Positions 1 to 64,000 of a stretch of DNA of 64,000 nt are shown here, one piece after another; the stretch's first letter is position 1; every line of letters begins with the position of its first letter. The position numbers and the translations under genes were made by a program. This DNA is from Candidatus Heimdallarchaeota archaeon (GTDB lineage: Archaea > Asgardarchaeota > Heimdallarchaeia > Hodarchaeales > Hodarchaeaceae). The notes beneath the pieces are model-generated. The model saw only the letters and a list, made by a program, of their open reading frames with translations. It made no database searches and was not told the origin of the DNA. The DNA is taken from assembly GCA_020353515.1 (NCBI GenBank), contig CP070695.1, positions 2,905,231 to 2,969,230 on the forward strand, in the 5' to 3' direction.

Positions 1-190
1 GCTCCTAAAGAAATTTCTTCATTTAGGGAGAAGGAGGGAAGGAAGATTTGAAAGGGAAAGGGGGATCCTGAAATAAAAATAATTTCTAATCCGACTTAAA
101 TGAGGTATAATCCTTCAGAAGACACCCCCCTCCTGTTTAGATACCTTTATAAGGGTGATTTGATCCAATAAAAATGGTGGGGTCAGCACA

Positions 191-526
191 CTGATCACGA
201 TCTTCGACCGCTTTTATGCAGAGGATGGTTCCCTCGAGCATGAGCAGCAGCGTCAGGTCGCGTTTCCCATCGGGGAAATGGTTGAGGCCGAGGCGTGGAA
301 TCTTGAGGGATTTCACCAGCTAATCATCTCTTGGTTTTCAATGGAAGAGACTAACTATACTGCTACTTTCACTGAATTTCAGATTGATGGGATGGGCGCC
401 ATCTTAAAGGAGGTCACAGCGATATTGGATCCTAAGGAACATGCGAGGTATCGGGATGATTGGAAAACCCATGGTTACCGAGGTTCGTGGCCTACTGTTG
501 TTTATTGGCCTGTCTTTTATTTTTAA
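191..526 (+). CDS. Small hypothetical protein. ORF track starts at ATG 278, but the frame is open from 164 and a CTG start at 191 is possible.
   Basis: In-frame upstream extension LITIFDRFYAEDGSLEHEQQRQVAFPIGE, with a GGTGGGG SD-like element at 176-182. Locally more GC-rich than the flanks. No family recognised. Confidence 0.45.
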   Translation: MITIFDRFYAEDGSLEHEQQRQVAFPIGEMVEAEAWNLEGFHQLIISWFSMEETNYTATFTEFQIDGMGAILKEVTAILDPKEHARYRDDWKTHGYRGSWPTVVYWPVFYF

Positions 527-735
527 CAAAGGGAGGAATGGAGAGAGGAAACCGAGAAAAAATACGCATTGTTGGTAGCCTTTAAGCGAATAGCTTATAT
601 ACACCTTTGTCTGTTACAAGGCAGATAGAATACTTCTTTTGGTTTGTTAGAAGGATATATCAAATAATCACATGAGAGCGAATACTTCTTTAGGAAACCA
701 AAAGAGATTCAAGGAAATTAAAGGAAATTGAGCGT

Positions 736-1458
736 ATGAAATCTATTCCCGAAATTGAAGTAATTTTTGACCAATTATTCGCAGATCCTAATGTACAACA
801 ATGTATAGTGTCAACTATTGATGGGTCTCCTATTACAGGTAGAACCAGAGGGGAAGAAACTGGGGAGGAGTTGTTTGTCATTCCAGCTGCAATCTCGAGT
901 GCCCTAGCCATTTCGCAGGGATTTCTTGAAACAAATCTAGATGACAATGTTAGAGAATACATTGTCTTTCAAGAACGGTCAATAATTTTAGCAACAAGGA
1001 AGGCGAATACTGTTCTGATTACTACGATTTCTCTTCCCAAATCATCTTTTGAATCACGAACACCTGTTGATGATCTGATCGAAATAATGAGAGATGCTGC
1101 TGCCAAAATAGACGCCATAGTCAAAACATTAGAGATCGAAGATAGCTTGATCGAAAAACTCCAAAGGGCCATCCCAGAAGCAAGTGCAATCTTATTACTT
1201 TCTTCTGCGGGAATTCCTCTGAGTGATCTCTTATCCAGTCTAGATATTGATTCAGCACAACTTTCAGCGGTCTCTTCTGCCCTCAGTTTACCTACACGTG
1301 TATTAGGTCAGGACAGTCAGAGTATTGCTGTGACTGGTAAAGACAACATCATCCTTCTTTACTCTTTAGATGCTGATCGTATACTCATGGTATCGTTGAA
1401 ACCGAAAGATAGCGTTGAATCCTATCTAACACATATTTCCCGTATTGTAAGCCATTAA
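736..1458 (+). CDS. Tandem Roadblock/LC7 (MglB/LAMTOR-like) domain protein
   Basis: Two roughly 110-130 aa repeats with the Roadblock pattern: 'VQQCIVSTIDGSPI...AAISSALAIS' and 'ASAILLLSSAGIPL...LSAVSSAL...IAVTGKDNIILLYSL'. Confidence 0.8.
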   Translation: MKSIPEIEVIFDQLFADPNVQQCIVSTIDGSPITGRTRGEETGEELFVIPAAISSALAISQGFLETNLDDNVREYIVFQERSIILATRKANTVLITTISLPKSSFESRTPVDDLIEIMRDAAAKIDAIVKTLEIEDSLIEKLQRAIPEASAILLLSSAGIPLSDLLSSLDIDSAQLSAVSSALSLPTRVLGQDSQSIAVTGKDNIILLYSLDADRILMVSLKPKDSVESYLTHISRIVSH

Positions 1459-1726
1459 TTTCATGATAAAATTGGAATTCTAACTTTAAAAGCCTATTTG
1501 TTGGATTATATCACTAAATTAGGCCAATAAAGTTGTTCTAAAACATAATTATGTATTTCAAAAGAGTCTTATTAAGAAAATTTAGTGTAATAATTTACTT
1601 GGAAGCATAAATCCCACCAAAAAAAAGATATTAAGATAAAAAGATATTAATTAGTACAGTCCAAATTATATAAAATCAATTAGAAAGATTAATTCTCCCC
1701 GCTTAACTCCAAAAAAAGCCTAAGGA

Positions 1727-2437
1727 TTGAAGGAATGGAAGATGGATATTAAACATGCCCTTAACGAAGCAAAGACTCTAATCATTGAGAAAAAAGCTGA
1801 ACAGGCTGCGGAACTTCTCAATAATGCATATAATATTTTACAGAGTCAACCCCCTGATGATCTAACCCAAGAAGAGAAAATATTATTGGAAGGAGAGATT
1901 CAAGAGAGTCTGGGTGATACAAAGATCCTCCAACAACAAGATCAAGAGGCATTAAGCCACCTGTTAATGGCAATGACTCAATTACAGACATTAGAGACAA
2001 TGATTGACAAACCCCCTCATGAGGTTCTTTTTCGTGTATATCGAAAACTGTCTGGTGCTTTCAATCGATTGGGCCAACAATTTGAAAGTGAAAAGTATTT
2101 ACGTAATGCTGGTGAGATTAAGGCAGCTATATTGAAAACTGAATTACATACACGGTTCAGAGAAGCAGGATATAAAGTCCAAGAAAATGTCCGTGCAGTG
2201 GAAACAGAAGCATCTCCAGTCGATGTAATGGCAGAAAAGGGAGGATTTTTTTCAAAGAAGCGCGTAGCAATATGGTTTGCCATGGACGAGGCGGAGCTTG
2301 ATACTATTGCGTTTCTCACACGAGGATATGCCAAATACGCTAAAGAAAGATATGTCTTGATGTTAATGGGGGAATCTACGATTCCTAGTCTCCAAGGAGC
2401 TACGATTATTTCTTCTATTGACCAAATCAAGATGTAA
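1727..2437 (+). CDS. TPR-like helical protein with a C-terminal degenerate PD-(D/E)XK (Mrr-like) domain
   Basis: N-terminal TPR-like helices (IQESLGDT..., VYRKLSGAFNRLGQ). C-terminal 'FREAGYKVQENV...PVDVMAEK...RVAIWFA' has the restriction-endonuclease pattern but lacks the E-x-K. Confidence 0.6.
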   Translation: MKEWKMDIKHALNEAKTLIIEKKAEQAAELLNNAYNILQSQPPDDLTQEEKILLEGEIQESLGDTKILQQQDQEALSHLLMAMTQLQTLETMIDKPPHEVLFRVYRKLSGAFNRLGQQFESEKYLRNAGEIKAAILKTELHTRFREAGYKVQENVRAVETEASPVDVMAEKGGFFSKKRVAIWFAMDEAELDTIAFLTRGYAKYAKERYVLMLMGESTIPSLQGATIISSIDQIKM

Positions 2438-2580
2438 GTAAGGAGTTGGAACTGGGAGAGAGGAAATTTAGGACTATTTCTTCCAATAAAGTAATATAAT
2501 CTTTCCTTTCAATGGTATATGGACTATATGGCCCAATCTTCGTTCTAATCCATTCCCTCCGAGGAGGATGGAAAATAGCC

Positions 2581-3153
2581 CTATTTCGGTTGTTGAGCTT
2601 CCACAAAATCCAGATAGACGCTTCCCAACATATCAAACGCTGTAGAAACATTCAGTCCCGTTTTAGCACTCGTAGGCATGAATTTGACAGGAAAGCCACT
2701 TTCCATGGTCTTCTTTGATAAATTCTCCGCAAATTCCTCAGCTTGATTGTCTGTGATATGGTTTGGAAATTGTTCTCTAAGATCCACTTTATTCCCAAGA
2801 AGGACAATTGGTATCATACCCTTCCCATTATGTTTAAAAATCTCCTCTAACCAGCTTTCAAGATTTGTGAAGGTATCAGGACGAGTTACATCGAAAAGGA
2901 GGAGTGCACCTAAACAACCATAATAATAAACGCTTCTTACAGTTCCAAAACGTGGTTGACCTGCTAGATCCCAGATTTGGAATTTTATATTTTTTTCCCG
3001 TATGGTCGCTTCTTTCAATGCGAAATCTGCGCCGATAGTCATCATATAATTACTGCTGAATCCTTTACCGAGATAGCGTTCCCGTAATGCGGTCTTTCCG
3101 ACAGCACCGTCACCCGCGAGAACTATTTTCATTAGGAAGCTCATATTTTTCAT
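2581..3153 (-). CDS. Rab-like small GTPase (Ras superfamily)
   Basis: G1 GDGAVGKT, G2 TIGADF, G3 WDLAGQ, G4 NKVD, G5 SAK. RabF-like motifs IGADF, KFQIW and YYYGC. No C-terminal Cys prenylation motif. Confidence 0.95.
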   Translation of the reverse strand: MKNMSFLMKIVLAGDGAVGKTALRERYLGKGFSSNYMMTIGADFALKEATIREKNIKFQIWDLAGQPRFGTVRSVYYYGCLGALLLFDVTRPDTFTNLESWLEEIFKHNGKGMIPIVLLGNKVDLREQFPNHITDNQAEEFAENLSKKTMESGFPVKFMPTSAKTGLNVSTAFDMLGSVYLDFVEAQQPK

Positions 3154-3397
3154 AACCTCTATTTTTCTTTGACTAGAGCTATTTTTTATACCCTAAGACC
3201 AAGTATTATTGTGTTATTTTACTTGTATTGTTATTATTATTAAATGTTATCTTTAGTTTTTGATATGAAATATTTCATTCCTTTATTATCAAAAGAATAG
3301 GATAGATTCAATTTAAACGTTTTTCAAGGTTCTGTTTAATAAACCTTTTCAATAATCGTGTTTTAACAGATCTGGATATCTACCTGATTGAAGATAG

Positions 3398-4348
3398 TTA
3401 TAATCTTCTATGATTAAAGAGAGGATCTTCCTCCCAGAGTTCGATGTTTAATCGTTCCCATCGTGTAGTAATACGGCCTTGTCTTCGACAGATTTCCGCA
3501 GCCATCCAGATCCATTTTCTTGTTAGAAGCAGAATTCTCTTAACCCCCATGAACTCCAAAGGTGGAATACTTAAGATTTCATTTAGGATCGAATTGATTA
3601 AGACCTCATCAATTTTCTCTTCCTGTACAACTATCCATACTACGCCCCCTGTCTCCTCATCAATCCCAATTAAATCTACAGTCCCAGCGATTTGTCCCGG
3701 AACAATCGAAGTCAGATAGGAACAACCAAATGTGCTGGAATCTGTTAAAGCACGGAGAACCAGATCAACCCGTCGATGTTCTGAGCGAGTAATTAACGAA
3801 TTATGAATTGATCGGATAATATTAGCTTTTTTGGCAAATATATCCCACAACAACGATTTCTTATCAATTACTCCACCTTCAGGCTGGTAGTCGAGATCAG
3901 CATGAAACATCAAATCAATGATGTGTTGTGCTTCTAAGCCCTCGAAATCAATCAAATCGGTTACAAAATTCTTGGGAAGGATCATATCGCCCCGAGAATA
4001 AAACCATGTTCGAGGAATTTGATCAACAGGTCGTTGACTTTCTTCTGTACGAATCATTCGATACCCAAAAGTTAATCCTAACTGTTGAGCTCGTTCAACA
4101 GTCATTTCTGCTACAGTGGAACCACATGATGCACAATTAAATTCAGAGCTCCCTCGTTCTCTACCTAGAACATCATCACATAGATATTTTATCTGACAAC
4201 TACGACAATAATACAGGATATCTTGACCTTGGGTAGCAACATCTTTCTCCCGCACATGTTTACAAAGTTTGCAGGGGCCATCACACACAACTTTGGTGTC
4301 ATATTCAGAACTTTCAACCGTTTCTGAGGGTGCCAGCGAAACCACCAA
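3398..4348 (-). CDS. Zn-finger protein with a C-terminal degenerate NucS/PD-(D/E)XK-like domain
   Basis: N-terminal Cys clusters CDGPCKLC, CRSC and CASC. C-terminal 'AGTVDLIGIDEETGGVVWIVVQ' resembles NucS/Mrr motif II but has no E-x-K. Confidence 0.55.
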   Translation of the reverse strand: MVVSLAPSETVESSEYDTKVVCDGPCKLCKHVREKDVATQGQDILYYCRSCQIKYLCDDVLGRERGSSEFNCASCGSTVAEMTVERAQQLGLTFGYRMIRTEESQRPVDQIPRTWFYSRGDMILPKNFVTDLIDFEGLEAQHIIDLMFHADLDYQPEGGVIDKKSLLWDIFAKKANIIRSIHNSLITRSEHRRVDLVLRALTDSSTFGCSYLTSIVPGQIAGTVDLIGIDEETGGVVWIVVQEEKIDEVLINSILNEILSIPPLEFMGVKRILLLTRKWIWMAAEICRRQGRITTRWERLNIELWEEDPLFNHRRL

Positions 4349-4428
4349 GCGATTTCTAAAAAGCTACCTTTTATACATATCCATTTCAATTTAGTAAGGG
4401 AGAATTCAGGTTTTAATTAATCATTCTA

Positions 4429-4707
4429 TTAATAAGTTATTTGAAAGTCTGAAAACTGAGGTTTCTCAATATCTTCCCATACTTCCTTGGTACTAGCTAT
4501 TCGTGAATATGGAGAACCTTCGTTCTTTGCCCATGTGGCAATTTTTCTTAATGAATCTTCGGTACCTTCAGCAACGATTTCAACTCTCCCATCTGGCAAA
4601 TTTCTGACATAACCACAGATCGCGAGCTGTCTTGCCATGTCTCGAGTATATACCCGAAAAAATACTCCTTGTACTCTACCAGTAACATAGATTCTGACTC
4701 GTTTCAT
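4429..4707 (-). CDS. acyP: Acylphosphatase
   Basis: Signature motifs GRVQGVFFR and GYVRNLPDGRVE; 92 aa. Confidence 0.95.
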   Translation of the reverse strand: MKRVRIYVTGRVQGVFFRVYTRDMARQLAICGYVRNLPDGRVEIVAEGTEDSLRKIATWAKNEGSPYSRIASTKEVWEDIEKPQFSDFQITY

Positions 4708-4751
4708 TTACACTAACCATATCTGTGAGCATCGTAAATCGAACTTCAATT

Positions 4752-5819
4752 CTAAATCGATCGTGTCCCATCGATAAATTCCTCAAACCTCTGTACTGAA
4801 TCTTGTTCGCTAACATATACAGGGGGGAATTTAAACCCATAAGCGGATATGGAAATCAAGGGACCATCAATCCCTTTGTTCATAGCTAACTTTGTGGCAC
4901 GGATCACGTTTATGAGGGTTCCTGCAGCATTTGGGCCATCTACTGTTTTAATTGTGAGATCAATTTTAAACGGAGTATCCAAGAAATACCCACCATAAAT
5001 CCAAAAATAACCAGTCCGATCATTTCCTAGAAAGTCAAGATAATCAGTGGTTCCTGAAGCGATATCTTCATCAGTAAGATAAGGGAGTGTCCTCTTAATA
5101 CTGTCTGTTTTAATCTGACGTTTTTCCATACGCCGTTCAGTATACAAAGTATTCATCCCCTCACTTCCACCCGAGACGTCTAATTGATATGTATTCCTAA
5201 TTCGTGCACCGAAGGAGTTTAACATTTCTAGTAATCCTTTATGGATTCTTGTTCCTCCTAATTGAGATTGTAAATCGTCACCCACCACTGGTAAATTAGC
5301 TTTTTTGAATTTTCTTACCCATTTATCGTCAGAACAGATTCGTGTTGGAGCTGCTTCAATAAATGCTAAATCTGCTTCAATACATGCATCTGCATAAGTA
5401 TATGTAGCCTCTTTTGCTCCTGAAGGCAGTAATGAAATTACCATATCAGCATTCGCAGTTTTCATTTCTTTTACTAGATCTACATCTGGTGTTGAGCTTA
5501 TCTGAATGGTTTCGGCTAACAAAGGAGAGATACCATCAAGAGGGGGGCCTTTCTTTACTTCTACTCCTAAGGGTGTCGAATAGTCAATAAAACGTGGTGC
5601 AACGTTTGGTTCTGCAAATATGGCTTCAGTTATGTCTTTTCCAACTTTCCCCTCAACAACATCGAATGCAGCTGCAATTTCTATATCGCTAATTCGCATT
5701 CCCCCAATTGTTTCGTATTTTAGTCCTGTTGTCTCATGTTTGGTATAATATTCTAATGCTTGTACAAGTGCAGAAGCTGCATTTCCCACACCAACCAGAA
5801 TGACTCTTGCCTTTGTCAC
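4752..5819 (-). CDS. ino1: myo-inositol-1-phosphate synthase family protein (divergent)
   Basis: NAD-binding GVGNAAS; AAFDV...KVGKD; GDDLQSQLGGT; DGPNAAG. Confidence 0.8.
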   Translation of the reverse strand: MTKARVILVGVGNAASALVQALEYYTKHETTGLKYETIGGMRISDIEIAAAFDVVEGKVGKDITEAIFAEPNVAPRFIDYSTPLGVEVKKGPPLDGISPLLAETIQISSTPDVDLVKEMKTANADMVISLLPSGAKEATYTYADACIEADLAFIEAAPTRICSDDKWVRKFKKANLPVVGDDLQSQLGGTRIHKGLLEMLNSFGARIRNTYQLDVSGGSEGMNTLYTERRMEKRQIKTDSIKRTLPYLTDEDIASGTTDYLDFLGNDRTGYFWIYGGYFLDTPFKIDLTIKTVDGPNAAGTLINVIRATKLAMNKGIDGPLISISAYGFKFPPVYVSEQDSVQRFEEFIDGTRSI

Positions 5820-6196
5820 TATATTTACATCCCAAGTTCAAAGATTCATTATAAACGGATAGAAGAGAATTGAGAAGTGATTAAGAACTTTTTTAGGTCT
5901 ATTAATACGAACCACAAATCCTATTATATTGGCATTTCTATAGATACATCTGTCATCAATGTTTTATATATTGAATTTCAGTGGTAAAGGGTTCTACTAA
6001 AAAGAAAACGTTTTTTGTCGGTAATATTAAGCATTTCACTCCCGTCTTACAAAACACTCTCATCAAATAATATTGAAAAGCTATAAGAATAGTAGTAACA
6101 TTACATAATGTTCGGATGAGTTTTTAAAATATAAAAAAAAAGTATTATTAGATACTTAGTAAAAGGAAAACAAAAGATTTTAGGACGGACGAGTCG

Positions 6197-6949
6197 GTGG
6201 TAAAACTCTTTAAAAAGAAGTCCAAGGTAGCAACAAGAGATTTCAAGTTTAATACATCTTTAAAACTAAAGTCGCTCCCACTAGAAGAATATGCCCATGT
6301 CTCATATGCTTTCCAAGTTGCAATTCTTCGCTTTGAACGTATACTCAAAGAAAGCCTCCTTGAGGGGTATATCACTTCTACAACATTGGAAAAAATTTCA
6401 CAGGAGTTTAACCTTTCAGAGATTCGAGATTTGGAAATTCCTGATACTCCTTCGTTGCAAACAATATTTGGATCCGAAGCACCTGCGGTAACCGCAAAAA
6501 AGCCTATACTAGAGGCCATATCACCCACTCCCACTATAGATATTGCTGAAACTCCCACTCCAAAGCCCATCACCCCTGAAGCTCCTTCAATCACTCCTTC
6601 CACGATTATTCCTACAGAACCCACACCTGACGCGAAACCCACTACACCCAGTATTCCTGCTGAACCAAAAACTCGTCCAACAATCAGTTTTTCATTTCCA
6701 GAAACTCCAGCAGAACCTAAAGAGGTCGCACCCTCACCTACCCCGACTTCCACAGGAAAGATTACCCCACCGACAATCCCAAAGATATCTTTTCCATCTA
6801 AGCCTACCACCCCACCTGCAATTAGTCCATTGTCACGATCCACTAGTGGACGTGAAGAAGATCGTGCCACTGGAATCGCTATTCTTCGCAAACAAATGTT
6901 GACAGAATTAAAAAAGATTCGATCCGTGGTTTCAGAGCAAGATCAATAG
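6197..6949 (+). CDS. Pro/Thr-rich protein with an N-terminal helical domain and a C-terminal amphipathic (WH2-like) helix
   Basis: GTG start. About 130 aa of P/T/S low-complexity sequence; C-terminus DRATGIAILRKQMLTELKKIR. Confidence 0.75.
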   Translation: MVKLFKKKSKVATRDFKFNTSLKLKSLPLEEYAHVSYAFQVAILRFERILKESLLEGYITSTTLEKISQEFNLSEIRDLEIPDTPSLQTIFGSEAPAVTAKKPILEAISPTPTIDIAETPTPKPITPEAPSITPSTIIPTEPTPDAKPTTPSIPAEPKTRPTISFSFPETPAEPKEVAPSPTPTSTGKITPPTIPKISFPSKPTTPPAISPLSRSTSGREEDRATGIAILRKQMLTELKKIRSVVSEQDQ

Positions 6950-7069
6950 TGTTAATAGTGTTAAGGTTCAAAGAGTAATATCCTAGTTTTTTTTCAAATT
7001 TTCGTGTTTAGAGAGTTTCTCACGTAATCTTTTAATTCATGTGTGAAAAAAAAAGAAAAAAGAGTAACT

Positions 7070-10000
7070 CTATACCGATTTTCTCCGTACAGCTACACTA
7101 GCAATAGTTGCAGACACAATTGCAACAATTAACAGTGTGATAATAGGAAATACTGGGACTACTAGGGAATCTAACTCAAGATACTTCTCGGTTGTATCAC
7201 CTACCTTGGTGTTCCCCGCTAAATCTATTACTTCAACGAACGCTCGACTCTGACCATCGTGAAGCTTGGAAATCTTCACAGTCCACGTATCATCTGTTTT
7301 CACGCATTCGTATATTCCCCATGATTCCTGTTCAACGAAAACGCGGACGCTTGATATTCCCCAATTATCTACAGCATTAACTTCTACATTTAATACTGCC
7401 CTATTGTCATAAACTCCTTCTTCCAGTTTTAAGCTTTGGATTATAGGGAATTCCATATCTTTGATAACGGATCCCGTTGAAGGATCAATTGGAATTCGAG
7501 TTGCTCCAAGAACTTTTGAAGTGCTGTGAATTACCCAATCGTGATACATGCTTGAGAGTTGAGCAGGTGGAACCAGAGATTGACGAACATCCATCGCAAT
7601 AATGCCATATGAAACCTCAGTTGTTCCCATTGCTAGCTCTGGAAAGAAGAATGCTACTCCAGATGAAGTGATTTCATAGGTGGCATCTGGATGGACGATG
7701 GTATTAACATCAAGATCAAAACCACTAGGAACGGTATCCTCGAGCATGATGAAATTCTCTACTTGTTCTGTGTTTGTAATAGATAAAGTTACAATAACCA
7801 GGTCTCCTTTTTGATATGACGTTGATTTAGAGTATCCTCTTTCCAGAATTAACCCTTCTTGAAGAATTTTGTCTGTGTTTTCACTGAACCTTGGAGGACT
7901 CGAATCTTGAGTAGGTACAAACAGAATGCCCTCTACTTCTTCAACCACCTCAAGTTCAATTGGTCCATATCTACGAGAAATAATACCTGGTGATTTTTCT
8001 TCCTTGTTTAAATCAGACAATCGATAAGTAATTTCAAAACCTGAAATAAGATAGGTCCCTATTTTTGAAGGCGCTTTATAATCATAAGAAATGATTATTT
8101 TTCGATTAAGAAGAGAGATAGAATCGCTCAAATTGATTAGGGGAGTAATTTCTCCTTTGATCGGCTCTATAGATAATTCTGAAGCAAAGACGTTTGATGA
8201 TTGTGGTGAGAGTGAGAGATCCACACTGAAATCACCTCCAGGAGTTGCTTCGACTTTATCAGGAATCACGATTGAGGGTAAGCTCCGAAGAACTTGGGAT
8301 CCTTGGAAGTAAAAGGAAACATTACCATTGCCATACTTAACGAATTCAACTTGATTTGGACCTGAGACGAGGATATCGGATAGTTTGAGGTACACAGAGG
8401 CTTGTGATGAAATTGAGAGACTATAATTCCCTTGAAGTAGATCATTTACATAAACAGCAACTGAACTGTCTTCATCAGAACCACTCAATTCGTGATTCAC
8501 TGTAATAAGACTGGAAATAGCAGCAGCAGTATCTGCTGTATTTCCCCATCCATAATACGACTGTCTATCTAGAAGCCATTCCAATGCTCCTTGTATTACA
8601 TGCATATTTGGACCTGCATCATTTACAACTAGAGCATGTATCGCTAATGCAGTTACTTCAACATCTCCACCTAAAGCTCTCCACCAATAGTTGTCTTCAG
8701 TAGCATAGCTCCAATAAGAACCCTTGGAGGAAAATTTGGTTTCTTCCACTAGAAAATCTAAAAGCTCACTTGTGAAAGATGATGTTCCATAACCTGATCC
8801 AGGTACACTAGTCAAATAAAGCCCTACAAGATAAGTAGACTGTTTATCTGAATCGGTCCAAGCGGATTCAATATACTCAATTGCGTCAGTAATGGCATCA
8901 GAATCTGTAAGCTCTTTAAAGGATAATACTGATCTCAAAATGAGTGCTGTAAAGGAAGTTTGATCAATATTCCGCCAGGAATCTGGTTCCCAATAACCTT
9001 CACTATGCTGATGTTGTTCTAAATACTTGAGTCCATCCTCAATTACACCAGAATCGATAGAAATCCCAGCATCATTTATGAGTCCGAGACAGTAAATTGC
9101 CAGACTTGTCATAAAGACCTTTGATTCATCGTCATGCCACCAACCCCAACCTCCATCTCTGTGTTGGAAGCTATAAAGTCGTGATAGACCAGAAACTATC
9201 ATATTGTGTATTTCTTCTTCAGTTTCATTGTCCAATTGACCGATCTCAGCTAAGTATTGTAGAACTAAGGCATTTGGTATTAATCGTGAGGTTGTTTGCT
9301 CAACACAACCATAGGGGTAGCCAACTAGGCGTTCCCAAGAGGAAATTGCTGCTGTTCCAAAACCAAGTGTTAATTGTAAGAATTCTGTGGCCTGCACAGC
9401 CTCCTCATACTTTTCATATGAAAATGAAGGATTAGTAGTGACAAAACCACTATTTCGAGCTTCAAAACTCACTCCATTGGGTATTACATCTAAGGGTTTA
9501 CGAATGGCGTCGCTAAATTTTGTGCCATTTGAAACTGTTGTACTCCCATATAGTGTAATATTGAAGAAACCAGAACCCTCGGCGAAACATGCCCATCCGA
9601 TGGAGCCAAGAAATCCACTTGGTAATAGTAAGTGTTGTTGCTTGTACCCTAAGAGTAAAACTCCTTCCTCTGTGTCAAGAAGAAGGGAAATATTTACCAT
9701 TTCATCTAAATAATTATAGACAATTCCACGAATAACAAAGACATCATCCTGGAATACATATGGATCTTTGTTGATTTCTACAAAAAACGGAAGGAATGTT
9801 TTGAATGTACCTTTTTCTAATACCCCAGCTCCAGTTTCCGTTGTTGCTACTACCCTAACGGTCCATTCACCGATATTATCTGGAAGATTTATTTCCATTT
9901 CCCATAATCCTGAATCTACAATCACACACGGGTTCCAAAAGGCATTTTCTGGTAAATTGTCTCGAACTTCTTTTTCCTGTTCTTCCTGTGAAACATCACT

Positions 10001-12913
10001 CTTCTGATCTCCCACATCCTCCACATAACTCCTCTCTTCTGGGCCTTCCATCATAAGCACATCAAAGAAATACCACCGACTTATTCCGCCTTGAAGAACA
10101 TAATAATCCTCATACCACCAGAACCACCAGAGTTCCTGTCTGCTTTTCCATGACGTGACAGTGAAAACTGAGGGCCAATAGCTTGAATCAGCAAAATGTT
10201 CATTCTCAGACTCGGGATCTGGCTCCACTCCATAAACTGAACTGTCAACAAAAGAGATAGCTAGAACAGTAGAGATTGGATTGCCATTTACATCTGAGAC
10301 TCTTATTGTTACTTTCGCAGTATCACCAGGTTCATAAACAGGACGATCTGAGGTGATTTCAACTTGGATTGTTGAATCAACTTCTATCTTCAAATAAGTA
10401 TCTAGAATTGCTCCGTCGTCTAATATCGCATAAATATAAACATAGAAATAGGGGGCTAGAAATCCGATATTCTCTATGTTAAGAGTAAAACTATTGATAG
10501 GTGATACAATGTCAATAAACTCAGTTGAAGCAATGCCTCTCTTGACGAATTGAACCATCACTGGCGTATTAGTATTTCCATCAAAGTTGCACTGAAGTGT
10601 TATACTTTCATCAATACTATATTTTTCTTTGTCGGAAGACAAAGAAATTTCCTGAGGGGAACCAACGGAAAATTCAAGAGTTGTTGGCGACCGATACATT
10701 ATCCTGGAACCCCACTCATAGCTTACTTCAGTCTCTAGATAGATCCAAAGCCTGTATTTTCCCTTAGGAGCCAGAGAAGAGAGTTTGAAGAATAAAGAAT
10801 CCCCATATTCTGAAATATCTTCCTCTGTTTCAACTAGTAAATCAAAATCTGGATCATAAACTCGAAGTAAGACTGATCCTTCTATCAGTTCGTTTGATGC
10901 TCTGTTTAGGATCTCAACTGACAGTTTTACCTCATCTTCAGGTTCATATGTTGTAGAATCTAAAGAAACTTTCAACAAATTCCGATTAACATTGAATCTG
11001 GTTATATCTGAACCCTTACGACCATCATTACTAATGATTTCAATTAACAAGCAAAAATGAATGAAATCAGCTAGCATTGATTGAGTTAAGTTGAATTCAT
11101 AGCTACCCCGTCCGTAATCATCAATAGAAGAACTGAATGTAGCTAGTGAAGAATTTTCTCCTGAATCGCTTACTCCATAAAGAGTTATATCAACATCGAC
11201 ATTTGTAACTGGTTCCCAATTCCACCACCACGAAGAAGATCCAGTTTTAATTACTTGATAGGCACCAAAATAAACTGTGATAGATTCATCTACATGTGGA
11301 AACCAGGGGTTGATATAAGACCAGACGTAAATGTAGTCAGTAATTTGTACACTATCTGACGTTGGTACCTCACGACCCACTGTATCTGTAACTGTAACAT
11401 TTATTGAAATAGAAGACTCATCATCAAATTCGTCTTCTTCAGGTAATCTTTGTCTAAACTCCCAATAACCATCGCTATCCGTTATTCCTGAAAGAACTTC
11501 AAAATCTCCGATTAACAATTCAATTTGACTATTTGACACAGGACGGCCGAAATAATATTCTGCAGTCACATTTCCAGATAATACATTCCCAGGAGCAACA
11601 TACTCTTGGTCTAGATTTAAAGAAACTCGGAATGCTGGTTTTTCATATTTATCAACTCGTATTTTAATCGAATCATCAGAATCTCCTTTTTCAACATATA
11701 TATAATACTCTCCAAGCTCTGAATCAGGATCTAAAGAAAATGAATAAGAGATAATTCCATGTTCATCAGTTGACATTACTTTTTGAAACAGTATATGTTG
11801 AGATGGCGAAAGGAATTTTACAGTCACCTCTGTTTCAACTGGTTCCTTTAATGCCTTGTAATAATCATTTTTCCATACTAATATTCGTGTATTGATAGTT
11901 TCAGTAGGTAAATAGATTGGTTTGTCAGTTGTAATTATAAATTCATAAGGAGTGAATGTCTCATAATTTCCATTCCAATCCCAAGAATAACCACCACGGT
12001 ATAAATCACGGATAACATAAACAGATTCACCATTGAATGTCGCACTGAGATTTGCTAAAATACTCCATTCGTTTGAAAGTGTTTCTGAAGGGGTAAATTC
12101 TATTTCAACAACTCCCTGATCATCAGTTTGCCATGTTAAGGGATCAATACTTGAATACTCATATTGAGAAGTATTATAATTGTACGAATAACTACCAACA
12201 ACAAGCTCAACGTCAGCAAAAGGAATTGGGGAGAAATCACTCGTATTTAAGACATATGCAATTGAAGCATGGGGTATCCCTGGAACATATTCATAGGGAA
12301 CTCGCCAAAAAAGACCAATACTTGCAACAGTAAATGCTCTATATCTTGTAGTAGACTCAGATTCGGATCGAACTATAATCGAATAGCGACCACTTGTTTC
12401 AGTTGTGAATGATCCTGCCCACTCACCATTGGAGTCTGTAATAATCGTCCCCGAATCAATAATACGCTCTGAACGAGGTTCATAGCTATAATAATAGTAC
12501 CATCCCCAATATTCTCCCTCAATGATTTCCCATGTCAGAGTTTCTCCTGCTGCTGGATTTAATCCTCGCTTTGCTTGGATTGTAAAATCCAGAGGCTCAT
12601 TTGGAGTGGTAATTTGGCTTTCAAGATCTATATTAAGAACTAATCTATCTGAATACGATGAAATTTTTGTTTTAACAGGACTAGACTGCTCATCAATAGA
12701 TAAAGGACTAGGTTGAAAGTCACGAGATTGATAATTTACCTCATAGTCAATGGGTTCAACTTCTTGATCAACCGTAAACATCGAATTATTATTATCAAAA
12801 GCAGTTTTTATATCATTATTCTCTATCAAACCTTCATTATGAATACCTAGGGTTTGATATACGTTTGTAAAAAGAATAAACACAAGAAATAATCCAACTA
12901 TCCTTTTAAACAT
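7070..12913 (-). CDS. Alpha-2-macroglobulin / thioester-containing protein, secreted and C-terminally membrane anchored
   Basis: Signal peptide. MG-domain motifs TDKPIYLP, YEKPAFRV and SDRPVYEPG; post-bait VRDNLPENAFWNP; LPDNIGEW; thioester YPYGCVEQ; QHRDGGWGWW. C-terminal TM helix followed by RRKSV. Confidence 0.92.
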   Translation of the reverse strand: MFKRIVGLFLVFILFTNVYQTLGIHNEGLIENNDIKTAFDNNNSMFTVDQEVEPIDYEVNYQSRDFQPSPLSIDEQSSPVKTKISSYSDRLVLNIDLESQITTPNEPLDFTIQAKRGLNPAAGETLTWEIIEGEYWGWYYYYSYEPRSERIIDSGTIITDSNGEWAGSFTTETSGRYSIIVRSESESTTRYRAFTVASIGLFWRVPYEYVPGIPHASIAYVLNTSDFSPIPFADVELVVGSYSYNYNTSQYEYSSIDPLTWQTDDQGVVEIEFTPSETLSNEWSILANLSATFNGESVYVIRDLYRGGYSWDWNGNYETFTPYEFIITTDKPIYLPTETINTRILVWKNDYYKALKEPVETEVTVKFLSPSQHILFQKVMSTDEHGIISYSFSLDPDSELGEYYIYVEKGDSDDSIKIRVDKYEKPAFRVSLNLDQEYVAPGNVLSGNVTAEYYFGRPVSNSQIELLIGDFEVLSGITDSDGYWEFRQRLPEEDEFDDESSISINVTVTDTVGREVPTSDSVQITDYIYVWSYINPWFPHVDESITVYFGAYQVIKTGSSSWWWNWEPVTNVDVDITLYGVSDSGENSSLATFSSSIDDYGRGSYEFNLTQSMLADFIHFCLLIEIISNDGRKGSDITRFNVNRNLLKVSLDSTTYEPEDEVKLSVEILNRASNELIEGSVLLRVYDPDFDLLVETEEDISEYGDSLFFKLSSLAPKGKYRLWIYLETEVSYEWGSRIMYRSPTTLEFSVGSPQEISLSSDKEKYSIDESITLQCNFDGNTNTPVMVQFVKRGIASTEFIDIVSPINSFTLNIENIGFLAPYFYVYIYAILDDGAILDTYLKIEVDSTIQVEITSDRPVYEPGDTAKVTIRVSDVNGNPISTVLAISFVDSSVYGVEPDPESENEHFADSSYWPSVFTVTSWKSRQELWWFWWYEDYYVLQGGISRWYFFDVLMMEGPEERSYVEDVGDQKSDVSQEEQEKEVRDNLPENAFWNPCVIVDSGLWEMEINLPDNIGEWTVRVVATTETGAGVLEKGTFKTFLPFFVEINKDPYVFQDDVFVIRGIVYNYLDEMVNISLLLDTEEGVLLLGYKQQHLLLPSGFLGSIGWACFAEGSGFFNITLYGSTTVSNGTKFSDAIRKPLDVIPNGVSFEARNSGFVTTNPSFSYEKYEEAVQATEFLQLTLGFGTAAISSWERLVGYPYGCVEQTTSRLIPNALVLQYLAEIGQLDNETEEEIHNMIVSGLSRLYSFQHRDGGWGWWHDDESKVFMTSLAIYCLGLINDAGISIDSGVIEDGLKYLEQHQHSEGYWEPDSWRNIDQTSFTALILRSVLSFKELTDSDAITDAIEYIESAWTDSDKQSTYLVGLYLTSVPGSGYGTSSFTSELLDFLVEETKFSSKGSYWSYATEDNYWWRALGGDVEVTALAIHALVVNDAGPNMHVIQGALEWLLDRQSYYGWGNTADTAAAISSLITVNHELSGSDEDSSVAVYVNDLLQGNYSLSISSQASVYLKLSDILVSGPNQVEFVKYGNGNVSFYFQGSQVLRSLPSIVIPDKVEATPGGDFSVDLSLSPQSSNVFASELSIEPIKGEITPLINLSDSISLLNRKIIISYDYKAPSKIGTYLISGFEITYRLSDLNKEEKSPGIISRRYGPIELEVVEEVEGILFVPTQDSSPPRFSENTDKILQEGLILERGYSKSTSYQKGDLVIVTLSITNTEQVENFIMLEDTVPSGFDLDVNTIVHPDATYEITSSGVAFFFPELAMGTTEVSYGIIAMDVRQSLVPPAQLSSMYHDWVIHSTSKVLGATRIPIDPSTGSVIKDMEFPIIQSLKLEEGVYDNRAVLNVEVNAVDNWGISSVRVFVEQESWGIYECVKTDDTWTVKISKLHDGQSRAFVEVIDLAGNTKVGDTTEKYLELDSLVVPVFPIITLLIVAIVSATIASVAVRRKSV

Positions 12914-13067
12914 GCAATCATCTCAAATTATTCAATTATGTGAAGAATTGACCTCATCAAATAATTACAACAACTGCAATAAGATACCAAGCATTAGAAC
13001 AGAAATTAGCTAAGTGTTCGAATTTTTAGAATAGGTCTTAAATTCTCCAATTAGGTTTGATATCTGA

Positions 13068-15647
13068 TTAATTAAAAAAAACGGTTAATGGGATAATAAG
13101 TGCACCTTGTTGTGCTTCACTCTCCCTTATCTGAATTCCAAAACGGCTACTAGCTCCCAGGATTTCCCTCACGTAATGCATCCGATCAATGAATTTCTGT
13201 CCATTACGAAACACATCTGGATGATAAGCCCTAAGGTATTGAGGTACATTGTGAGAGCCTTTACCAATAATATAGGGAAATCCGTCCCACTTTTTCCATT
13301 CTACTTCGGGATTCAAACCCATTTCGTTACAATAATGTAAAAAAGCGCCTACTGAAGGTGTTTTAGAACGATATTTGGTGGGTGACCGCCGTAATGGTCC
13401 ACGTATTGTCAAATCTGGTAATAATTGTGAAACCTGACCTCTAAGAATGTTTCGACAAATGTTAAAAATAACTCTACGAGCATTTTCTCTCCGATTAATC
13501 GATTTATCGGTTAGGAGTGTCGTAAGGAGCTCTCTCTGAGCTTTTCTAGCTAAGGGGGACCAATCAGACCTAACAGCTTCAAAACCTCGGATTATTATAC
13601 TGTTGGTTAACATGCTAACATATGCATATGCCTTTTTTCGCCCTTTTTTCAATATAATCCGTGAAGCTATGTCCTCAAGTTGGAGTTCTAGAAATTCTGG
13701 AAGTTTCTCGGATAAAAATGATCGATAATCATCAATGACTTTCAAAAGTTGTTTTCTTTCTTGAGATCTTGTTAAATGAGACCTTTGGTTTGATAGCACA
13801 AATTCGATGAAAATTGAATCAGTATCACCATATCGAAGAAAAACATCGTAAGGATGATCCTCTGAAAACTCATTTGTCCAAAGTTCAAGCTTGTCGCGTA
13901 ATAATTCGCGCGCTATAGCTGTAATAGAATTCGCTATTATATGATGGTAGAATCTTCCTCGTGGATAATTTGATGCACCCAAAAGAGAATTTGCCATCAA
14001 CTTTAAGGATCGCTGTCTCTTTTCAAGTATATCCAAGCGTTTTTGGATCTTTGCTTCGTTAGATTGGTCTTTAGTATTCCTTATTTCTTCTTGTGTCTGA
14101 TATCGCTGTTTAAGAATTCGATCCATTAACTCGGCAAGCGCACCACGAAGCTCTTTTTTGAACCTTTGATCAGAGGGGAATGATTCTGAATTGGGGATCA
14201 ATGTTTCACCTGAAATATTATGTGTCCGTACGATATTCGGATACAATGATCTGAAATCTAAGATCGCTACTGATGAAGCCTCATCAACTTTGGGATCCAA
14301 CACCCACCCTCCTAAATGGGGGTATTTTCGAGAAAATTCATTCCTTCTTTTCAATTCAGCTTTACTTGGTTTTGAGGGAATAAGTATGTCTCTCGAACAA
14401 AGGATTCTCATTAATTCAAGCTCCCCAATATTTCGACTTGTAGAAAGAATCCCTTCAGGTAACGGGTAACCAGATAATCGACATAATTCTATGGAATTTG
14501 ATACTCCTAACTCGGTAGCTAAACGAAATGTAAGGATCGCATCTTTCAAAGAATAATCATAAAATAGTTGTGCATCGTTTTCTGATCCTTGAATCCCATT
14601 CCGCCATAATTCTCCAAGACTTTTTGTCAGTTTAACTTTCGTCTCTCCTAAAACCTCCTCAGCCACGGAATCTAATGTTTTTTGTCCGCTGATTGGGTGT
14701 ATTCCCCATGTCTTTGGTAATAAGTCTACTACCGCTCGTCCTTTCAAACGGTAACTTTCAACAGGAATTTTTGATTTGATTATTTCTTTCTGTAATCCCT
14801 TGAATAATGCTAGCTCACCCAAGGATTTTCCATATCTTGATAATCGGGCAGTCAGATAAGGGATGTCAAAAAATGTTCCATTAAATGAAAGTAGAATATC
14901 TGGTTTTAATACCTTAATAGTATTTAAAAACTCATTTAATAACGTTATTTCTGCCTGGTCAGTATTATTTTCAAGAATAATTACTTTGGAGTCAGGGTTA
15001 TCAGTTTCCACCGTCCCCCAAGCCATTGAGATAGCTGTGATCCTTCTTTTCTTTTCGAGTAATAGTTCGTGAATCGTTTCTCCTTCTTTATAATCAACCT
15101 CAATATCAAAGGCGAGAAGTGACGGTTGATAATCACCTAACACCTCAGGTTTCTGTGATAGATCTGTGTATAAAGCTTCTATTATTAAAGCATCTTCTTC
15201 TTGCTTGAGAATTGTCCCTGTTACAGTAATACGATGCAATGCCCGTAATCCTCTATCAATGAGAAAACGACGGGTAAATGGAATATCAGCTTCATGAACT
15301 TCGATTCCAGCTTGTTGAATGAGGTTTCTGACCTCTGGAACACGATACGGAACATTTCCAATTAATTTTGTTACTCTCCGAGGGAACCCTCCAAAATAAG
15401 TGCGTTTCTTACAAGGTGTTGCCTGAAATAACCAATTCTTAATGTAATCACTCCCCCTTGCTAATATTGTCTCTATCGCATCCTCTCCAGCTTCTGCGTA
15501 AAAATAGGGGAGATAACCACTGACCCGAACTTCAACTCGCCTGCTGTTAGACCGACCCCAGAGACGAAGAAGAGGTCTTTCAATTCCTTCTTGAATTTGG
15601 ATCTCATAATCCGCATCTAGAAGGACAAACTCAAAAGATGATCCCAC
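13068..15647 (-). CDS. polB: Family B DNA polymerase (archaeal type)
   Basis: ExoI FDIEV, ExoII FNGTFFDIPY, ExoIII YSLKD. Pol motif A DFRSLYP, motif B KLMANS, motif C YGDTDS. Uracil-pocket motifs PYFY, VPEVR and EADIPF. PIP-like C-terminus PLTVFF. Confidence 0.95.
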   Translation of the reverse strand: MGSSFEFVLLDADYEIQIQEGIERPLLRLWGRSNSRRVEVRVSGYLPYFYAEAGEDAIETILARGSDYIKNWLFQATPCKKRTYFGGFPRRVTKLIGNVPYRVPEVRNLIQQAGIEVHEADIPFTRRFLIDRGLRALHRITVTGTILKQEEDALIIEALYTDLSQKPEVLGDYQPSLLAFDIEVDYKEGETIHELLLEKKRRITAISMAWGTVETDNPDSKVIILENNTDQAEITLLNEFLNTIKVLKPDILLSFNGTFFDIPYLTARLSRYGKSLGELALFKGLQKEIIKSKIPVESYRLKGRAVVDLLPKTWGIHPISGQKTLDSVAEEVLGETKVKLTKSLGELWRNGIQGSENDAQLFYDYSLKDAILTFRLATELGVSNSIELCRLSGYPLPEGILSTSRNIGELELMRILCSRDILIPSKPSKAELKRRNEFSRKYPHLGGWVLDPKVDEASSVAILDFRSLYPNIVRTHNISGETLIPNSESFPSDQRFKKELRGALAELMDRILKQRYQTQEEIRNTKDQSNEAKIQKRLDILEKRQRSLKLMANSLLGASNYPRGRFYHHIIANSITAIARELLRDKLELWTNEFSEDHPYDVFLRYGDTDSIFIEFVLSNQRSHLTRSQERKQLLKVIDDYRSFLSEKLPEFLELQLEDIASRIILKKGRKKAYAYVSMLTNSIIIRGFEAVRSDWSPLARKAQRELLTTLLTDKSINRRENARRVIFNICRNILRGQVSQLLPDLTIRGPLRRSPTKYRSKTPSVGAFLHYCNEMGLNPEVEWKKWDGFPYIIGKGSHNVPQYLRAYHPDVFRNGQKFIDRMHYVREILGASSRFGIQIRESEAQQGALIIPLTVFFN

Positions 15648-15700
15648 TGCTTTTTACACCAAGAAAAGTTAAATTTTGGTTAACTTCTGTGATTAAACCT

Positions 15701-17653
15701 TTAAGTTTTATACTTGATGGCAAGAAAATTGATCACTTCTGCTGCATCTTCAGCAGAGTCAGCAGCTTGCTCAATCATGTTAATCACATCTTTAATAGCG
15801 TACCATGTCCCATAATGCATTTCTCGAGAAGAAATGAAAAGATGCTGATTCATTATTTGATACAATAAGTCGAGATCAGTTTCACGGTCTCTAACTGTGT
15901 GATAAACCCCTGCAACAGCGTCTAACTTGATTTCAAGTACTTGGAGAACATCAACTGTTGTTCTAACTAATGCTCGCAAAGCAATTGCAGCATCATGTAA
16001 CTTTTCTTGAATTAATGGAGGTACTTCCTCAATTGGGATCGTTTGAATGCGAAATAATGCTCCTAAAGTCAATCCTGCGACCCGATCTAAACGTCTGGCG
16101 ATTCGCAAGAAGTTATTTGCATCAGGTGTTTTATACAAACTTCGATAAGTCTGGACAACAATTTCCTCAAGTTGACTGTCAGCTTGGAGTTCTAGATCTT
16201 TTGCTCGTAAGGAATATCTTGCCGACCTTTCCTGAAAATTTGCTGTTTCCATCGCTTCTTGCTCAAGATAAACCAACAAGCCCTTTGTCGCATGGATAAC
16301 AGATTTTTCTACAAGCTGAGCATGATCCAAAGTTGTTTGAAACTGAGCCCAACCCGGCCGTGTTTCTCGAACTATGACTAAACTGATCGCGCCAAGTAGT
16401 AACAACAAACCTGCCGTGTGTAAAGGCACACGTAATACTAAATCTAATCGTTCTTGATTTGAGTTGTACCAAAGCTGGGCAATAAAACAAGCTACCATTG
16501 GTCCAGTGAAGTAACCTAGATCTTTGATTGCACGATAGAAACCAATAACTTTTGGTTTTTGGTCTTCAGGAGCGATATCAACTGAAATTGAAGGTAATAC
16601 AGGATAATAAAGGCCTACACCAATCCCACCTAAGGCTGAAAGAATGAATAACACTAGAAAGGGGGCATCTCCCGCCTGCAAACCGAAAATTGCCACTGCC
16701 TCCACAACCAAACCTAGAGAAGTTGGAACCTTTCTACCAATTTTATCGCTAATATTTCCCGCCAAAGGCATTACGAGTGCCCAAGATAAAGTGAAAACTC
16801 CTGTGATTAATCCGGTTTCTCTAATCGAAAACTCATAACCATACATGGTACTACTAAGCATTAGAGGGAGGAACAGTACAATGATACCATCTACCATTTT
16901 ACTGATGTGGCCATTAAGGCAGGTCAAGATTACAGTTGGCCTTATAATGAGATTTCGAAACTTGGGGGTAGTTTTGGTTTCAATAGGAGTACGAAGCTTT
17001 TCTAGTTCTTCTTGAGTCCCCGACTTGACAGTTGACCTTACAGCAATAAATGCTATAATTAATCCGAGGGAGGAAACAATTGCTGAAAACGTAAATGCTT
17101 CAGCTGCTTCCGTTATCATAGTTATCCAGCCAGCCATCACTGCTCCAAATGAATAACCTCCATAGACTGCTAGCTCCATAACACCCATCCATTGAGCACG
17201 TCGGGCGGCAGTACTTATATCAGAGAGATAAGTCATAGCACCTGCGTAAAGAAGTCCTTCACCAGCACCTAAGATTGAATTTCCAATCCCTAATAACAAA
17301 GGGTCTCCGTCTGAGAACAAAAGAGGAATAGCTCCGACTACAAAACACCCAGCACCTAAGAGAATCATAATTTTTGTACCAATTCTCTGCGTATACACTC
17401 CAGTAAAAAGACCAGCAATAGCTTTAAACAATCCAAACCCCGCGATAGTAAACGCAATAGATATCCAAGCCCAATTTGTAAACCATCTCGAAAATTCAAG
17501 TCGATCTTCTGCAAATGTTGATAGAATGGTGCGTTGAACTCCATACGCCGAAGCAATGAAAAATAAGACACTTAATATTCCTAGAATTAGTATAATTCGG
17601 TTTAATCCTTTCTCCTCCACTTTTTTTTCCTCTAGATTCTCATCATTTGCCAC
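15701..17653 (-). CDS. MFS transporter fused to a C-terminal DUF47/PhoU-like domain
   Basis: About 12 TM helices with motif A (GNISDKIGRK). C-terminal ~215 aa helical repeat 'LELQADSQ...LDRVAG...RETDLD...IEQAADSAEDAAE' is typical of DUF47. Confidence 0.8.
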   Translation of the reverse strand: MANDENLEEKKVEEKGLNRIILILGILSVLFFIASAYGVQRTILSTFAEDRLEFSRWFTNWAWISIAFTIAGFGLFKAIAGLFTGVYTQRIGTKIMILLGAGCFVVGAIPLLFSDGDPLLLGIGNSILGAGEGLLYAGAMTYLSDISTAARRAQWMGVMELAVYGGYSFGAVMAGWITMITEAAEAFTFSAIVSSLGLIIAFIAVRSTVKSGTQEELEKLRTPIETKTTPKFRNLIIRPTVILTCLNGHISKMVDGIIVLFLPLMLSSTMYGYEFSIRETGLITGVFTLSWALVMPLAGNISDKIGRKVPTSLGLVVEAVAIFGLQAGDAPFLVLFILSALGGIGVGLYYPVLPSISVDIAPEDQKPKVIGFYRAIKDLGYFTGPMVACFIAQLWYNSNQERLDLVLRVPLHTAGLLLLLGAISLVIVRETRPGWAQFQTTLDHAQLVEKSVIHATKGLLVYLEQEAMETANFQERSARYSLRAKDLELQADSQLEEIVVQTYRSLYKTPDANNFLRIARRLDRVAGLTLGALFRIQTIPIEEVPPLIQEKLHDAAIALRALVRTTVDVLQVLEIKLDAVAGVYHTVRDRETDLDLLYQIMNQHLFISSREMHYGTWYAIKDVINMIEQAADSAEDAAEVINFLAIKYKT

Positions 17654-17959
17654 TAGAAGAGTCTCCCTAATGATAGGTTTGACTAATTTTTCTGAGCATA
17701 CTTAACTCTTTTTATTTATACATCTTCTCTGAATTTTATTTTTACTCGAAAGCTTTCTGTAGAGTATCTGTTCTTGGATCGTATGGATGAAAGAGGAATC
17801 AATTATTTTTTGTGGAGAGAAAAATTATGACTTCAAGAGGCTATTGTTGTTTAAACTCTAATCCCTCAATCTAATTGTGAGGGGATAAAATCAATCTCAT
17901 GATAGACAAAAAGAAAGGAGAAGAGAAGAAAACTCCTCAATGAAGAATCTCTTGTTTTT

Positions 17960-18985
17960 TTAGGAGGCTTTTGACTGTTCTTTTATTCTCTCTGTTGAAT
18001 ATTTTCCTCGAGAAATGATATCCATAAAGCGGACAATGATAAACATTTCAAGGACTCCAACGCCTATCCCTACGGTGAACAGAATTAACAGAATAAAACT
18101 ATATAATTGTTCCTCGGGAATCTTTCCAGACATTATCACTATTAATCCTGATAAGAAGGTCAATATTCCAAGGAGATAGATATATAAGAGCAATTTTTTG
18201 TGATAACTAACACTGTAATCTCCCAATCTTGAATCTCCTATTATAAAACCGCTAATCACACGATTAAAACGCAAATAGGCATTATTGATTGTATTGAAGC
18301 CTTTTCGGGGAGTAGTCCGTAGAACTCTAAAAATTCTTGAGAAAATGGAAACAACACTTACTACAATTCCAGTTTCAGATATCACAATAAATATGATTAC
18401 GAGAACGAACATAACTGCTACAATGCCTATAAAAAGCATCAAAGGGTCTTGAATGATGTCAGCTATTATATCGAAAATAAAACCTATGATGTCAAGGATA
18501 CCAAAACGATCGTATTGTAAGCTACCATCAGGATTATACACATCATATCCAATTATACGTAAAATAATTTCCAATATAGACCATTCTGGATACGTCGCAA
18601 AGAAGAAAGTCCATAAGCTATCTAACAAGGAACCAATGTCAATATTCTTAAAAAAATCTCCAAGTTTCAACAAATTTTCATTGATGATATAACCTATGGC
18701 GATTAGAAAGACACCAGAAAATACCCCTGAGATTATGAAAAAACCTGGTATGCTTTCCATAAAAGCGCGTTCATCAGGATTCAATGGATTGTCAGTAGCT
18801 TTAACTCGAATGAACCGTATAGACCGTCCAATGACACGGGAAATCCAAACATAAGGCCAAAAAATAATTTTAAGGATTCCTACTATGAAACCCCAAATTC
18901 CTGAAAAAATGGCCCTAATATCCTCCTTTCCAAAACCATCACTTAAATCAAAACTATACTTCCCTTTTTTTGTTTCTTCTGTCAA
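17960..18985 (-). CDS. Multi-pass membrane protein of unknown function
   Basis: 341 aa with several hydrophobic segments; TTG start preceded by GAGGT. Confidence 0.7.
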   Translation of the reverse strand: MTEETKKGKYSFDLSDGFGKEDIRAIFSGIWGFIVGILKIIFWPYVWISRVIGRSIRFIRVKATDNPLNPDERAFMESIPGFFIISGVFSGVFLIAIGYIINENLLKLGDFFKNIDIGSLLDSLWTFFFATYPEWSILEIILRIIGYDVYNPDGSLQYDRFGILDIIGFIFDIIADIIQDPLMLFIGIVAVMFVLVIIFIVISETGIVVSVVSIFSRIFRVLRTTPRKGFNTINNAYLRFNRVISGFIIGDSRLGDYSVSYHKKLLLYIYLLGILTFLSGLIVIMSGKIPEEQLYSFILLILFTVGIGVGVLEMFIIVRFMDIISRGKYSTERIKEQSKAS

Positions 18986-19217
18986 TTAAATAACCTCACT
19001 ATTGAATTAAAGAGTTTTCCATGCCTCTAGATAATATTTTTCAGAGCTTTTAATGAAGTGATAAGATAGCTAATCTCTCTTCTGATAAATTTTTATATTT
19101 TTTTATATTTTCAACAAATCATTTGAAATAACATGATTATGTTTTTTTATAATTCCGTAACTATACCTTTTTTTGAAAAATAAACTTTATTTTAAGGAAA
19201 TCAGAGGTAATTAAGAT

Positions 19218-19748
19218 ATGTCAGAAATTAATCTTCTTTCATCCTTATCAAATGATCAACAAATTGAAATACTACGTAAAAATTGGATGTCACACGATGC
19301 AAGATGGCAATACGTAACATTTCAAGAATTGGGAATTGAAAAGGGGAATAAACTTAATCAAGATGTTAGCCATCAAATGGGTAAAGTTATAACGTACCGG
19401 TTACTGAATGCGTTGGGAATTTCACAGGTAAATACCATTAAAGAGATGCAAACCATTTTTCATACCATTATGGAATTATGTTACCCAGCGCCAAGATTCA
19501 TATATCATTTTGAACAGAAATCTGACTCATCTCTTCTTGCAGTAATGGAGTACTGTACTATTTATGAAAATGTGAAGAAAGCAGGTATCGCAGACCAATA
19601 TGAATGTGCTTGTAGTGCAATGCATTTAGGTTGGTGTGAAGCAATGAAAATTGATGCAGAAGAAAAAATTACTAGGAGCCTAAAAAAGGGAGATGATTTT
19701 TGCGAATTTATCTTCAAAGTCAATAAATTCAACATTACTGAAGACTAG
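19218..19748 (+). CDS. DUF6125 / ATC-hydrolase (V4R-like) family protein
   Basis: KNWMSHDARW motif and V4R-like Cys pattern (YCTIY, ECAC, DDFCEF); GAGGT SD upstream. Confidence 0.65.
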   Translation: MSEINLLSSLSNDQQIEILRKNWMSHDARWQYVTFQELGIEKGNKLNQDVSHQMGKVITYRLLNALGISQVNTIKEMQTIFHTIMELCYPAPRFIYHFEQKSDSSLLAVMEYCTIYENVKKAGIADQYECACSAMHLGWCEAMKIDAEEKITRSLKKGDDFCEFIFKVNKFNITED

Positions 19749-19794
19749 ATAAAGTTTGAACTGAATTCAGACATCACGACTCATGATATCTGGA

Positions 19795-21273
19795 TTACCT
19801 TTTGAGATTTCGGAAATCTTTCTTAATCATTACCATTTTCTTTAAAAAAGAATTATAATTTTCCCGTTTTATTTTATGATGAATTTTTATCAGTGATAAA
19901 GGAAGAAGTCTGCGAAGTAGTTTGAGAAAATACCATGGGTAAGCTCTGCGGAGATTCGTATGAAAAATCCAATCTAGGCTTTTAAAATTGTCATATAGGT
20001 ACTCTGTTAAGATTTCTACCGCGTCTGTAGTTAGGTACGAGGTCTTGATATTGGCTGATAGTGCATCGTAGTTGCTATAGTCATATGGATTAGTAACCAG
20101 CTTTTTTTGAATCAAAATCTCTCGAATCTGGGTGTTTGGGTAAGGAGTCAGAACAAAAAAGACTGGTGCATCAGCTTTTATTTGTTTAGTATAATGGAGA
20201 ACGTTGTAGAAATCTTCGACTTTGTCATCAGGATTTCCGACAATCAATCCTCCCATTGCAATCGCTCCATGACCTCTTATTTGTGACACCACAGCCTCAG
20301 CCTTTTTTGCCATATTTGATACATTTTTACCTATTGTCTGTAGTTTTTCTTGGTGTGGGTTTTCTATTCCTAAGAAAAATGCTTTGAAGTTAGCTTCTAG
20401 GGCTAATTTTAAGAGTTTAGGTTTGCTATATAAGCTGCCAACATGAGCTTGAGTAGTATAGTGGATGTCAGTCAATCCTCTTTTTATAATCCCTTCACAT
20501 AGATTACGAAAATGCCTAGAATTCAAACTGATGTTGTCATCTGCAAAAAAGATTGCTTTAGTTCCTTGTTTTTTACAATTCTCAATATCTGTTAGGATTC
20601 GCTCTATTTTATATGCCCGAAAGCTCCGCCCATACATCTTATTAATAGAACAGAACTTACATTCATATTTACATCCACGAGAGGTTTCAATCACATCTGC
20701 TTTCTTTCCTAGTATATGAAAACCTTTCGTTAATAATCGAACATCACGATTTGGTAGGTTTAATGAGGATAACTCAGTTAAAGGCCTCCAAGCGTTGTGG
20801 ATAAATTCCCCATTTTTTCTGTAAGATAGACCTTTGATATGTTGTAAATCTGTTTCATTGTTTTCAAGAGCGTGAAGTAACTCCTTAAAGGTGTGTTCAC
20901 CTTCTCTTTTAACAATAAAATCAATATCATTCCCCCATGAACGCCCAACTTCTTCAGGTATCATTGAGGCATGATAACCTCCAAGAGCTATCCTGATTTC
21001 AGGGTTGAAGGTTTTGATGAATCTTGCAATAGATCTCGCAGTTTTACTCTGAAAACTCATTGAAGAGAGTCCTACCAAATCTGGAGGATCACATAATAAT
21101 CTTTTTTCAAGAAAACCTCTAACATTTCGCCGTTGAAGTACTAAATCTGCAATACTGAGATGATGTTCTTCCCCAATATTACCTGCTATAGAACAAAGTG
21201 CTAGATTAGGAAGTACAGCAAAATGATGAAAATAAAAGGCAGTATTGGGCATAGCTAATAGCAGAACATGCAT
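19795..21273 (-). CDS. Cobalamin-binding radical SAM protein
   Basis: B12-binding domain (DLVGLSSMS, ALGGYHAS, REGE); SRGCKYECKFC CxxxCxxC; FADDNI; GIEN. Confidence 0.92.
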   Translation of the reverse strand: MHVLLLAMPNTAFYFHHFAVLPNLALCSIAGNIGEEHHLSIADLVLQRRNVRGFLEKRLLCDPPDLVGLSSMSFQSKTARSIARFIKTFNPEIRIALGGYHASMIPEEVGRSWGNDIDFIVKREGEHTFKELLHALENNETDLQHIKGLSYRKNGEFIHNAWRPLTELSSLNLPNRDVRLLTKGFHILGKKADVIETSRGCKYECKFCSINKMYGRSFRAYKIERILTDIENCKKQGTKAIFFADDNISLNSRHFRNLCEGIIKRGLTDIHYTTQAHVGSLYSKPKLLKLALEANFKAFFLGIENPHQEKLQTIGKNVSNMAKKAEAVVSQIRGHGAIAMGGLIVGNPDDKVEDFYNVLHYTKQIKADAPVFFVLTPYPNTQIREILIQKKLVTNPYDYSNYDALSANIKTSYLTTDAVEILTEYLYDNFKSLDWIFHTNLRRAYPWYFLKLLRRLLPLSLIKIHHKIKRENYNSFLKKMVMIKKDFRNLKR

Positions 21274-21432
21274 TCGTCAATCATCTGAGATAATATCTTT
21301 GAATTTAGATTCTTAGAGTGAGTAGAATAATCTTCTTTTATCTGTATTTTTAGAGATTTGGGTTCAATATCCCCAAACAATGCAGACATAATATCGTTTA
21401 AAAGTAAATTTGTCACAATAAAGACGATAAAG

Positions 21433-22002
21433 ATGGATATTTTCGAAGCGATTCAAACTCGCAGATCTGTACGTGATTTTTCCGCTGATAAAATCCCCAA
21501 AGGAGATTTGGAGAAAATTCTCAATATGGGGAGATATGCACCAACTGCAGGGAATATCCAACCATGGAAATTCCTTTTATTGAAGAAGATAAACAGAAAA
21601 GGAAAATTCAAAGAAAAATTAGCTAAAAATATAGCGCGAATTGTAGAAGAATTAGCGATTCCTGACGAGGAAAAAAAATTAAGAAAGAAAAATACCAAAG
21701 AGGCATTAAATAATATTTTTAATGCGGCGCTAATAATACTTCTATTTGTTGATACAAATACTTATCCAGATTTAGTAATATATGATGGCGCACTAGCAGC
21801 ACAAAACATAATGCTTGCAGCCCACGCCTTGGGCTATGGTTCCTCATTTCAGACGTCATTTTTCCCAGAGCGAATTGTAAAAGATTTCTTCAGGATTCCG
21901 GAACACTATAAATTTATCTGTGCCCTACCAATTGGGAAAGTTGGAAAAAAACCAATAATGCCAGAAAAAAAGCCCTTAGAAGAACTTACCTGGAAAGATT
22001 AA
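21433..22002 (+). CDS. Nitroreductase family protein
   Basis: RRSVRDF, APTAGNIQPW and AAQNIMLAAHALGYGS. ATG 21433 preferred over the TTG at 21358. Confidence 0.92.
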   Translation: MDIFEAIQTRRSVRDFSADKIPKGDLEKILNMGRYAPTAGNIQPWKFLLLKKINRKGKFKEKLAKNIARIVEELAIPDEEKKLRKKNTKEALNNIFNAALIILLFVDTNTYPDLVIYDGALAAQNIMLAAHALGYGSSFQTSFFPERIVKDFFRIPEHYKFICALPIGKVGKKPIMPEKKPLEELTWKD

Positions 22003-22056
22003 GCTCTGCATTTTCGCTAAAAAGTTTAAATACTCCAAAAAATAATTCGTTGAATT

Positions 22057-22440
22057 GTGATTATTATGGCTGATTTAAAAGGTATTGGACGAATTTTAGG
22101 AGTTCTTGGGGGATTAATAATGGTAATTTTCGCTATCGTTATTGTCATTTCGAATATTGCCGCTGAACTCGTGGAAACAATGGCTGACTTGGTAGATTTA
22201 ACTACTATCAATCTTGCTGGGCAAGCTTTAGGTACTGGAGCTTGGATTATTTCTGCAGCAATCACAGTGGTCTGTGGTTGCATTGCAATTTTTGGATACC
22301 AAAAATTATCATCTAGAGATAAAAGTGATTTAATTCTTTGGGGAATCATCTACATAGTTATTGGTCTAGTTGGTGGTACACTAGGCGGATTAATTGTACT
22401 AATTGGTGGAATAATTCTTGTTATTGATTATTTCATCTAG
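22057..22440 (+). CDS. Small Gly-rich membrane protein
   Basis: Three to four hydrophobic helices with GG motifs. Confidence 0.7.
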   Translation: MIIMADLKGIGRILGVLGGLIMVIFAIVIVISNIAAELVETMADLVDLTTINLAGQALGTGAWIISAAITVVCGCIAIFGYQKLSSRDKSDLILWGIIYIVIGLVGGTLGGLIVLIGGIILVIDYFI

Positions 22441-22498
22441 AGAATTTTCATTCTCCCTTCCCTTTTTTATCATTAAATAAAACTTTACAGATAAAGCA

Positions 22499-22807
22499 CT
22501 ATTTTTCAATTTGTCTTTGCATGTGTTCTTTGTCTTTTAGGTTTATATACCCCCAGATAATAAACAAGGTGCCTCCGATTACTGTACTGATGATGAACAA
22601 TGGATTTTTAGTAACAAACCAAAATGCTAGAGAGACAAAAAATATCATTAAGGTTATAGAAATCCCTAACACAATACCAATTACCCATAATATACCTGTA
22701 AAGGTGATAGGTATGAAACTACCATTTTCTTTGAGCTCTTGAACTTCCTCAGAAGATTCAGGAGAACTTTTAGAGTTTAATTGAGTTCTCATATTAATAT
22801 GATCCAA
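22499..22807 (-). CDS. Small 2-TM membrane protein
   Basis: Two hydrophobic helices with charged termini. Confidence 0.55.
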   Translation of the reverse strand: MDHINMRTQLNSKSSPESSEEVQELKENGSFIPITFTGILWVIGIVLGISITLMIFFVSLAFWFVTKNPLFIISTVIGGTLFIIWGYINLKDKEHMQRQIEK

Positions 22808-22962
22808 TAGATTTCTCTGAAAATTTTTAAAAGCCCTTCAATATCTTTGATAGTATTTTGTAACAGTTTTTGATCTTTGAATGCGAGATTTGAACAGGAA
22901 TATTTTCATATCAGGTAGAAATATAATAATCTACTCCATTTCTACTAATGATGGATGGTTGA

Positions 22963-23637
22963 ATGAAGATCAAAGGTTTGTTAATTGATTTCGATGGAGT
23001 ACTAATAGATTCAACACGAGCTTACATGAAAGCGACTAATAATGCCCTGAAGCGCTTTAACTATTTTAACGTACCCAAAGATGAAGTAAGAGAGATTTCA
23101 TTGGAGATTGCTAGAAGGTTAGACCTAGGAGTTTCAAGAGATAAATTACTAGACGGTATAATTTCAATTTCGGGGAAGGATAATTCATCTTTTATGGATG
23201 TGTGGCTACAAACTTGGAATGAAGCCTGTCTATGGGAAGTTGAGCTCATACCAGATGTAAATAAACTCTTGAATGATCTTTCTAAGAGCTTCCCACTTGC
23301 TCTTGTTACTCTTCGATACATAAAGAGACCAGATATTGAAGATCAGTTGAGAAGATTGAAAATAAACAGATATTTTCAAACAATTATAACAGCTTTAGAT
23401 GTTAAGAGGCCTAAACCAAATCCAGATTCCTTTCTTGAAGGAGCAAAGAGATTAAATGTTTCAATAAATGATTGTGCTGTTGTTGGGGACTCTATTCTTG
23501 ATATTAAGGCTGGAAAGGCAAGTGGAGCGAAAACTGTTGCAGTTCTCTCTGGAATATTTGATGAAAGCGCATTAAAAAAAGAAAATCCTGATCTAATCAT
23601 CAAGAACATCTTAGAACTGTCAATTTATCTAGAGTAA
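22963..23637 (+). CDS. HAD-superfamily phosphatase (PGPase-like)
   Basis: Motifs DFDGVLID, LVT, KPNP and VGDSILD. Confidence 0.92.
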   Translation: MKIKGLLIDFDGVLIDSTRAYMKATNNALKRFNYFNVPKDEVREISLEIARRLDLGVSRDKLLDGIISISGKDNSSFMDVWLQTWNEACLWEVELIPDVNKLLNDLSKSFPLALVTLRYIKRPDIEDQLRRLKINRYFQTIITALDVKRPKPNPDSFLEGAKRLNVSINDCAVVGDSILDIKAGKASGAKTVAVLSGIFDESALKKENPDLIIKNILELSIYLE

Positions 23638-23824
23638 TTCTTACTCTTTGATTTTTTCACTTTTTCGATGATGATTCGGAAATTAATAAAATTTCACCAA
23701 TGATAAGAGGATTAAAACTTTAGGATCATTTTTAAATTATTAAACTCTAAAAAATCGAAAATAGAACGTGTAACATTTTTATCAATAGTAAAATTCTCGT
23801 TCAGACTGTTGTAGGAGACAAAAT

Positions 23825-24169
23825 ATGACCGAAGATCAGTACAGAAAGATTATCACGGATGAAGTACAGAAAAAAATTATTGATGAATTCGCAACAATAA
23901 TATCCGAAAAAATAACCCTCAAAAAGATGGTCATCAAAGGTTTTTTATGGCAAGCATTGAGAAAGTGGCAAGAAACTCATGAAATGACTATTCTAGAAAC
24001 TGAAAAAGGGGGAGGAAGTAGTCCTGAAGAAAGAATTAAGCAAGCTTCTGAAATTCTTGATATTTGTTTTAATGAAATGCGATATTCAGTTAAAAGTGAA
24101 GTTGAAGCTCTTAAAACTGGTATTGACGAAGCAATACAACATTACACCAGAAATTATGCTGAAAGATAG
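23825..24169 (+). CDS. Hypothetical helical protein
   Basis: ATG preceded by a GGAG SD; 114 aa; no family recognised. Confidence 0.7.
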   Translation: MTEDQYRKIITDEVQKKIIDEFATIISEKITLKKMVIKGFLWQALRKWQETHEMTILETEKGGGSSPEERIKQASEILDICFNEMRYSVKSEVEALKTGIDEAIQHYTRNYAER

Positions 24170-24212
24170 TCCTTTTTAGAACAGAGGAAAATGAAAGCAG
24201 ATATTTCTAAAT

Positions 24213-24941
24213 ATGAAGACCGAGGTGTTACTAATTTCTTCAGATGAGCAAATATTTTCTCTTTTTCTTGATGATGGTGGAGTGATGAATGATAATTTTA
24301 GAAGAGGAGAACAGTGGAAGAGTCTCATTGCAGAATATTTTGTACCACGGTATGGTGGGCTTCCCGATAAGTGGAAAGAGGCAAATCATCGTGTTGTCGA
24401 ATTACTTGTGAAGAAAGTTGGAAATGTAATTGATCACAGTATCAATCAAGATTATGAAAAATTTCAAGCTTACGAAGACGAGTTGTGGATCAATTTTATG
24501 TTTGATTCGGTGGGTATTGAACGACCGCTAAAACATGATTATTATAGAATATGCCGGGAAGTGGAACAATGGATAATCCCTCAGATTCAGGCAGATATAG
24601 AATGTATTGTAGAAGTCATTAAAAAATTAAAATCTGAAGGTTTCACTCTTTATACGGCTTCAGGAATCGTAGATTGTTTCACTAATTTATATGGACCAGA
24701 TCTCATTGGTGTAATGAAAGGAGGTTTAGAATTTTATAGAAGAATCTTTACTCACACTCAAGTCAATCCACTGCATGCTATTGTCATTGATGACAATCTG
24801 AAGGTTTTACAATTAGCTGGTCAACTAGGAGCCCACACTATTCAATCATGTGTGCTAAAGGAGTCAACACCGAAAAATAAGTATTATTATAATGATCCTG
24901 CTGAATTACCTGAAATAACCAAGAGCATTTTTTCTATTTAG
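24213..24941 (+). CDS. HAD-like hydrolase, possibly with an internal in-frame deletion
   Basis: Motif I FLDDGGVMND, motif II YTASG, motif III K, motif IV VIDD. Confidence 0.75.
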   Translation: MKTEVLLISSDEQIFSLFLDDGGVMNDNFRRGEQWKSLIAEYFVPRYGGLPDKWKEANHRVVELLVKKVGNVIDHSINQDYEKFQAYEDELWINFMFDSVGIERPLKHDYYRICREVEQWIIPQIQADIECIVEVIKKLKSEGFTLYTASGIVDCFTNLYGPDLIGVMKGGLEFYRRIFTHTQVNPLHAIVIDDNLKVLQLAGQLGAHTIQSCVLKESTPKNKYYYNDPAELPEITKSIFSI

Positions 24942-25024
24942 AGAATGATAGGTTTCAAATTGTTTTCACTAAGCTTTTGCCTTAAAGGAGTCTTTTTAAT
25001 ATATGAACAAAAAAATGATCTCAA

Positions 25025-25945
25025 GTGATTCAAAAAGTGTTTGATTCGATAGTCCCAAAAGTTTCACCATTAATTGTTGGAAGAACAAAGGAACTAGAGT
25101 TGATTGTTGCTGCTTTAGAAGCACGCAAACACATTTTACTAGAAGGGGCACCGGGAACTTCAAAATCCACCATTTTAAGACTCATTTCTGAAAACTCTGA
25201 ATTACCAATGTATATCATGGAAGGTAATGCGGATTTGACCCCTTCCAAGTTGATTGGTCAGTTTGATCCATCTTTGGTAATAGAGGCAGGTTATAAGCCA
25301 GAATTTTTTAGGAAAGGACCATTATTCTTGGCAATGGAAAAGGGAGGATTGTTGTACATTGATGAATTCAATCGAATGGCTTCTGATGCTAGTAATACAT
25401 TGATTAGAGCAATTGAAGAGAACGAATTAGTTATTCCACGTTGGGGATTATTGAAAGCTAAAGAGAGTTTCCGAGTGATATTAGCCCAAAATCCTTTTGA
25501 TGAGGTGGGTGTTGGAAAAATCTCACGAGCTTTATTTGATAGATTGATACGTATTAGTATGGATTATCAAGACGAACTAGAAGAACAAGAAATTGTCCTG
25601 AACGAATTGGGTGAGAACGAGAGTGTTGATCTTATAAAACTAGCAGTTCGTCTTACAAGAGCAACCAGAACACACCTAGAAATTAAGCAGGGTGCTTCTG
25701 TCAGGGGAGCAATTGATTTTGTATCTATGGCTTCTACTCTCATTCAATTAAGTCAACATAGATCAGCTTTTGAAATCCTGCGCGACAGCGCGTTTGCTGC
25801 TCTTTCAGGTAAGATTTGGCTCGATCCAGCAAGTGAACGAACTGCAGAGGAGATAATTGAGGAGCTACTACTTCAGATTATTCGGTCGTCAAATCTTACG
25901 CTCGAGATAGATTGGGAGAGCCTAGAAAACAGAAAAAAAAAATAG
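25025..25945 (+). CDS. MoxR-family AAA+ ATPase
   Basis: Walker A GAPGTSKS, Walker B LYIDEFNR, AQNP, ALFDR, sensor II SVRG. Ends in RKKK-stop on an A10 run. Confidence 0.93.
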   Translation: MIQKVFDSIVPKVSPLIVGRTKELELIVAALEARKHILLEGAPGTSKSTILRLISENSELPMYIMEGNADLTPSKLIGQFDPSLVIEAGYKPEFFRKGPLFLAMEKGGLLYIDEFNRMASDASNTLIRAIEENELVIPRWGLLKAKESFRVILAQNPFDEVGVGKISRALFDRLIRISMDYQDELEEQEIVLNELGENESVDLIKLAVRLTRATRTHLEIKQGASVRGAIDFVSMASTLIQLSQHRSAFEILRDSAFAALSGKIWLDPASERTAEEIIEELLLQIIRSSNLTLEIDWESLENRKKK

Positions 25946-26817
25946 GAGAAATTCATCTCTTCTCTAATTTAGATGAAAATACTGAGGGGATAGATGAGGA
26001 GAGTATTTCCTCACCAGAAAGAATTATTGCAGAAGTAGAGGCTGAAATTGACAAGATCGAATTGGTGGGGTCTGTTTTGCTTGAGCTCCAAGCAGAAACA
26101 AAACAAAAAGTCATTGATTGGGCAACCCAACTTATCATTAATACCACTTCTGAACAAGTAGGAAGACAATGGAAAAAACCGAAGTACATTTCTAAAAAAT
26201 TAAAGAAAGAAAATTATCTTGATTTAGATATTGATAAAACTATTGAAAACATTGTAGATAATCCTATTGACAAAATTAATGCAATTCAAGTCTTACATCG
26301 AGAAAAGAAGGGACACTCTGTTCTTCTCATTATTGATTCAAGTTATTCAATGTCAGGAAAAAAGCTTGTGATGGCAGCAGCCGCAGCAGCTACCATAGCT
26401 CATTTGTTTGACTCTACGGATATAGGAATTGTGCATTTTGGAACAAAAGGGACAATTCTAAAACATTTTGACGCTGAAGAGTCGATTCAAAGCACCGTAG
26501 AAAAAATCTTTAATCTTATTCCAAGAGGACTAACCAACATCTATCAAGGATTAAAAGTGGGTGTTGAAGAACTCGGACAGAGAAAACAATCCTCTTATAC
26601 AGCGATTTTACTCAGTGATTGTGATGTCAATACTGGTAAAATTCCCTCTGTAATTGCATGGAAGCTCCAAGGATTGAAAATCATCACTTTCCCACCTGTT
26701 AACGAGTTTGTTGCTGATATTTTACAAAAAGAAACGAGAGGAGAGATATTTCATACAGCTTATGTTAAAGATATTCCGAAAATTTTACGTAAAATTTTCG
26801 TTGAAACCATAGTATGA
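25912..26817 (+). CDS. vWA domain protein, probably reached by -1 frameshift from the MoxR gene
   Basis: MIDAS DSSYS...GLTN...LLSD; LDIDKTIE pre-vWA motif. No in-frame ATG before the MIDAS. Overlaps MoxR in the -1 frame. Confidence 0.88.
   Translation: MGEPRKQKKKIGEIHLFSNLDENTEGIDEESISSPERIIAEVEAEIDKIELVGSVLLELQAETKQKVIDWATQLIINTTSEQVGRQWKKPKYISKKLKKENYLDLDIDKTIENIVDNPIDKINAIQVLHREKKGHSVLLIIDSSYSMSGKKLVMAAAAAATIAHLFDSTDIGIVHFGTKGTILKHFDAEESIQSTVEKIFNLIPRGLTNIYQGLKVGVEELGQRKQSSYTAILLSDCDVNTGKIPSVIAWKLQGLKIITFPPVNEFVADILQKETRGEIFHTAYVKDIPKILRKIFVETIV
25914..25977 (+). other. Putative -1 programmed frameshift / slippage signal
   Basis: GGGAG at 25914-18; A10 at 25933-42 directly before the TAG; stem 1 GAGAA 25946-50 / TTCTC 25960-64; stem 2 TTCATCT 25952-58 / AGATGAA 25971-77 (pseudoknot topology). 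Confidence 0.65.
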
Positions 26818-26870
26818 ATTTTATAAAATATGAGTTCAGTCTTATGATGGATAAACGTTAAGAATATAAA

Positions 26871-27197
26871 TTAGGGAACAGTAGTTTTTACATCTTTAGG
26901 TGATAACTTTCTCCGAGTGATTTTAAGAACAACTCCAGCAGAGGTAGGATCAGGGCAACGGACAAATTCCGTAGTGACTCCCTTGGAATCAATCACTTTC
27001 TTATATGGGGTTCCCCCATATGTCCAGGGGAGTTTTCCATCATACTCTAAGACTCGAATCATTGTATTTGCACTATCTAAAAGCCATGAGCAAAGTTTAG
27101 CCTTGTCATCAGGGTACCAAAGCGTCTCCCCAGTCTTATGATAAGGACAACCACTCTCATGAATCTCTAACTCAAAAGAATATTTTCTTCTTGCCAT
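26871..27197 (-). CDS. TIGR04076-like small Cys protein
   Basis: Pattern CPYHKTGE...LCSW...CPDP...VVLKITR. Confidence 0.6.
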   Translation of the reverse strand: MARRKYSFELEIHESGCPYHKTGETLWYPDDKAKLCSWLLDSANTMIRVLEYDGKLPWTYGGTPYKKVIDSKGVTTEFVRCPDPTSAGVVLKITRRKLSPKDVKTTVP

Positions 27198-27328
27198 TTC
27201 AGGTTCACCTATATGATAAAAATCTTTTTTTGTGATTTTATAATCATGTCTTTTCTGGCAATATCTGTGAACATAGGAGTAATCCCAATTGATCTAAGAA
27301 GCTTTACTTCACTTGGACACGGAAAAAA

Positions 27329-28930
27329 CTAATTTGTTCTTCTTTTTAGAAATAGAGAGCAAAATAAAACCAAAAGAATAGTCAAAAAACCTAATGCTGA
27401 TGTCATACCTGAGGTAATTTCAGTTGAATCGAAGGTTGAAGTGGAACTAATTAACGGAGTGGCTTCTCTTGTGGTGTTCGAAATGGCAGATGTTGGGATA
27501 GTAGGAGTGATGCTAGTAACTGGAGTCGTTGTAGGTGTTGGAAGTTCAGATTCATATAAACCATGGGCATAGTAAATATCTAACCATCCCCACCGATCCG
27601 TACCAGTTGCTTCGGTCCATACTACATGTGGCCTCTCTTCAGAATCAAGCTTGATAGAAAAATATTCCCCTGGTCGACGGAAATAGCTGTCTGTATATTT
27701 TCCCGAGATGGGTATGGGATCATGAAAAATAGGGGCCGCAGTCAGATTGTCACCAAATTCAATCATCCGATAATATGGTCGAAACTCAGTTGACGTTTCA
27801 TACATATCATAATACACAATATGACAACGGCCGAAGGAATCGATAGTCATTTCAGGATGCCATTGATCCCAATTATCGCGAGGATTCACCCGATACCGAG
27901 GGCTCCAGTTTTGTCCGTAATCGTCGGAATATTTGATGAAGACATCCCAGTAAGCGATGGAATCTGTATCATATTTACCAGCCCAAAGAGCGTATAATCG
28001 ATCATGGGTATCAAAGTGGATAACTGGGAACGTTCCCCGTCCTGCAATTCTACCTGAAGCTAAACAATTCTCACTGTCTAGATTGATGTCAATTGGCTCA
28101 GAGAAGGTCTCTCCCATATCCATGGAATAAGCAAGATACACATCACCCCAAGTAAGATATCCTTCAGTATCATTAGCAGTATATTGCATCCAGGCAACAT
28201 AAACATACCCATGACTATCTGTGATAACATAAGGCGCAAATGGGGCGATTGGACGAGTGATTGAGTCCGTAATCACACTTATTTCCTCAAAAGTCTCCCC
28301 ACAATCAGTGGAACGAGTTAAACGGACATAGGTGTCAATATTAGGAGAGGAAAGATCAACATCATCATAGACTACGTACACTGTACCGTCTTTACTGACG
28401 GTCATGGTTTCTTTGTCTGCAAAACCAGTCCCATTGGTTGCGGGTACAATATTCCAGGTTTTTCCATAATCAATACTTTTAGCTACTGTGATTTGAGAAA
28501 ATCCGGTAAGATTAATGAAATAATCGTCTTCATATTCAAGGTATGAGTAGTATAATGTCTCATGCTCTTCATCCCAAGCCAACCATGGATCACTCTGCCC
28601 CGCTTTCCATTCCAATCCTGGAGGAAACGGCATTAAGAATGGTTCCGACCATATAGTGCCATTATTCACGGATCGGGTAAAACTCACACGTTTCCCAATA
28701 CCGCTTTGTGTGGCTGCATCTTTCCATCCTGCAAACATGGTTCCATTGGCTGTAATTGCAAGTGTAGGTTCTACGTGGTGACTGTATGGCCAGTAGGATA
28801 GTTTTTCAGACAGCAAAATACTTTCAGAAAAAGCAACACTATTAAAAGGCTCAGGAACCTGTGTGGAAAAAGGAATAAAAGTAAAAGAAACAAAGAGGAT
28901 GACAAAAAGGAAAATATTTAATTTTCTCAC
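27329..28930 (-). CDS. BNR/Asp-box beta-propeller (sialidase-like) surface protein
   Basis: Signal peptide; Asp-boxes SVNNGTIW, SIDYGKTW, STDCGETF, SMDMGETF and SDDYGQNW; S/T-rich stalk; C-terminal TM helix followed by KRR. Confidence 0.85.
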   Translation of the reverse strand: MRKLNIFLFVILFVSFTFIPFSTQVPEPFNSVAFSESILLSEKLSYWPYSHHVEPTLAITANGTMFAGWKDAATQSGIGKRVSFTRSVNNGTIWSEPFLMPFPPGLEWKAGQSDPWLAWDEEHETLYYSYLEYEDDYFINLTGFSQITVAKSIDYGKTWNIVPATNGTGFADKETMTVSKDGTVYVVYDDVDLSSPNIDTYVRLTRSTDCGETFEEISVITDSITRPIAPFAPYVITDSHGYVYVAWMQYTANDTEGYLTWGDVYLAYSMDMGETFSEPIDINLDSENCLASGRIAGRGTFPVIHFDTHDRLYALWAGKYDTDSIAYWDVFIKYSDDYGQNWSPRYRVNPRDNWDQWHPEMTIDSFGRCHIVYYDMYETSTEFRPYYRMIEFGDNLTAAPIFHDPIPISGKYTDSYFRRPGEYFSIKLDSEERPHVVWTEATGTDRWGWLDIYYAHGLYESELPTPTTTPVTSITPTIPTSAISNTTREATPLISSTSTFDSTEITSGMTSALGFLTILLVLFCSLFLKRRTN

Positions 28931-29086
28931 ATGACCATCTCAGAAACTAGTAGATTTAAAGATATAATCCAGTTTAAAAGGTATTTGAACCTTTCGATGT
29001 TTCTTCAATGAAGTTTTTTTGTACTAATTAATAGCATATCTGATTAAAAATCTCAAAAAATTGTCGTGGTCCCGCACTACATAATA

Positions 29087-29923
29087 TCAATGAAAACGTG
29101 AAACGATGTCATTCCGAAATTTTCGAATATTTTGAATCAGAATCTCTGAATTGTGAGTTGTAACGATGAACTTGAACTGCATTCGATAATCAAGGTCATA
29201 GAGGAAGAATTCAGGTTTATATCCAAATAATCCTGCATAAATATCACAAACTTCTTGGATCTTTTGTTTAGTGGTTTTTAAATCACCTATGGGAGCTCCC
29301 CAAATAAATGTGTATCTTACAACTTCTTCTTCAATTAAATCAAGAGCTAATGTTTTTAGGACTCCTATCCGTGTTTGTTTATGTAGATTTTGAGCTTCCC
29401 GTCTACCAATTCGACGCTCTACTTCTTGTTTGTAGATTACCATATTTGTTGTCAAAAACTTCTGATTAGGAATATAATGATAAATATCATTAATGGTCCG
29501 AATTTTTGTATAATTCAAAGAGATTTCAACAACTTGACCTCGGATCTCTGTTCCTAAAGACACAAAGTCGTCCACACCGAATGGATTGGTGAAGATAAGG
29601 TATAGTCCAGCAATGAAATTACTTAAGGTTTGAACAGATCCAAACGAAATAATTGCCCCAAGAAACGCTGACACTCCAATGATTTCCATCATGGATAGAT
29701 CGAAAAGAAACATGATAAGATAGAGAATTACTCCAGCTGCCCCCACATTTAACATTACTTTAAGTGTATTAAGGATATCTAAGGGAATTATTTCAGCTTT
29801 ACGTATAGGTCTTGAAATAAAGAGTTGTAATACCCAACGAATAATTAAGATAACAATAACAGCTAGAATTAGGAATAGTAATCGAAATTCCAATTGAAAT
29901 GGAGATATCTCCTCTAAAATCAA
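29087..29923 (-). CDS. MscS-family mechanosensitive channel
   Basis: Three TM helices; SNFIAGLYLIFTNPFGVDD; GQVVEISLNYTKI; IPN. Confidence 0.9.
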   Translation of the reverse strand: MILEEISPFQLEFRLLFLILAVIVILIIRWVLQLFISRPIRKAEIIPLDILNTLKVMLNVGAAGVILYLIMFLFDLSMMEIIGVSAFLGAIISFGSVQTLSNFIAGLYLIFTNPFGVDDFVSLGTEIRGQVVEISLNYTKIRTINDIYHYIPNQKFLTTNMVIYKQEVERRIGRREAQNLHKQTRIGVLKTLALDLIEEEVVRYTFIWGAPIGDLKTTKQKIQEVCDIYAGLFGYKPEFFLYDLDYRMQFKFIVTTHNSEILIQNIRKFRNDIVSRFH

Positions 29924-30804
29924 TCCATTCTACTCTCCTGTAATTCAGCAAACACTGTTTCAGCAATGGATTCCATTAGGTATGGCCACGAATTGAAAAT
30001 CGTGTAAGCATCAGGCGCCGTGATAACCAAGTAGACTTTTTGGCGGAAATCATATTTTCCAAAATAATAACTGGGTTGAATACCATATACTGTTGAAAAT
30101 TTCTCACAAATTCTGTTTAGACGTTGCTTTAAATCCTCAATTGAAATAGGAGGATTTATGACACTTAATTGGAATTCGATAAGACTCCTATATTTTGTAT
30201 ACCGATCATGGTAGAAATCTACAGGTATAATGTTGATGGAATCCAGAGTTTTTATAATCCCTTTTCGATCATCATTAGTGGGTAATTGGGTACTATAATT
30301 CAACAAAGAAGCGCTAAGTAAACGACTATTGGGTATTATTACTGATGTCCTATCAATTTGAATGATCTTTGTAAAATTCAAACCAATTTCTTCAACAATC
30401 CCTATTGCTTCTTCTGTCTTTATCAAATCCCCAACAGTAAATGGTCTCGTGATAATCAAATACAGCCCTCCAAAAACATTGGATGCAACTGAGGCTGAAG
30501 CAATTCCAATAACCGCTGCTACGATAGTAGAAACACCTAAAATGAAATCTTCATCAGCTCCTAACAGTGAGAAGACCCCCAAGGTAGCTACAAAAATCTG
30601 ACCAACACTAATTAACAGATTAATAGAATTTTTAGCATCCGCGGAAATTTTTGGCATGTAATTAACGAATGATTTAACAATTTTTCCACACAACCATATG
30701 AAGATTAAAAACACAATTATAACGAGTAAGTGTAAGAGTAGATCAACCCACGGTTGAAGAACTTCCGTTAAATCAGATAATTCATTGATCCATTGATTCT
30801 TCAT
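29920..30804 (-). CDS. MscS-family mechanosensitive channel (paralog)
   Basis: SNVFGGLYLIITRPFTVGD; GIVEEIGLNFTKI; IPNS. 4-nt overlap with the downstream paralog. Confidence 0.9.
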   Translation of the reverse strand: MKNQWINELSDLTEVLQPWVDLLLHLLVIIVFLIFIWLCGKIVKSFVNYMPKISADAKNSINLLISVGQIFVATLGVFSLLGADEDFILGVSTIVAAVIGIASASVASNVFGGLYLIITRPFTVGDLIKTEEAIGIVEEIGLNFTKIIQIDRTSVIIPNSRLLSASLLNYSTQLPTNDDRKGIIKTLDSINIIPVDFYHDRYTKYRSLIEFQLSVINPPISIEDLKQRLNRICEKFSTVYGIQPSYYFGKYDFRQKVYLVITAPDAYTIFNSWPYLMESIAETVFAELQESRMD

Positions 30805-31189
30805 ATTGATTTAGCCATAAAACTTGAAGATAAATACACTTTTTGGTTGTTTTACAAAGAAGTGGTAAGTGTGTAGAGAGAATGTTTTTGTACTAAAAAA
30901 ACATGATATCTCCTATATGAAAACGGAATTTTAAAGAAGCTTTAAAATATTGACGGAGTAAAAAGTAATTTTAAACTTCTGAAGGTGCGTACCTATATTT
31001 AAGCAAAAACTGATGAATTATCTAATGGAGAACAGAACAAAAATTCTACTTATCTATGTCATTCTTACTTGTTATCTCCTGAGAATCGTGTCAGAAAATT
31101 CTCTTTAATACCCTATATATATGTATATTCCGTAAATATCGGTCAAGATCTAATTGATTTCATTTTATAATTCTTTTATCTTATTTTAG

Positions 31190-31425
31190 CAGCCATATGG
31201 TTCGTCTTTCTCCCCATTCATCCATCCCAGCAGATTTCTCGACATGCCTCAGACGATTTGACGTTTTGATGTTTCTTCACGGTGGGTTTTATCTAAAGCA
31301 AGTCTAGCTTTTATTTCTTCGAACCATATTACCCATGCAGTACCTTTTCCTCCTTGGGACTATTTCTATCGGGTTCGACGCCGTTTTCCTCCTTGCAGTA
31401 CGTCTACCTCTGGGTTGGTATTACA
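31190..31425. ncRNA. Candidate structured non-coding element upstream of actin
   Basis: GC-elevated island in an AT-rich gap. 10-bp inverted repeat at 31195-204 / 31320-329; TTTTCCTCCTTG twice and TGCAGTAC twice; no convincing ORF. Confidence 0.3.
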
Positions 31426-31446
31426 TTCTAATTTCAAAACCAAAGG

Positions 31447-31527
31447 TTTTTATACCAACGGAGAATGGTGGTACTTGCATAGGCAAATGAAAGACGTCTC
31501 CGTTGAGTGAAACGGTTACTGAGACGT
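31447..31527 (+). promoter_or_regulatory. Putative actin promoter (TATA box) and 5'-UTR hairpin
   Basis: TTTTTATA at 31447-54 after an A-rich BRE-like stretch. ACGTCTC 31494-500 pairs with GAGACGT 31521-27, with an inner CGTT/AACG stem. Confidence 0.45.
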
Positions 31528-31589
31528 ATTTAAATGATCAGCCTAAAAATGATCTTTTTCTACTATCAACATCAATGAAGTGAAAAAAA

Positions 31590-32732
31590 ATGTCAGTAGC
31601 AGAAGGAATTACTGGAAAACCCCTCGTCATCGATAATGGGACAGGGTTAAGCAAGAACGGTTATGCAGGTGAAGACCAGCCCCGTTCAGTGTTTCCCACT
31701 TTAATTGGTTATCCGAAATATCAGTCTATCATGTCTGATGTGGACCATTATGTCCGGGAATACTATGTCGGCGAAGAAGCTATGAACTTACGTGGTGTAC
31801 TCAAGCTTATCTATCCAATTCTCCATGGGATTGTTACCGATTGGGATGCAATGGAGAAGATTTGGCATTACACCTTCCATAACGATCTTCGGGTCAATCC
31901 AAGTGAACATCCTATTTTATTGACCGAAGCTCCCTTGAATCCAAGTACCAACCGGGAGAAGATGGCAGAAATTCTCTTTGAGACGTTTAACGTCCCCGCT
32001 ATGTATGTATCTATGCAAGCGGTTCTGTCACTTTATGCCTCTGGACGGACTACAGGGTTAGTTATTGACGCGGGTGATGGTGTTATCCATATCGTACCTA
32101 TTTACGAAGGATTCGCTATCTCTCATGCGATTAGTCGTATTGACATCGCTGGTCGTGACATTACTGAGTACCTCCGACGACTGCTTCGAACTCGTGGTCG
32201 TGCATTAACCTCCTCTGCCGAGAAAGAGATTGTTCGTGATATTAAGGAACGCCTTTGTTATGTCGCTCTTGACCCTGAAAAGGAATTGAAGCTTGCCGAG
32301 AAAGTCTCTGGTATGGAGAAACAATACACTCTCCCTGACGGAGAAACCCTCACTATTGGACCTGAACGTTTCTTGGCTCCTGAAGCATTCTTCAATCCAA
32401 GTGCCCTTGGAAAAGAAGAAACACCTCTGGATGAAGCTATCTACAACGCTGTACAACTCTGTGATATTGACCTCCGTAAAGAACTATATCAGAACATTGT
32501 TCTTTCTGGCGGCTCTACCATGTTCCCAGGCTTGAAAGAGCGTCTTCACAAAGAGCTCACTGAACTCGTTCCCGAAAATGTTGAGATCCGTATCGTGGCT
32601 CCTCCTGAGCGCCGATATTCCGTCTGGATTGGTGGATCAATTCTCTCCTCCTTAAAAACCTTCCAGCGATTATGGGTTTCCCGCAAAGAATATCAAGAAC
32701 AAGGCCCTGGCGTTATCAAACGAGCTATCTAA
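31590..32732 (+). CDS. Actin (Asgard Lokiactin-type)
   Basis: [81 protein letters not shown]; 380 aa. Confidence 0.98.
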
Positions 32733-32734
32733 GT

Positions 32735-32770
32735 CCCCCCCTTTTCCCTTTTTCTTCCCTTTTTTTTATT
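32735..32770 (+). terminator. Oligo-T / pyrimidine-rich archaeal terminator after actin
   Basis: CCCCCCCTTTTCCCTTTTTCTTCCCTTTTTTTT immediately after the stop codon. Confidence 0.6.
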
Positions 32771-32866
32771 CTTCAACAGTTTTTAATGCTTGTTTTGTAA
32801 GAATTTTAGGTTTCTTCGTTTCGAAGAAAGCTTTATTAGTACCCTTCTAGTTCCAACTAAGTTATT

Positions 32867-34282
32867 ATGCTGGATATTGACACTTTCATAGAGAAGTTTG
32901 AACCCCGAGTTTCTGCTGCTATGACTAAAAACGATGTCCCAGGGATGGCGATCGCTCTTGTTCTGGACGATCAGGTTATTTATTCTCGGGGTTTTGGCTC
33001 TAGAAACGTGAAGAAATTCTTACCCTTCACTCCAGATACCCTGAATGGTTTTGGGTCCTGTACCAAATCATTTACTTGCCTTGCCATCATGCAGTTGTAT
33101 TCTCAAGGTAAACTTGATATTCATGACCCAGTGTCTAAATACATTCCCTTTAAACTTGGATTAAAAGACTACCCTATCACCATCCATCATTTTATGACCC
33201 ACACCTCTGGCATCCCCAATCTCGGGTCTGCAGAGCTAGTCATCGGGCAAAACTATCCCATTAATCTGAAATTTCCTTCTGTTCCGTTTTCCAGTTGGGA
33301 AGACTTCTACACCCATTTTAACCTTGCCCAAGACGAGATCCTCTTCAAGCCCCAGGAGTATTTCTTCTATTTTAACGGTGGTTACACTGCTCTTGGGCAC
33401 ATTATTACCCGAGTCAGTGGAATGCGATATGAAGATTACGTGAGAAAGCATATCCTTGACCCTCTCGATATGAATCGATCTGGGTTCTTAGAATCATGTA
33501 TTTCCAAAGACGACAATGTCTCTGTTCCTTATGAAATGCTTCCAGGGAAGAATGGGAAACCTACACCTACACCAGCGGAATTCCCCTTCAATCAATTTAT
33601 TTTCGCTCCAGGCGGATTGATTAGTTCCGTAAACGAAATGGCAAATTATATCATGATGATGATGAATGGCGGTCAATTTGGAGAAAATCAATTATTAGAT
33701 GAAGATAAAATCAATGAAATGACCAAAATGCACCATGTCGGACAAATCCATTCCATTTTATCCGCATTTGGTGATCAAAGTGGGTATGGGTATGGGTGGG
33801 CCATGTGTGATAATTTCTTCGGTAACACTTTAATTCAACATGCTGGAGGAATTACAGGTGGAACTTCTCTCATTGGCTTTATTAAGGAACTGAAACTCGG
33901 GTTCACGGCAATTGGCAATACTGCTGGCTTTCCTGTGCATGAAGTGTATGCTGCTCTCGCATTACTTCAAGGGAAAGATCCTGATAGAGAAGTTCCTTTC
34001 TTTCTTCGTGATAATCATTATAACAAACTGTGTGGGAACTACAAGAATTACAAAGGGATTGGTAAAGGAAAAATTGTCAATAAATTAGGGGTACTCCATC
34101 TTGAAACCCCAGTTCCAACCGCTAGTTATCCTTTATTTCCTTCATCTGATGCCCACGAGGTGTTAGATTTTTACATTCTTACCCCCACTGGGGTCAAAAT
34201 GCCTGTGGTATTCAGATTTGATGACAGTGACAAAGTGCATTTTACCTTTGAACGCAATTCATATCATAAAGTTGGAGAATGA
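32867..34282 (+). CDS. Serine hydrolase, beta-lactamase/AmpC-like (Pab87-type peptidase)
   Basis: SxxK (SCTK), THTSG, YxN (YFN), PGGLISS, HAGG. Confidence 0.9.
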   Translation: MLDIDTFIEKFEPRVSAAMTKNDVPGMAIALVLDDQVIYSRGFGSRNVKKFLPFTPDTLNGFGSCTKSFTCLAIMQLYSQGKLDIHDPVSKYIPFKLGLKDYPITIHHFMTHTSGIPNLGSAELVIGQNYPINLKFPSVPFSSWEDFYTHFNLAQDEILFKPQEYFFYFNGGYTALGHIITRVSGMRYEDYVRKHILDPLDMNRSGFLESCISKDDNVSVPYEMLPGKNGKPTPTPAEFPFNQFIFAPGGLISSVNEMANYIMMMMNGGQFGENQLLDEDKINEMTKMHHVGQIHSILSAFGDQSGYGYGWAMCDNFFGNTLIQHAGGITGGTSLIGFIKELKLGFTAIGNTAGFPVHEVYAALALLQGKDPDREVPFFLRDNHYNKLCGNYKNYKGIGKGKIVNKLGVLHLETPVPTASYPLFPSSDAHEVLDFYILTPTGVKMPVVFRFDDSDKVHFTFERNSYHKVGE

Positions 34283-34299
34283 TAACTACTCTGAAGTTT

Positions 34300-35049
34300 C
34301 TAAGGTTGAACTAAATCACTGATGGTGTGTTGATACATAACAACTAATTCATCGGAGAGTTCCTGTTCTAGGATGAAGTTCATTCTATCGAGAGCTCGTT
34401 GGATTCGTTCATTATCCCCTGCTTCGAGTACTCGATCTAATAATCTCATCAATGTAATTACCCGAGTATGGATTAATTTTTGTTCATCTAGGGTTAACGA
34501 CGAAACAAGATAGGAATCTAAATACTTTGTAAGATGTTCACGAATTTTTTCGCCTTCATTGATCACTTTTAGCTTCCGCTTAAGAATGAGGTCTGTTTCG
34601 TGAGCTATTTCTTTTATTAAGGCCTTTTTATGATGAATTGGGTCTCCCTCGTAGTACTCAAAATACTTAGAAAAAATTGCTTGGATTTGCCTTAAATCTA
34701 TCCAAGCCATCTCCATTACTACCTGAGGAATTAGAATTGACACTAAATTGATGCTAAATCCGCCACGATTTGTCTCGGATGTTTCATAAAGTACAGTACA
34801 AATAGAGAATAACTCATGCTCGGGGAATGGGATCGTTGCGGGCATCTTTGAGTAAGAAATATGATTCGGCCGACTCGAAAAGACTGACATCCCTCTTAAG
34901 GATATACCAAATAATAACTCGTCCGATAATGTTTTAGGAGTCCATTCGACTGGCATTCCTCCCTGAATATCGTCAAATGTTGTCCAAACCATCCCTACAA
35001 GGATCTTGTAAGGCTTTGTTTTCTCTTTTAGGGTTTTACTGAGAGTCAT
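34300..35049 (-). CDS. uDENN/longin-like domain protein
   Basis: 'WTTFDDIQGGMPVEWTP' and 'NRGGFSINLVSIL' match the FDxxxGP...P and RGG-strand pattern of uDENN longins. ATG at 35049 (alternative GTG at 35076). Confidence 0.6.
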   Translation of the reverse strand: MTLSKTLKEKTKPYKILVGMVWTTFDDIQGGMPVEWTPKTLSDELLFGISLRGMSVFSSRPNHISYSKMPATIPFPEHELFSICTVLYETSETNRGGFSINLVSILIPQVVMEMAWIDLRQIQAIFSKYFEYYEGDPIHHKKALIKEIAHETDLILKRKLKVINEGEKIREHLTKYLDSYLVSSLTLDEQKLIHTRVITLMRLLDRVLEAGDNERIQRALDRMNFILEQELSDELVVMYQHTISDLVQP

Positions 35050-35219
35050 TATTCTTCTGTCCCTGAGAACTCTCACTGATATCTTTGGGTCATCTATTGT
35101 TCCATTATTATTGAACCATTAAAGAATTTCGCTTTGATAACATTCCTAATGGAAAAATCAATTTATATTTATAAAATAACTTAGAAACTTTTTGTTAGAA
35201 TAGCGAGTATTGACTAACT

Positions 35220-35552
35220 TCATTCTTGAGATTTCAGTTTCTTTGAAATAAGATCCGCAACTAGGTCGCATATTTCTAGAATTCGTGAATCTGCTAAGGA
35301 ATAATAAACCTCGTTTGCTTCTCGACGTGTTGTTACTGCACCTTTATCTCTAAGTACCCTGAGATGTTGTGAGATATATGGTTGTGGCTTCTTCGTTAGT
35401 GTTTTTATGTCAGAAACATTTTTTTCACCATCTTGAAGTATTTGAAGAATTTTCAATCTGAAAGGGTGAGTTAAAGACTGACACAGATCCGCTTGAAGAT
35501 TTAATGATTTATTTTCATCATCTAATGTATTTATACTTTGATCGGAGGTCAT
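35220..35552 (-). CDS. ArsR/SmtB family transcriptional regulator
   Basis: LTHPFRLKIL, ISQHLRVLRD and VYYSL. Start moved to ATG 35552 because the longer ORF overlaps the divergent gene. Confidence 0.92.
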   Translation of the reverse strand: MTSDQSINTLDDENKSLNLQADLCQSLTHPFRLKILQILQDGEKNVSDIKTLTKKPQPYISQHLRVLRDKGAVTTRREANEVYYSLADSRILEICDLVADLISKKLKSQE

Positions 35553-35567
35553 TTCCTTGTCAAATTG

Positions 35568-35589
35568 TATATATGGTATTGCATATATA
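35568..35589. promoter_or_regulatory. Palindromic putative ArsR operator
   Basis: TATATATG-N6-CATATATA between the divergent arsR and PDO genes. Confidence 0.5.
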
Positions 35590-35671
35590 TAGGTTTTGGA
35601 ATATTCAAAGAACGGAATATTTATAAATAAATACAGAAAGTGATAAATCAAGAAGTTTTGGAGGATATTAA

Positions 35672-36376
35672 ATGTCCGAAGGTAAAGTAAGAATCGAAGA
35701 AAAAATTTTGAACGAGGTTCGTCAGATGTTTGATGGATTAACCTCAGATGTAACACTACACATGTTTACAAATAAAAATCATTGTTTATTATGTAATGAA
35801 ACCCTTGATTTGGCAGAACAGATCTCCAACCAATCTGATAAAATAACACTTGATCATTGTGAATGTGATATTAATTCCGAAAAAGCACAGGATTGGCGGA
35901 TCACAAGACATCCTGCGATAGCCATTGAAGGAAAAGGAAAAGGATTGATTAGATTTTTTGGTATCCCTTCTGGATATGAATTTGGTAGTCTGATTGAGAC
36001 CATAATTATGGCTGGTACAGATAAAGAAAGTGATCTCCCTCCTGAAATTATCGAAGAGATTGAAAACATTGATCAACCTGTCCATTTACAAGTTTTTGTG
36101 ACCCCCACTTGTCCTTATTGCCCCCGAGCAGTGTTAAATGCATTTAAATTTGCCATGTTGAATGAAAACATTACTGCTGACATGATTGAGGCGACAGAAT
36201 TCCAAGAGATGTCTATGCAATATCAAGTACAAGGAGTTCCAAAGACTGTCATCAATGATGACTGGATTGAAGAGGATGACGATGGTGAAATTCTCAGATA
36301 TCCTAAATGGAGTGTTGTTGGAGCGGTACCTGAAAGTGCATTACTTGCGAAGGTTAAAGAAGCTCTTGGAGAGTAG
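35672..36376 (+). CDS. Protein disulfide oxidoreductase (PDO, two thioredoxin folds)
   Basis: CLLC and CPYC active sites; GIPSGYEF; VQGVPKT. Confidence 0.92.
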   Translation: MSEGKVRIEEKILNEVRQMFDGLTSDVTLHMFTNKNHCLLCNETLDLAEQISNQSDKITLDHCECDINSEKAQDWRITRHPAIAIEGKGKGLIRFFGIPSGYEFGSLIETIIMAGTDKESDLPPEIIEEIENIDQPVHLQVFVTPTCPYCPRAVLNAFKFAMLNENITADMIEATEFQEMSMQYQVQGVPKTVINDDWIEEDDDGEILRYPKWSVVGAVPESALLAKVKEALGE

Positions 36377-36431
36377 AAAAAAATTAATAAGGTTGATTCT
36401 ACGATTTGATCACCTATAGGAGACTCTATAT

Positions 36432-37019
36432 GTGCTAGAACGAATAACTGGAGAATTCTATCAGACAGGTGACACTTTTGATGAATTCTTACAATCTGGA
36501 ACAGAAGACGAACAAGAACGATTCAATTTATATTATCGAAGGCTAGAAAAAAAATTCTCTCCTGAAGAATTTCGTATTGATTTAAACTATCCAGTCAATC
36601 TTTTGGTTCTTGCGACGACTTGGTGTTGGGATTCCAAAACCAATGTCCCTGTTTTCATCAGAATCGCAGAACATAGTCCAAATGTCAACCTTAAAATCTT
36701 CAACAAGGATCGATATCCTTTCTTAGTAGATAAGATAAATGGTGGTGAAAAAGTACCTCAAGTCCTCATTTTTTCACAAGATTATCAATATCTGGATCGA
36801 TGGGTTGAGCGGACAACCTTAGGCTATCAATTGTATGGAGATGTTCGAAAGGAATATGGGTGGGACGAAAGTGTTGCTGATGAGTTCTTAAAAGATTATC
36901 GTAAGAAATATCTTAAACAGCAAAAAGATCTTGAAAAAGCTCTCATCCAAGAGACCCGAACACTATTGACTCGAATAGATGCCATTCAAGCCGCGACAGG
37001 ACGTTTTTTCAAGAAGTGA
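36432..37019 (+). CDS. Thioredoxin-fold protein (Thioredoxin_9-like, CxxS)
   Basis: WCWDS, NGGEKVP and RWVER. Confidence 0.8.
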   Translation: MLERITGEFYQTGDTFDEFLQSGTEDEQERFNLYYRRLEKKFSPEEFRIDLNYPVNLLVLATTWCWDSKTNVPVFIRIAEHSPNVNLKIFNKDRYPFLVDKINGGEKVPQVLIFSQDYQYLDRWVERTTLGYQLYGDVRKEYGWDESVADEFLKDYRKKYLKQQKDLEKALIQETRTLLTRIDAIQAATGRFFKK

Positions 37020-37136
37020 TTTGTATTAACATGAGTTAAGCTCATAACCCTAAATATCTTGTTTGGGAGGGAATCGTTTAAACCCCCAGATTTTTTATAA
37101 AAGTTGATACGAAGCAACTTGTAGAGATGCTTAAGC

Positions 37137-39746
37137 TTGAAAAAACGGGTAATTGAATGGAATTTTCCTTTGGCAGAAGTATCAAAAGCATCTACTCACG
37201 AAAAAAGTGTTCGTCATGGACATCCAAGTACATTACATATATGGTGGGCACGTCGGCCATTAGCTGCTTCACGAGCAACCACTTTCGCTGCCTTAATTGA
37301 TCTTCCTTCTGGTTTAAAAAAGCAAAAAGAAATTATAAATTTAATTAAAGAGATTTCACCTTGGAATACAGTAAAGTCAAATTCTAGTCCTGTTATTCAT
37401 CAGAGTCAGCAATTAATTAAGAACCAATGGGATACAAAACCACCTCGAATACTTGATCCCTTTTCCGGGGGTGGTTCAATCCCTCTTGAAGCCCTTAGAC
37501 TTGGTTGTGAAACCTATGCTAGTGATTTAAATCCAATAGCTGTTCTGATTAGCAAAGCCACATTAGAATGGCCCCAAAAGATTGCTAGTCCCGAACTCGC
37601 ATCTTTGGTAGAAAAGTGGGCGATACATATCCATAAAGAAGTAAATCAAAAGATAGGCCGATTTTATCCAAATGACCTTGATGGAAGTATCCCAATTGGA
37701 TATCTCTGGGCTAGGACCATTCCATGTCCTAATCCGGCTTGTCAGGCAGATCTACCGTTAATCAAACACTTTTGGTTGGCTAAGACCAAAACCCGTTCAA
37801 TTGCATATAAACCGGTTATAGATAAACAGCTGAAGACCATTTCTTTTCAGATTCTACATAATCAAGATATTGACTTTGATCCTTCTGTCGGTACGATATC
37901 ACGAGCTAAAGCAAAATGTTTAATTTGTAACCAAGTAACTAATGCCTCTAGGATTCAGGAACTTGCACAACAGGGGAAAATGTATCATAAAATGACTGTG
38001 GTAATTCTAAGATCTCCAGAAAAGCCAATAAAGCGGTATCGTGTAGCTAATGAGGAAGATATACGAACTTTTATTGAAGCAGAAGAATATCTTAGTCAAA
38101 AATTATCCCTCACGAGCAACATAGATACTCTGCTACCCACTGAAAAATTACCACCAATGGGAACATTAGGTTTTGGTGTTCGGCAATATGGGATGGTGAA
38201 ATGGAAGGATCTATTTAATTCTCGGCAGCTACTGGCAATTATTTCCTTTTTAGAGCATATCAAGGAAATTTCTGAAGTGATTAAACAAGAGTATCAGGAA
38301 GAAATTGAGATTGTCCCTCATCCAATTAAGCTTTCAACAATTATCACCACATATTTAGCAATTATTTTAGGGCGATTAGTAGATAAAAATGCAAATCTAG
38401 TTGTGTATAATGCCTATGGTGAAAAGATCGAACACGTTTTTGGTCGAACAGCGCTCCCTATGGCTTGGGATTATGCAGAATTAAATGTTTTTTCTGGTGC
38501 TAATGGTGATTGGCTTCATCAGCTAGATTGGGTAAGAAGGTTCTTAGAAAATAATTGTTGGGCATCTAGTGCAACATCATCTGTGTATCAGGCTTCTGCA
38601 ACAAAGCTTCCGTTTTCTTCCGAATATTTCCACGCGATTCTTACTGATCCGCCCTATTACGATAATGTTCCTTATTCAGATCTCTCTGATTTTTTTTATG
38701 TATGGTTCAAGAGAGCAGTAGGCGATTTGTTTCCTAATCTTTTTGCAACTCCTCTCACCCCCAAATCAGAGGAGATTGTTGCGAATAAAGGAAGACAAAG
38801 TGATCCTAAAGCTTTTTTTGAGGAAATGATTAGTTTGTCGTTCCAAGAGATGTATAGAGTCTTAAAAGCAGATGGTATCGCATTAATTGTGTATGCTCAT
38901 AAATCATCGGAGGGCTGGGAAACAATGTTAAAATCATTGACCTCTGCAGGATTTGTTGTAACCGCTTCATGGCCGATTAATACTGAAATGAAAACTCGTC
39001 TTCGTGCGAAAACCTCTGCAGCCCTTGCCTCCTCTATATATTTGGTTTGTCGAAAGTATCCACAACAAGAAATTGGTTATTTCCATGAAATCCGTCAAGA
39101 GATGGAACTTGAAATACAAAAGCAATTAAATCGGTTCTGGGAAGATGGAATTCGTGGGGGTGATTTTTTTATTTCTGCAATTGGACCAGCTATGGAAATT
39201 TTGAGTAGATACCGCCAAATAGAACGCTATTCGGGAGAAGTTGTTTCATTTCAAGATCAATTAACTCTTATTCGTTCAATTTCGACTAATTTTCTTGTTA
39301 AAAGAGTATTGCATAATCGGGGAGAAATTACGATTGATAATGTATCTCAATTTTATCTCGCATTTCGTTGGACCTTTCAGGAAGCCATAGTTGAATTTGG
39401 GGAAGCTCAAAAGCTGGCTCAAGCGTGTGGAGTGGAATTTAATACATTAGTAAAGGGAGGATATATCCGAAAAAAAGGATCGAAAGTGAGAGTGTCAAAC
39501 GCTCTAAACCGATTGACTTTTAACCCAAATGACACTTATATGGTTAATATCATGCATCTTTCATTAATTGCTTGGAAAGAAGGAGCTGAAACCCAATTAG
39601 AGAAATTGCTTTTAGCTCCTAAACGGAAAATAGACACTAGTTTTTGGCAATATTGTCAAGCAGTTGCGGAATGTCTCCCAAGGAAAAATGTTGAAAAACA
39701 ATTGCTTGAGGGGCTGTTAGTTTCAAAATATTGCAAATCTAGATAA
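37137..39746 (+). CDS. DUF1156-type adenine-specific DNA methyltransferase with Zn ribbon
   Basis: HGHPSTLHIWWARRPL; SAM-binding DPFSGGGSIP; CPNPAC...CLIC; catalytic TDPPYYD. Confidence 0.9.
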   Translation: MKKRVIEWNFPLAEVSKASTHEKSVRHGHPSTLHIWWARRPLAASRATTFAALIDLPSGLKKQKEIINLIKEISPWNTVKSNSSPVIHQSQQLIKNQWDTKPPRILDPFSGGGSIPLEALRLGCETYASDLNPIAVLISKATLEWPQKIASPELASLVEKWAIHIHKEVNQKIGRFYPNDLDGSIPIGYLWARTIPCPNPACQADLPLIKHFWLAKTKTRSIAYKPVIDKQLKTISFQILHNQDIDFDPSVGTISRAKAKCLICNQVTNASRIQELAQQGKMYHKMTVVILRSPEKPIKRYRVANEEDIRTFIEAEEYLSQKLSLTSNIDTLLPTEKLPPMGTLGFGVRQYGMVKWKDLFNSRQLLAIISFLEHIKEISEVIKQEYQEEIEIVPHPIKLSTIITTYLAIILGRLVDKNANLVVYNAYGEKIEHVFGRTALPMAWDYAELNVFSGANGDWLHQLDWVRRFLENNCWASSATSSVYQASATKLPFSSEYFHAILTDPPYYDNVPYSDLSDFFYVWFKRAVGDLFPNLFATPLTPKSEEIVANKGRQSDPKAFFEEMISLSFQEMYRVLKADGIALIVYAHKSSEGWETMLKSLTSAGFVVTASWPINTEMKTRLRAKTSAALASSIYLVCRKYPQQEIGYFHEIRQEMELEIQKQLNRFWEDGIRGGDFFISAIGPAMEILSRYRQIERYSGEVVSFQDQLTLIRSISTNFLVKRVLHNRGEITIDNVSQFYLAFRWTFQEAIVEFGEAQKLAQACGVEFNTLVKGGYIRKKGSKVRVSNALNRLTFNPNDTYMVNIMHLSLIAWKEGAETQLEKLLLAPKRKIDTSFWQYCQAVAECLPRKNVEKQLLEGLLVSKYCKSR

Positions 39747-39765
39747 CCATCAAACTGAATTGAGT

Positions 39766-40243
39766 TTACTCCTTCTGCAATTTCAAGAGTTTCTTGTTTA
39801 TATTAGTTAGGATACTTTCAATTACTTTTTGGCTTTTTGGGATATTCTCCAGATCTGAAGAAAAGGTTCTAACTTCATTTTCAATGTTTTTGATAGTTTT
39901 TTCAATATTTTCAAGACGTGATTCTGTCCTGAAATCTAAGCTGCCCATTGATCCCTTACTAGATGGTGTACTTTCAAACTTATAATCAACATCTTGTGTA
40001 GACAACTCCGAACTTGATGGTACTTGTTTCGGATGTTTTGGAAATAGTTGTGCTTTGAAAAGTTGATGAAGAACTGGGGGTTGTAGCAGGAGGAGGGGGT
40101 TCTTCAAAATTACCTTGTAATTCTATGGGGACAATTGGTTTGAAATCATCGGCTGACCGATCATGAAAAGATTCATCACTGCCACAGTGTGGACAAGGAA
40201 ACTTCATCACATAATTTTTACATTTTCTGCAAACAGGACTAAT
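39766..40243 (-). pseudogene. Zn-ribbon / PST-linker / coiled-coil gene with an ATT start and an internal frameshift
   Basis: SD GGAGAGG then ATT (40241-43) opens ISPVCRKCKNYVMKFPCPHCG. The frame switches near 40021 into the coiled-coil ORF ending at 39766. Confidence 0.6.
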
Positions 40244-40343
40244 TGAAATTCCTCTCCATGAATATATTGATTTCGGATTGTGTGGGATATATTTTCATTA
40301 AAATAAAGCTTTTCCAAAAGAAAAAGTTGAGAAATCTTCATCT

Positions 40344-41723
40344 TTATTGGGTTGCTGTTGTAATTCGACAATCTTTTACACGAACCGATCCAATCCATGT
40401 GGGGTGCATTATTTCCCACCATTTAACTTGCACTCGATCGTTTCCCATTGCTCCAATATTAGTGAATTGCCGTAATAGATTATCACTAATACGAAAGTTC
40501 TTTATTGGCTGACTTAGTTCGCCATTTTCAACGATAAATGCTGCGTCTCTTGGAATTGTGCTATACTCGGTTGAGATCACACTTGTGAAACGAGTATACC
40601 AGTTGCATGTTACAAAAACAGCAGGGCCCGATCCTTCTAGTAGTTCTTCAAAGGAATGATCTCCATTATTAAACACCAAACTAGTAGGAGTAGGACCTAA
40701 GAATTTTGTCCCCATACCAAATCTTATTAACTCTCCATTACCTGTACTAGTTCCTCCCGCCATCTTAGCTGTTGTAGTATTATGAAGAAAATTTATTAAC
40801 ACCCCATCTTTGAAAATAGGAGTATTTTGACGAGGTGTTCCTTCAATATCGAAAGGAGAAGACCGTAATCCATCCTTCTGCAAACCATTATCTTCTACTG
40901 AAACATAGTCTGGTCCTAATTTTTCTCCCATTTTATCCCCTAATGCGCTTCTTCCCATCAGGATCATAAGGGGATTCGCCATAGCTGGAATTCTTCCTAA
41001 TAGATCTGCCGCAACCGCTGGATTCATAATGATATCATATTTCCCCCTTTTAGCTTGTTTTGCCCCCTTGTGGAGTTTAGAGAAATGGCCAGCTCGTTCT
41101 CCAGCAGCAAGAATTTCCTGTTCAGCGTTAAAAGGAATTCGTCCGCAAGCTAATCCTTGACCAGAAGCATCTAGTTCATCTTGAAACGCCCTGACTGTAA
41201 AATTGTAGTAAGTTCCAGCATAACTCCCACTAGGACCCGCCGAACTCTTCAAATAGATAGTTTTATCTCCAAAGAGATAAGATCCTGCTATTCTAACGCC
41301 ACCTGCGGAGATTGCGGTATCGATAGAGGCATTTACATCATCAGGAGCTTTTTCACGATAATCTTGAATTTTGGTATCTGCTAGCCAATCTTGTTTAGGA
41401 TATTTTGAGATCTTCTCTTCAACTCCTTGGAAAAAAGGACTTACTCCCATCTTTTTAGTGAATTTTACAGTTGCTTCTACTCGTTCCTTTACATTTTTAT
41501 CTGAAGTTGGAGAAAATTCACTGATAGAAAGACGATTTTCATCAACAACTATAACCAATTCTATCTTTTTTGAGTCCCATTGTTTATTAATATCGATCTT
41601 GTTTTGAGAAAATCTTATCTGGTTTTCTATATTTGAAATCCCCCGTGCAATAATAAGATCAACATTCAATTTCTGACCAGTTTCAATTGATAATTCAACA
41701 TAACCTTCCATCTGTTCTGACAT
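40344..41723 (-). CDS. TldE/PmbA-like protein
   Basis: PFDIEGTP, STGNG, PIKNFRISDNL; no HExxxH. ATG at 41723 follows an SD. Confidence 0.88.
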   Translation of the reverse strand: MSEQMEGYVELSIETGQKLNVDLIIARGISNIENQIRFSQNKIDINKQWDSKKIELVIVVDENRLSISEFSPTSDKNVKERVEATVKFTKKMGVSPFFQGVEEKISKYPKQDWLADTKIQDYREKAPDDVNASIDTAISAGGVRIAGSYLFGDKTIYLKSSAGPSGSYAGTYYNFTVRAFQDELDASGQGLACGRIPFNAEQEILAAGERAGHFSKLHKGAKQAKRGKYDIIMNPAVAADLLGRIPAMANPLMILMGRSALGDKMGEKLGPDYVSVEDNGLQKDGLRSSPFDIEGTPRQNTPIFKDGVLINFLHNTTTAKMAGGTSTGNGELIRFGMGTKFLGPTPTSLVFNNGDHSFEELLEGSGPAVFVTCNWYTRFTSVISTEYSTIPRDAAFIVENGELSQPIKNFRISDNLLRQFTNIGAMGNDRVQVKWWEIMHPTWIGSVRVKDCRITTATQ

Positions 41724-41734
41724 TCTTTCGCACC

Positions 41735-43147
41735 TCAACCAAGCTTGATATCCCGCATACGAATACACCCACCTCCCGCATACACAGGTACTCCCTGAGC
41801 TGGGTCACTCTTTCCACAAATACCAGGAAAATCAAAGACTAAATCTTTGGAAACTGCGTCGATAGAAGAAAACAAGCCTTTAGATGTAAGCTCCATGACA
41901 GGACGACGTACCATTGTTTCAGTCACTTCTCCATTCTTGATTTCATAACATTCAAAACCAACGTATTTGGATTGATATCGTCTATCATCTATATTCCATT
42001 CTGTAAATGAAAGCATGTAGATCCCGTGCTTTACCCCTTCGATCAATTCTTCCAAAGTAAAATCTCCTGGTTTCATATATGTATTTGCCATACGAATTAT
42101 CGGCTCACGATTGAAGTCTGAGGATCGAGCTGCTCCGTTAGATCCCAATTTAAATTTCACACCGTATTCTCGATTAAGTAGAGGTTCATTTATCATTCCA
42201 TCTTTGATTAGAATCCTTTCACGAGCCTTAACGCCTTCATCATCATATTCATAATAACCTCCCGTTCCTGGAATTGTTGGATCTTCGGCAATAGTTACAT
42301 GTTCGGAACCTACACGAGATTCTTTGAGTTTTAGATCACGCCAAAAGGATTCACCTGCTTGTGCCCCTTCGCGACCCTTAATTCGGTCTCCCTCACTAGG
42401 ATGACCACAATTCTCATGACATATAATCCCCACGACTTCAGGACCAACAACGAAATCTATCTTTCCTGTTATTCTATTATTTGATTGTGCTGCAACTTTG
42501 GCTAGGCTGGCACAATCGTTATCATATTTATCAATCCAAGTTTTTGTACCTTCCCACCCTGTACTCCGAGTCAAGTCCACCCAGCGTTGTTCAGAATCAA
42601 GCAATCCTTTCGCTGTTAAGATTCCATAAAATTTTAGCATAGACGATTCGGACTCAATTCGTGTTCCTTCGGAGGTGACAAGATATTTTTCATTGCTTTG
42701 AGCCTCAAAAAAGTTCGCACGGGTATTAATTCCATGATTTTCAGCTTTCTTATCCATTTCTTGTAATAATTCAAGCATTGTATCGGTATCAACGTCTATT
42801 ACTCTTTGTTTGGTGGCTACAGCCCATTTTGCTTCATTAGAAATTGGTTCACCGAAATCAATCTTCTCTTTGGGATTTGAACCTTTCACCATTTTGATTC
42901 CATGATTGATCGCGTCCTTCACTGTGTTCTTGGATAATTCATCTATTGACATAAACGCAAGTCCTCCATTTTTCAACACACGAAATCCAATACCAAGCCA
43001 TGGCCGTTGAGATCCTGAAACCAACATGCCATTACGGAGAAAAAGAAAGGTTCGTTGGCCATTAATTAACCTAGCTTCTGCATAATCCACTCCATTTTCT
43101 TGAGCGTAATTTACTCCAAATTCAGCAAAATCTTTAGCATATGACAC
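41735..43147 (-). CDS. tldD: TldD metalloprotease
   Basis: HENCGH Zn motif, YDDEGV, SNGAAR, RMANTY, C-terminal CGK. Confidence 0.92.
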   Translation of the reverse strand: MSYAKDFAEFGVNYAQENGVDYAEARLINGQRTFLFLRNGMLVSGSQRPWLGIGFRVLKNGGLAFMSIDELSKNTVKDAINHGIKMVKGSNPKEKIDFGEPISNEAKWAVATKQRVIDVDTDTMLELLQEMDKKAENHGINTRANFFEAQSNEKYLVTSEGTRIESESSMLKFYGILTAKGLLDSEQRWVDLTRSTGWEGTKTWIDKYDNDCASLAKVAAQSNNRITGKIDFVVGPEVVGIICHENCGHPSEGDRIKGREGAQAGESFWRDLKLKESRVGSEHVTIAEDPTIPGTGGYYEYDDEGVKARERILIKDGMINEPLLNREYGVKFKLGSNGAARSSDFNREPIIRMANTYMKPGDFTLEELIEGVKHGIYMLSFTEWNIDDRRYQSKYVGFECYEIKNGEVTETMVRRPVMELTSKGLFSSIDAVSKDLVFDFPGICGKSDPAQGVPVYAGGGCIRMRDIKLG

Positions 43148-43371
43148 TCTTTGTCAACTCACGAAAATCCATTCTGTCAAAAATATTCATGTAGTATTTG
43201 GTAATTTTCTTTCTAAATATATATATTTCTCTGTCCCTTCCTCTTGGTTTATTTTTGTGAATTTTCGTGCGAATTTAGGACAATAAAGTTGAAAATTAAG
43301 GTTGTTATTCACAGAGAAAAAAGAAAAAAACCCCAATTGACTGATTGTGGAGAAATAATCAATCGTTTAAA

Positions 43372-43512
43372 TTAATGCCAATTCCAACGTGTCTGTGCTA
43401 ATTCTTTGGCTGAAATTTTGGGTTCTTTTCCATATTTTCTCTCTAGATAAGTAAAATCTTCATCTGAAGATTTTTTTGGTTGATTTTTAGAGGAAGGACT
43501 TTGTGATGACAT
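43372..43512 (-). CDS. 46-aa micro-protein MSSQSPSSKNQPKKSSDEDFTYLERKYGKEPKISAKELAQTRWNWH
   Basis: Translated by hand; ATG preceded by AAGGT; below the ORF track cutoff. Confidence 0.45.
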   Translation of the reverse strand: MSSQSPSSKNQPKKSSDEDFTYLERKYGKEPKISAKELAQTRWNWH

Positions 43513-43634
43513 ACAACCTTTATTAGTGTATGAATCATTTAAATTCGAAAGAGAGAGAGTGGAGCGAAAATGATCTCTTTAAGTAATGAATCCTTATAAA
43601 GGCCTTTTTTCAGGTATTACTATTGAGGATATTT

Positions 43635-43766
43635 ATGGAAATGAAGAAAAATCGCTTTTCTCAACGTTTAAAGAAACAAAAAATAAATAAAGAAGTTGTA
43701 GAACAGATTAAGGACACAAAACGTCGGATGAAAGAGAAAATTGTAAATGCAAAACCAAAAGAATGA
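43635..43766 (+). CDS. 43-aa basic micro-protein MEMKKNRFSQRLKKQKINKEVVEQIKDTKRRMKEKIVNAKPKE
   Basis: GAGG SD upstream of the ATG; purine-rich, coding-like sequence. Confidence 0.55.
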   Translation: MEMKKNRFSQRLKKQKINKEVVEQIKDTKRRMKEKIVNAKPKE

Positions 43767-43858
43767 TTAGGCTTGATGTTGCTTCTCATTCACTAATAAA
43801 GCCAAAATCGGATAACAAATCAATAACAAATACAATTGTAATTCATAGAGGTTTCCAC

Positions 43859-43972
43859 ATGCCCCGAAAAGGTAAGGGAGTTAAACGTATTCTCCGAGAA
43901 GAAAAACGATTAAGAGAAAAGAAGAAGCAAGGAGAAAAATCTTGGCAGTATAAGAAAAAGAATAACGATTAA
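43859..43972 (+). CDS. 37-aa basic micro-protein MPRKGKGVKRILREEKRLREKKKQGEKSWQYKKKNND
   Basis: GAGGT SD at 43848-52 before ATG 43859. Confidence 0.55.
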   Translation: MPRKGKGVKRILREEKRLREKKKQGEKSWQYKKKNND

Positions 43973-44117
43973 ATTCCAGGATCAAAAAGATGGGGAAGCT
44001 TCGGAACGTGAAAAACATAAACAAATCATTCTATGATTAACAACCCCATAGTTTTGGAAATGATGTTGTTACTCCTCTTAAAGCAACAATTTTCGGATAA
44101 TACACTAGTTAAGATTA

Positions 44118-44672
44118 TTAGCGTTCTTTTTTTTGTATTTTTGATAGTTTTCCCTTCGAAACGTCATAAATGTAACCTACTACTTCCACTTCAGCTGGAG
44201 AAATAAGTGGATGCTCCTGAATGGTCTTCACAGTTTGATGTATCTGTACTTCAACGTCATTAAAGCCTAGAAATGCATCAGCGGAATCAGAAGAGCTTAA
44301 GAGGTTGAGAACTTTTTCCCCTGAAATTCCAGTCTTTTTCGATATCCTTGCGAGTAATCTTGTCATGTACTCCTTTGTCATTTCTGCTCCACAATCTGTG
44401 TGACCAACAACCACAATTACATTCACATTAAGCTCATAAATAGCGATAAGTAACGAACGAAGACTATCAAAAGTTAATAACGCACCTGCAGTTCGAATGA
44501 TAATAGCGTTCCCTGGTTCCTCAATCCCAAAGACACTAGTGATTATCCGACAATCCATACAAGTGAGAATTGCTACTCTCCACTGGGGTTGAGTAGTTAA
44601 TTCGCTATATGGAAAGTAAAACTTGATATTTTGCCAAATTCTAAATTTCTCATCTAATTTATACACATCCAT
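44118..44672 (-). CDS. Beta-class carbonic anhydrase
   Basis: CMDCR and HTDC Zn ligands; GYIYDV. Confidence 0.9.
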   Translation of the reverse strand: MDVYKLDEKFRIWQNIKFYFPYSELTTQPQWRVAILTCMDCRIITSVFGIEEPGNAIIIRTAGALLTFDSLRSLLIAIYELNVNVIVVVGHTDCGAEMTKEYMTRLLARISKKTGISGEKVLNLLSSSDSADAFLGFNDVEVQIHQTVKTIQEHPLISPAEVEVVGYIYDVSKGKLSKIQKKER

Positions 44673-44847
44673 TTCTTATCACAGTAAAGACAGTCATGTG
44701 TTATTACCACTCCTCCTATTTAAGCTTGTATATCTTGGAATTGAAGTGACTTTTAGTTAATCACATCATTATAGATTTTTGGACTAGTACAGGAGAATCT
44801 CACATAGAGCTGAAAAAGCATAATAAAAAGAGGTTCTTGCTGAAACC

Positions 44848-46560
44848 TCAAATTTCAACAGGGGGTAAACTCAAGGTTGATATTGATGATAAATCAAGTT
44901 CAAAGGCAGCTGCAGGTACAAATAATTCCCAATTTTCAAGTAAAGTTGGTGATATCTCCCCAATTATTCCTACTTCTTTACCATCAACTTTAATTTTAGC
45001 AGTTCTTCCTGATATGAATTCAGATGATTCTATGACTTCTAACTCATATCTTACTCCAAGACCCTGTATTAAAGTTTCGAGAATGCTGTGACAATGCTCA
45101 AAAGATACTTCTGTACCAGCCATGATAACTGCAGTCTTAGAAATTGTTTTTACAGAATTTTTCTCTAGTTTTACAACTTCTCCCACTTCAAAAAGATATT
45201 GTGGATATTCATTGTGTGTATTCCGAGAGAGGAAATCAAGCAAACCAGGGAAAAGTCTATTCCTCATAACTGAATAAGTTGAACTCACCGGATTCGCGAC
45301 TTGGACAAAAGAAGAAATAATATCACTCTTATACCCCATCAAAGTAGATAGTTTTTCAGGATCGGTGAGACTGAAACTAAGGACTTCTTGTAAGGAACAA
45401 CCACTTAAGATCTCACGGACATAATTCTCACTTATTGTTCGGGAAGATAAATTTCCAATCGTTGGAACTTCTGAACCAGCTGGTTCAATATTCATGTATC
45501 CATATGCTATAGCAACCTCCTCTGCAACATCGACCCAATGAAGTAAGTCAACCCGATAGGGAGGATATTTGACTTTTATTAACCCATTTTGTTCTGTAGC
45601 GTCAAATCTTCTCTTCTTAAGTAATTCGATGATTTTTTCTACTGTTAAATCAAGACCTAAATACCCTTTAATGTTTTCTGAGTTAACTATTATTTCAAAA
45701 GGCTCAGTTTCAGGAGTAACTAGTGTTGTTGGCGCATCCCCATGATTCTCTGGATAATGAATTTCAACGCTATATACTTTACCACCACGATCTCTTATTG
45801 CTTGAGTAATCAATGTATTGACGACTTTGACAACTTCAAGATTTGTACCAGTCACTTCCACCAACACATCAGTTGTCTCCTCATTTACACGTCCAACATC
45901 ATTACTATTGATGATTGGAGGCATAGAAAGAACCACACCATTAACGTCTCGAAGAATGGGTAGATCACCTTTACTGGGTAAAATGTGACAATATTCAACG
46001 CCTTTTTCATGTCTTGCTAAGATTTCATCAAGAGTCATTTTTTTAGTATATCCAAGAGGATAAAACGAAGTTGTCCGTGGAGTGAGCTCATATAAAATTG
46101 GACTTTCTAACATGTTAACATTATAAATTCCTATTGAAGAACGACTACGACGACGTCCATATGAGAAATCAACTTTTTCCTGTAGTTGGATCAATTGCTT
46201 AATTAGAAAATCGGAGAATTTCACTCCCCTAATAATAGAACAAGCAATGTATGGACGTATAGTTTTGAGTCGAGGGTCAACTTCAATCACAAAACCACTA
46301 GGTTCAGCAGAAATCTCAGGTAAATTTATGTGCAATCCCATCGCACCACTAACCTCTCTCACAAGCCCTTCTACTCCCCAGAGGTCAGGCCGATTCGATG
46401 TTTTACAGTCTACTTTTATGTACCCTTCATCCGCTAAATCGTGCTCTTCAATTTCAGATTTAGCAAAGCTAAATAGATTGTCGAGTTCCTCTATCGTAGT
46501 ATCATCTGGTAGATTGAGTAATTCAATAACATCATAATAAGAGATTTTAAAAGCAACCAA
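44848..46560 (-). CDS. pheT: Phenylalanyl-tRNA synthetase beta subunit (archaeal/eukaryotic type)
   Basis: NRPDLW, SMPPIINS, PPYRVDLLH, EEVAIAYG. TTG at 46560 follows GAGGTG. Confidence 0.95.
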   Translation of the reverse strand: MVAFKISYYDVIELLNLPDDTTIEELDNLFSFAKSEIEEHDLADEGYIKVDCKTSNRPDLWGVEGLVREVSGAMGLHINLPEISAEPSGFVIEVDPRLKTIRPYIACSIIRGVKFSDFLIKQLIQLQEKVDFSYGRRRSRSSIGIYNVNMLESPILYELTPRTTSFYPLGYTKKMTLDEILARHEKGVEYCHILPSKGDLPILRDVNGVVLSMPPIINSNDVGRVNEETTDVLVEVTGTNLEVVKVVNTLITQAIRDRGGKVYSVEIHYPENHGDAPTTLVTPETEPFEIIVNSENIKGYLGLDLTVEKIIELLKKRRFDATEQNGLIKVKYPPYRVDLLHWVDVAEEVAIAYGYMNIEPAGSEVPTIGNLSSRTISENYVREILSGCSLQEVLSFSLTDPEKLSTLMGYKSDIISSFVQVANPVSSTYSVMRNRLFPGLLDFLSRNTHNEYPQYLFEVGEVVKLEKNSVKTISKTAVIMAGTEVSFEHCHSILETLIQGLGVRYELEVIESSEFISGRTAKIKVDGKEVGIIGEISPTLLENWELFVPAAAFELDLSSISTLSLPPVEI

Positions 46561-46571
46561 TTGTAACACCT

Positions 46572-48065
46572 CTAAGTCATGGGTACTGTGCGGAGCCATT
46601 CCAAGTTTTGTGTGAATAGCTCACGTATATCGTTAATCCCACGTTTTACCATATAGAGACGATCTACACCAAGACCCCAAGCAATGACTGGGTCTGTAAT
46701 GCCGAAAGGAGCAGTAACCTCTGGACGAAAGATACCAGAACCACCAAATTCGATAAATCCGAGCTTGGGATGATAAGCACTAAGTTCAGCTGATGGACTC
46801 GTGAAAGGATAATAATCTGGTTTGAATCTCACCTTAGTAGCACCAGCAATCTCTGTGGCAAACGTTTTAAGAAGGCCTAGGAGAGTACGGAACGTTATTG
46901 ATGGATCACAGGAGATTCCCTCTAGTTGATTGAATTCGGAAAGGTGTACAGCATCAACGGAATCAGGCCGATAGCATCGTGCAATACAGAAATATTTAGC
47001 TGGGATTTCAAGGTGATATAACGTTCTAGCACTCACAGATGTCCCCTGAGGTCTTAATATCAGTTGTGCAGCTTTTCGTGGATCCCATCTGTATCTCCAG
47101 CCTCGTGAACCCGTAGGTTCACCTGTTTCATGAACTAGTTGGACATTCTTCACCAATTCTTTGTCTTTTGGAAGTGTTCCATGAGTCGGGTGTTTTATAG
47201 TGTAAACATCGGACCACTCCCGTGCTGAATGGTCTTGGGCTTGAAATAAAGCATCAAAATTCCAAAATTCACTCTCAACAAGTGGCCCCCTCATTTCAGT
47301 AAATCCTAGACCTATAAGTTTTTGTTTCACTTCATCTAAGAACATCAAATACGGATGTTTACGGCCTACGGGGAATTTTTTAGGACGACTGGTAACATTA
47401 TAACTTTTTAGCTGTAATGATCGCCATTGACCAGATCTGATCTGATCAGAGGTTAATCGTGAAACAGTCTCAACAATTTCACTGTCTGATAATGCTTTTG
47501 ATCCTAGCTTAGTTATTTGAACGGACGCGTATTGGCGTTCTTTTACCTCAATAAATCCTCTATTCGATAGGATTTTTCGAATTTCTTTAGGAATGGGAAA
47601 TAATGGATCTTTGGATACAGATCTTAAAATATCTTCTAATTCTTGATTTAAATCTGAAACTGGTTTAACAGGAATTAATACTCCTTTGGTAATCTTGATT
47701 ATACCAGCTTTTCTAAGATGTCCTACACCTGCATTTACTGCTTGTCTGGATAGATCCAGAAGAGATGAGAGATGAGCTATTGGTATTCCATCAGGTTTGT
47801 TATTCAATTCATTTAGGATTAAATTTTCAGGGAATCCTTTGCTAAGAACTTCATTCCCCTCTTCCGTAAGCCAAATCTTATTGATTGATTTCACCTCTCG
47901 AGTAGCTAAATCGTCTCTACTTAATCGCAAGGTTATCTGTTCAACTTTTGCATGGGATAGCTCGGTTATTTCAGCTATTTCATCAATCGTTAAAGAACCA
48001 CTATCCTTTAAATGCTTTAGGACTGCTGCCATCTCTGATGTAATGAGGATAGAATCGGTATTCAA
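46572..48065 (-). CDS. pheS: Phenylalanyl-tRNA synthetase alpha subunit
   Basis: FWNFDALF, QDHSARE, HLSEFNQLEG, YYPFTSPS, AWGLGVDRL. Confidence 0.96.
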   Translation of the reverse strand: MNTDSILITSEMAAVLKHLKDSGSLTIDEIAEITELSHAKVEQITLRLSRDDLATREVKSINKIWLTEEGNEVLSKGFPENLILNELNNKPDGIPIAHLSSLLDLSRQAVNAGVGHLRKAGIIKITKGVLIPVKPVSDLNQELEDILRSVSKDPLFPIPKEIRKILSNRGFIEVKERQYASVQITKLGSKALSDSEIVETVSRLTSDQIRSGQWRSLQLKSYNVTSRPKKFPVGRKHPYLMFLDEVKQKLIGLGFTEMRGPLVESEFWNFDALFQAQDHSAREWSDVYTIKHPTHGTLPKDKELVKNVQLVHETGEPTGSRGWRYRWDPRKAAQLILRPQGTSVSARTLYHLEIPAKYFCIARCYRPDSVDAVHLSEFNQLEGISCDPSITFRTLLGLLKTFATEIAGATKVRFKPDYYPFTSPSAELSAYHPKLGFIEFGGSGIFRPEVTAPFGITDPVIAWGLGVDRLYMVKRGINDIRELFTQNLEWLRTVPMT

Positions 48066-48348
48066 TCTGTTTGAAGCTCCTTCATCTCGTAGTGTTCAAT
48101 TCTAATTGTTTTTTGAGAAATTTGAGGTTGATGTAAAAGTAATTGGAAAAATAAGGGGATTGCTACATCTATTGATGCCTTGTTGAATTTATGAAAAGAG
48201 TTATTTTCACTTAAAGCTATGCAAAGTCCAAGGCATCTACCTCAAACGGTGTGAAAAAATTTATTATTTTAAATCTTTCTATATTATCCCTTTTTTTCTT
48301 TTATATACCCTTGAATATCGATTTTCTTATTACTATATTGCTATTAAA

Positions 48349-51300
48349 TCAAGCCTGGGTTCTATATTCCCAACCTGGCTTGACTATCATACCTTCTCTC
48401 CTTCTTCCATCAATTATAACTAGAAAAGGACTTTCCACCCGAATATGTCGCACAAATTCAGTTTCATTTTCAATGTTTTTCAAAGATTTCAACCAGTTCC
48501 ATTCAATATAGTCTTTCTTAGACTTATACTTTATATAGAAGTAACCGATATTAGCAGTAGTAATATTTTGAAAAAAATGGCTTCCTTGCGAATGTTCTAC
48601 TTGAAAGTCTTCCAAACCAGTTTCAATAATTACCTGAGCACCCGAAATGTGGTTCCATTTCACAGGAATCCCTAAAAAACGGTCAAATGTTCCCCAACGC
48701 CCAAATCCTAAAAGGATGTAGGGAATACCTTGATTTTTCAGATTTTGATTTATTTGATCAATTTCACTTACCATCTCACGGGTTTTCATTTTATTAAAAG
48801 ATTCAGGTTTCAGAAAGACGATATCATTGATATTTTTAATTATCCTATTACCAGAAATTTGTGATGAATATGCTAATATCTCGCCTTTAGGAGCTGAAAT
48901 GACTTCTTCAGCTAGGAGTTCATCCTGTTCCACAAATGGGCGAATTTGTAATGGGTAAAAAGTAGGTCTTTTTTTAGGTATATGTTGAAAATTCCCTGCA
49001 AACTCAATTTCTACACTACACCCCATTGCTTTTTCTCCCAGCTCTAGAATTCGAGATATTGTTTTTGTAATAGGGAACGTTCCGAATTTTAATTGGTTAC
49101 TAAAGGTAATTACTGGGGCCCCTTCTCCCATATAACCATTTCGAATTATCTGATCATTATAATCATATGTATCTGCCACTTCTGATAATATTTCTGGATT
49201 AGTATCGAAAATACTAGCTTTTACTAAGAAAGAATTCTCCCCCTCGGAAATATCTGTTGCTGTTGATGCTAGATCAATTGCGAAAAAATCTCTTTGGCTA
49301 TTTTGTAATAGTTGGTCATGGGTTGAATAAAAACTGATTTCAGGATATTTTGGGCAAAAACGAAGAGAAATACCTCCATCTACAATTGTCTTCCCTAAAC
49401 CAACAGCAAGAAATGCAATTCTATCAGTTGGTTTCATGTAGGAAACTGGATAATAATTATATGAGGAGGCTACTCCAGAGAAACTAGGGTAAGAAAGCCT
49501 ATTAGGATGTTCTCTTCCTACCACTTGCTGTATTACAACAGCCATCTTAGATTCCTCTACAGATTGGTCAGTTGATTCAGCATAACTTTTAGCTTTCTTT
49601 AAGAAAGAAGAAGCATACACTAATTTGATAGCATCACAGAGTAATTCTATTCTGGTATTCATATCCTGATTATTTGGTAAGAAGTAAGTTTCAAAGATTC
49701 CTGCAAATGGCTGATATTGAGAGTCTTCTAATAAGCTTGAAGATCTCACTGATAGTGGACCAGTTAGAGACTTTAAAATGAAACTTAAATCGTCCACAAG
49801 GCTTTTTGAAACCTTTGCTTCCAAGAAACTCTTTTTAATATCTTCATCAGGAAGATCTGATAGTGCAATATCATAAAGCTCTGTGTTTTCTTCCATGAAA
49901 AGATCAAATTCACTTGTCCCTATCACAAAAGTCTTAGGTATTCGAATGTCAACATCTTGGGTAAGATCATCGGCCAGAAGGAATGTATTCAGTAGAAATT
50001 GAAGAAATGCAATTCCTCGGCCCTTCCCACCCAATGAACCTGGTCTTAATCGTGTAAATCTTATTGCAGGGTGATGGCTATCTCTATCCCAATCATGTAC
50101 AACACCCCCTGATTTTTCAACAAGTATAGCGTTGATTGACTCAAGTAAGAATTGTCTGAGTTCATCCTCTGTGAGATCGGTAACCTTGACTGGTTTGATC
50201 TTTTGGGCAATAGCAAATTCTGCTCGATTCATTAACCAGCCAGAAAAGTGATCATGTGACCCATGGTATATTAAAGATTCATTAGGCACTACTGAAATAG
50301 CCTGAAATAACTCCAAGATGTTTTTAGCTCGGCCAACAACTGATCCATCAGCTAATTGGAAGATAAAGTCGCCAAATCCTAAATGTCTCAACATAAATTC
50401 TCGTAAACTATATAGAAGACGTCTTGATTTTTTATAGATGAAAAATGCTCCCAATTCCTTAGCTCGTTCTTCATTCTCAAGCTGTCTTGAATGTAACGCA
50501 GTAGGTAGGGTTAAATCATTAGATTTAACCTCTTTAATGAATCTAATCCCTGCATCATCATCTATTTTCCCCTCTCTGGGGAATCGAACATCAGAAATCA
50601 CACCAATGACATACTTCTTGTATTTTTGATAATAATCCATTGCCTCTTCATATGTGCACGCTAAAAGAATTTTAGGTCGAGCTCTCATTTGAAGAAGATT
50701 GTAAAAATCATTTATTCCAGCTGAAATTAATCGATGTGTTTGTTTCATAAGTTCACTATATATCAAAGGCAAGAAGAGCGAATAATGACGAATAGAATCT
50801 TCAACGATGATAATCACTCGAACAAGACCTATTTCGGTATCATGTGCTACATTGAGTTTATCTTCCAGATGTTTTACTATTGCAACAAAAACTGTTGAAT
50901 CACCATTCCACAAGAAAATCCTATCTATTCCCTGTCTTTTAGTAGGATCTGGTAAATATGGAATATTACTAGCATTATTCAATAAAAGGATGACTGGTAT
51001 ATCTCGAACCTTTTTTATCTCTCGTCCAAATGCAAAAGCATCCACATCTCCCAATCTTCTCATGGTAATAATTAAGTCAAATTCTTTTTCATTAACCAAT
51101 TTTAATGCATCTTTGGCCGAGGCGACCCTAGTAATGCTAGGTAAGGTACGAAGATTCAGATTATGAAATTCCTCAAATATTTGATCAGAAAGTCTCCCAT
51201 CTTCCTCTAGAATAAAATTGTCATAGTAAGAACTTACAAGAAGCACTTTATTGATCCTTTTAGTCATTAAATCATGAAAGACCCTATAGGCAGGTTTATA

Positions 51301-51360
51301 ATCAAGTCCTAGATCATCTTCTTCAACAATATGGAGGGGAGCAGAGTTATTCATACTCAT
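48349..51360 (-). CDS. Receiver-like domains plus PPDK/PEP-synthase N-terminal ATP-grasp domain protein
   Basis: REC-like segments (FDLIIT..., VISDVRFP). ATP-grasp motifs GGKGRG, VRSSSLLEDS, FAG, QQVVG, GLGK, IEFA, LQIRP. No His-swivel or PEP barrel. Confidence 0.85.
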   Translation of the reverse strand: MSMNNSAPLHIVEEDDLGLDYKPAYRVFHDLMTKRINKVLLVSSYYDNFILEEDGRLSDQIFEEFHNLNLRTLPSITRVASAKDALKLVNEKEFDLIITMRRLGDVDAFAFGREIKKVRDIPVILLLNNASNIPYLPDPTKRQGIDRIFLWNGDSTVFVAIVKHLEDKLNVAHDTEIGLVRVIIIVEDSIRHYSLFLPLIYSELMKQTHRLISAGINDFYNLLQMRARPKILLACTYEEAMDYYQKYKKYVIGVISDVRFPREGKIDDDAGIRFIKEVKSNDLTLPTALHSRQLENEERAKELGAFFIYKKSRRLLYSLREFMLRHLGFGDFIFQLADGSVVGRAKNILELFQAISVVPNESLIYHGSHDHFSGWLMNRAEFAIAQKIKPVKVTDLTEDELRQFLLESINAILVEKSGGVVHDWDRDSHHPAIRFTRLRPGSLGGKGRGIAFLQFLLNTFLLADDLTQDVDIRIPKTFVIGTSEFDLFMEENTELYDIALSDLPDEDIKKSFLEAKVSKSLVDDLSFILKSLTGPLSVRSSSLLEDSQYQPFAGIFETYFLPNNQDMNTRIELLCDAIKLVYASSFLKKAKSYAESTDQSVEESKMAVVIQQVVGREHPNRLSYPSFSGVASSYNYYPVSYMKPTDRIAFLAVGLGKTIVDGGISLRFCPKYPEISFYSTHDQLLQNSQRDFFAIDLASTATDISEGENSFLVKASIFDTNPEILSEVADTYDYNDQIIRNGYMGEGAPVITFSNQLKFGTFPITKTISRILELGEKAMGCSVEIEFAGNFQHIPKKRPTFYPLQIRPFVEQDELLAEEVISAPKGEILAYSSQISGNRIIKNINDIVFLKPESFNKMKTREMVSEIDQINQNLKNQGIPYILLGFGRWGTFDRFLGIPVKWNHISGAQVIIETGLEDFQVEHSQGSHFFQNITTANIGYFYIKYKSKKDYIEWNWLKSLKNIENETEFVRHIRVESPFLVIIDGRRREGMIVKPGWEYRTQA

Positions 51361-51589
51361 TCACTAGCATTTGATTATTTATACTTTGAAAAAGTTTTGT
51401 GGAATATATACATTTTTCAAATAATAATTAATTCCTCTTGAAATGTATCCAACCTTGAATCATTAGACTTACAAACCCTTTCACTACTTTATTAATTTGA
51501 TATAGGAATTTAACATTCGATACTCTCGGTACCCTCCTTACTATGGCTTAAACTTTGTTTTTCAGTAATGGAGAAACTATACACTTAAT

Positions 51590-53085
<1,496 letters not shown>

Positions 53086-53138
53086 TTATTATTTTTTTGG
53101 AGATTAGATATTATAATATCCTTATTCTCTCTATTTTT

Positions 53139-55061
53139 CTACAATTCAATTGCTTTTGTTTCAATTAATTCTTTAGGAAAACGGAGCTCAAACACATTCC
53201 CTTTTGGATCAGACGACTTGATTTTGAGTACTCCACCATAATATTGCATTATAACTGAAACAAGAGCTATCCCAATATGGTGACCGATAACCTCCCAATC
53301 ATCAGTTATTTGTCCTGAAAGCTGTAATACTACGTCTTGAGTTAATGGTTCAGAGCAATAATCACTAATAAAAACGCTGTAAAAAGAAGGGAAATAAGAT
53401 CCTGTAATTTCGATGGGTGTTTCAGTAATTCTAGGAGCATAAGAGTACAAAATAAATTCCATTAATTCATAAAACACATCATTAAGATGAGTATCAGTAA
53501 AAATTCTGGTATCAAGATTCTTTTCGTTGACATTGATCAAGTGAGTATAATCTGAAAAATCAGAAATCACATCCTTAACGACACCAAGTAGATTTTTGCT
53601 ATCTTTTGGTACAAAAGGAGTCTGGAGAATCTCAAAAATATGATTTACCATGTCAATTGTCTTAGATGAGCCTGAAGCGATAGCAATGACATCGTTCACA
53701 ATATTACTATTTAATTCCAGATTTGATTCATACATTAACAAGACCAATTCAAGATTATTGATTATTTTCTGCATATCATTATTCACAAAATGAGACATCA
53801 TTGCATGGTATCGCTCTTCTTCAAGTTTTACTTGGCGTAATGCCTCTTCAACTTGTTTCCGCTGTGTAATATTACGAGCAATACCCAACATACCTTTGAT
53901 TTCACCCTCCTGTATTTGTGGTGATGCTTTAATCTCTACGGGAACATAATCACCAGTTTTCTTCAGAAGGCGTGCTTCAATTGCAGGAAATCGGGCACGA
54001 TTTAGGATGTTTTCAAAGCCTTCTAATATCAAGGGAAGGTCTTCTTCATGTATTAATGGTAGGAATGGTTTTCCAATCCACTCATCTGGGTGCCAACCTG
54101 TAATAAATTCCATTACAGGGTTAAGAGAGGTTATTTTCCCATCAAATGATATAGAGAATATAATATCCCGAGCATTCTGTATATAACTCCTATATCGCTC
54201 TTCTGACTCACGTAACTTCTGCTCTACGGCTTTACGATCTGAAATATCTGTAAAGACTGATAAAACACCACCAAATTCTCCTTCTTGAGAAAAAATAGGA
54301 GTAGCTGTTATAATTACTGGAATGTGTTGTCCATCTTTTGCTAATAAGCTGGCCTCATAATTCGTGCCGACCCCCTCAGGTCGTTTTGATGTTTCACTTA
54401 TAATCTTGTCAATGTACTCTTGTGGAACGATAAACTCCCAATGCTGACCCAATAACTCTTTTTCTGTATAACCTAGTAATTCAGCTGTTTTAGGATTGAC
54501 AAAAGAGATTTTTCCCTCTGCATCTTCTAAGAGAACTCCCTCTTCTAGTTTCTCGACAAGCATCTGATATTTTTCTTTAGATTTACCTAACTCCTTTTCA
54601 GCTTGTTTATGCTTAGTAACATCGCGTACAATTGCTAGATCAGCTAATCTCCCCTGATATGTGATAAGACCAGCATTTATTTCAACTTCTAACGTTTCAT
54701 TATTTTTTAACAATAATTTTGTTTCATAGATCGTGGGAACATCAATTCCGGAGATACGTTTTTTGTAGCGATCCATGACTTCAGAACGAGAATCAGGATG
54801 AATATAATCAATAAATGGAGAATTATAAAGGTCCTCAAAAGAATAACCAGTTATTTCAATTAAGCTAGAGTTGACATACTTTATCAGCGAATCTTGTAAT
54901 ATGGCAATACCATCGTTTGCTCTGTCAACCACATTACGATACTGTTCTTCTGATTCTCTTAATTTTCGTTCAATTTCTTTAAAATTAGCTAAACTTCGTT
55001 GAATTGCTTTTATCACGTCTTCAGGGATGTCCTCTCTATCCAACAGATCCTCAATTTCCAT
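53139..55061 (-). CDS. 3-PAS sensor with a degenerate HisKA/HATPase
   Basis: Three PAS-PAC repeats; H-box SHFVNND; N and G1 boxes lost (ELMEFIL, DYCSEP). Confidence 0.85.
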   Translation of the reverse strand: MEIEDLLDREDIPEDVIKAIQRSLANFKEIERKLRESEEQYRNVVDRANDGIAILQDSLIKYVNSSLIEITGYSFEDLYNSPFIDYIHPDSRSEVMDRYKKRISGIDVPTIYETKLLLKNNETLEVEINAGLITYQGRLADLAIVRDVTKHKQAEKELGKSKEKYQMLVEKLEEGVLLEDAEGKISFVNPKTAELLGYTEKELLGQHWEFIVPQEYIDKIISETSKRPEGVGTNYEASLLAKDGQHIPVIITATPIFSQEGEFGGVLSVFTDISDRKAVEQKLRESEERYRSYIQNARDIIFSISFDGKITSLNPVMEFITGWHPDEWIGKPFLPLIHEEDLPLILEGFENILNRARFPAIEARLLKKTGDYVPVEIKASPQIQEGEIKGMLGIARNITQRKQVEEALRQVKLEEERYHAMMSHFVNNDMQKIINNLELVLLMYESNLELNSNIVNDVIAIASGSSKTIDMVNHIFEILQTPFVPKDSKNLLGVVKDVISDFSDYTHLINVNEKNLDTRIFTDTHLNDVFYELMEFILYSYAPRITETPIEITGSYFPSFYSVFISDYCSEPLTQDVVLQLSGQITDDWEVIGHHIGIALVSVIMQYYGGVLKIKSSDPKGNVFELRFPKELIETKAIEL

Positions 55062-55293
55062 TAAAGTCCACTACCAATTGTAGGCTGTTTAAAAAGATTG
55101 TGACAATAATGCCTAATAAAGTGATTTAAATTGAAGTAAATTCCTTGAAAAATATGGTTATGTATAGATTATTCTTAGCTAATCACCTTTCCCCCCATTT
55201 TAGCCTCTAAATCATCAGAATCTCTCTTGGTAATATTTTTTTCTAATAAAAAAGGAATAAAATGCCTCAATATACGAACGCTAGCTATAAGAT

Positions 55294-58200
55294 CTATTCC
55301 ACTTGGATTTCGTTCGGAGCTTTGATTAAATCGAGAGGAAGAAGAAGTTGAAACTCATTTCCCTTAGGATCTAAAGATCGTATTTTAATTGATCCTCCAT
55401 AATGTTGCATAATAACAGAGGCAAGAGCAATTCCTATATTATGTCCAATTATTTCCCACTCGTCGGTAATTTTACCTGACAGTTTCGAAACTGTTTCTTC
55501 TGACAATGGTTCAGAACAACAATCGCTAATGAGAACGCAGAAAGATGAAGGGAGGAATGAACCTGTAACTTCAACGCTTGTTTCTTTACTAATACCTTTA
55601 GAGGTTAAAATGAATAAGAATAATTCTTTAAATACATCATTGAGCTTGTCATCACAACTAACTTGAATCTCAAGTGTTTCATTTTCGATGTTGATAGTCT
55701 GAGGATATTCTGATAATTCAGAGATATTTTTATTAATAATATCTAGAAGGGAAGAACTCTCTTCAGGTCGAAAAAAGGGTGACTGAAGAACCCCAAAAAT
55801 TTTATTTACTCTATCAATGGTTTTAGATGAACCAGAAGCGATATTTATGGCATCATTCACGATATTATCATCTAATTCAAGCTTAGATTCATACATCAAT
55901 GTCAGTAACTCTAAATTATTGATGATTTTTTGCATATCATTATTTATGAAATGACTAAGCATTGCATGATAGCGTTCTTCTTCAAGCTTCACTTGTAGGA
56001 GTGCCTTTTCTGCTCTTTTACGTTCAGTAATATCACGTACAATACCTTGAATAACGGGTTTCCCGCTAATTTCGAAGAGGCTTGAAGAAACTTCTGCGGG
56101 AAATACCTCCCCAGTCTTTTTCTTGAATTCAATCTCAAAATTTACATAACCTTCTTTTGAGACGGTTTCAAAGGCTTCCTTTGATGTTGTAAGCATACCA
56201 AAGGGATGGAGCTCTGATATGTTGATTAAAAGAATCTCTGGTTTTGAATATCCAAAAAGTTCTAACGTTTTCTTATTGACATCAATGATATTACCTTCTA
56301 AATCATGTAAGAAGATCGAATCATTAGAATAATGGAAAAGATCACTATACTTCTCCTCGCTTTGCTGTAATTCTCTTTCAACACGCTTCTGTTCTGTTAT
56401 ATCGGTAGATAATACAAGAACTCCTTGAAATTCGCCAGTTATTGAAAAAATTGGTGCAGCAGAAACAATTACAGGAATAATTGTTCCATCTTTAGCTATT
56501 ACATTACTTTCATAGGTGCCGCTAACACCTTTAGGACGTTTTGCAGTTTCAAAACGGGATGCTTCAAGATCATTTTCAGGAACTATAAAACTCCAGTGTT
56601 TGCCAATAAGCTCTTCTTCAGTATAACCTAATGTTTCCAGTGTTTTAGGATTAACAAAAGTAATAAATCCATCTGGATCTTCTACAGTAAGTCCCTCTTC
56701 TAATTTTTCAATAAGCTTTTGATATTTCTCTCTTTCCTCACCTAAGGCTTTCTCCATCTCGATTCTTTCAGTAACATCACGAACAATTCCACGAAATCCG
56801 ATAATTTTTCCAGCAGGATTCCGTATCGGGGACACAGAGGACTCACTAATTCCTTTAACTCCATTTTTTCTTATAAATCCGAAATCAAGAACTTTAGTGG
56901 GCTCTCCTGTTCGATAAACAGTATTATACGTTCGATAGACCTTTTTAGCTGTCTCCTCATCCATATAGTTACGGTAGTTCATTCCTAACAATTCAGTACG
57001 GGAGTAACCTAAGATATTGCAAATTGAGTCGTTAAAGAACGTGAAATTCCCAGCAATATCTACTTCATAATACCCTTCCTCAATCGTTTCTAAGATAGTT
57101 CGGTATTTCTCTGCACTCTCTTCGAGTTGTTTCTCGTACAGCTTTCGTTCAGTGATATCTGTAAAAACAGTTAAAACACCATCGAACTTCCCAGTGACAG
57201 AATAGATAGGAGCAGCTGTTATAATGACAGGGATTTCATGACCATCTTTTGCTCGAAGACCTGCTTCATAAGTACTACTGATCCCTTTTGGACGTTTAGC
57301 AGTCTCTTCCTTGATTTTATTGCCATATTCTTCTGGCACAATGTAACTCCAATGCTTCCCTAATAATTCTTCTTCAGTGTAACCTATCAATTCTGCTGTT
57401 CTTGGGTTTAGAAAAGAAATTTTGCCTTCCACATCTTCTAGGAGAACTCCTTCCTGTAATTTTTCTACAAGCATTTTGTATTTTTCTTTTGATTCTCTTA
57501 AAGCTAGTTCTGCTTGTTTACGTTCAGTAATGTCAATTAAAGTGACTAAGTTAGCAGTTTCACCCATGTAAATGATGGATTTAGAGTAGTTATCAACCCA
57601 TTTTACCTTATTAGATTTAGTAATTAATCTATAAGAATAGTTTGTTACAATATCTTTATCTCCTAATTGCTTTTTCCGTCCCTGTTCCATTACAAACATC
57701 TTATCTTCAGGGTATATAACCTTAGCAGACTCTCCTGGTTCCCAATTAAGTATTTCTTCAATTGAATATTCAAAAATATCCGCTAATGCTTGGTTAGCAT
57801 ATTTTAATACATCATCCTGAAGAATTCCTATTCCAATCAAAGTGCGTTCTGAAATGACCCTAAACTTCTGTTCACTCTCTTTCAGGGCCTCCTCTACCAT
57901 TTTACGATCGGTTATGTCAATCATAGAAGCAAAAAAGCTATGAGGTTCACCAGATTCAGATTTAATCAAGCTAATGGATATTTCAATCGGAAAAAGTGTC
58001 CCATCTCTCTTTTTGGCAAGTAAGTCACCCATCCAACTACCTTCTCTAAGTAAAATTTCCCTTGTATCAAAGAAAATCTCAGACTTGGAAGTAAAATCAG
58101 TCATCGGTTTTCCAAGGACTTCCGATTTATCTTCGAACCCATACATGTCTAAGAAAGAAGAATTGACATAAGTCAATCTTCCATCCAAGTCAGAAATATT

Positions 58201-59853
58201 GATAGCACTAATAGATGAATCGATCGCATTACTTTTTGCTCTAATTTCCATGTCAGCTATCTTACGCTCTGTTATGTCTCTTACAATGCTGATAAAAGCA
58301 AATGGATCTCCATTTACATCAGTTATCATCGCTGCGCTCAATTCTGCTGGATAAAAAGTTCCATCTAATCTCATTAATCTATATTCAATGTTTGATACCG
58401 TTTCTCCCTGTAAAGTTTTTTGAGCGTAAGCAATAGCAATTTCCTGGTCTTCAGGTGCAATTAAATCAACAGCATTTTTTCCAATTAGTTCTTCAGCAAT
58501 ATTTGCACCACTTACCTTAATTGCTTGCTTGTTGACTGCTATTATATTGAAATTAAGATCAGTTAGAGTTATAGCATCAGGAGAAAGTTCAATTAACCTC
58601 CGATAACGCTCCTCACTTTCCCTTAAAGCTTGTTCGGCTTGGATTCGCTCAGTAATATCGCGTACAATACCTCTAAATCCAAGAATCTTACCACTGGAAT
58701 CAACTAGTAGAGATACAGATGCTTCGATATTCCTTTTTTTTCCATCTTTTCTGATAATCTCCCAATTAAATCCTCTTTTGGGCTCTTGTGAATTATAAAC
58801 TGCATTAAAAGTCTTGAATACAACCGTAGCGGTTTGTTCGTCACAGAATCGCTTATAACTCGAATTCATAATTTCTTGTCGCGCATATCCGAAAATTGTA
58901 CATAGTGAATCATTGAAGAAAATAAATTCTCCTGCTAAATTTACTTCGTAATAACCGTCTTCTATGTTTTCAAGAATAGTCCTGTATTTTTCTTCACTTT
59001 CCCTTAATACTTGTTCCACTTGTTTCCGTTCACTAATGTCACGGATGATCGCGAGATCAGCTGGCTTACCCTGATAATTGATTATACCAGCATTTACCTC
59101 AATCTCCAATAATCTGTCATTTTTTAGTACTAATTTTGTTTCATATATCGGGGAGACACTCTCACCAGCCATACGTCCCTCATAACGATTGATAACTTCA
59201 TGAACTAAGTCCGGATGAATATAATTCATAATAGGAGTATTATAGAGTTCTTCTGCTGTATAACCAGTTATTCGGGCTAAACTAGGGTTAATATACTTTA
59301 TTAATGAATCCTGAACTATCGCTATGCCATCATTTGCTCGTTCAACTAAATTACGATATTTTTCTTCGGATTCCTGTAATTTTATCATTGCTTTTTTCGA
59401 TTCGGTAACATTTTTTATAACAGTTACAACACGGGAGACAGTCCCCTCAACAATAATCGGGATCTTCCGTGTTTCAATAATGAATTCATCATCCCTAATC
59501 TTAGTGTGTTCTTCAGTAATCAAAGGTTTTCCAGTACTAAATACTTGGTTATATTCATCAATAATCCTATCTGAGAGGAAGGGAAATACTTCGGTAATTT
59601 TTTGACCAATTACATCTTCTTTAAGGCCTAGTTCTTTGTTCCATTGCTTAAATGTAGAGTTGAATAGGATGAATCGTAAATCAGAACCAACAACATGGAT
59701 GGCATCACCCATTGAATCAAGTGTCTGACGTAAATGCAGTCCTATTTCCTCTTGAGATGTCTTTATCTCCTTTTGTTCAGCTAAATATCTCTTTATCACT
59801 TCTTTTACATCTGTAGGAACATCTGGCCTATCAAGTAAGGTTTCTAATTCCAT
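55294..59853 (-). CDS. 10-PAS sensor with a degenerate HisKA/HATPase (paralog of 53139-55061)
   Basis: Ten PAS-PAC repeats ending in D(I/V)TE(R)K-like motifs; SHFINND; ELFLFIL; DCCSEP; GHNIGIAL. Confidence 0.88.
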   Translation of the reverse strand: MELETLLDRPDVPTDVKEVIKRYLAEQKEIKTSQEEIGLHLRQTLDSMGDAIHVVGSDLRFILFNSTFKQWNKELGLKEDVIGQKITEVFPFLSDRIIDEYNQVFSTGKPLITEEHTKIRDDEFIIETRKIPIIVEGTVSRVVTVIKNVTESKKAMIKLQESEEKYRNLVERANDGIAIVQDSLIKYINPSLARITGYTAEELYNTPIMNYIHPDLVHEVINRYEGRMAGESVSPIYETKLVLKNDRLLEIEVNAGIINYQGKPADLAIIRDISERKQVEQVLRESEEKYRTILENIEDGYYEVNLAGEFIFFNDSLCTIFGYARQEIMNSSYKRFCDEQTATVVFKTFNAVYNSQEPKRGFNWEIIRKDGKKRNIEASVSLLVDSSGKILGFRGIVRDITERIQAEQALRESEERYRRLIELSPDAITLTDLNFNIIAVNKQAIKVSGANIAEELIGKNAVDLIAPEDQEIAIAYAQKTLQGETVSNIEYRLMRLDGTFYPAELSAAMITDVNGDPFAFISIVRDITERKIADMEIRAKSNAIDSSISAINISDLDGRLTYVNSSFLDMYGFEDKSEVLGKPMTDFTSKSEIFFDTREILLREGSWMGDLLAKKRDGTLFPIEISISLIKSESGEPHSFFASMIDITDRKMVEEALKESEQKFRVISERTLIGIGILQDDVLKYANQALADIFEYSIEEILNWEPGESAKVIYPEDKMFVMEQGRKKQLGDKDIVTNYSYRLITKSNKVKWVDNYSKSIIYMGETANLVTLIDITERKQAELALRESKEKYKMLVEKLQEGVLLEDVEGKISFLNPRTAELIGYTEEELLGKHWSYIVPEEYGNKIKEETAKRPKGISSTYEAGLRAKDGHEIPVIITAAPIYSVTGKFDGVLTVFTDITERKLYEKQLEESAEKYRTILETIEEGYYEVDIAGNFTFFNDSICNILGYSRTELLGMNYRNYMDEETAKKVYRTYNTVYRTGEPTKVLDFGFIRKNGVKGISESSVSPIRNPAGKIIGFRGIVRDVTERIEMEKALGEEREKYQKLIEKLEEGLTVEDPDGFITFVNPKTLETLGYTEEELIGKHWSFIVPENDLEASRFETAKRPKGVSGTYESNVIAKDGTIIPVIVSAAPIFSITGEFQGVLVLSTDITEQKRVERELQQSEEKYSDLFHYSNDSIFLHDLEGNIIDVNKKTLELFGYSKPEILLINISELHPFGMLTTSKEAFETVSKEGYVNFEIEFKKKTGEVFPAEVSSSLFEISGKPVIQGIVRDITERKRAEKALLQVKLEEERYHAMLSHFINNDMQKIINNLELLTLMYESKLELDDNIVNDAINIASGSSKTIDRVNKIFGVLQSPFFRPEESSSLLDIINKNISELSEYPQTINIENETLEIQVSCDDKLNDVFKELFLFILTSKGISKETSVEVTGSFLPSSFCVLISDCCSEPLSEETVSKLSGKITDEWEIIGHNIGIALASVIMQHYGGSIKIRSLDPKGNEFQLLLPLDLIKAPNEIQVE

Positions 59854-60102
59854 TTCAATTCACTGAAAGTGGAGTTTTTCCACATTTAGTATTTATTATT
59901 AGATGTTTATTATATGGTTTTTCAATCAGAAATGTTCTTTGAGTTCAAGCTAATATTAGAGGAGCAGCTTAAATTGCTTCCGTTGCTTTCAGATAAGGAC
60001 AATCCAAACTGTATATATTACTTACTAATTTTCAATACTTATCTGAATCTTATCAAACGTAAAACAGAGTTTTCAAGAAATTATTAATGATAAATTTAAT
60101 CC

Positions 60103-60810
60103 TTACTTGAGATATAAAATATCTAGTAAGGATAGAATAGCTTCATTAACCATTACAGCTGCAAAACCAAGTAAAATAATAGCTGTTCCTCTTTGTACCC
60201 AAACAAACAGCTTTGGATTAGGTAACCTCCCTATCACCGCTAGTAACGTTGTAAAAAACACCTGCCATATTAATACTCCTGATAAAAACATCATAACAAT
60301 TCCTAATCGAAAGAGGGGATTAGGTACGTTAAGATCGCTAAATAAGATTAAAGTTCCCATAGATACCCACCAAAGATACGACCATGGGGAGGTGACGACT
60401 ATTGAAAACCCAGTTATATATTGTTTAACCAACCGTGAATAGTCTGAACGTAAGGTTTCATTTTGATCATTCAGGCGATCCTCAAGAGAAATTTGTTTAG
60501 CAATTAGTGCTGAAATCCCTAAAAAACCCAGGATTATTATGTTCACAGTAAATAGTAAAAATTTGATAATTGGATTTAAAAAGACATCTGTTAATATTTC
60601 TCCGCCTATTGTTAATGCTGAAAAGGCAACAACGAAATCTCCCGTCATTGCACCTATTCCTGTAATTATAGCTGACCCCCAAGCAAGTTTCTCACTGACA
60701 GCTTTATCTAACGCTTGTTTAATCACTTCCGCATTTATTGGTCCAAGGGGAGCTGCTAGTGTAAATCCTAAAAACGCAACAAAGATCCATATGTTTATTA
60801 CATCATCCAA
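60103..60810 (-). CDS. LysE-family translocator
   Basis: LAAPLGPINA, GAMTGD, TSPWSYLWW; about 6 TM helices. Confidence 0.88.
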   Translation of the reverse strand: MDDVINIWIFVAFLGFTLAAPLGPINAEVIKQALDKAVSEKLAWGSAIITGIGAMTGDFVVAFSALTIGGEILTDVFLNPIIKFLLFTVNIIILGFLGISALIAKQISLEDRLNDQNETLRSDYSRLVKQYITGFSIVVTSPWSYLWWVSMGTLILFSDLNVPNPLFRLGIVMMFLSGVLIWQVFFTTLLAVIGRLPNPKLFVWVQRGTAIILLGFAAVMVNEAILSLLDILYLK

Positions 60811-61009
60811 TTCAGAATTTACCTCTTGTTTGTTTTAGATAGAGAATAAAAACATTTGTACTTTTATTTTTCCCGATTTAAGCGCTGATTTCTATTACAT
60901 TAACGAGCTTTGTGATTTGAACATTACCAGAGAAAATAAGAATTGAATAATTTGAATGCTTCCTTGTTATTCGTACTATATCTAGTAACGAATAGCAGGT
61001 GTTATATGA

Positions 61010-62380
61010 ATGTCGGATGGCCCAAACATTGTTATTATAGGGGCAGGTAGTGCCAGTTTTGGTTTAGAAAACTTGGGAGGAATTATGCAGCATGAAGCCT
61101 TGAAAGGATCCACTTTAGCTCTTGTTGACATAAATGAAGGGAATTTAGAACTAGTTACTGCTTTAGCACATTGTATGAATGAAGAATGGAATTCAAATAT
61201 GCTTATCTCTTCAACCACTGATCGAAAGAAAGTTCTACCTGACGCTGATTTTGTTATCCTTTCAGTCGCAGTGGATAGGGAAAAAACTTGGATAAAAGAT
61301 CATGAAATTGGATTAAAACATGGGATCTGGCATTATGCTGAAAATGGTGGACCAGGAAGTTTTAGTCACACCGCACGAGGGCTAGCTTTTATTATGCCAA
61401 TTCTATATGACATTCATGATTTAGCACCGGACTCATGGTTAATTAACTTCACAAATCCAGTCCCACGGATTCAATATGCTGCGAATTATGCCAATCTCAA
61501 ATGTGTTAGCTATTGTCATCAACTCTGGCATGGGTATTCTATTGTCGGCCGGATATTAGCTGGAGATCTGGGAATTACTGAACATCTTGATTGGATATAT
61601 GAGTGGACTGATGAAAGTTCTGAAAAACAAGGATTATTCACTGTTAAAGCAGTTTTGGAGTATGAAATTCTTGCAGCAGGATTAAATCATTTTTCTTGGA
61701 TGACTGATATTAGACGCAAGGACACTGGGGAAGATCTATATCCTTTAATTAAGAATGAAGTTCTTAAACTTCCTTCCAACTTCGAACCTCTCACTCAAGA
61801 TGTTTTTAAAACGTTTGGTCTTCTTCCTATTCCTGGAGATTGTCATTTATGCGAATATCTTCCCTTTACTTATACACAAGAAAATTGGTCGCATTATAAT
61901 ATTGCCCTTTACGATTTCAAACGAGCTGAAATAAAAAGAGATCAAATGTGGAAACAAATTCGAGAAATGGCAAGTGGAAAAAGATCTCTTGCTTATTTAA
62001 TATCAAATCCGTTCGATCGGGGTGAAGAGATCATAACAGGGATATATTCTAATGCGAACTCATATGAACCAGCCCTGAATATTACTAATAATGGTACTAT
62101 TGATAATTTACCTAATGATGCAGTTGTTGAAGTACCTGTTATCCTTAATAGAAAAGATGTCTCAGGTTTGCGAATGGGACCATTACCAGAAGGAATAGCT
62201 GCATTATGTCAACAGGAAATATCAATTGCCAAACTAATAACGAAAGCCTCTATAGAAGGAGACCGAGAAGCTGCTCTTCAAGCATTTGTTTTGATGGTCG
62301 ATGATTTCAGATTGGCTGAAAATTTGCTTGAAGATTACATCCAAACCCATAAGAAATATCTCCCTCAATTTTATACTTAA
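61010..62380 (+). CDS. Glycoside hydrolase family 4 (NAD-dependent alpha-galactosidase/glucosidase)
   Basis: IGAGSASF, ENGGPGS, NFTNP, YCH, GLNHF, VEVP. Confidence 0.92.
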   Translation: MSDGPNIVIIGAGSASFGLENLGGIMQHEALKGSTLALVDINEGNLELVTALAHCMNEEWNSNMLISSTTDRKKVLPDADFVILSVAVDREKTWIKDHEIGLKHGIWHYAENGGPGSFSHTARGLAFIMPILYDIHDLAPDSWLINFTNPVPRIQYAANYANLKCVSYCHQLWHGYSIVGRILAGDLGITEHLDWIYEWTDESSEKQGLFTVKAVLEYEILAAGLNHFSWMTDIRRKDTGEDLYPLIKNEVLKLPSNFEPLTQDVFKTFGLLPIPGDCHLCEYLPFTYTQENWSHYNIALYDFKRAEIKRDQMWKQIREMASGKRSLAYLISNPFDRGEEIITGIYSNANSYEPALNITNNGTIDNLPNDAVVEVPVILNRKDVSGLRMGPLPEGIAALCQQEISIAKLITKASIEGDREAALQAFVLMVDDFRLAENLLEDYIQTHKKYLPQFYT

Positions 62381-62439
62381 GGTTCAGCAATGCTTTTTAC
62401 TTCTGTTCATTGAATCACATTACGATTTGGAGCTATTAC

Positions 62440-63093
62440 ATGAATAAAGAATTAAAATTACTAATTTTCGATTTAGATGATACCTTACTTCATTCAAATA
62501 TTAAATATTCGAAGATTCGACTCCAAATTGCGAACCTTTTTCCAAATCACCTTTCAAAGGAAATCATATCTAAAACACCAATTCTCGAATTATTAAAGAA
62601 ATTAGAGCATTTAAACTCTGATAAATTTGCTGAAGGTTATCGGATAGTTGATGAAGCTGAAAAAGAAGCAACTCAAACTGCAACTGTAATATCAGGAGCT
62701 GAAAAGATCCCTGAAATGCTAAAGAAATACGCCCTAGATTCAGTAATATATACAAATAACTCTAAACGAACCATTGAACTCTATTTAGCTAATCCGACTT
62801 TCAAATTCCTTAAGAAATTTTATATTTTAACTAGAGACGATGTTAACCATCCCAAACCTGATCCTGAGGGACTATTATCCATAATAAAAGAATTTCGGGA
62901 TAAACAGATCACAGAAGATAATACAATATACATAGGTGATTCATATATTGATGCAATAGCCGCAGACAAAGCAAATATCAGATTTATTTGGTTCAATTCA
63001 CGAAAAATAGATCAAACCCTATTTCCAAGTTCTCCGTATGCCATTTTAACTGAGTGGTCTGATTTTGAGGCAATTCTAAAAGGTCTGTGTTAA
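62440..63093 (+). CDS. HAD-superfamily phosphatase
   Basis: FDLDDTL, YTNN, KPDP, IGDSYID; ATG at 62440. Confidence 0.9.
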   Translation: MNKELKLLIFDLDDTLLHSNIKYSKIRLQIANLFPNHLSKEIISKTPILELLKKLEHLNSDKFAEGYRIVDEAEKEATQTATVISGAEKIPEMLKKYALDSVIYTNNSKRTIELYLANPTFKFLKKFYILTRDDVNHPKPDPEGLLSIIKEFRDKQITEDNTIYIGDSYIDAIAADKANIRFIWFNSRKIDQTLFPSSPYAILTEWSDFEAILKGLC

Positions 63094-63095
63094 CA

Positions 63096-64000
63096 ATGAC
63101 AAAAAATTTCAGTCCAACAAGCAATCTCATTGCATTATGTTTAGCCTCATTTGTTGTAGTAACAGGATTTGGAGTCATATTACCCTTCTTCCCCTTATAC
63201 GCTAAAGAGATATTATTTAAGTTCTACTTCCTCGGTTTCCCGATTGGAATAGCTTTCCAAATCGGGATAATGACCTCTGCTTTTATGTTTACAAGATTTC
63301 TTTTAGCTCCAGCATATGGCGACCTATCCGATGTTTCAGGACGAAAACCTATAATCCTAGTCGGAATGAGTATATACACATTTCTATTGTTCGGATTTGG
63401 TCTTGCATTTGACTTTTTATCGTTATTAACTTTGCGAGGATTGCAGGGAATAGCTTCTGCTGCTGTTTGGCCAGTTGGAGAGGCATTAATTGTCGATACA
63501 TCTTCTAAAACCTCAACAGGGAGAAATTTAGGCTATTATATTATGTCCATGCAGGCAGGAATGGCAGCTGGCCCATTTATAGGCTTTATCTTTTATGCAA
63601 GCCTAAATGGATTTGTTGGTTTCCCTCCATTGTTAGCATATCGTTTGACTTTCATATGTCAGGGGATTATGGGGCTTCTAGCAACTATAATAGTAGCTCT
63701 CTTGGTCAAAGATCCGAGTCAATTTGAGAAAGAGCCTTTATCCATCATTGCTAGTTTCGTGATTGCAATAAAACAGATGGGAAGAAAAACGATCCAGAGT
63801 CCAAAATATCTAATAACAATATTCTCTGGTTCAGCAGTTTATAGGAATAAGAGTCTTTATACAATTTATTTAGTAGCCATAATCAATGGTTTTGGTAATG
63901 CTATGATCTTTCCAATTATTGCCCTCTTTCTTGATGATTATTATTTATTAGACCCTGAAATCATCGCTTTGGTCATTGGTGTTGTAGGTATTCTTGCACT
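63096..64000 (+). CDS. MFS transporter (runs off the window end)
   Basis: ATG 63096 gives MTKNFSPTSNLIALCLASFVVVTGFGVILPFFP..., motif A GDLSDVSGRK and RGLQG. Absent from the ORF track, consistent with truncation. Confidence 0.88.
   Translation, partial: MTKNFSPTSNLIALCLASFVVVTGFGVILPFFPLYAKEILFKFYFLGFPIGIAFQIGIMTSAFMFTRFLLAPAYGDLSDVSGRKPIILVGMSIYTFLLFGFGLAFDFLSLLTLRGLQGIASAAVWPVGEALIVDTSSKTSTGRNLGYYIMSMQAGMAAGPFIGFIFYASLNGFVGFPPLLAYRLTFICQGIMGLLATIIVALLVKDPSQFEKEPLSIIASFVIAIKQMGRKTIQSPKYLITIFSGSAVYRNKSLYTIYLVAIINGFGNAMIFPIIALFLDDYYLLDPEIIALVIGVVGILA

What the first reader, a model, noticed from the sequence alone, without database searches (positions are those of the whole stretch)
25025..26817. 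MoxR AAA+ and vWA genes joined by an apparently complete -1 programmed frameshift cassette (slippery A10 plus H-type pseudoknot)
Seen: MoxR ends AGA AAA AAA AAA TAG on an A10 run (25933-42). The vWA ORF lies in the -1 frame, is open across this run, and has no ATG before its MIDAS. Six nt after the heptamer A_AAA_AAA (25933-39), stem 1 forms from GAGAA 25946-50 and TTCTC 25960-64. Its loop TTCATCT (25952-58) pairs perfectly with downstream AGATGAA (25971-77), giving H-type pseudoknot geometry with a 1-nt L1. An SD-like GGGAG lies about 14 nt upstream, and an acidic linker (LDENTEGIDEE) follows the shift. Known: XXXYYYZ plus spacer plus pseudoknot is the canonical -1 PRF signal; an upstream SD stimulates the dnaX frameshift; frameshifted chlD-like chelatase genes produce both AAA-only and AAA-vWA subunits. 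Inference: one locus makes a 306-aa MoxR and a ~597-aa MoxR-vWA fusion at a set ratio. This would be recoding-controlled chaperone stoichiometry in an Asgard archaeon, using a viral/eukaryote-style stimulator. Transcriptional slippage on A10 is an alternative mechanism.
Basis: partly seen in the sequence, partly recalled or inferred. Interest (0 to 1): 0.9.

Follow-up and report, generated by a model that had tools for sequence, protein, structure and literature searches.

The report
Conserved poly-A slip site joining ATPase-vWA
In this Asgard (Hodarchaeales) archaeon a run of ten A's, kept in every relative examined, separates an ATPase reading frame from a vWA-domain reading frame, so the locus most likely makes a short ATPase and, after a one-base slip, a long ATPase-vWA protein; the trick is already published for chlD chelatase genes, and the proposed pseudoknot is not supported.

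Summary
The sequence features are all as described: A10 at 25933-25942, a TAG stop straight after it, the vWA frame at -1, no ATG before the MIDAS motif, and the quoted complementary segments.

The core idea of recoding is well supported by comparison.
- All 19 distinct orthologous loci keep an A9-A11 run at this domain boundary.
- 15 loci are split, always at -1, with the 0-frame stop 0-1 codon after the run. 4 are fused in frame, in two branches that each sit beside a split form.
- Six split lineages have no junction ATG; none has lost the run.
- In this genome only 4% of KKK tripeptides are written as nine A's.
- This is the only place in the genome where a poly-A run joins two long frames.

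The specific "cassette" is not supported.
- 13% of shuffles give an equally good pseudoknot, and the fold z-score is -0.14.
- No downstream structure is conserved in any ortholog.
- The GGGAG is simply the Trp-Glu codons.

Transcriptional slippage is at least as likely as ribosomal -1 frameshifting.

The protein is not chlD. It is a MoxR/midasin-type AAA_5 ATPase with a NorD/Rea1-like MIDAS domain. This is therefore a new member of a known kind of recoding. The scan has noted similar poly-A sites before, on other DNA.

The parts
25025..25945 (+). AAA+ ATPase ORF (0 frame), 306 aa, MoxR/midasin-type AAA_5. Walker A is GAPGTSKS and Walker B is LLYIDEF. It ends RKKK-TAG.
   Evidence: ORF list. 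Pfam AAA_5 72 bits, AAA_3 51 bits. Best solved relatives are Midasin AAA domains at E 6e-25, then MoxR 2r44, CbbQ and NorQ.
25933..25942 (+). A10 run: the proposed slip site for RNA polymerase and/or the ribosome. In the 0 frame it reads A_AAA_AAA_AAA.
   Evidence: Sequence. A run of 9-11 A's sits at the same place in all 19 distinct orthologous loci. Every Lys codon of the run is AAA in the vWA frame, against 68% AAA elsewhere in these genes. Only 4.2% of 405 KKK in this genome's long ORFs are written as nine A's.
25943..25945 (+). 0-frame stop codon TAG directly after the run. It ends the short product.
   Evidence: All 15 split orthologs have a 0-frame stop (TGA, TAG or TAA) 0-1 codon after the run.
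25861..26817 (+). -1 frame open reading frame. It encodes an acidic linker plus a vWA/MIDAS domain and would form the C-terminal half of the fusion (about 291 aa after the run). There is no ATG before the MIDAS motif. The only upstream canonical start is TTG 25912.
   Evidence: Pfam VWA_2 and VWA. AlphaFold model with pLDDT 83. Its best fold matches are NorD in NorQD complexes and the Rea1/MDN1 MIDAS domains.
26335..26349 (+). MIDAS motif DSSYS (DxSxS). The later Thr (GLTN) and Asp (LSDCD) are also present.
   Evidence: Read. D131, S133, S135, T197 and D225 are invariant in 49 homologues.
25946..25977 (+). The complementarity is real, but it is not supported as a functional element.
   Evidence: 13% of 300 dinucleotide shuffles give an equal or better pseudoknot, and no ortholog shows a conserved or unusually stable structure. 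MFE z-score is -0.14, and the MFE fold does not use the proposed stems as written.
25912..25918 (+). TTG (25912-14), a possible independent start of the vWA frame, overlapping the SD-like GGGAG (25914-18). Both arise from the conserved Asp-Trp-Glu codons of the AAA+ frame.
   Evidence: The TTG exists only in the window's own subclade. In L038, L039, L042 and L045 the -1 frame is closed 3-6 nt before the run. The GGGAG is absent or displaced in L035, L039, L041, L042 and L043.

Best explanation
The A10 run is an evolutionarily maintained recoding site at the boundary between the AAA+ module and the linker-vWA module of what was ancestrally one gene. Standard decoding stops at TAG and gives the 306-aa ATPase alone.

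In a fraction of expression events one base is gained. Either RNA polymerase adds an extra A while transcribing the run, or the ribosome slips back one base on A_AAA_AAA. Reading then continues as ...NRKKKIGEIHLF... into the vWA frame and gives a ~597-aa ATPase-linker-MIDAS protein.

No downstream RNA structure is needed or conserved. The run itself, and perhaps the adjacent stop codon, is the signal. I rate polymerase slippage somewhat above ribosomal slippage; both may contribute.

Inferred, not shown: the short and long products co-assemble into a MoxR-type ring that carries only one or a few tethered MIDAS domains, like NorQ6-NorD or the six AAA modules and one MIDAS of midasin.
For: Shown here:
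1. All 19 distinct orthologous loci (55-94% identity, independent assemblies) keep A9-A11 at this exact point. 15 are split, always in the -1 relation, always phased NNA AAA AAA AAA/G/C with a stop 0-1 codon later.
2. Protein clusters in the 5.8-billion collection: 28 vWA-only against 5 fused.
3. The conceptual shifted product aligns without a gap to the fused orthologs at ...KKKM....
4. The run is selected. 57 of 57 Lys codons in the run are AAA, against 68% elsewhere in the same genes and only 44-46% in L006, L007 and L044. In this genome only 4.2% of 405 KKK are nine A's, and only two A/T runs of 10 or more lie inside long ORFs.
5. The junction ATG is dispensable and the run is not. ATG is absent in WIN, L033, L035, L041, L045 and L046, on separate branches.
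6. In L045 the 29 codons after the run have no ATG/GTG/TTG, and the frame is closed 6 nt before the run. Yet 15-16 of 30 residues match fused relatives, 5-7 of them through different codons. That stretch is therefore translated.
7. It is not an assembly artefact. This is the only poly-A frame junction in 4.94 Mb, and a contig of run X2 spans A10 unchanged.
8. In-frame relatives keep A10 or A11, and stops flank the run in both other frames.

From the literature:
- AAA+-vWA 'magnesium chelatase' genes with a conserved -1 shift on A_AAA_AAR gave 10-63% shifting in reporters (PMC3711429; PMC5009743).
- A9 runs give about 50% slipped product in Thermus dnaX, and such runs are otherwise selected against in coding regions (PMC1088944).
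Against: No RNA or protein data were available; no RNA run was listed for this DNA.
- 9 of the 15 split loci have an ATG placed exactly at the end of the run (ATGA overlap), and L037 has one a codon later (TAATG). The vWA protein could therefore be made separately by termination-reinitiation.
- In the window itself a TTG at 25912 could start the vWA frame.
- Slippage by an archaeal RNA polymerase or ribosome on A10 has not been measured.
- Two branches have reverted to an in-frame gene, so any product ratio cannot be rigidly fixed.
- The loci are relatives, so the counts overstate independence.
Confidence: 0.7

Rival explanations
1. These are two ordinary adjacent genes after a gene fission. 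The vWA protein is made on its own, by termination-reinitiation at the ATG that overlaps the stop (ATGA) in relatives, and from TTG 25912 or a near-cognate AUA in this genome. The poly-A is a relic, or an A-rich initiation enhancer, and no functional fusion is made.
For: MoxR ATPases and their vWA partners are usually separate genes, for example NorQ/NorD and CbbQ/CbbO (PMC13036017, PMC4660213). 9 of 15 split loci have ATG at the run's end and L037 has one a codon later. The window's subclade has an upstream in-frame TTG. Gene callers annotate all of them as two genes.
Against: The ATG is missing in six split lineages, while the run is never lost or interrupted by AAG in 19 loci. L045, L041 and L035 have conserved, evidently translated linker codons with no canonical start before them. 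The genome avoids such runs elsewhere. There is no SD before the junction. The in-frame relatives keep the run too.
Confidence: 0.2
2. This is the reader's exact model: ribosomal -1 frameshifting on A_AAA_AAA (25933-39), driven by an H-type pseudoknot 6 nt downstream and an upstream SD-like GGGAG.
For: The heptamer is in the correct phase and the complementary segments exist as written. My scan of the 60 nt after the run recovers this pseudoknot as the best one. The chlD sites are described as AT-rich slippery sites with downstream structures (PMC9227772).
Against: 13% of shuffles give a pseudoknot at least as good. MFE z-score is -0.14. Stem 2 is absent in the closest ortholog L032. 18 orthologs show no consistent structure, with z from -1.9 to +0.8. 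The GGGAG is a by-product of Trp-Glu codons and is not positionally conserved. Runs never fall below 9 A's, although 7 would suffice for this mechanism.
Confidence: 0.05
3. The break is a DNA-level artefact or variation: an assembly or sequencing error at a homopolymer (true A11), a recent pseudogenising deletion, or replication-slippage phase variation that switches the fusion on and off in the population.
For: Homopolymers are error-prone and hypermutable. In-frame and out-of-frame relatives differ by one base at the run. The contigs of run X1 break exactly at the end of the run.
Against: 15 independent assemblies share the same -1 state, with different stop codons and flanks. A contig of X2 reproduces A10. 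The genome has no other homopolymer frame breaks. Both halves are intact and conserved, with invariant MIDAS residues. No +1 state was seen. Split forms lie on every main branch of the tree, most of whose deep forks are unresolved, which is hard to square with fast switching.
Confidence: 0.05

Closest known systems
Frameshifted chlD ('magnesium chelatase') genes: Antonov et al. 2013 (PMC3711429); Antonov 2020 MBE (cited in PMC9227772); reviewed in PMC5009743
   Same: An AAA+ module, an acidic linker and a vWA module are encoded in two overlapping frames in the -1 relation. The shift site is A-rich (A_AAA_AAR) and under purifying selection. In-frame fused homologues exist. The logic is one gene giving a short ATPase and a long ATPase-vWA subunit. 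The case occurs in archaea too (Methanococcales).
   Different: The protein family differs.
- AAA_5/MoxR-midasin type scores 72 bits, against 20.7 bits for PF01078.
- TIGR02031 scores 33 bits against a cut-off of 500.
- The genome has a separate, unbroken ChlD-like gene scoring 607 bits.
- No CobN/ChlH gene neighbours the locus.
- The run is longer (9-11 A's, never 7-8), and no downstream structure is detectable.
Thermus thermophilus dnaX and bacterial IS elements: programmed transcriptional slippage on A9-A10 runs (PMC1088944, PMC3711429)
   Same: A homopolymer of 9-10 A's is kept in orthologs, in genomes that otherwise avoid such runs. Two products share an N-terminus. Both two-ORF and in-frame arrangements occur among relatives.
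   Different: Slippage is not demonstrated here. The host is an archaeon with a Pol II-like RNA polymerase. In the held library I found no report of programmed transcriptional slippage in an archaeal cellular gene.
Saccharolobus solfataricus fucA1: -1 PRF on A_AAA_AAT, the one experimentally shown archaeal cellular case (PMC8211752)
   Same: An archaeal gene is split into two ORFs at an A-rich slippery site. Full-length relatives differ by one A in the run.
   Different: In fucA1 the shift restores a single enzyme rather than making two useful products, and conservation is shallow (close strains). Here the site is kept across deep divergence and the short product is a complete AAA+ ATPase.
MoxR-vWA remodelling machines NorQ-NorD and CbbQ-CbbO, and eukaryotic midasin (Rea1/MDN1) (PMC13036017)
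   Same: AAA_5 ATPase plus a MIDAS-bearing vWA domain.
- The AAA part's best solved match is midasin.
- Midasins are among the top 150 of 1.8 billion representatives.
- The vWA model's top fold matches are NorD and Rea1/MDN1 MIDAS.
- An acidic linker sits between ATPase and MIDAS, as in midasin.
   Different: There is one AAA module per chain, not six. The vWA part has no direct sequence similarity to the midasin MIDAS by BLASTP. NorD and CbbO are separate genes without recoding. The client of this machine is unknown.

Membership tests
fs-chlD (frameshifted Mg/Co-chelatase medium subunit) | AAA+ module of the ChlI/BchI type; the protein reaches the ChlD/Cob-chelatase family models | tested here: not met
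   PF01078 scores 20.7 bits against AAA_5 at 72 bits. TIGR02031 scores 32.7 bits (cut-off 499.55) and TIGR02442 scores 24.3 and 22.9 bits (cut-off 779). A different locus of the same genome scores 607 bits on TIGR02442.
fs-chlD (frameshifted Mg/Co-chelatase medium subunit) | AAA+ / acidic linker / vWA encoded in two frames, with a conserved A-rich -1 shift site and in-frame homologues | tested here: met
fs-chlD (frameshifted Mg/Co-chelatase medium subunit) | Works with a large CobN/ChlH subunit | tested here: inconclusive
   No CobN/ChlH-like gene lies beside this locus or beside 14 orthologous loci, and the neighbours differ between loci. The whole genome was not searched for CobN.
MoxR-class AAA+ ATPase with vWA partner | AAA_5/AAA_3 domain over the Pfam cut-off, with Walker A and Walker B | tested here: met
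   GAPGTSKS and LLYIDEF are read. Solved relatives are midasin, MoxR 2r44, CbbQ and NorQ.
MoxR-class AAA+ ATPase with vWA partner | vWA fold with a complete MIDAS (DxSxS...T...D) | tested here: met
   VWA_2 and VWA are over the cut-off. D131, S133, S135, T197 and D225 are invariant in 49 sequences. Model pLDDT is 83, and the top fold matches are NorD and Rea1/MDN1 MIDAS.
Canonical -1 PRF cassette (slippery heptamer + spacer + stimulatory structure) | X_XXY_YYZ heptamer in the 0-frame phase | tested here: met
   A_AAA_AAA at 25933-39 and 25936-42. The phase is the same in all 15 split loci.
Canonical -1 PRF cassette (slippery heptamer + spacer + stimulatory structure) | Downstream stem-loop or pseudoknot that is more stable than chance and conserved or covarying in orthologs | tested here: not met
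   Pseudoknot score is reached by 13% of shuffles. MFE z-score is -0.15 and -0.14. 18 orthologs show no consistent structure.
Canonical -1 PRF cassette (slippery heptamer + spacer + stimulatory structure) | Measured frameshifting at the ribosome | not testable with these tools
   Needs a reporter assay or proteomics.
Programmed transcriptional slippage site | Homopolymer of 9 or more A/T, conserved in length among orthologs, in a genome that otherwise avoids such runs in genes | tested here: met
   The run is A9 in 3 loci, A10 in 15 and A11 in 1, and never shorter. Avoidance is shown, and the principle is in PMC1088944.
Programmed transcriptional slippage site | mRNA population with heterogeneous run length | not testable with these tools
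   No RNA run was listed for this DNA, and only assembled contigs were available.
Midasin (Rea1/MDN1) | Six tandem AAA_5 modules plus a C-terminal MIDAS domain in one polypeptide | tested here: not met
   There is a single AAA_5 module per chain. The resemblance is at domain level only. BLASTP of the vWA half against a midasin found nothing.

The most novel reading that the evidence does not exclude
The run is a transcriptional-slippage 'mixer'. The archaeal RNA polymerase would produce a spread of run lengths, so split and in-frame alleles alike yield a mixture of AAA-only and AAA-linker-MIDAS chains. These would assemble into hexamers that carry about one tethered MIDAS domain.

That would be a one-gene prokaryotic counterpart, and possibly a relative, of eukaryotic midasin (six AAA modules, an acidic linker, one MIDAS), found in the archaeal lineage closest to eukaryotes. 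It would also be the first conserved programmed transcriptional slippage in an archaeal cellular gene.
Probability: 0.2. Interest if true: 0.8.

Novelty: new member of a known kind. Interest (0 to 1): 0.5.

Why it matters
- Annotation: these loci are filed everywhere as two unrelated genes ("AAA family ATPase" and "VWA domain-containing protein"). They are better read as one recoded gene with two products.
- Recoding in archaea: recoding of cellular genes has been shown experimentally for only one archaeal -1 frameshift (fucA1, PMC8211752). A site this deeply conserved, in Asgard archaea and without any RNA structure, is a clean system for asking whether archaeal RNA polymerase or the archaeal ribosome slips on poly-A.
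- Subunit ratios: it adds a second AAA+ lineage (MoxR/midasin-type, not ChlI-type) to the pattern of ATPase alone plus ATPase-vWA from one gene. This suggests a general answer to the problem of supplying few vWA adaptors per AAA+ ring.
- Evolution: the domain-level likeness to midasin in a Hodarchaeales genome may interest those tracing the origin of eukaryotic ribosome-assembly machinery. That link is weakly tested here.

Tried and rejected
- A scan of metagenome contigs with the vWA alignment found no relative. A second genome-contig scan with the fused alignment returned only three loci already in hand.
- No RNA holder was listed for the stretch. Only assembled contigs could be laid, so read-level run-length spectra could not be obtained. 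The X1 contigs end and start at 25944/25945, and X3 and X7 do not reach the run. I draw nothing from this.
- A second genome position with a poly-A at a frame junction (G000 4299882, A9) turned out to be an ordinary gene boundary with an SD and ATG after a repeat-rich gene end.
- aragorn without intron mode found only 15 tRNAs. With introns it found tRNA-Lys(UUU) twice and tRNA-Lys(CUU) once. This only says that A_AAA_AAG need not be especially shifty here.
- Simple patterns for the 16S 3' end did not find the rRNA terminus, so anti-SD pairing of GGGAG was not evaluated.
- BLASTP of the vWA half against a midasin gave no significant match.
- More distant fused homologues (30-41% identity) have no KKK at the domain boundary, so the site is not a property of the wider family.
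- Homology to the Methanococcales fs-chlD genes themselves could not be tested, because no handle to those sequences was available.
Full report
**Observation.**
- The AAA+ ORF (25025-25945, 306 aa) ends AGA AAA AAA AAA TAG.
- The run is exactly A10 (25933-25942).
- The vWA frame is the -1 frame, open from 25861 to 26817. Its first ATG lies inside the MIDAS motif (DSSYSMS, from 26335).
- The quoted complementary segments and the GGGAG are at the stated coordinates.
- Pfam assigns the first ORF to AAA_5/AAA_3 (MoxR/dynein-midasin type) and the second to VWA_2/VWA.

**Organism.** The window lies in a single-contig 4.94-Mb genome. Its nearest relatives are titled Hodarchaeota, Heimdallarchaeota or Promethearchaeota MAGs, so "Asgard archaeon" is right.

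**Orthologs.** A search of 40 related genomes found six orthologs in the same genus. Three are split like the window and three are single ~600-aa ORFs. I read the junctions and added loci fetched for proteins from the large protein collection. That gave 19 distinct junctions.
- Every one has a run of 9-11 A's at the same point: A10 in 15 loci, A9 in 3, A11 in 1.
- Fifteen are split and all fifteen are in the -1 relation.
- All fifteen share the same phase (NNA AAA AAA AAA, or a last codon AAG or AAC). A 0-frame stop (TGA, TAG or TAA) follows directly or one codon later.
- In several loci (L038, L039, L042, L045) the -1 frame is closed 3-6 nt before the run, so any shift must occur in the run itself.
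- The conceptual shifted product aligns without a gap to the in-frame orthologs at ...KKKM....
- At the level of 90% clusters there are 28 vWA-only entries and 5 fused ones.

**Is the run selected, or just AT-richness?**
- Outside the run these genes use AAA for 68% of Lys codons, and only 44-46% in L006, L007 and L044. Inside the run 57 of 57 Lys codons are AAA.
- In the window's genome only 4.2% of 405 KKK tripeptides in long ORFs are written AAA AAA AAA. That is the rarest of the eight spellings.
- Only two A/T runs of 10 or more lie inside long ORFs.
- Baranov et al. interpret this pattern as selection against slippage-prone runs (PMC1088944).
- More distant fused homologues (30-41% identity, about 600-660 aa) have no KKK at the boundary. 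The site therefore arose within this Hodarchaeales family from a fused ancestor. Borrarchaeum and Acidimicrobiales homologues are fused as well.

**Artefact?** This is unlikely.
- A genome-wide scan for A runs of 9 or more at a junction of two long frames found only this locus and one ordinary gene boundary. The assembly is therefore not littered with homopolymer errors.
- A contig of public run X2 spans the run with no difference.
- Fourteen other assemblies show the same -1 state with different flanks and stop codons.

**Two separate genes?** This is the serious rival. Nine split loci have an ATG exactly at the end of the run, a by-product of A + TGA, and L037 has one a codon later (TAATG). 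That is the classic ATGA coupling arrangement.
- Against it, the ATG is missing in six split lineages on separate branches: ATA in the window, L045 and L046, CTG in L033, GTA in L035, ATC in L041. The run is never lost.
- In L045 no ATG/GTG/TTG occurs for 29 codons after the run, and the frame is closed 6 nt before it.
- Yet 15-16 of 30 of those L045 residues match the fused relatives, 5-7 of them through different codons. That linker is therefore translated.
- In the window itself only TTG 25912 could serve as an independent start. It exists only because of the Asp-Trp codons of the other frame.

**Tree.** Split forms lie on every main branch, although most deep forks are unresolved. The in-frame forms sit in two places, each next to a split form.
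- The in-frame forms keep the run (CTC+A10, or CGA+A11).
- They have stops immediately after the run in both other frames.
- Tolerance of plus or minus one base in the template, with the run always kept at 9 or more, is what a polymerase that produces a spread of run lengths would allow.
- Ribosomal frameshifting would need only seven bases.
- This is my reason, an inference, for ranking transcriptional slippage slightly above -1 PRF. The data cannot separate them.

**The proposed stimulators.**
However, 13% of dinucleotide shuffles do as well.
- The MFE z-score is -0.15. The fold tool gives z -0.14, with 84 of 200 shuffles folding as well.
- In L032 (whole-protein identity 94% in the tree alignment) the partner of stem 2 is gone.
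- None of the other 18 loci has an unusual fold, with z from -1.9 to +0.8.
- The GGGAG is the Trp-Glu codon pair and is shifted or absent in other lineages.

**What the protein is.** It is not chlD.
- The chelatase models score far below their cut-offs.
- The genome has its own unbroken ChlD-like gene elsewhere.
- The AAA part's best solved relatives are midasin AAA modules (E 6e-25), then MoxR, CbbQ and NorQ.
- Midasins appear among the 150 best of 1.8 billion representatives.
- An AlphaFold model of the vWA half (pLDDT 83) matches NorD in NorQD complexes first and the Rea1/MDN1 MIDAS domains among the top hits.
- In NorQD and midasin a single vWA finger docks in the pore of a six-module AAA ring (PMC13036017). 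This makes a minority long form plausible as a way to supply few MIDAS domains per ring. That step is inference.

**Comparison with the known.** Conserved -1 shifts on A_AAA_AAR between an AAA+ ORF and a vWA ORF are published for "magnesium chelatase"/chlD genes.
- They occur in bacteria and in Methanococcales. Reporters gave 10-63% shifting, and in-frame homologues exist (PMC3711429, PMC5009743, PMC9227772).
- The present locus uses the same logic in a different AAA+ family and lineage, with a longer run and no detectable structure. I therefore class it as a new member of a known kind.
- Earlier notes of this scan report similar poly-A sites in chlD-like and MoxR-vWA genes of other genomes. 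I did not test those.

**Verdict.** The pseudoknot/SD cassette is rejected, and the mechanism (polymerase or ribosome) remains open.

Noticed in passing
window 25025-26817, and proteins P0031, P0177: The AAA module's best solved match is eukaryotic midasin (E 6e-25, ahead of bacterial MoxR, CbbQ and NorQ). True midasins (AAA_lid_5/7 and MDN1_4th domains) are among the top 150 hits of the fused ortholog in 1.8 billion representatives. With its acidic linker and a NorD/Rea1-like MIDAS domain, the ~600-aa protein looks like a one-module counterpart of midasin in a Hodarchaeales genome.
   Followed up: partly
L043 1285-1665 and L044 2573-2887: In the subclade with the in-frame forms, a ThiS/MoaD-like ubiquitin-fold gene lies directly after the vWA gene. 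An earlier scan note on another genome (e1-5416808) describes an AAA-vWA-Ubl operon. The window has no such gene. A conserved 108-aa ORF on the minus strand (26871-27197) follows instead, also present in L032.
   Followed up: no
G000:C1:3248551-3250623 (outside the window; locus L047): The genome carries a separate unbroken 807-aa open frame that scores 607 bits on the putative cobaltochelatase model TIGR02442. This is a ChlD-like gene without a frame break.
   Followed up: no
G000:C1 about 4299820-4299960 (outside the window): A gene ends in a long GGGAAT/GGAAAT-type repeat (a Trp/Glu/Gly/Asn-rich tail), followed by an A9 run. An SD-like AAGGAGAT and an ATG of the next gene come after it. It showed up as the only other poly-A frame junction, but it is an ordinary gene boundary. 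It also shows that this genome uses SD-like motifs.
   Followed up: partly
window 25944-25945: In public run X1 the two assembled contigs that cover the locus end and begin exactly at the 3' end of the A run, overlapping by 2 nt. This may reflect low k-mer support or run-length heterogeneity in the reads. It could not be resolved from contigs.
   Followed up: no
window 27329-28930 (minus strand): A 533-aa secreted or anchored protein with sialidase/BNR-like repeats (SxDxGxTW-like motifs), a Thr/Ser-rich stalk and a C-terminal membrane helix lies downstream. It was not examined.
   Followed up: no
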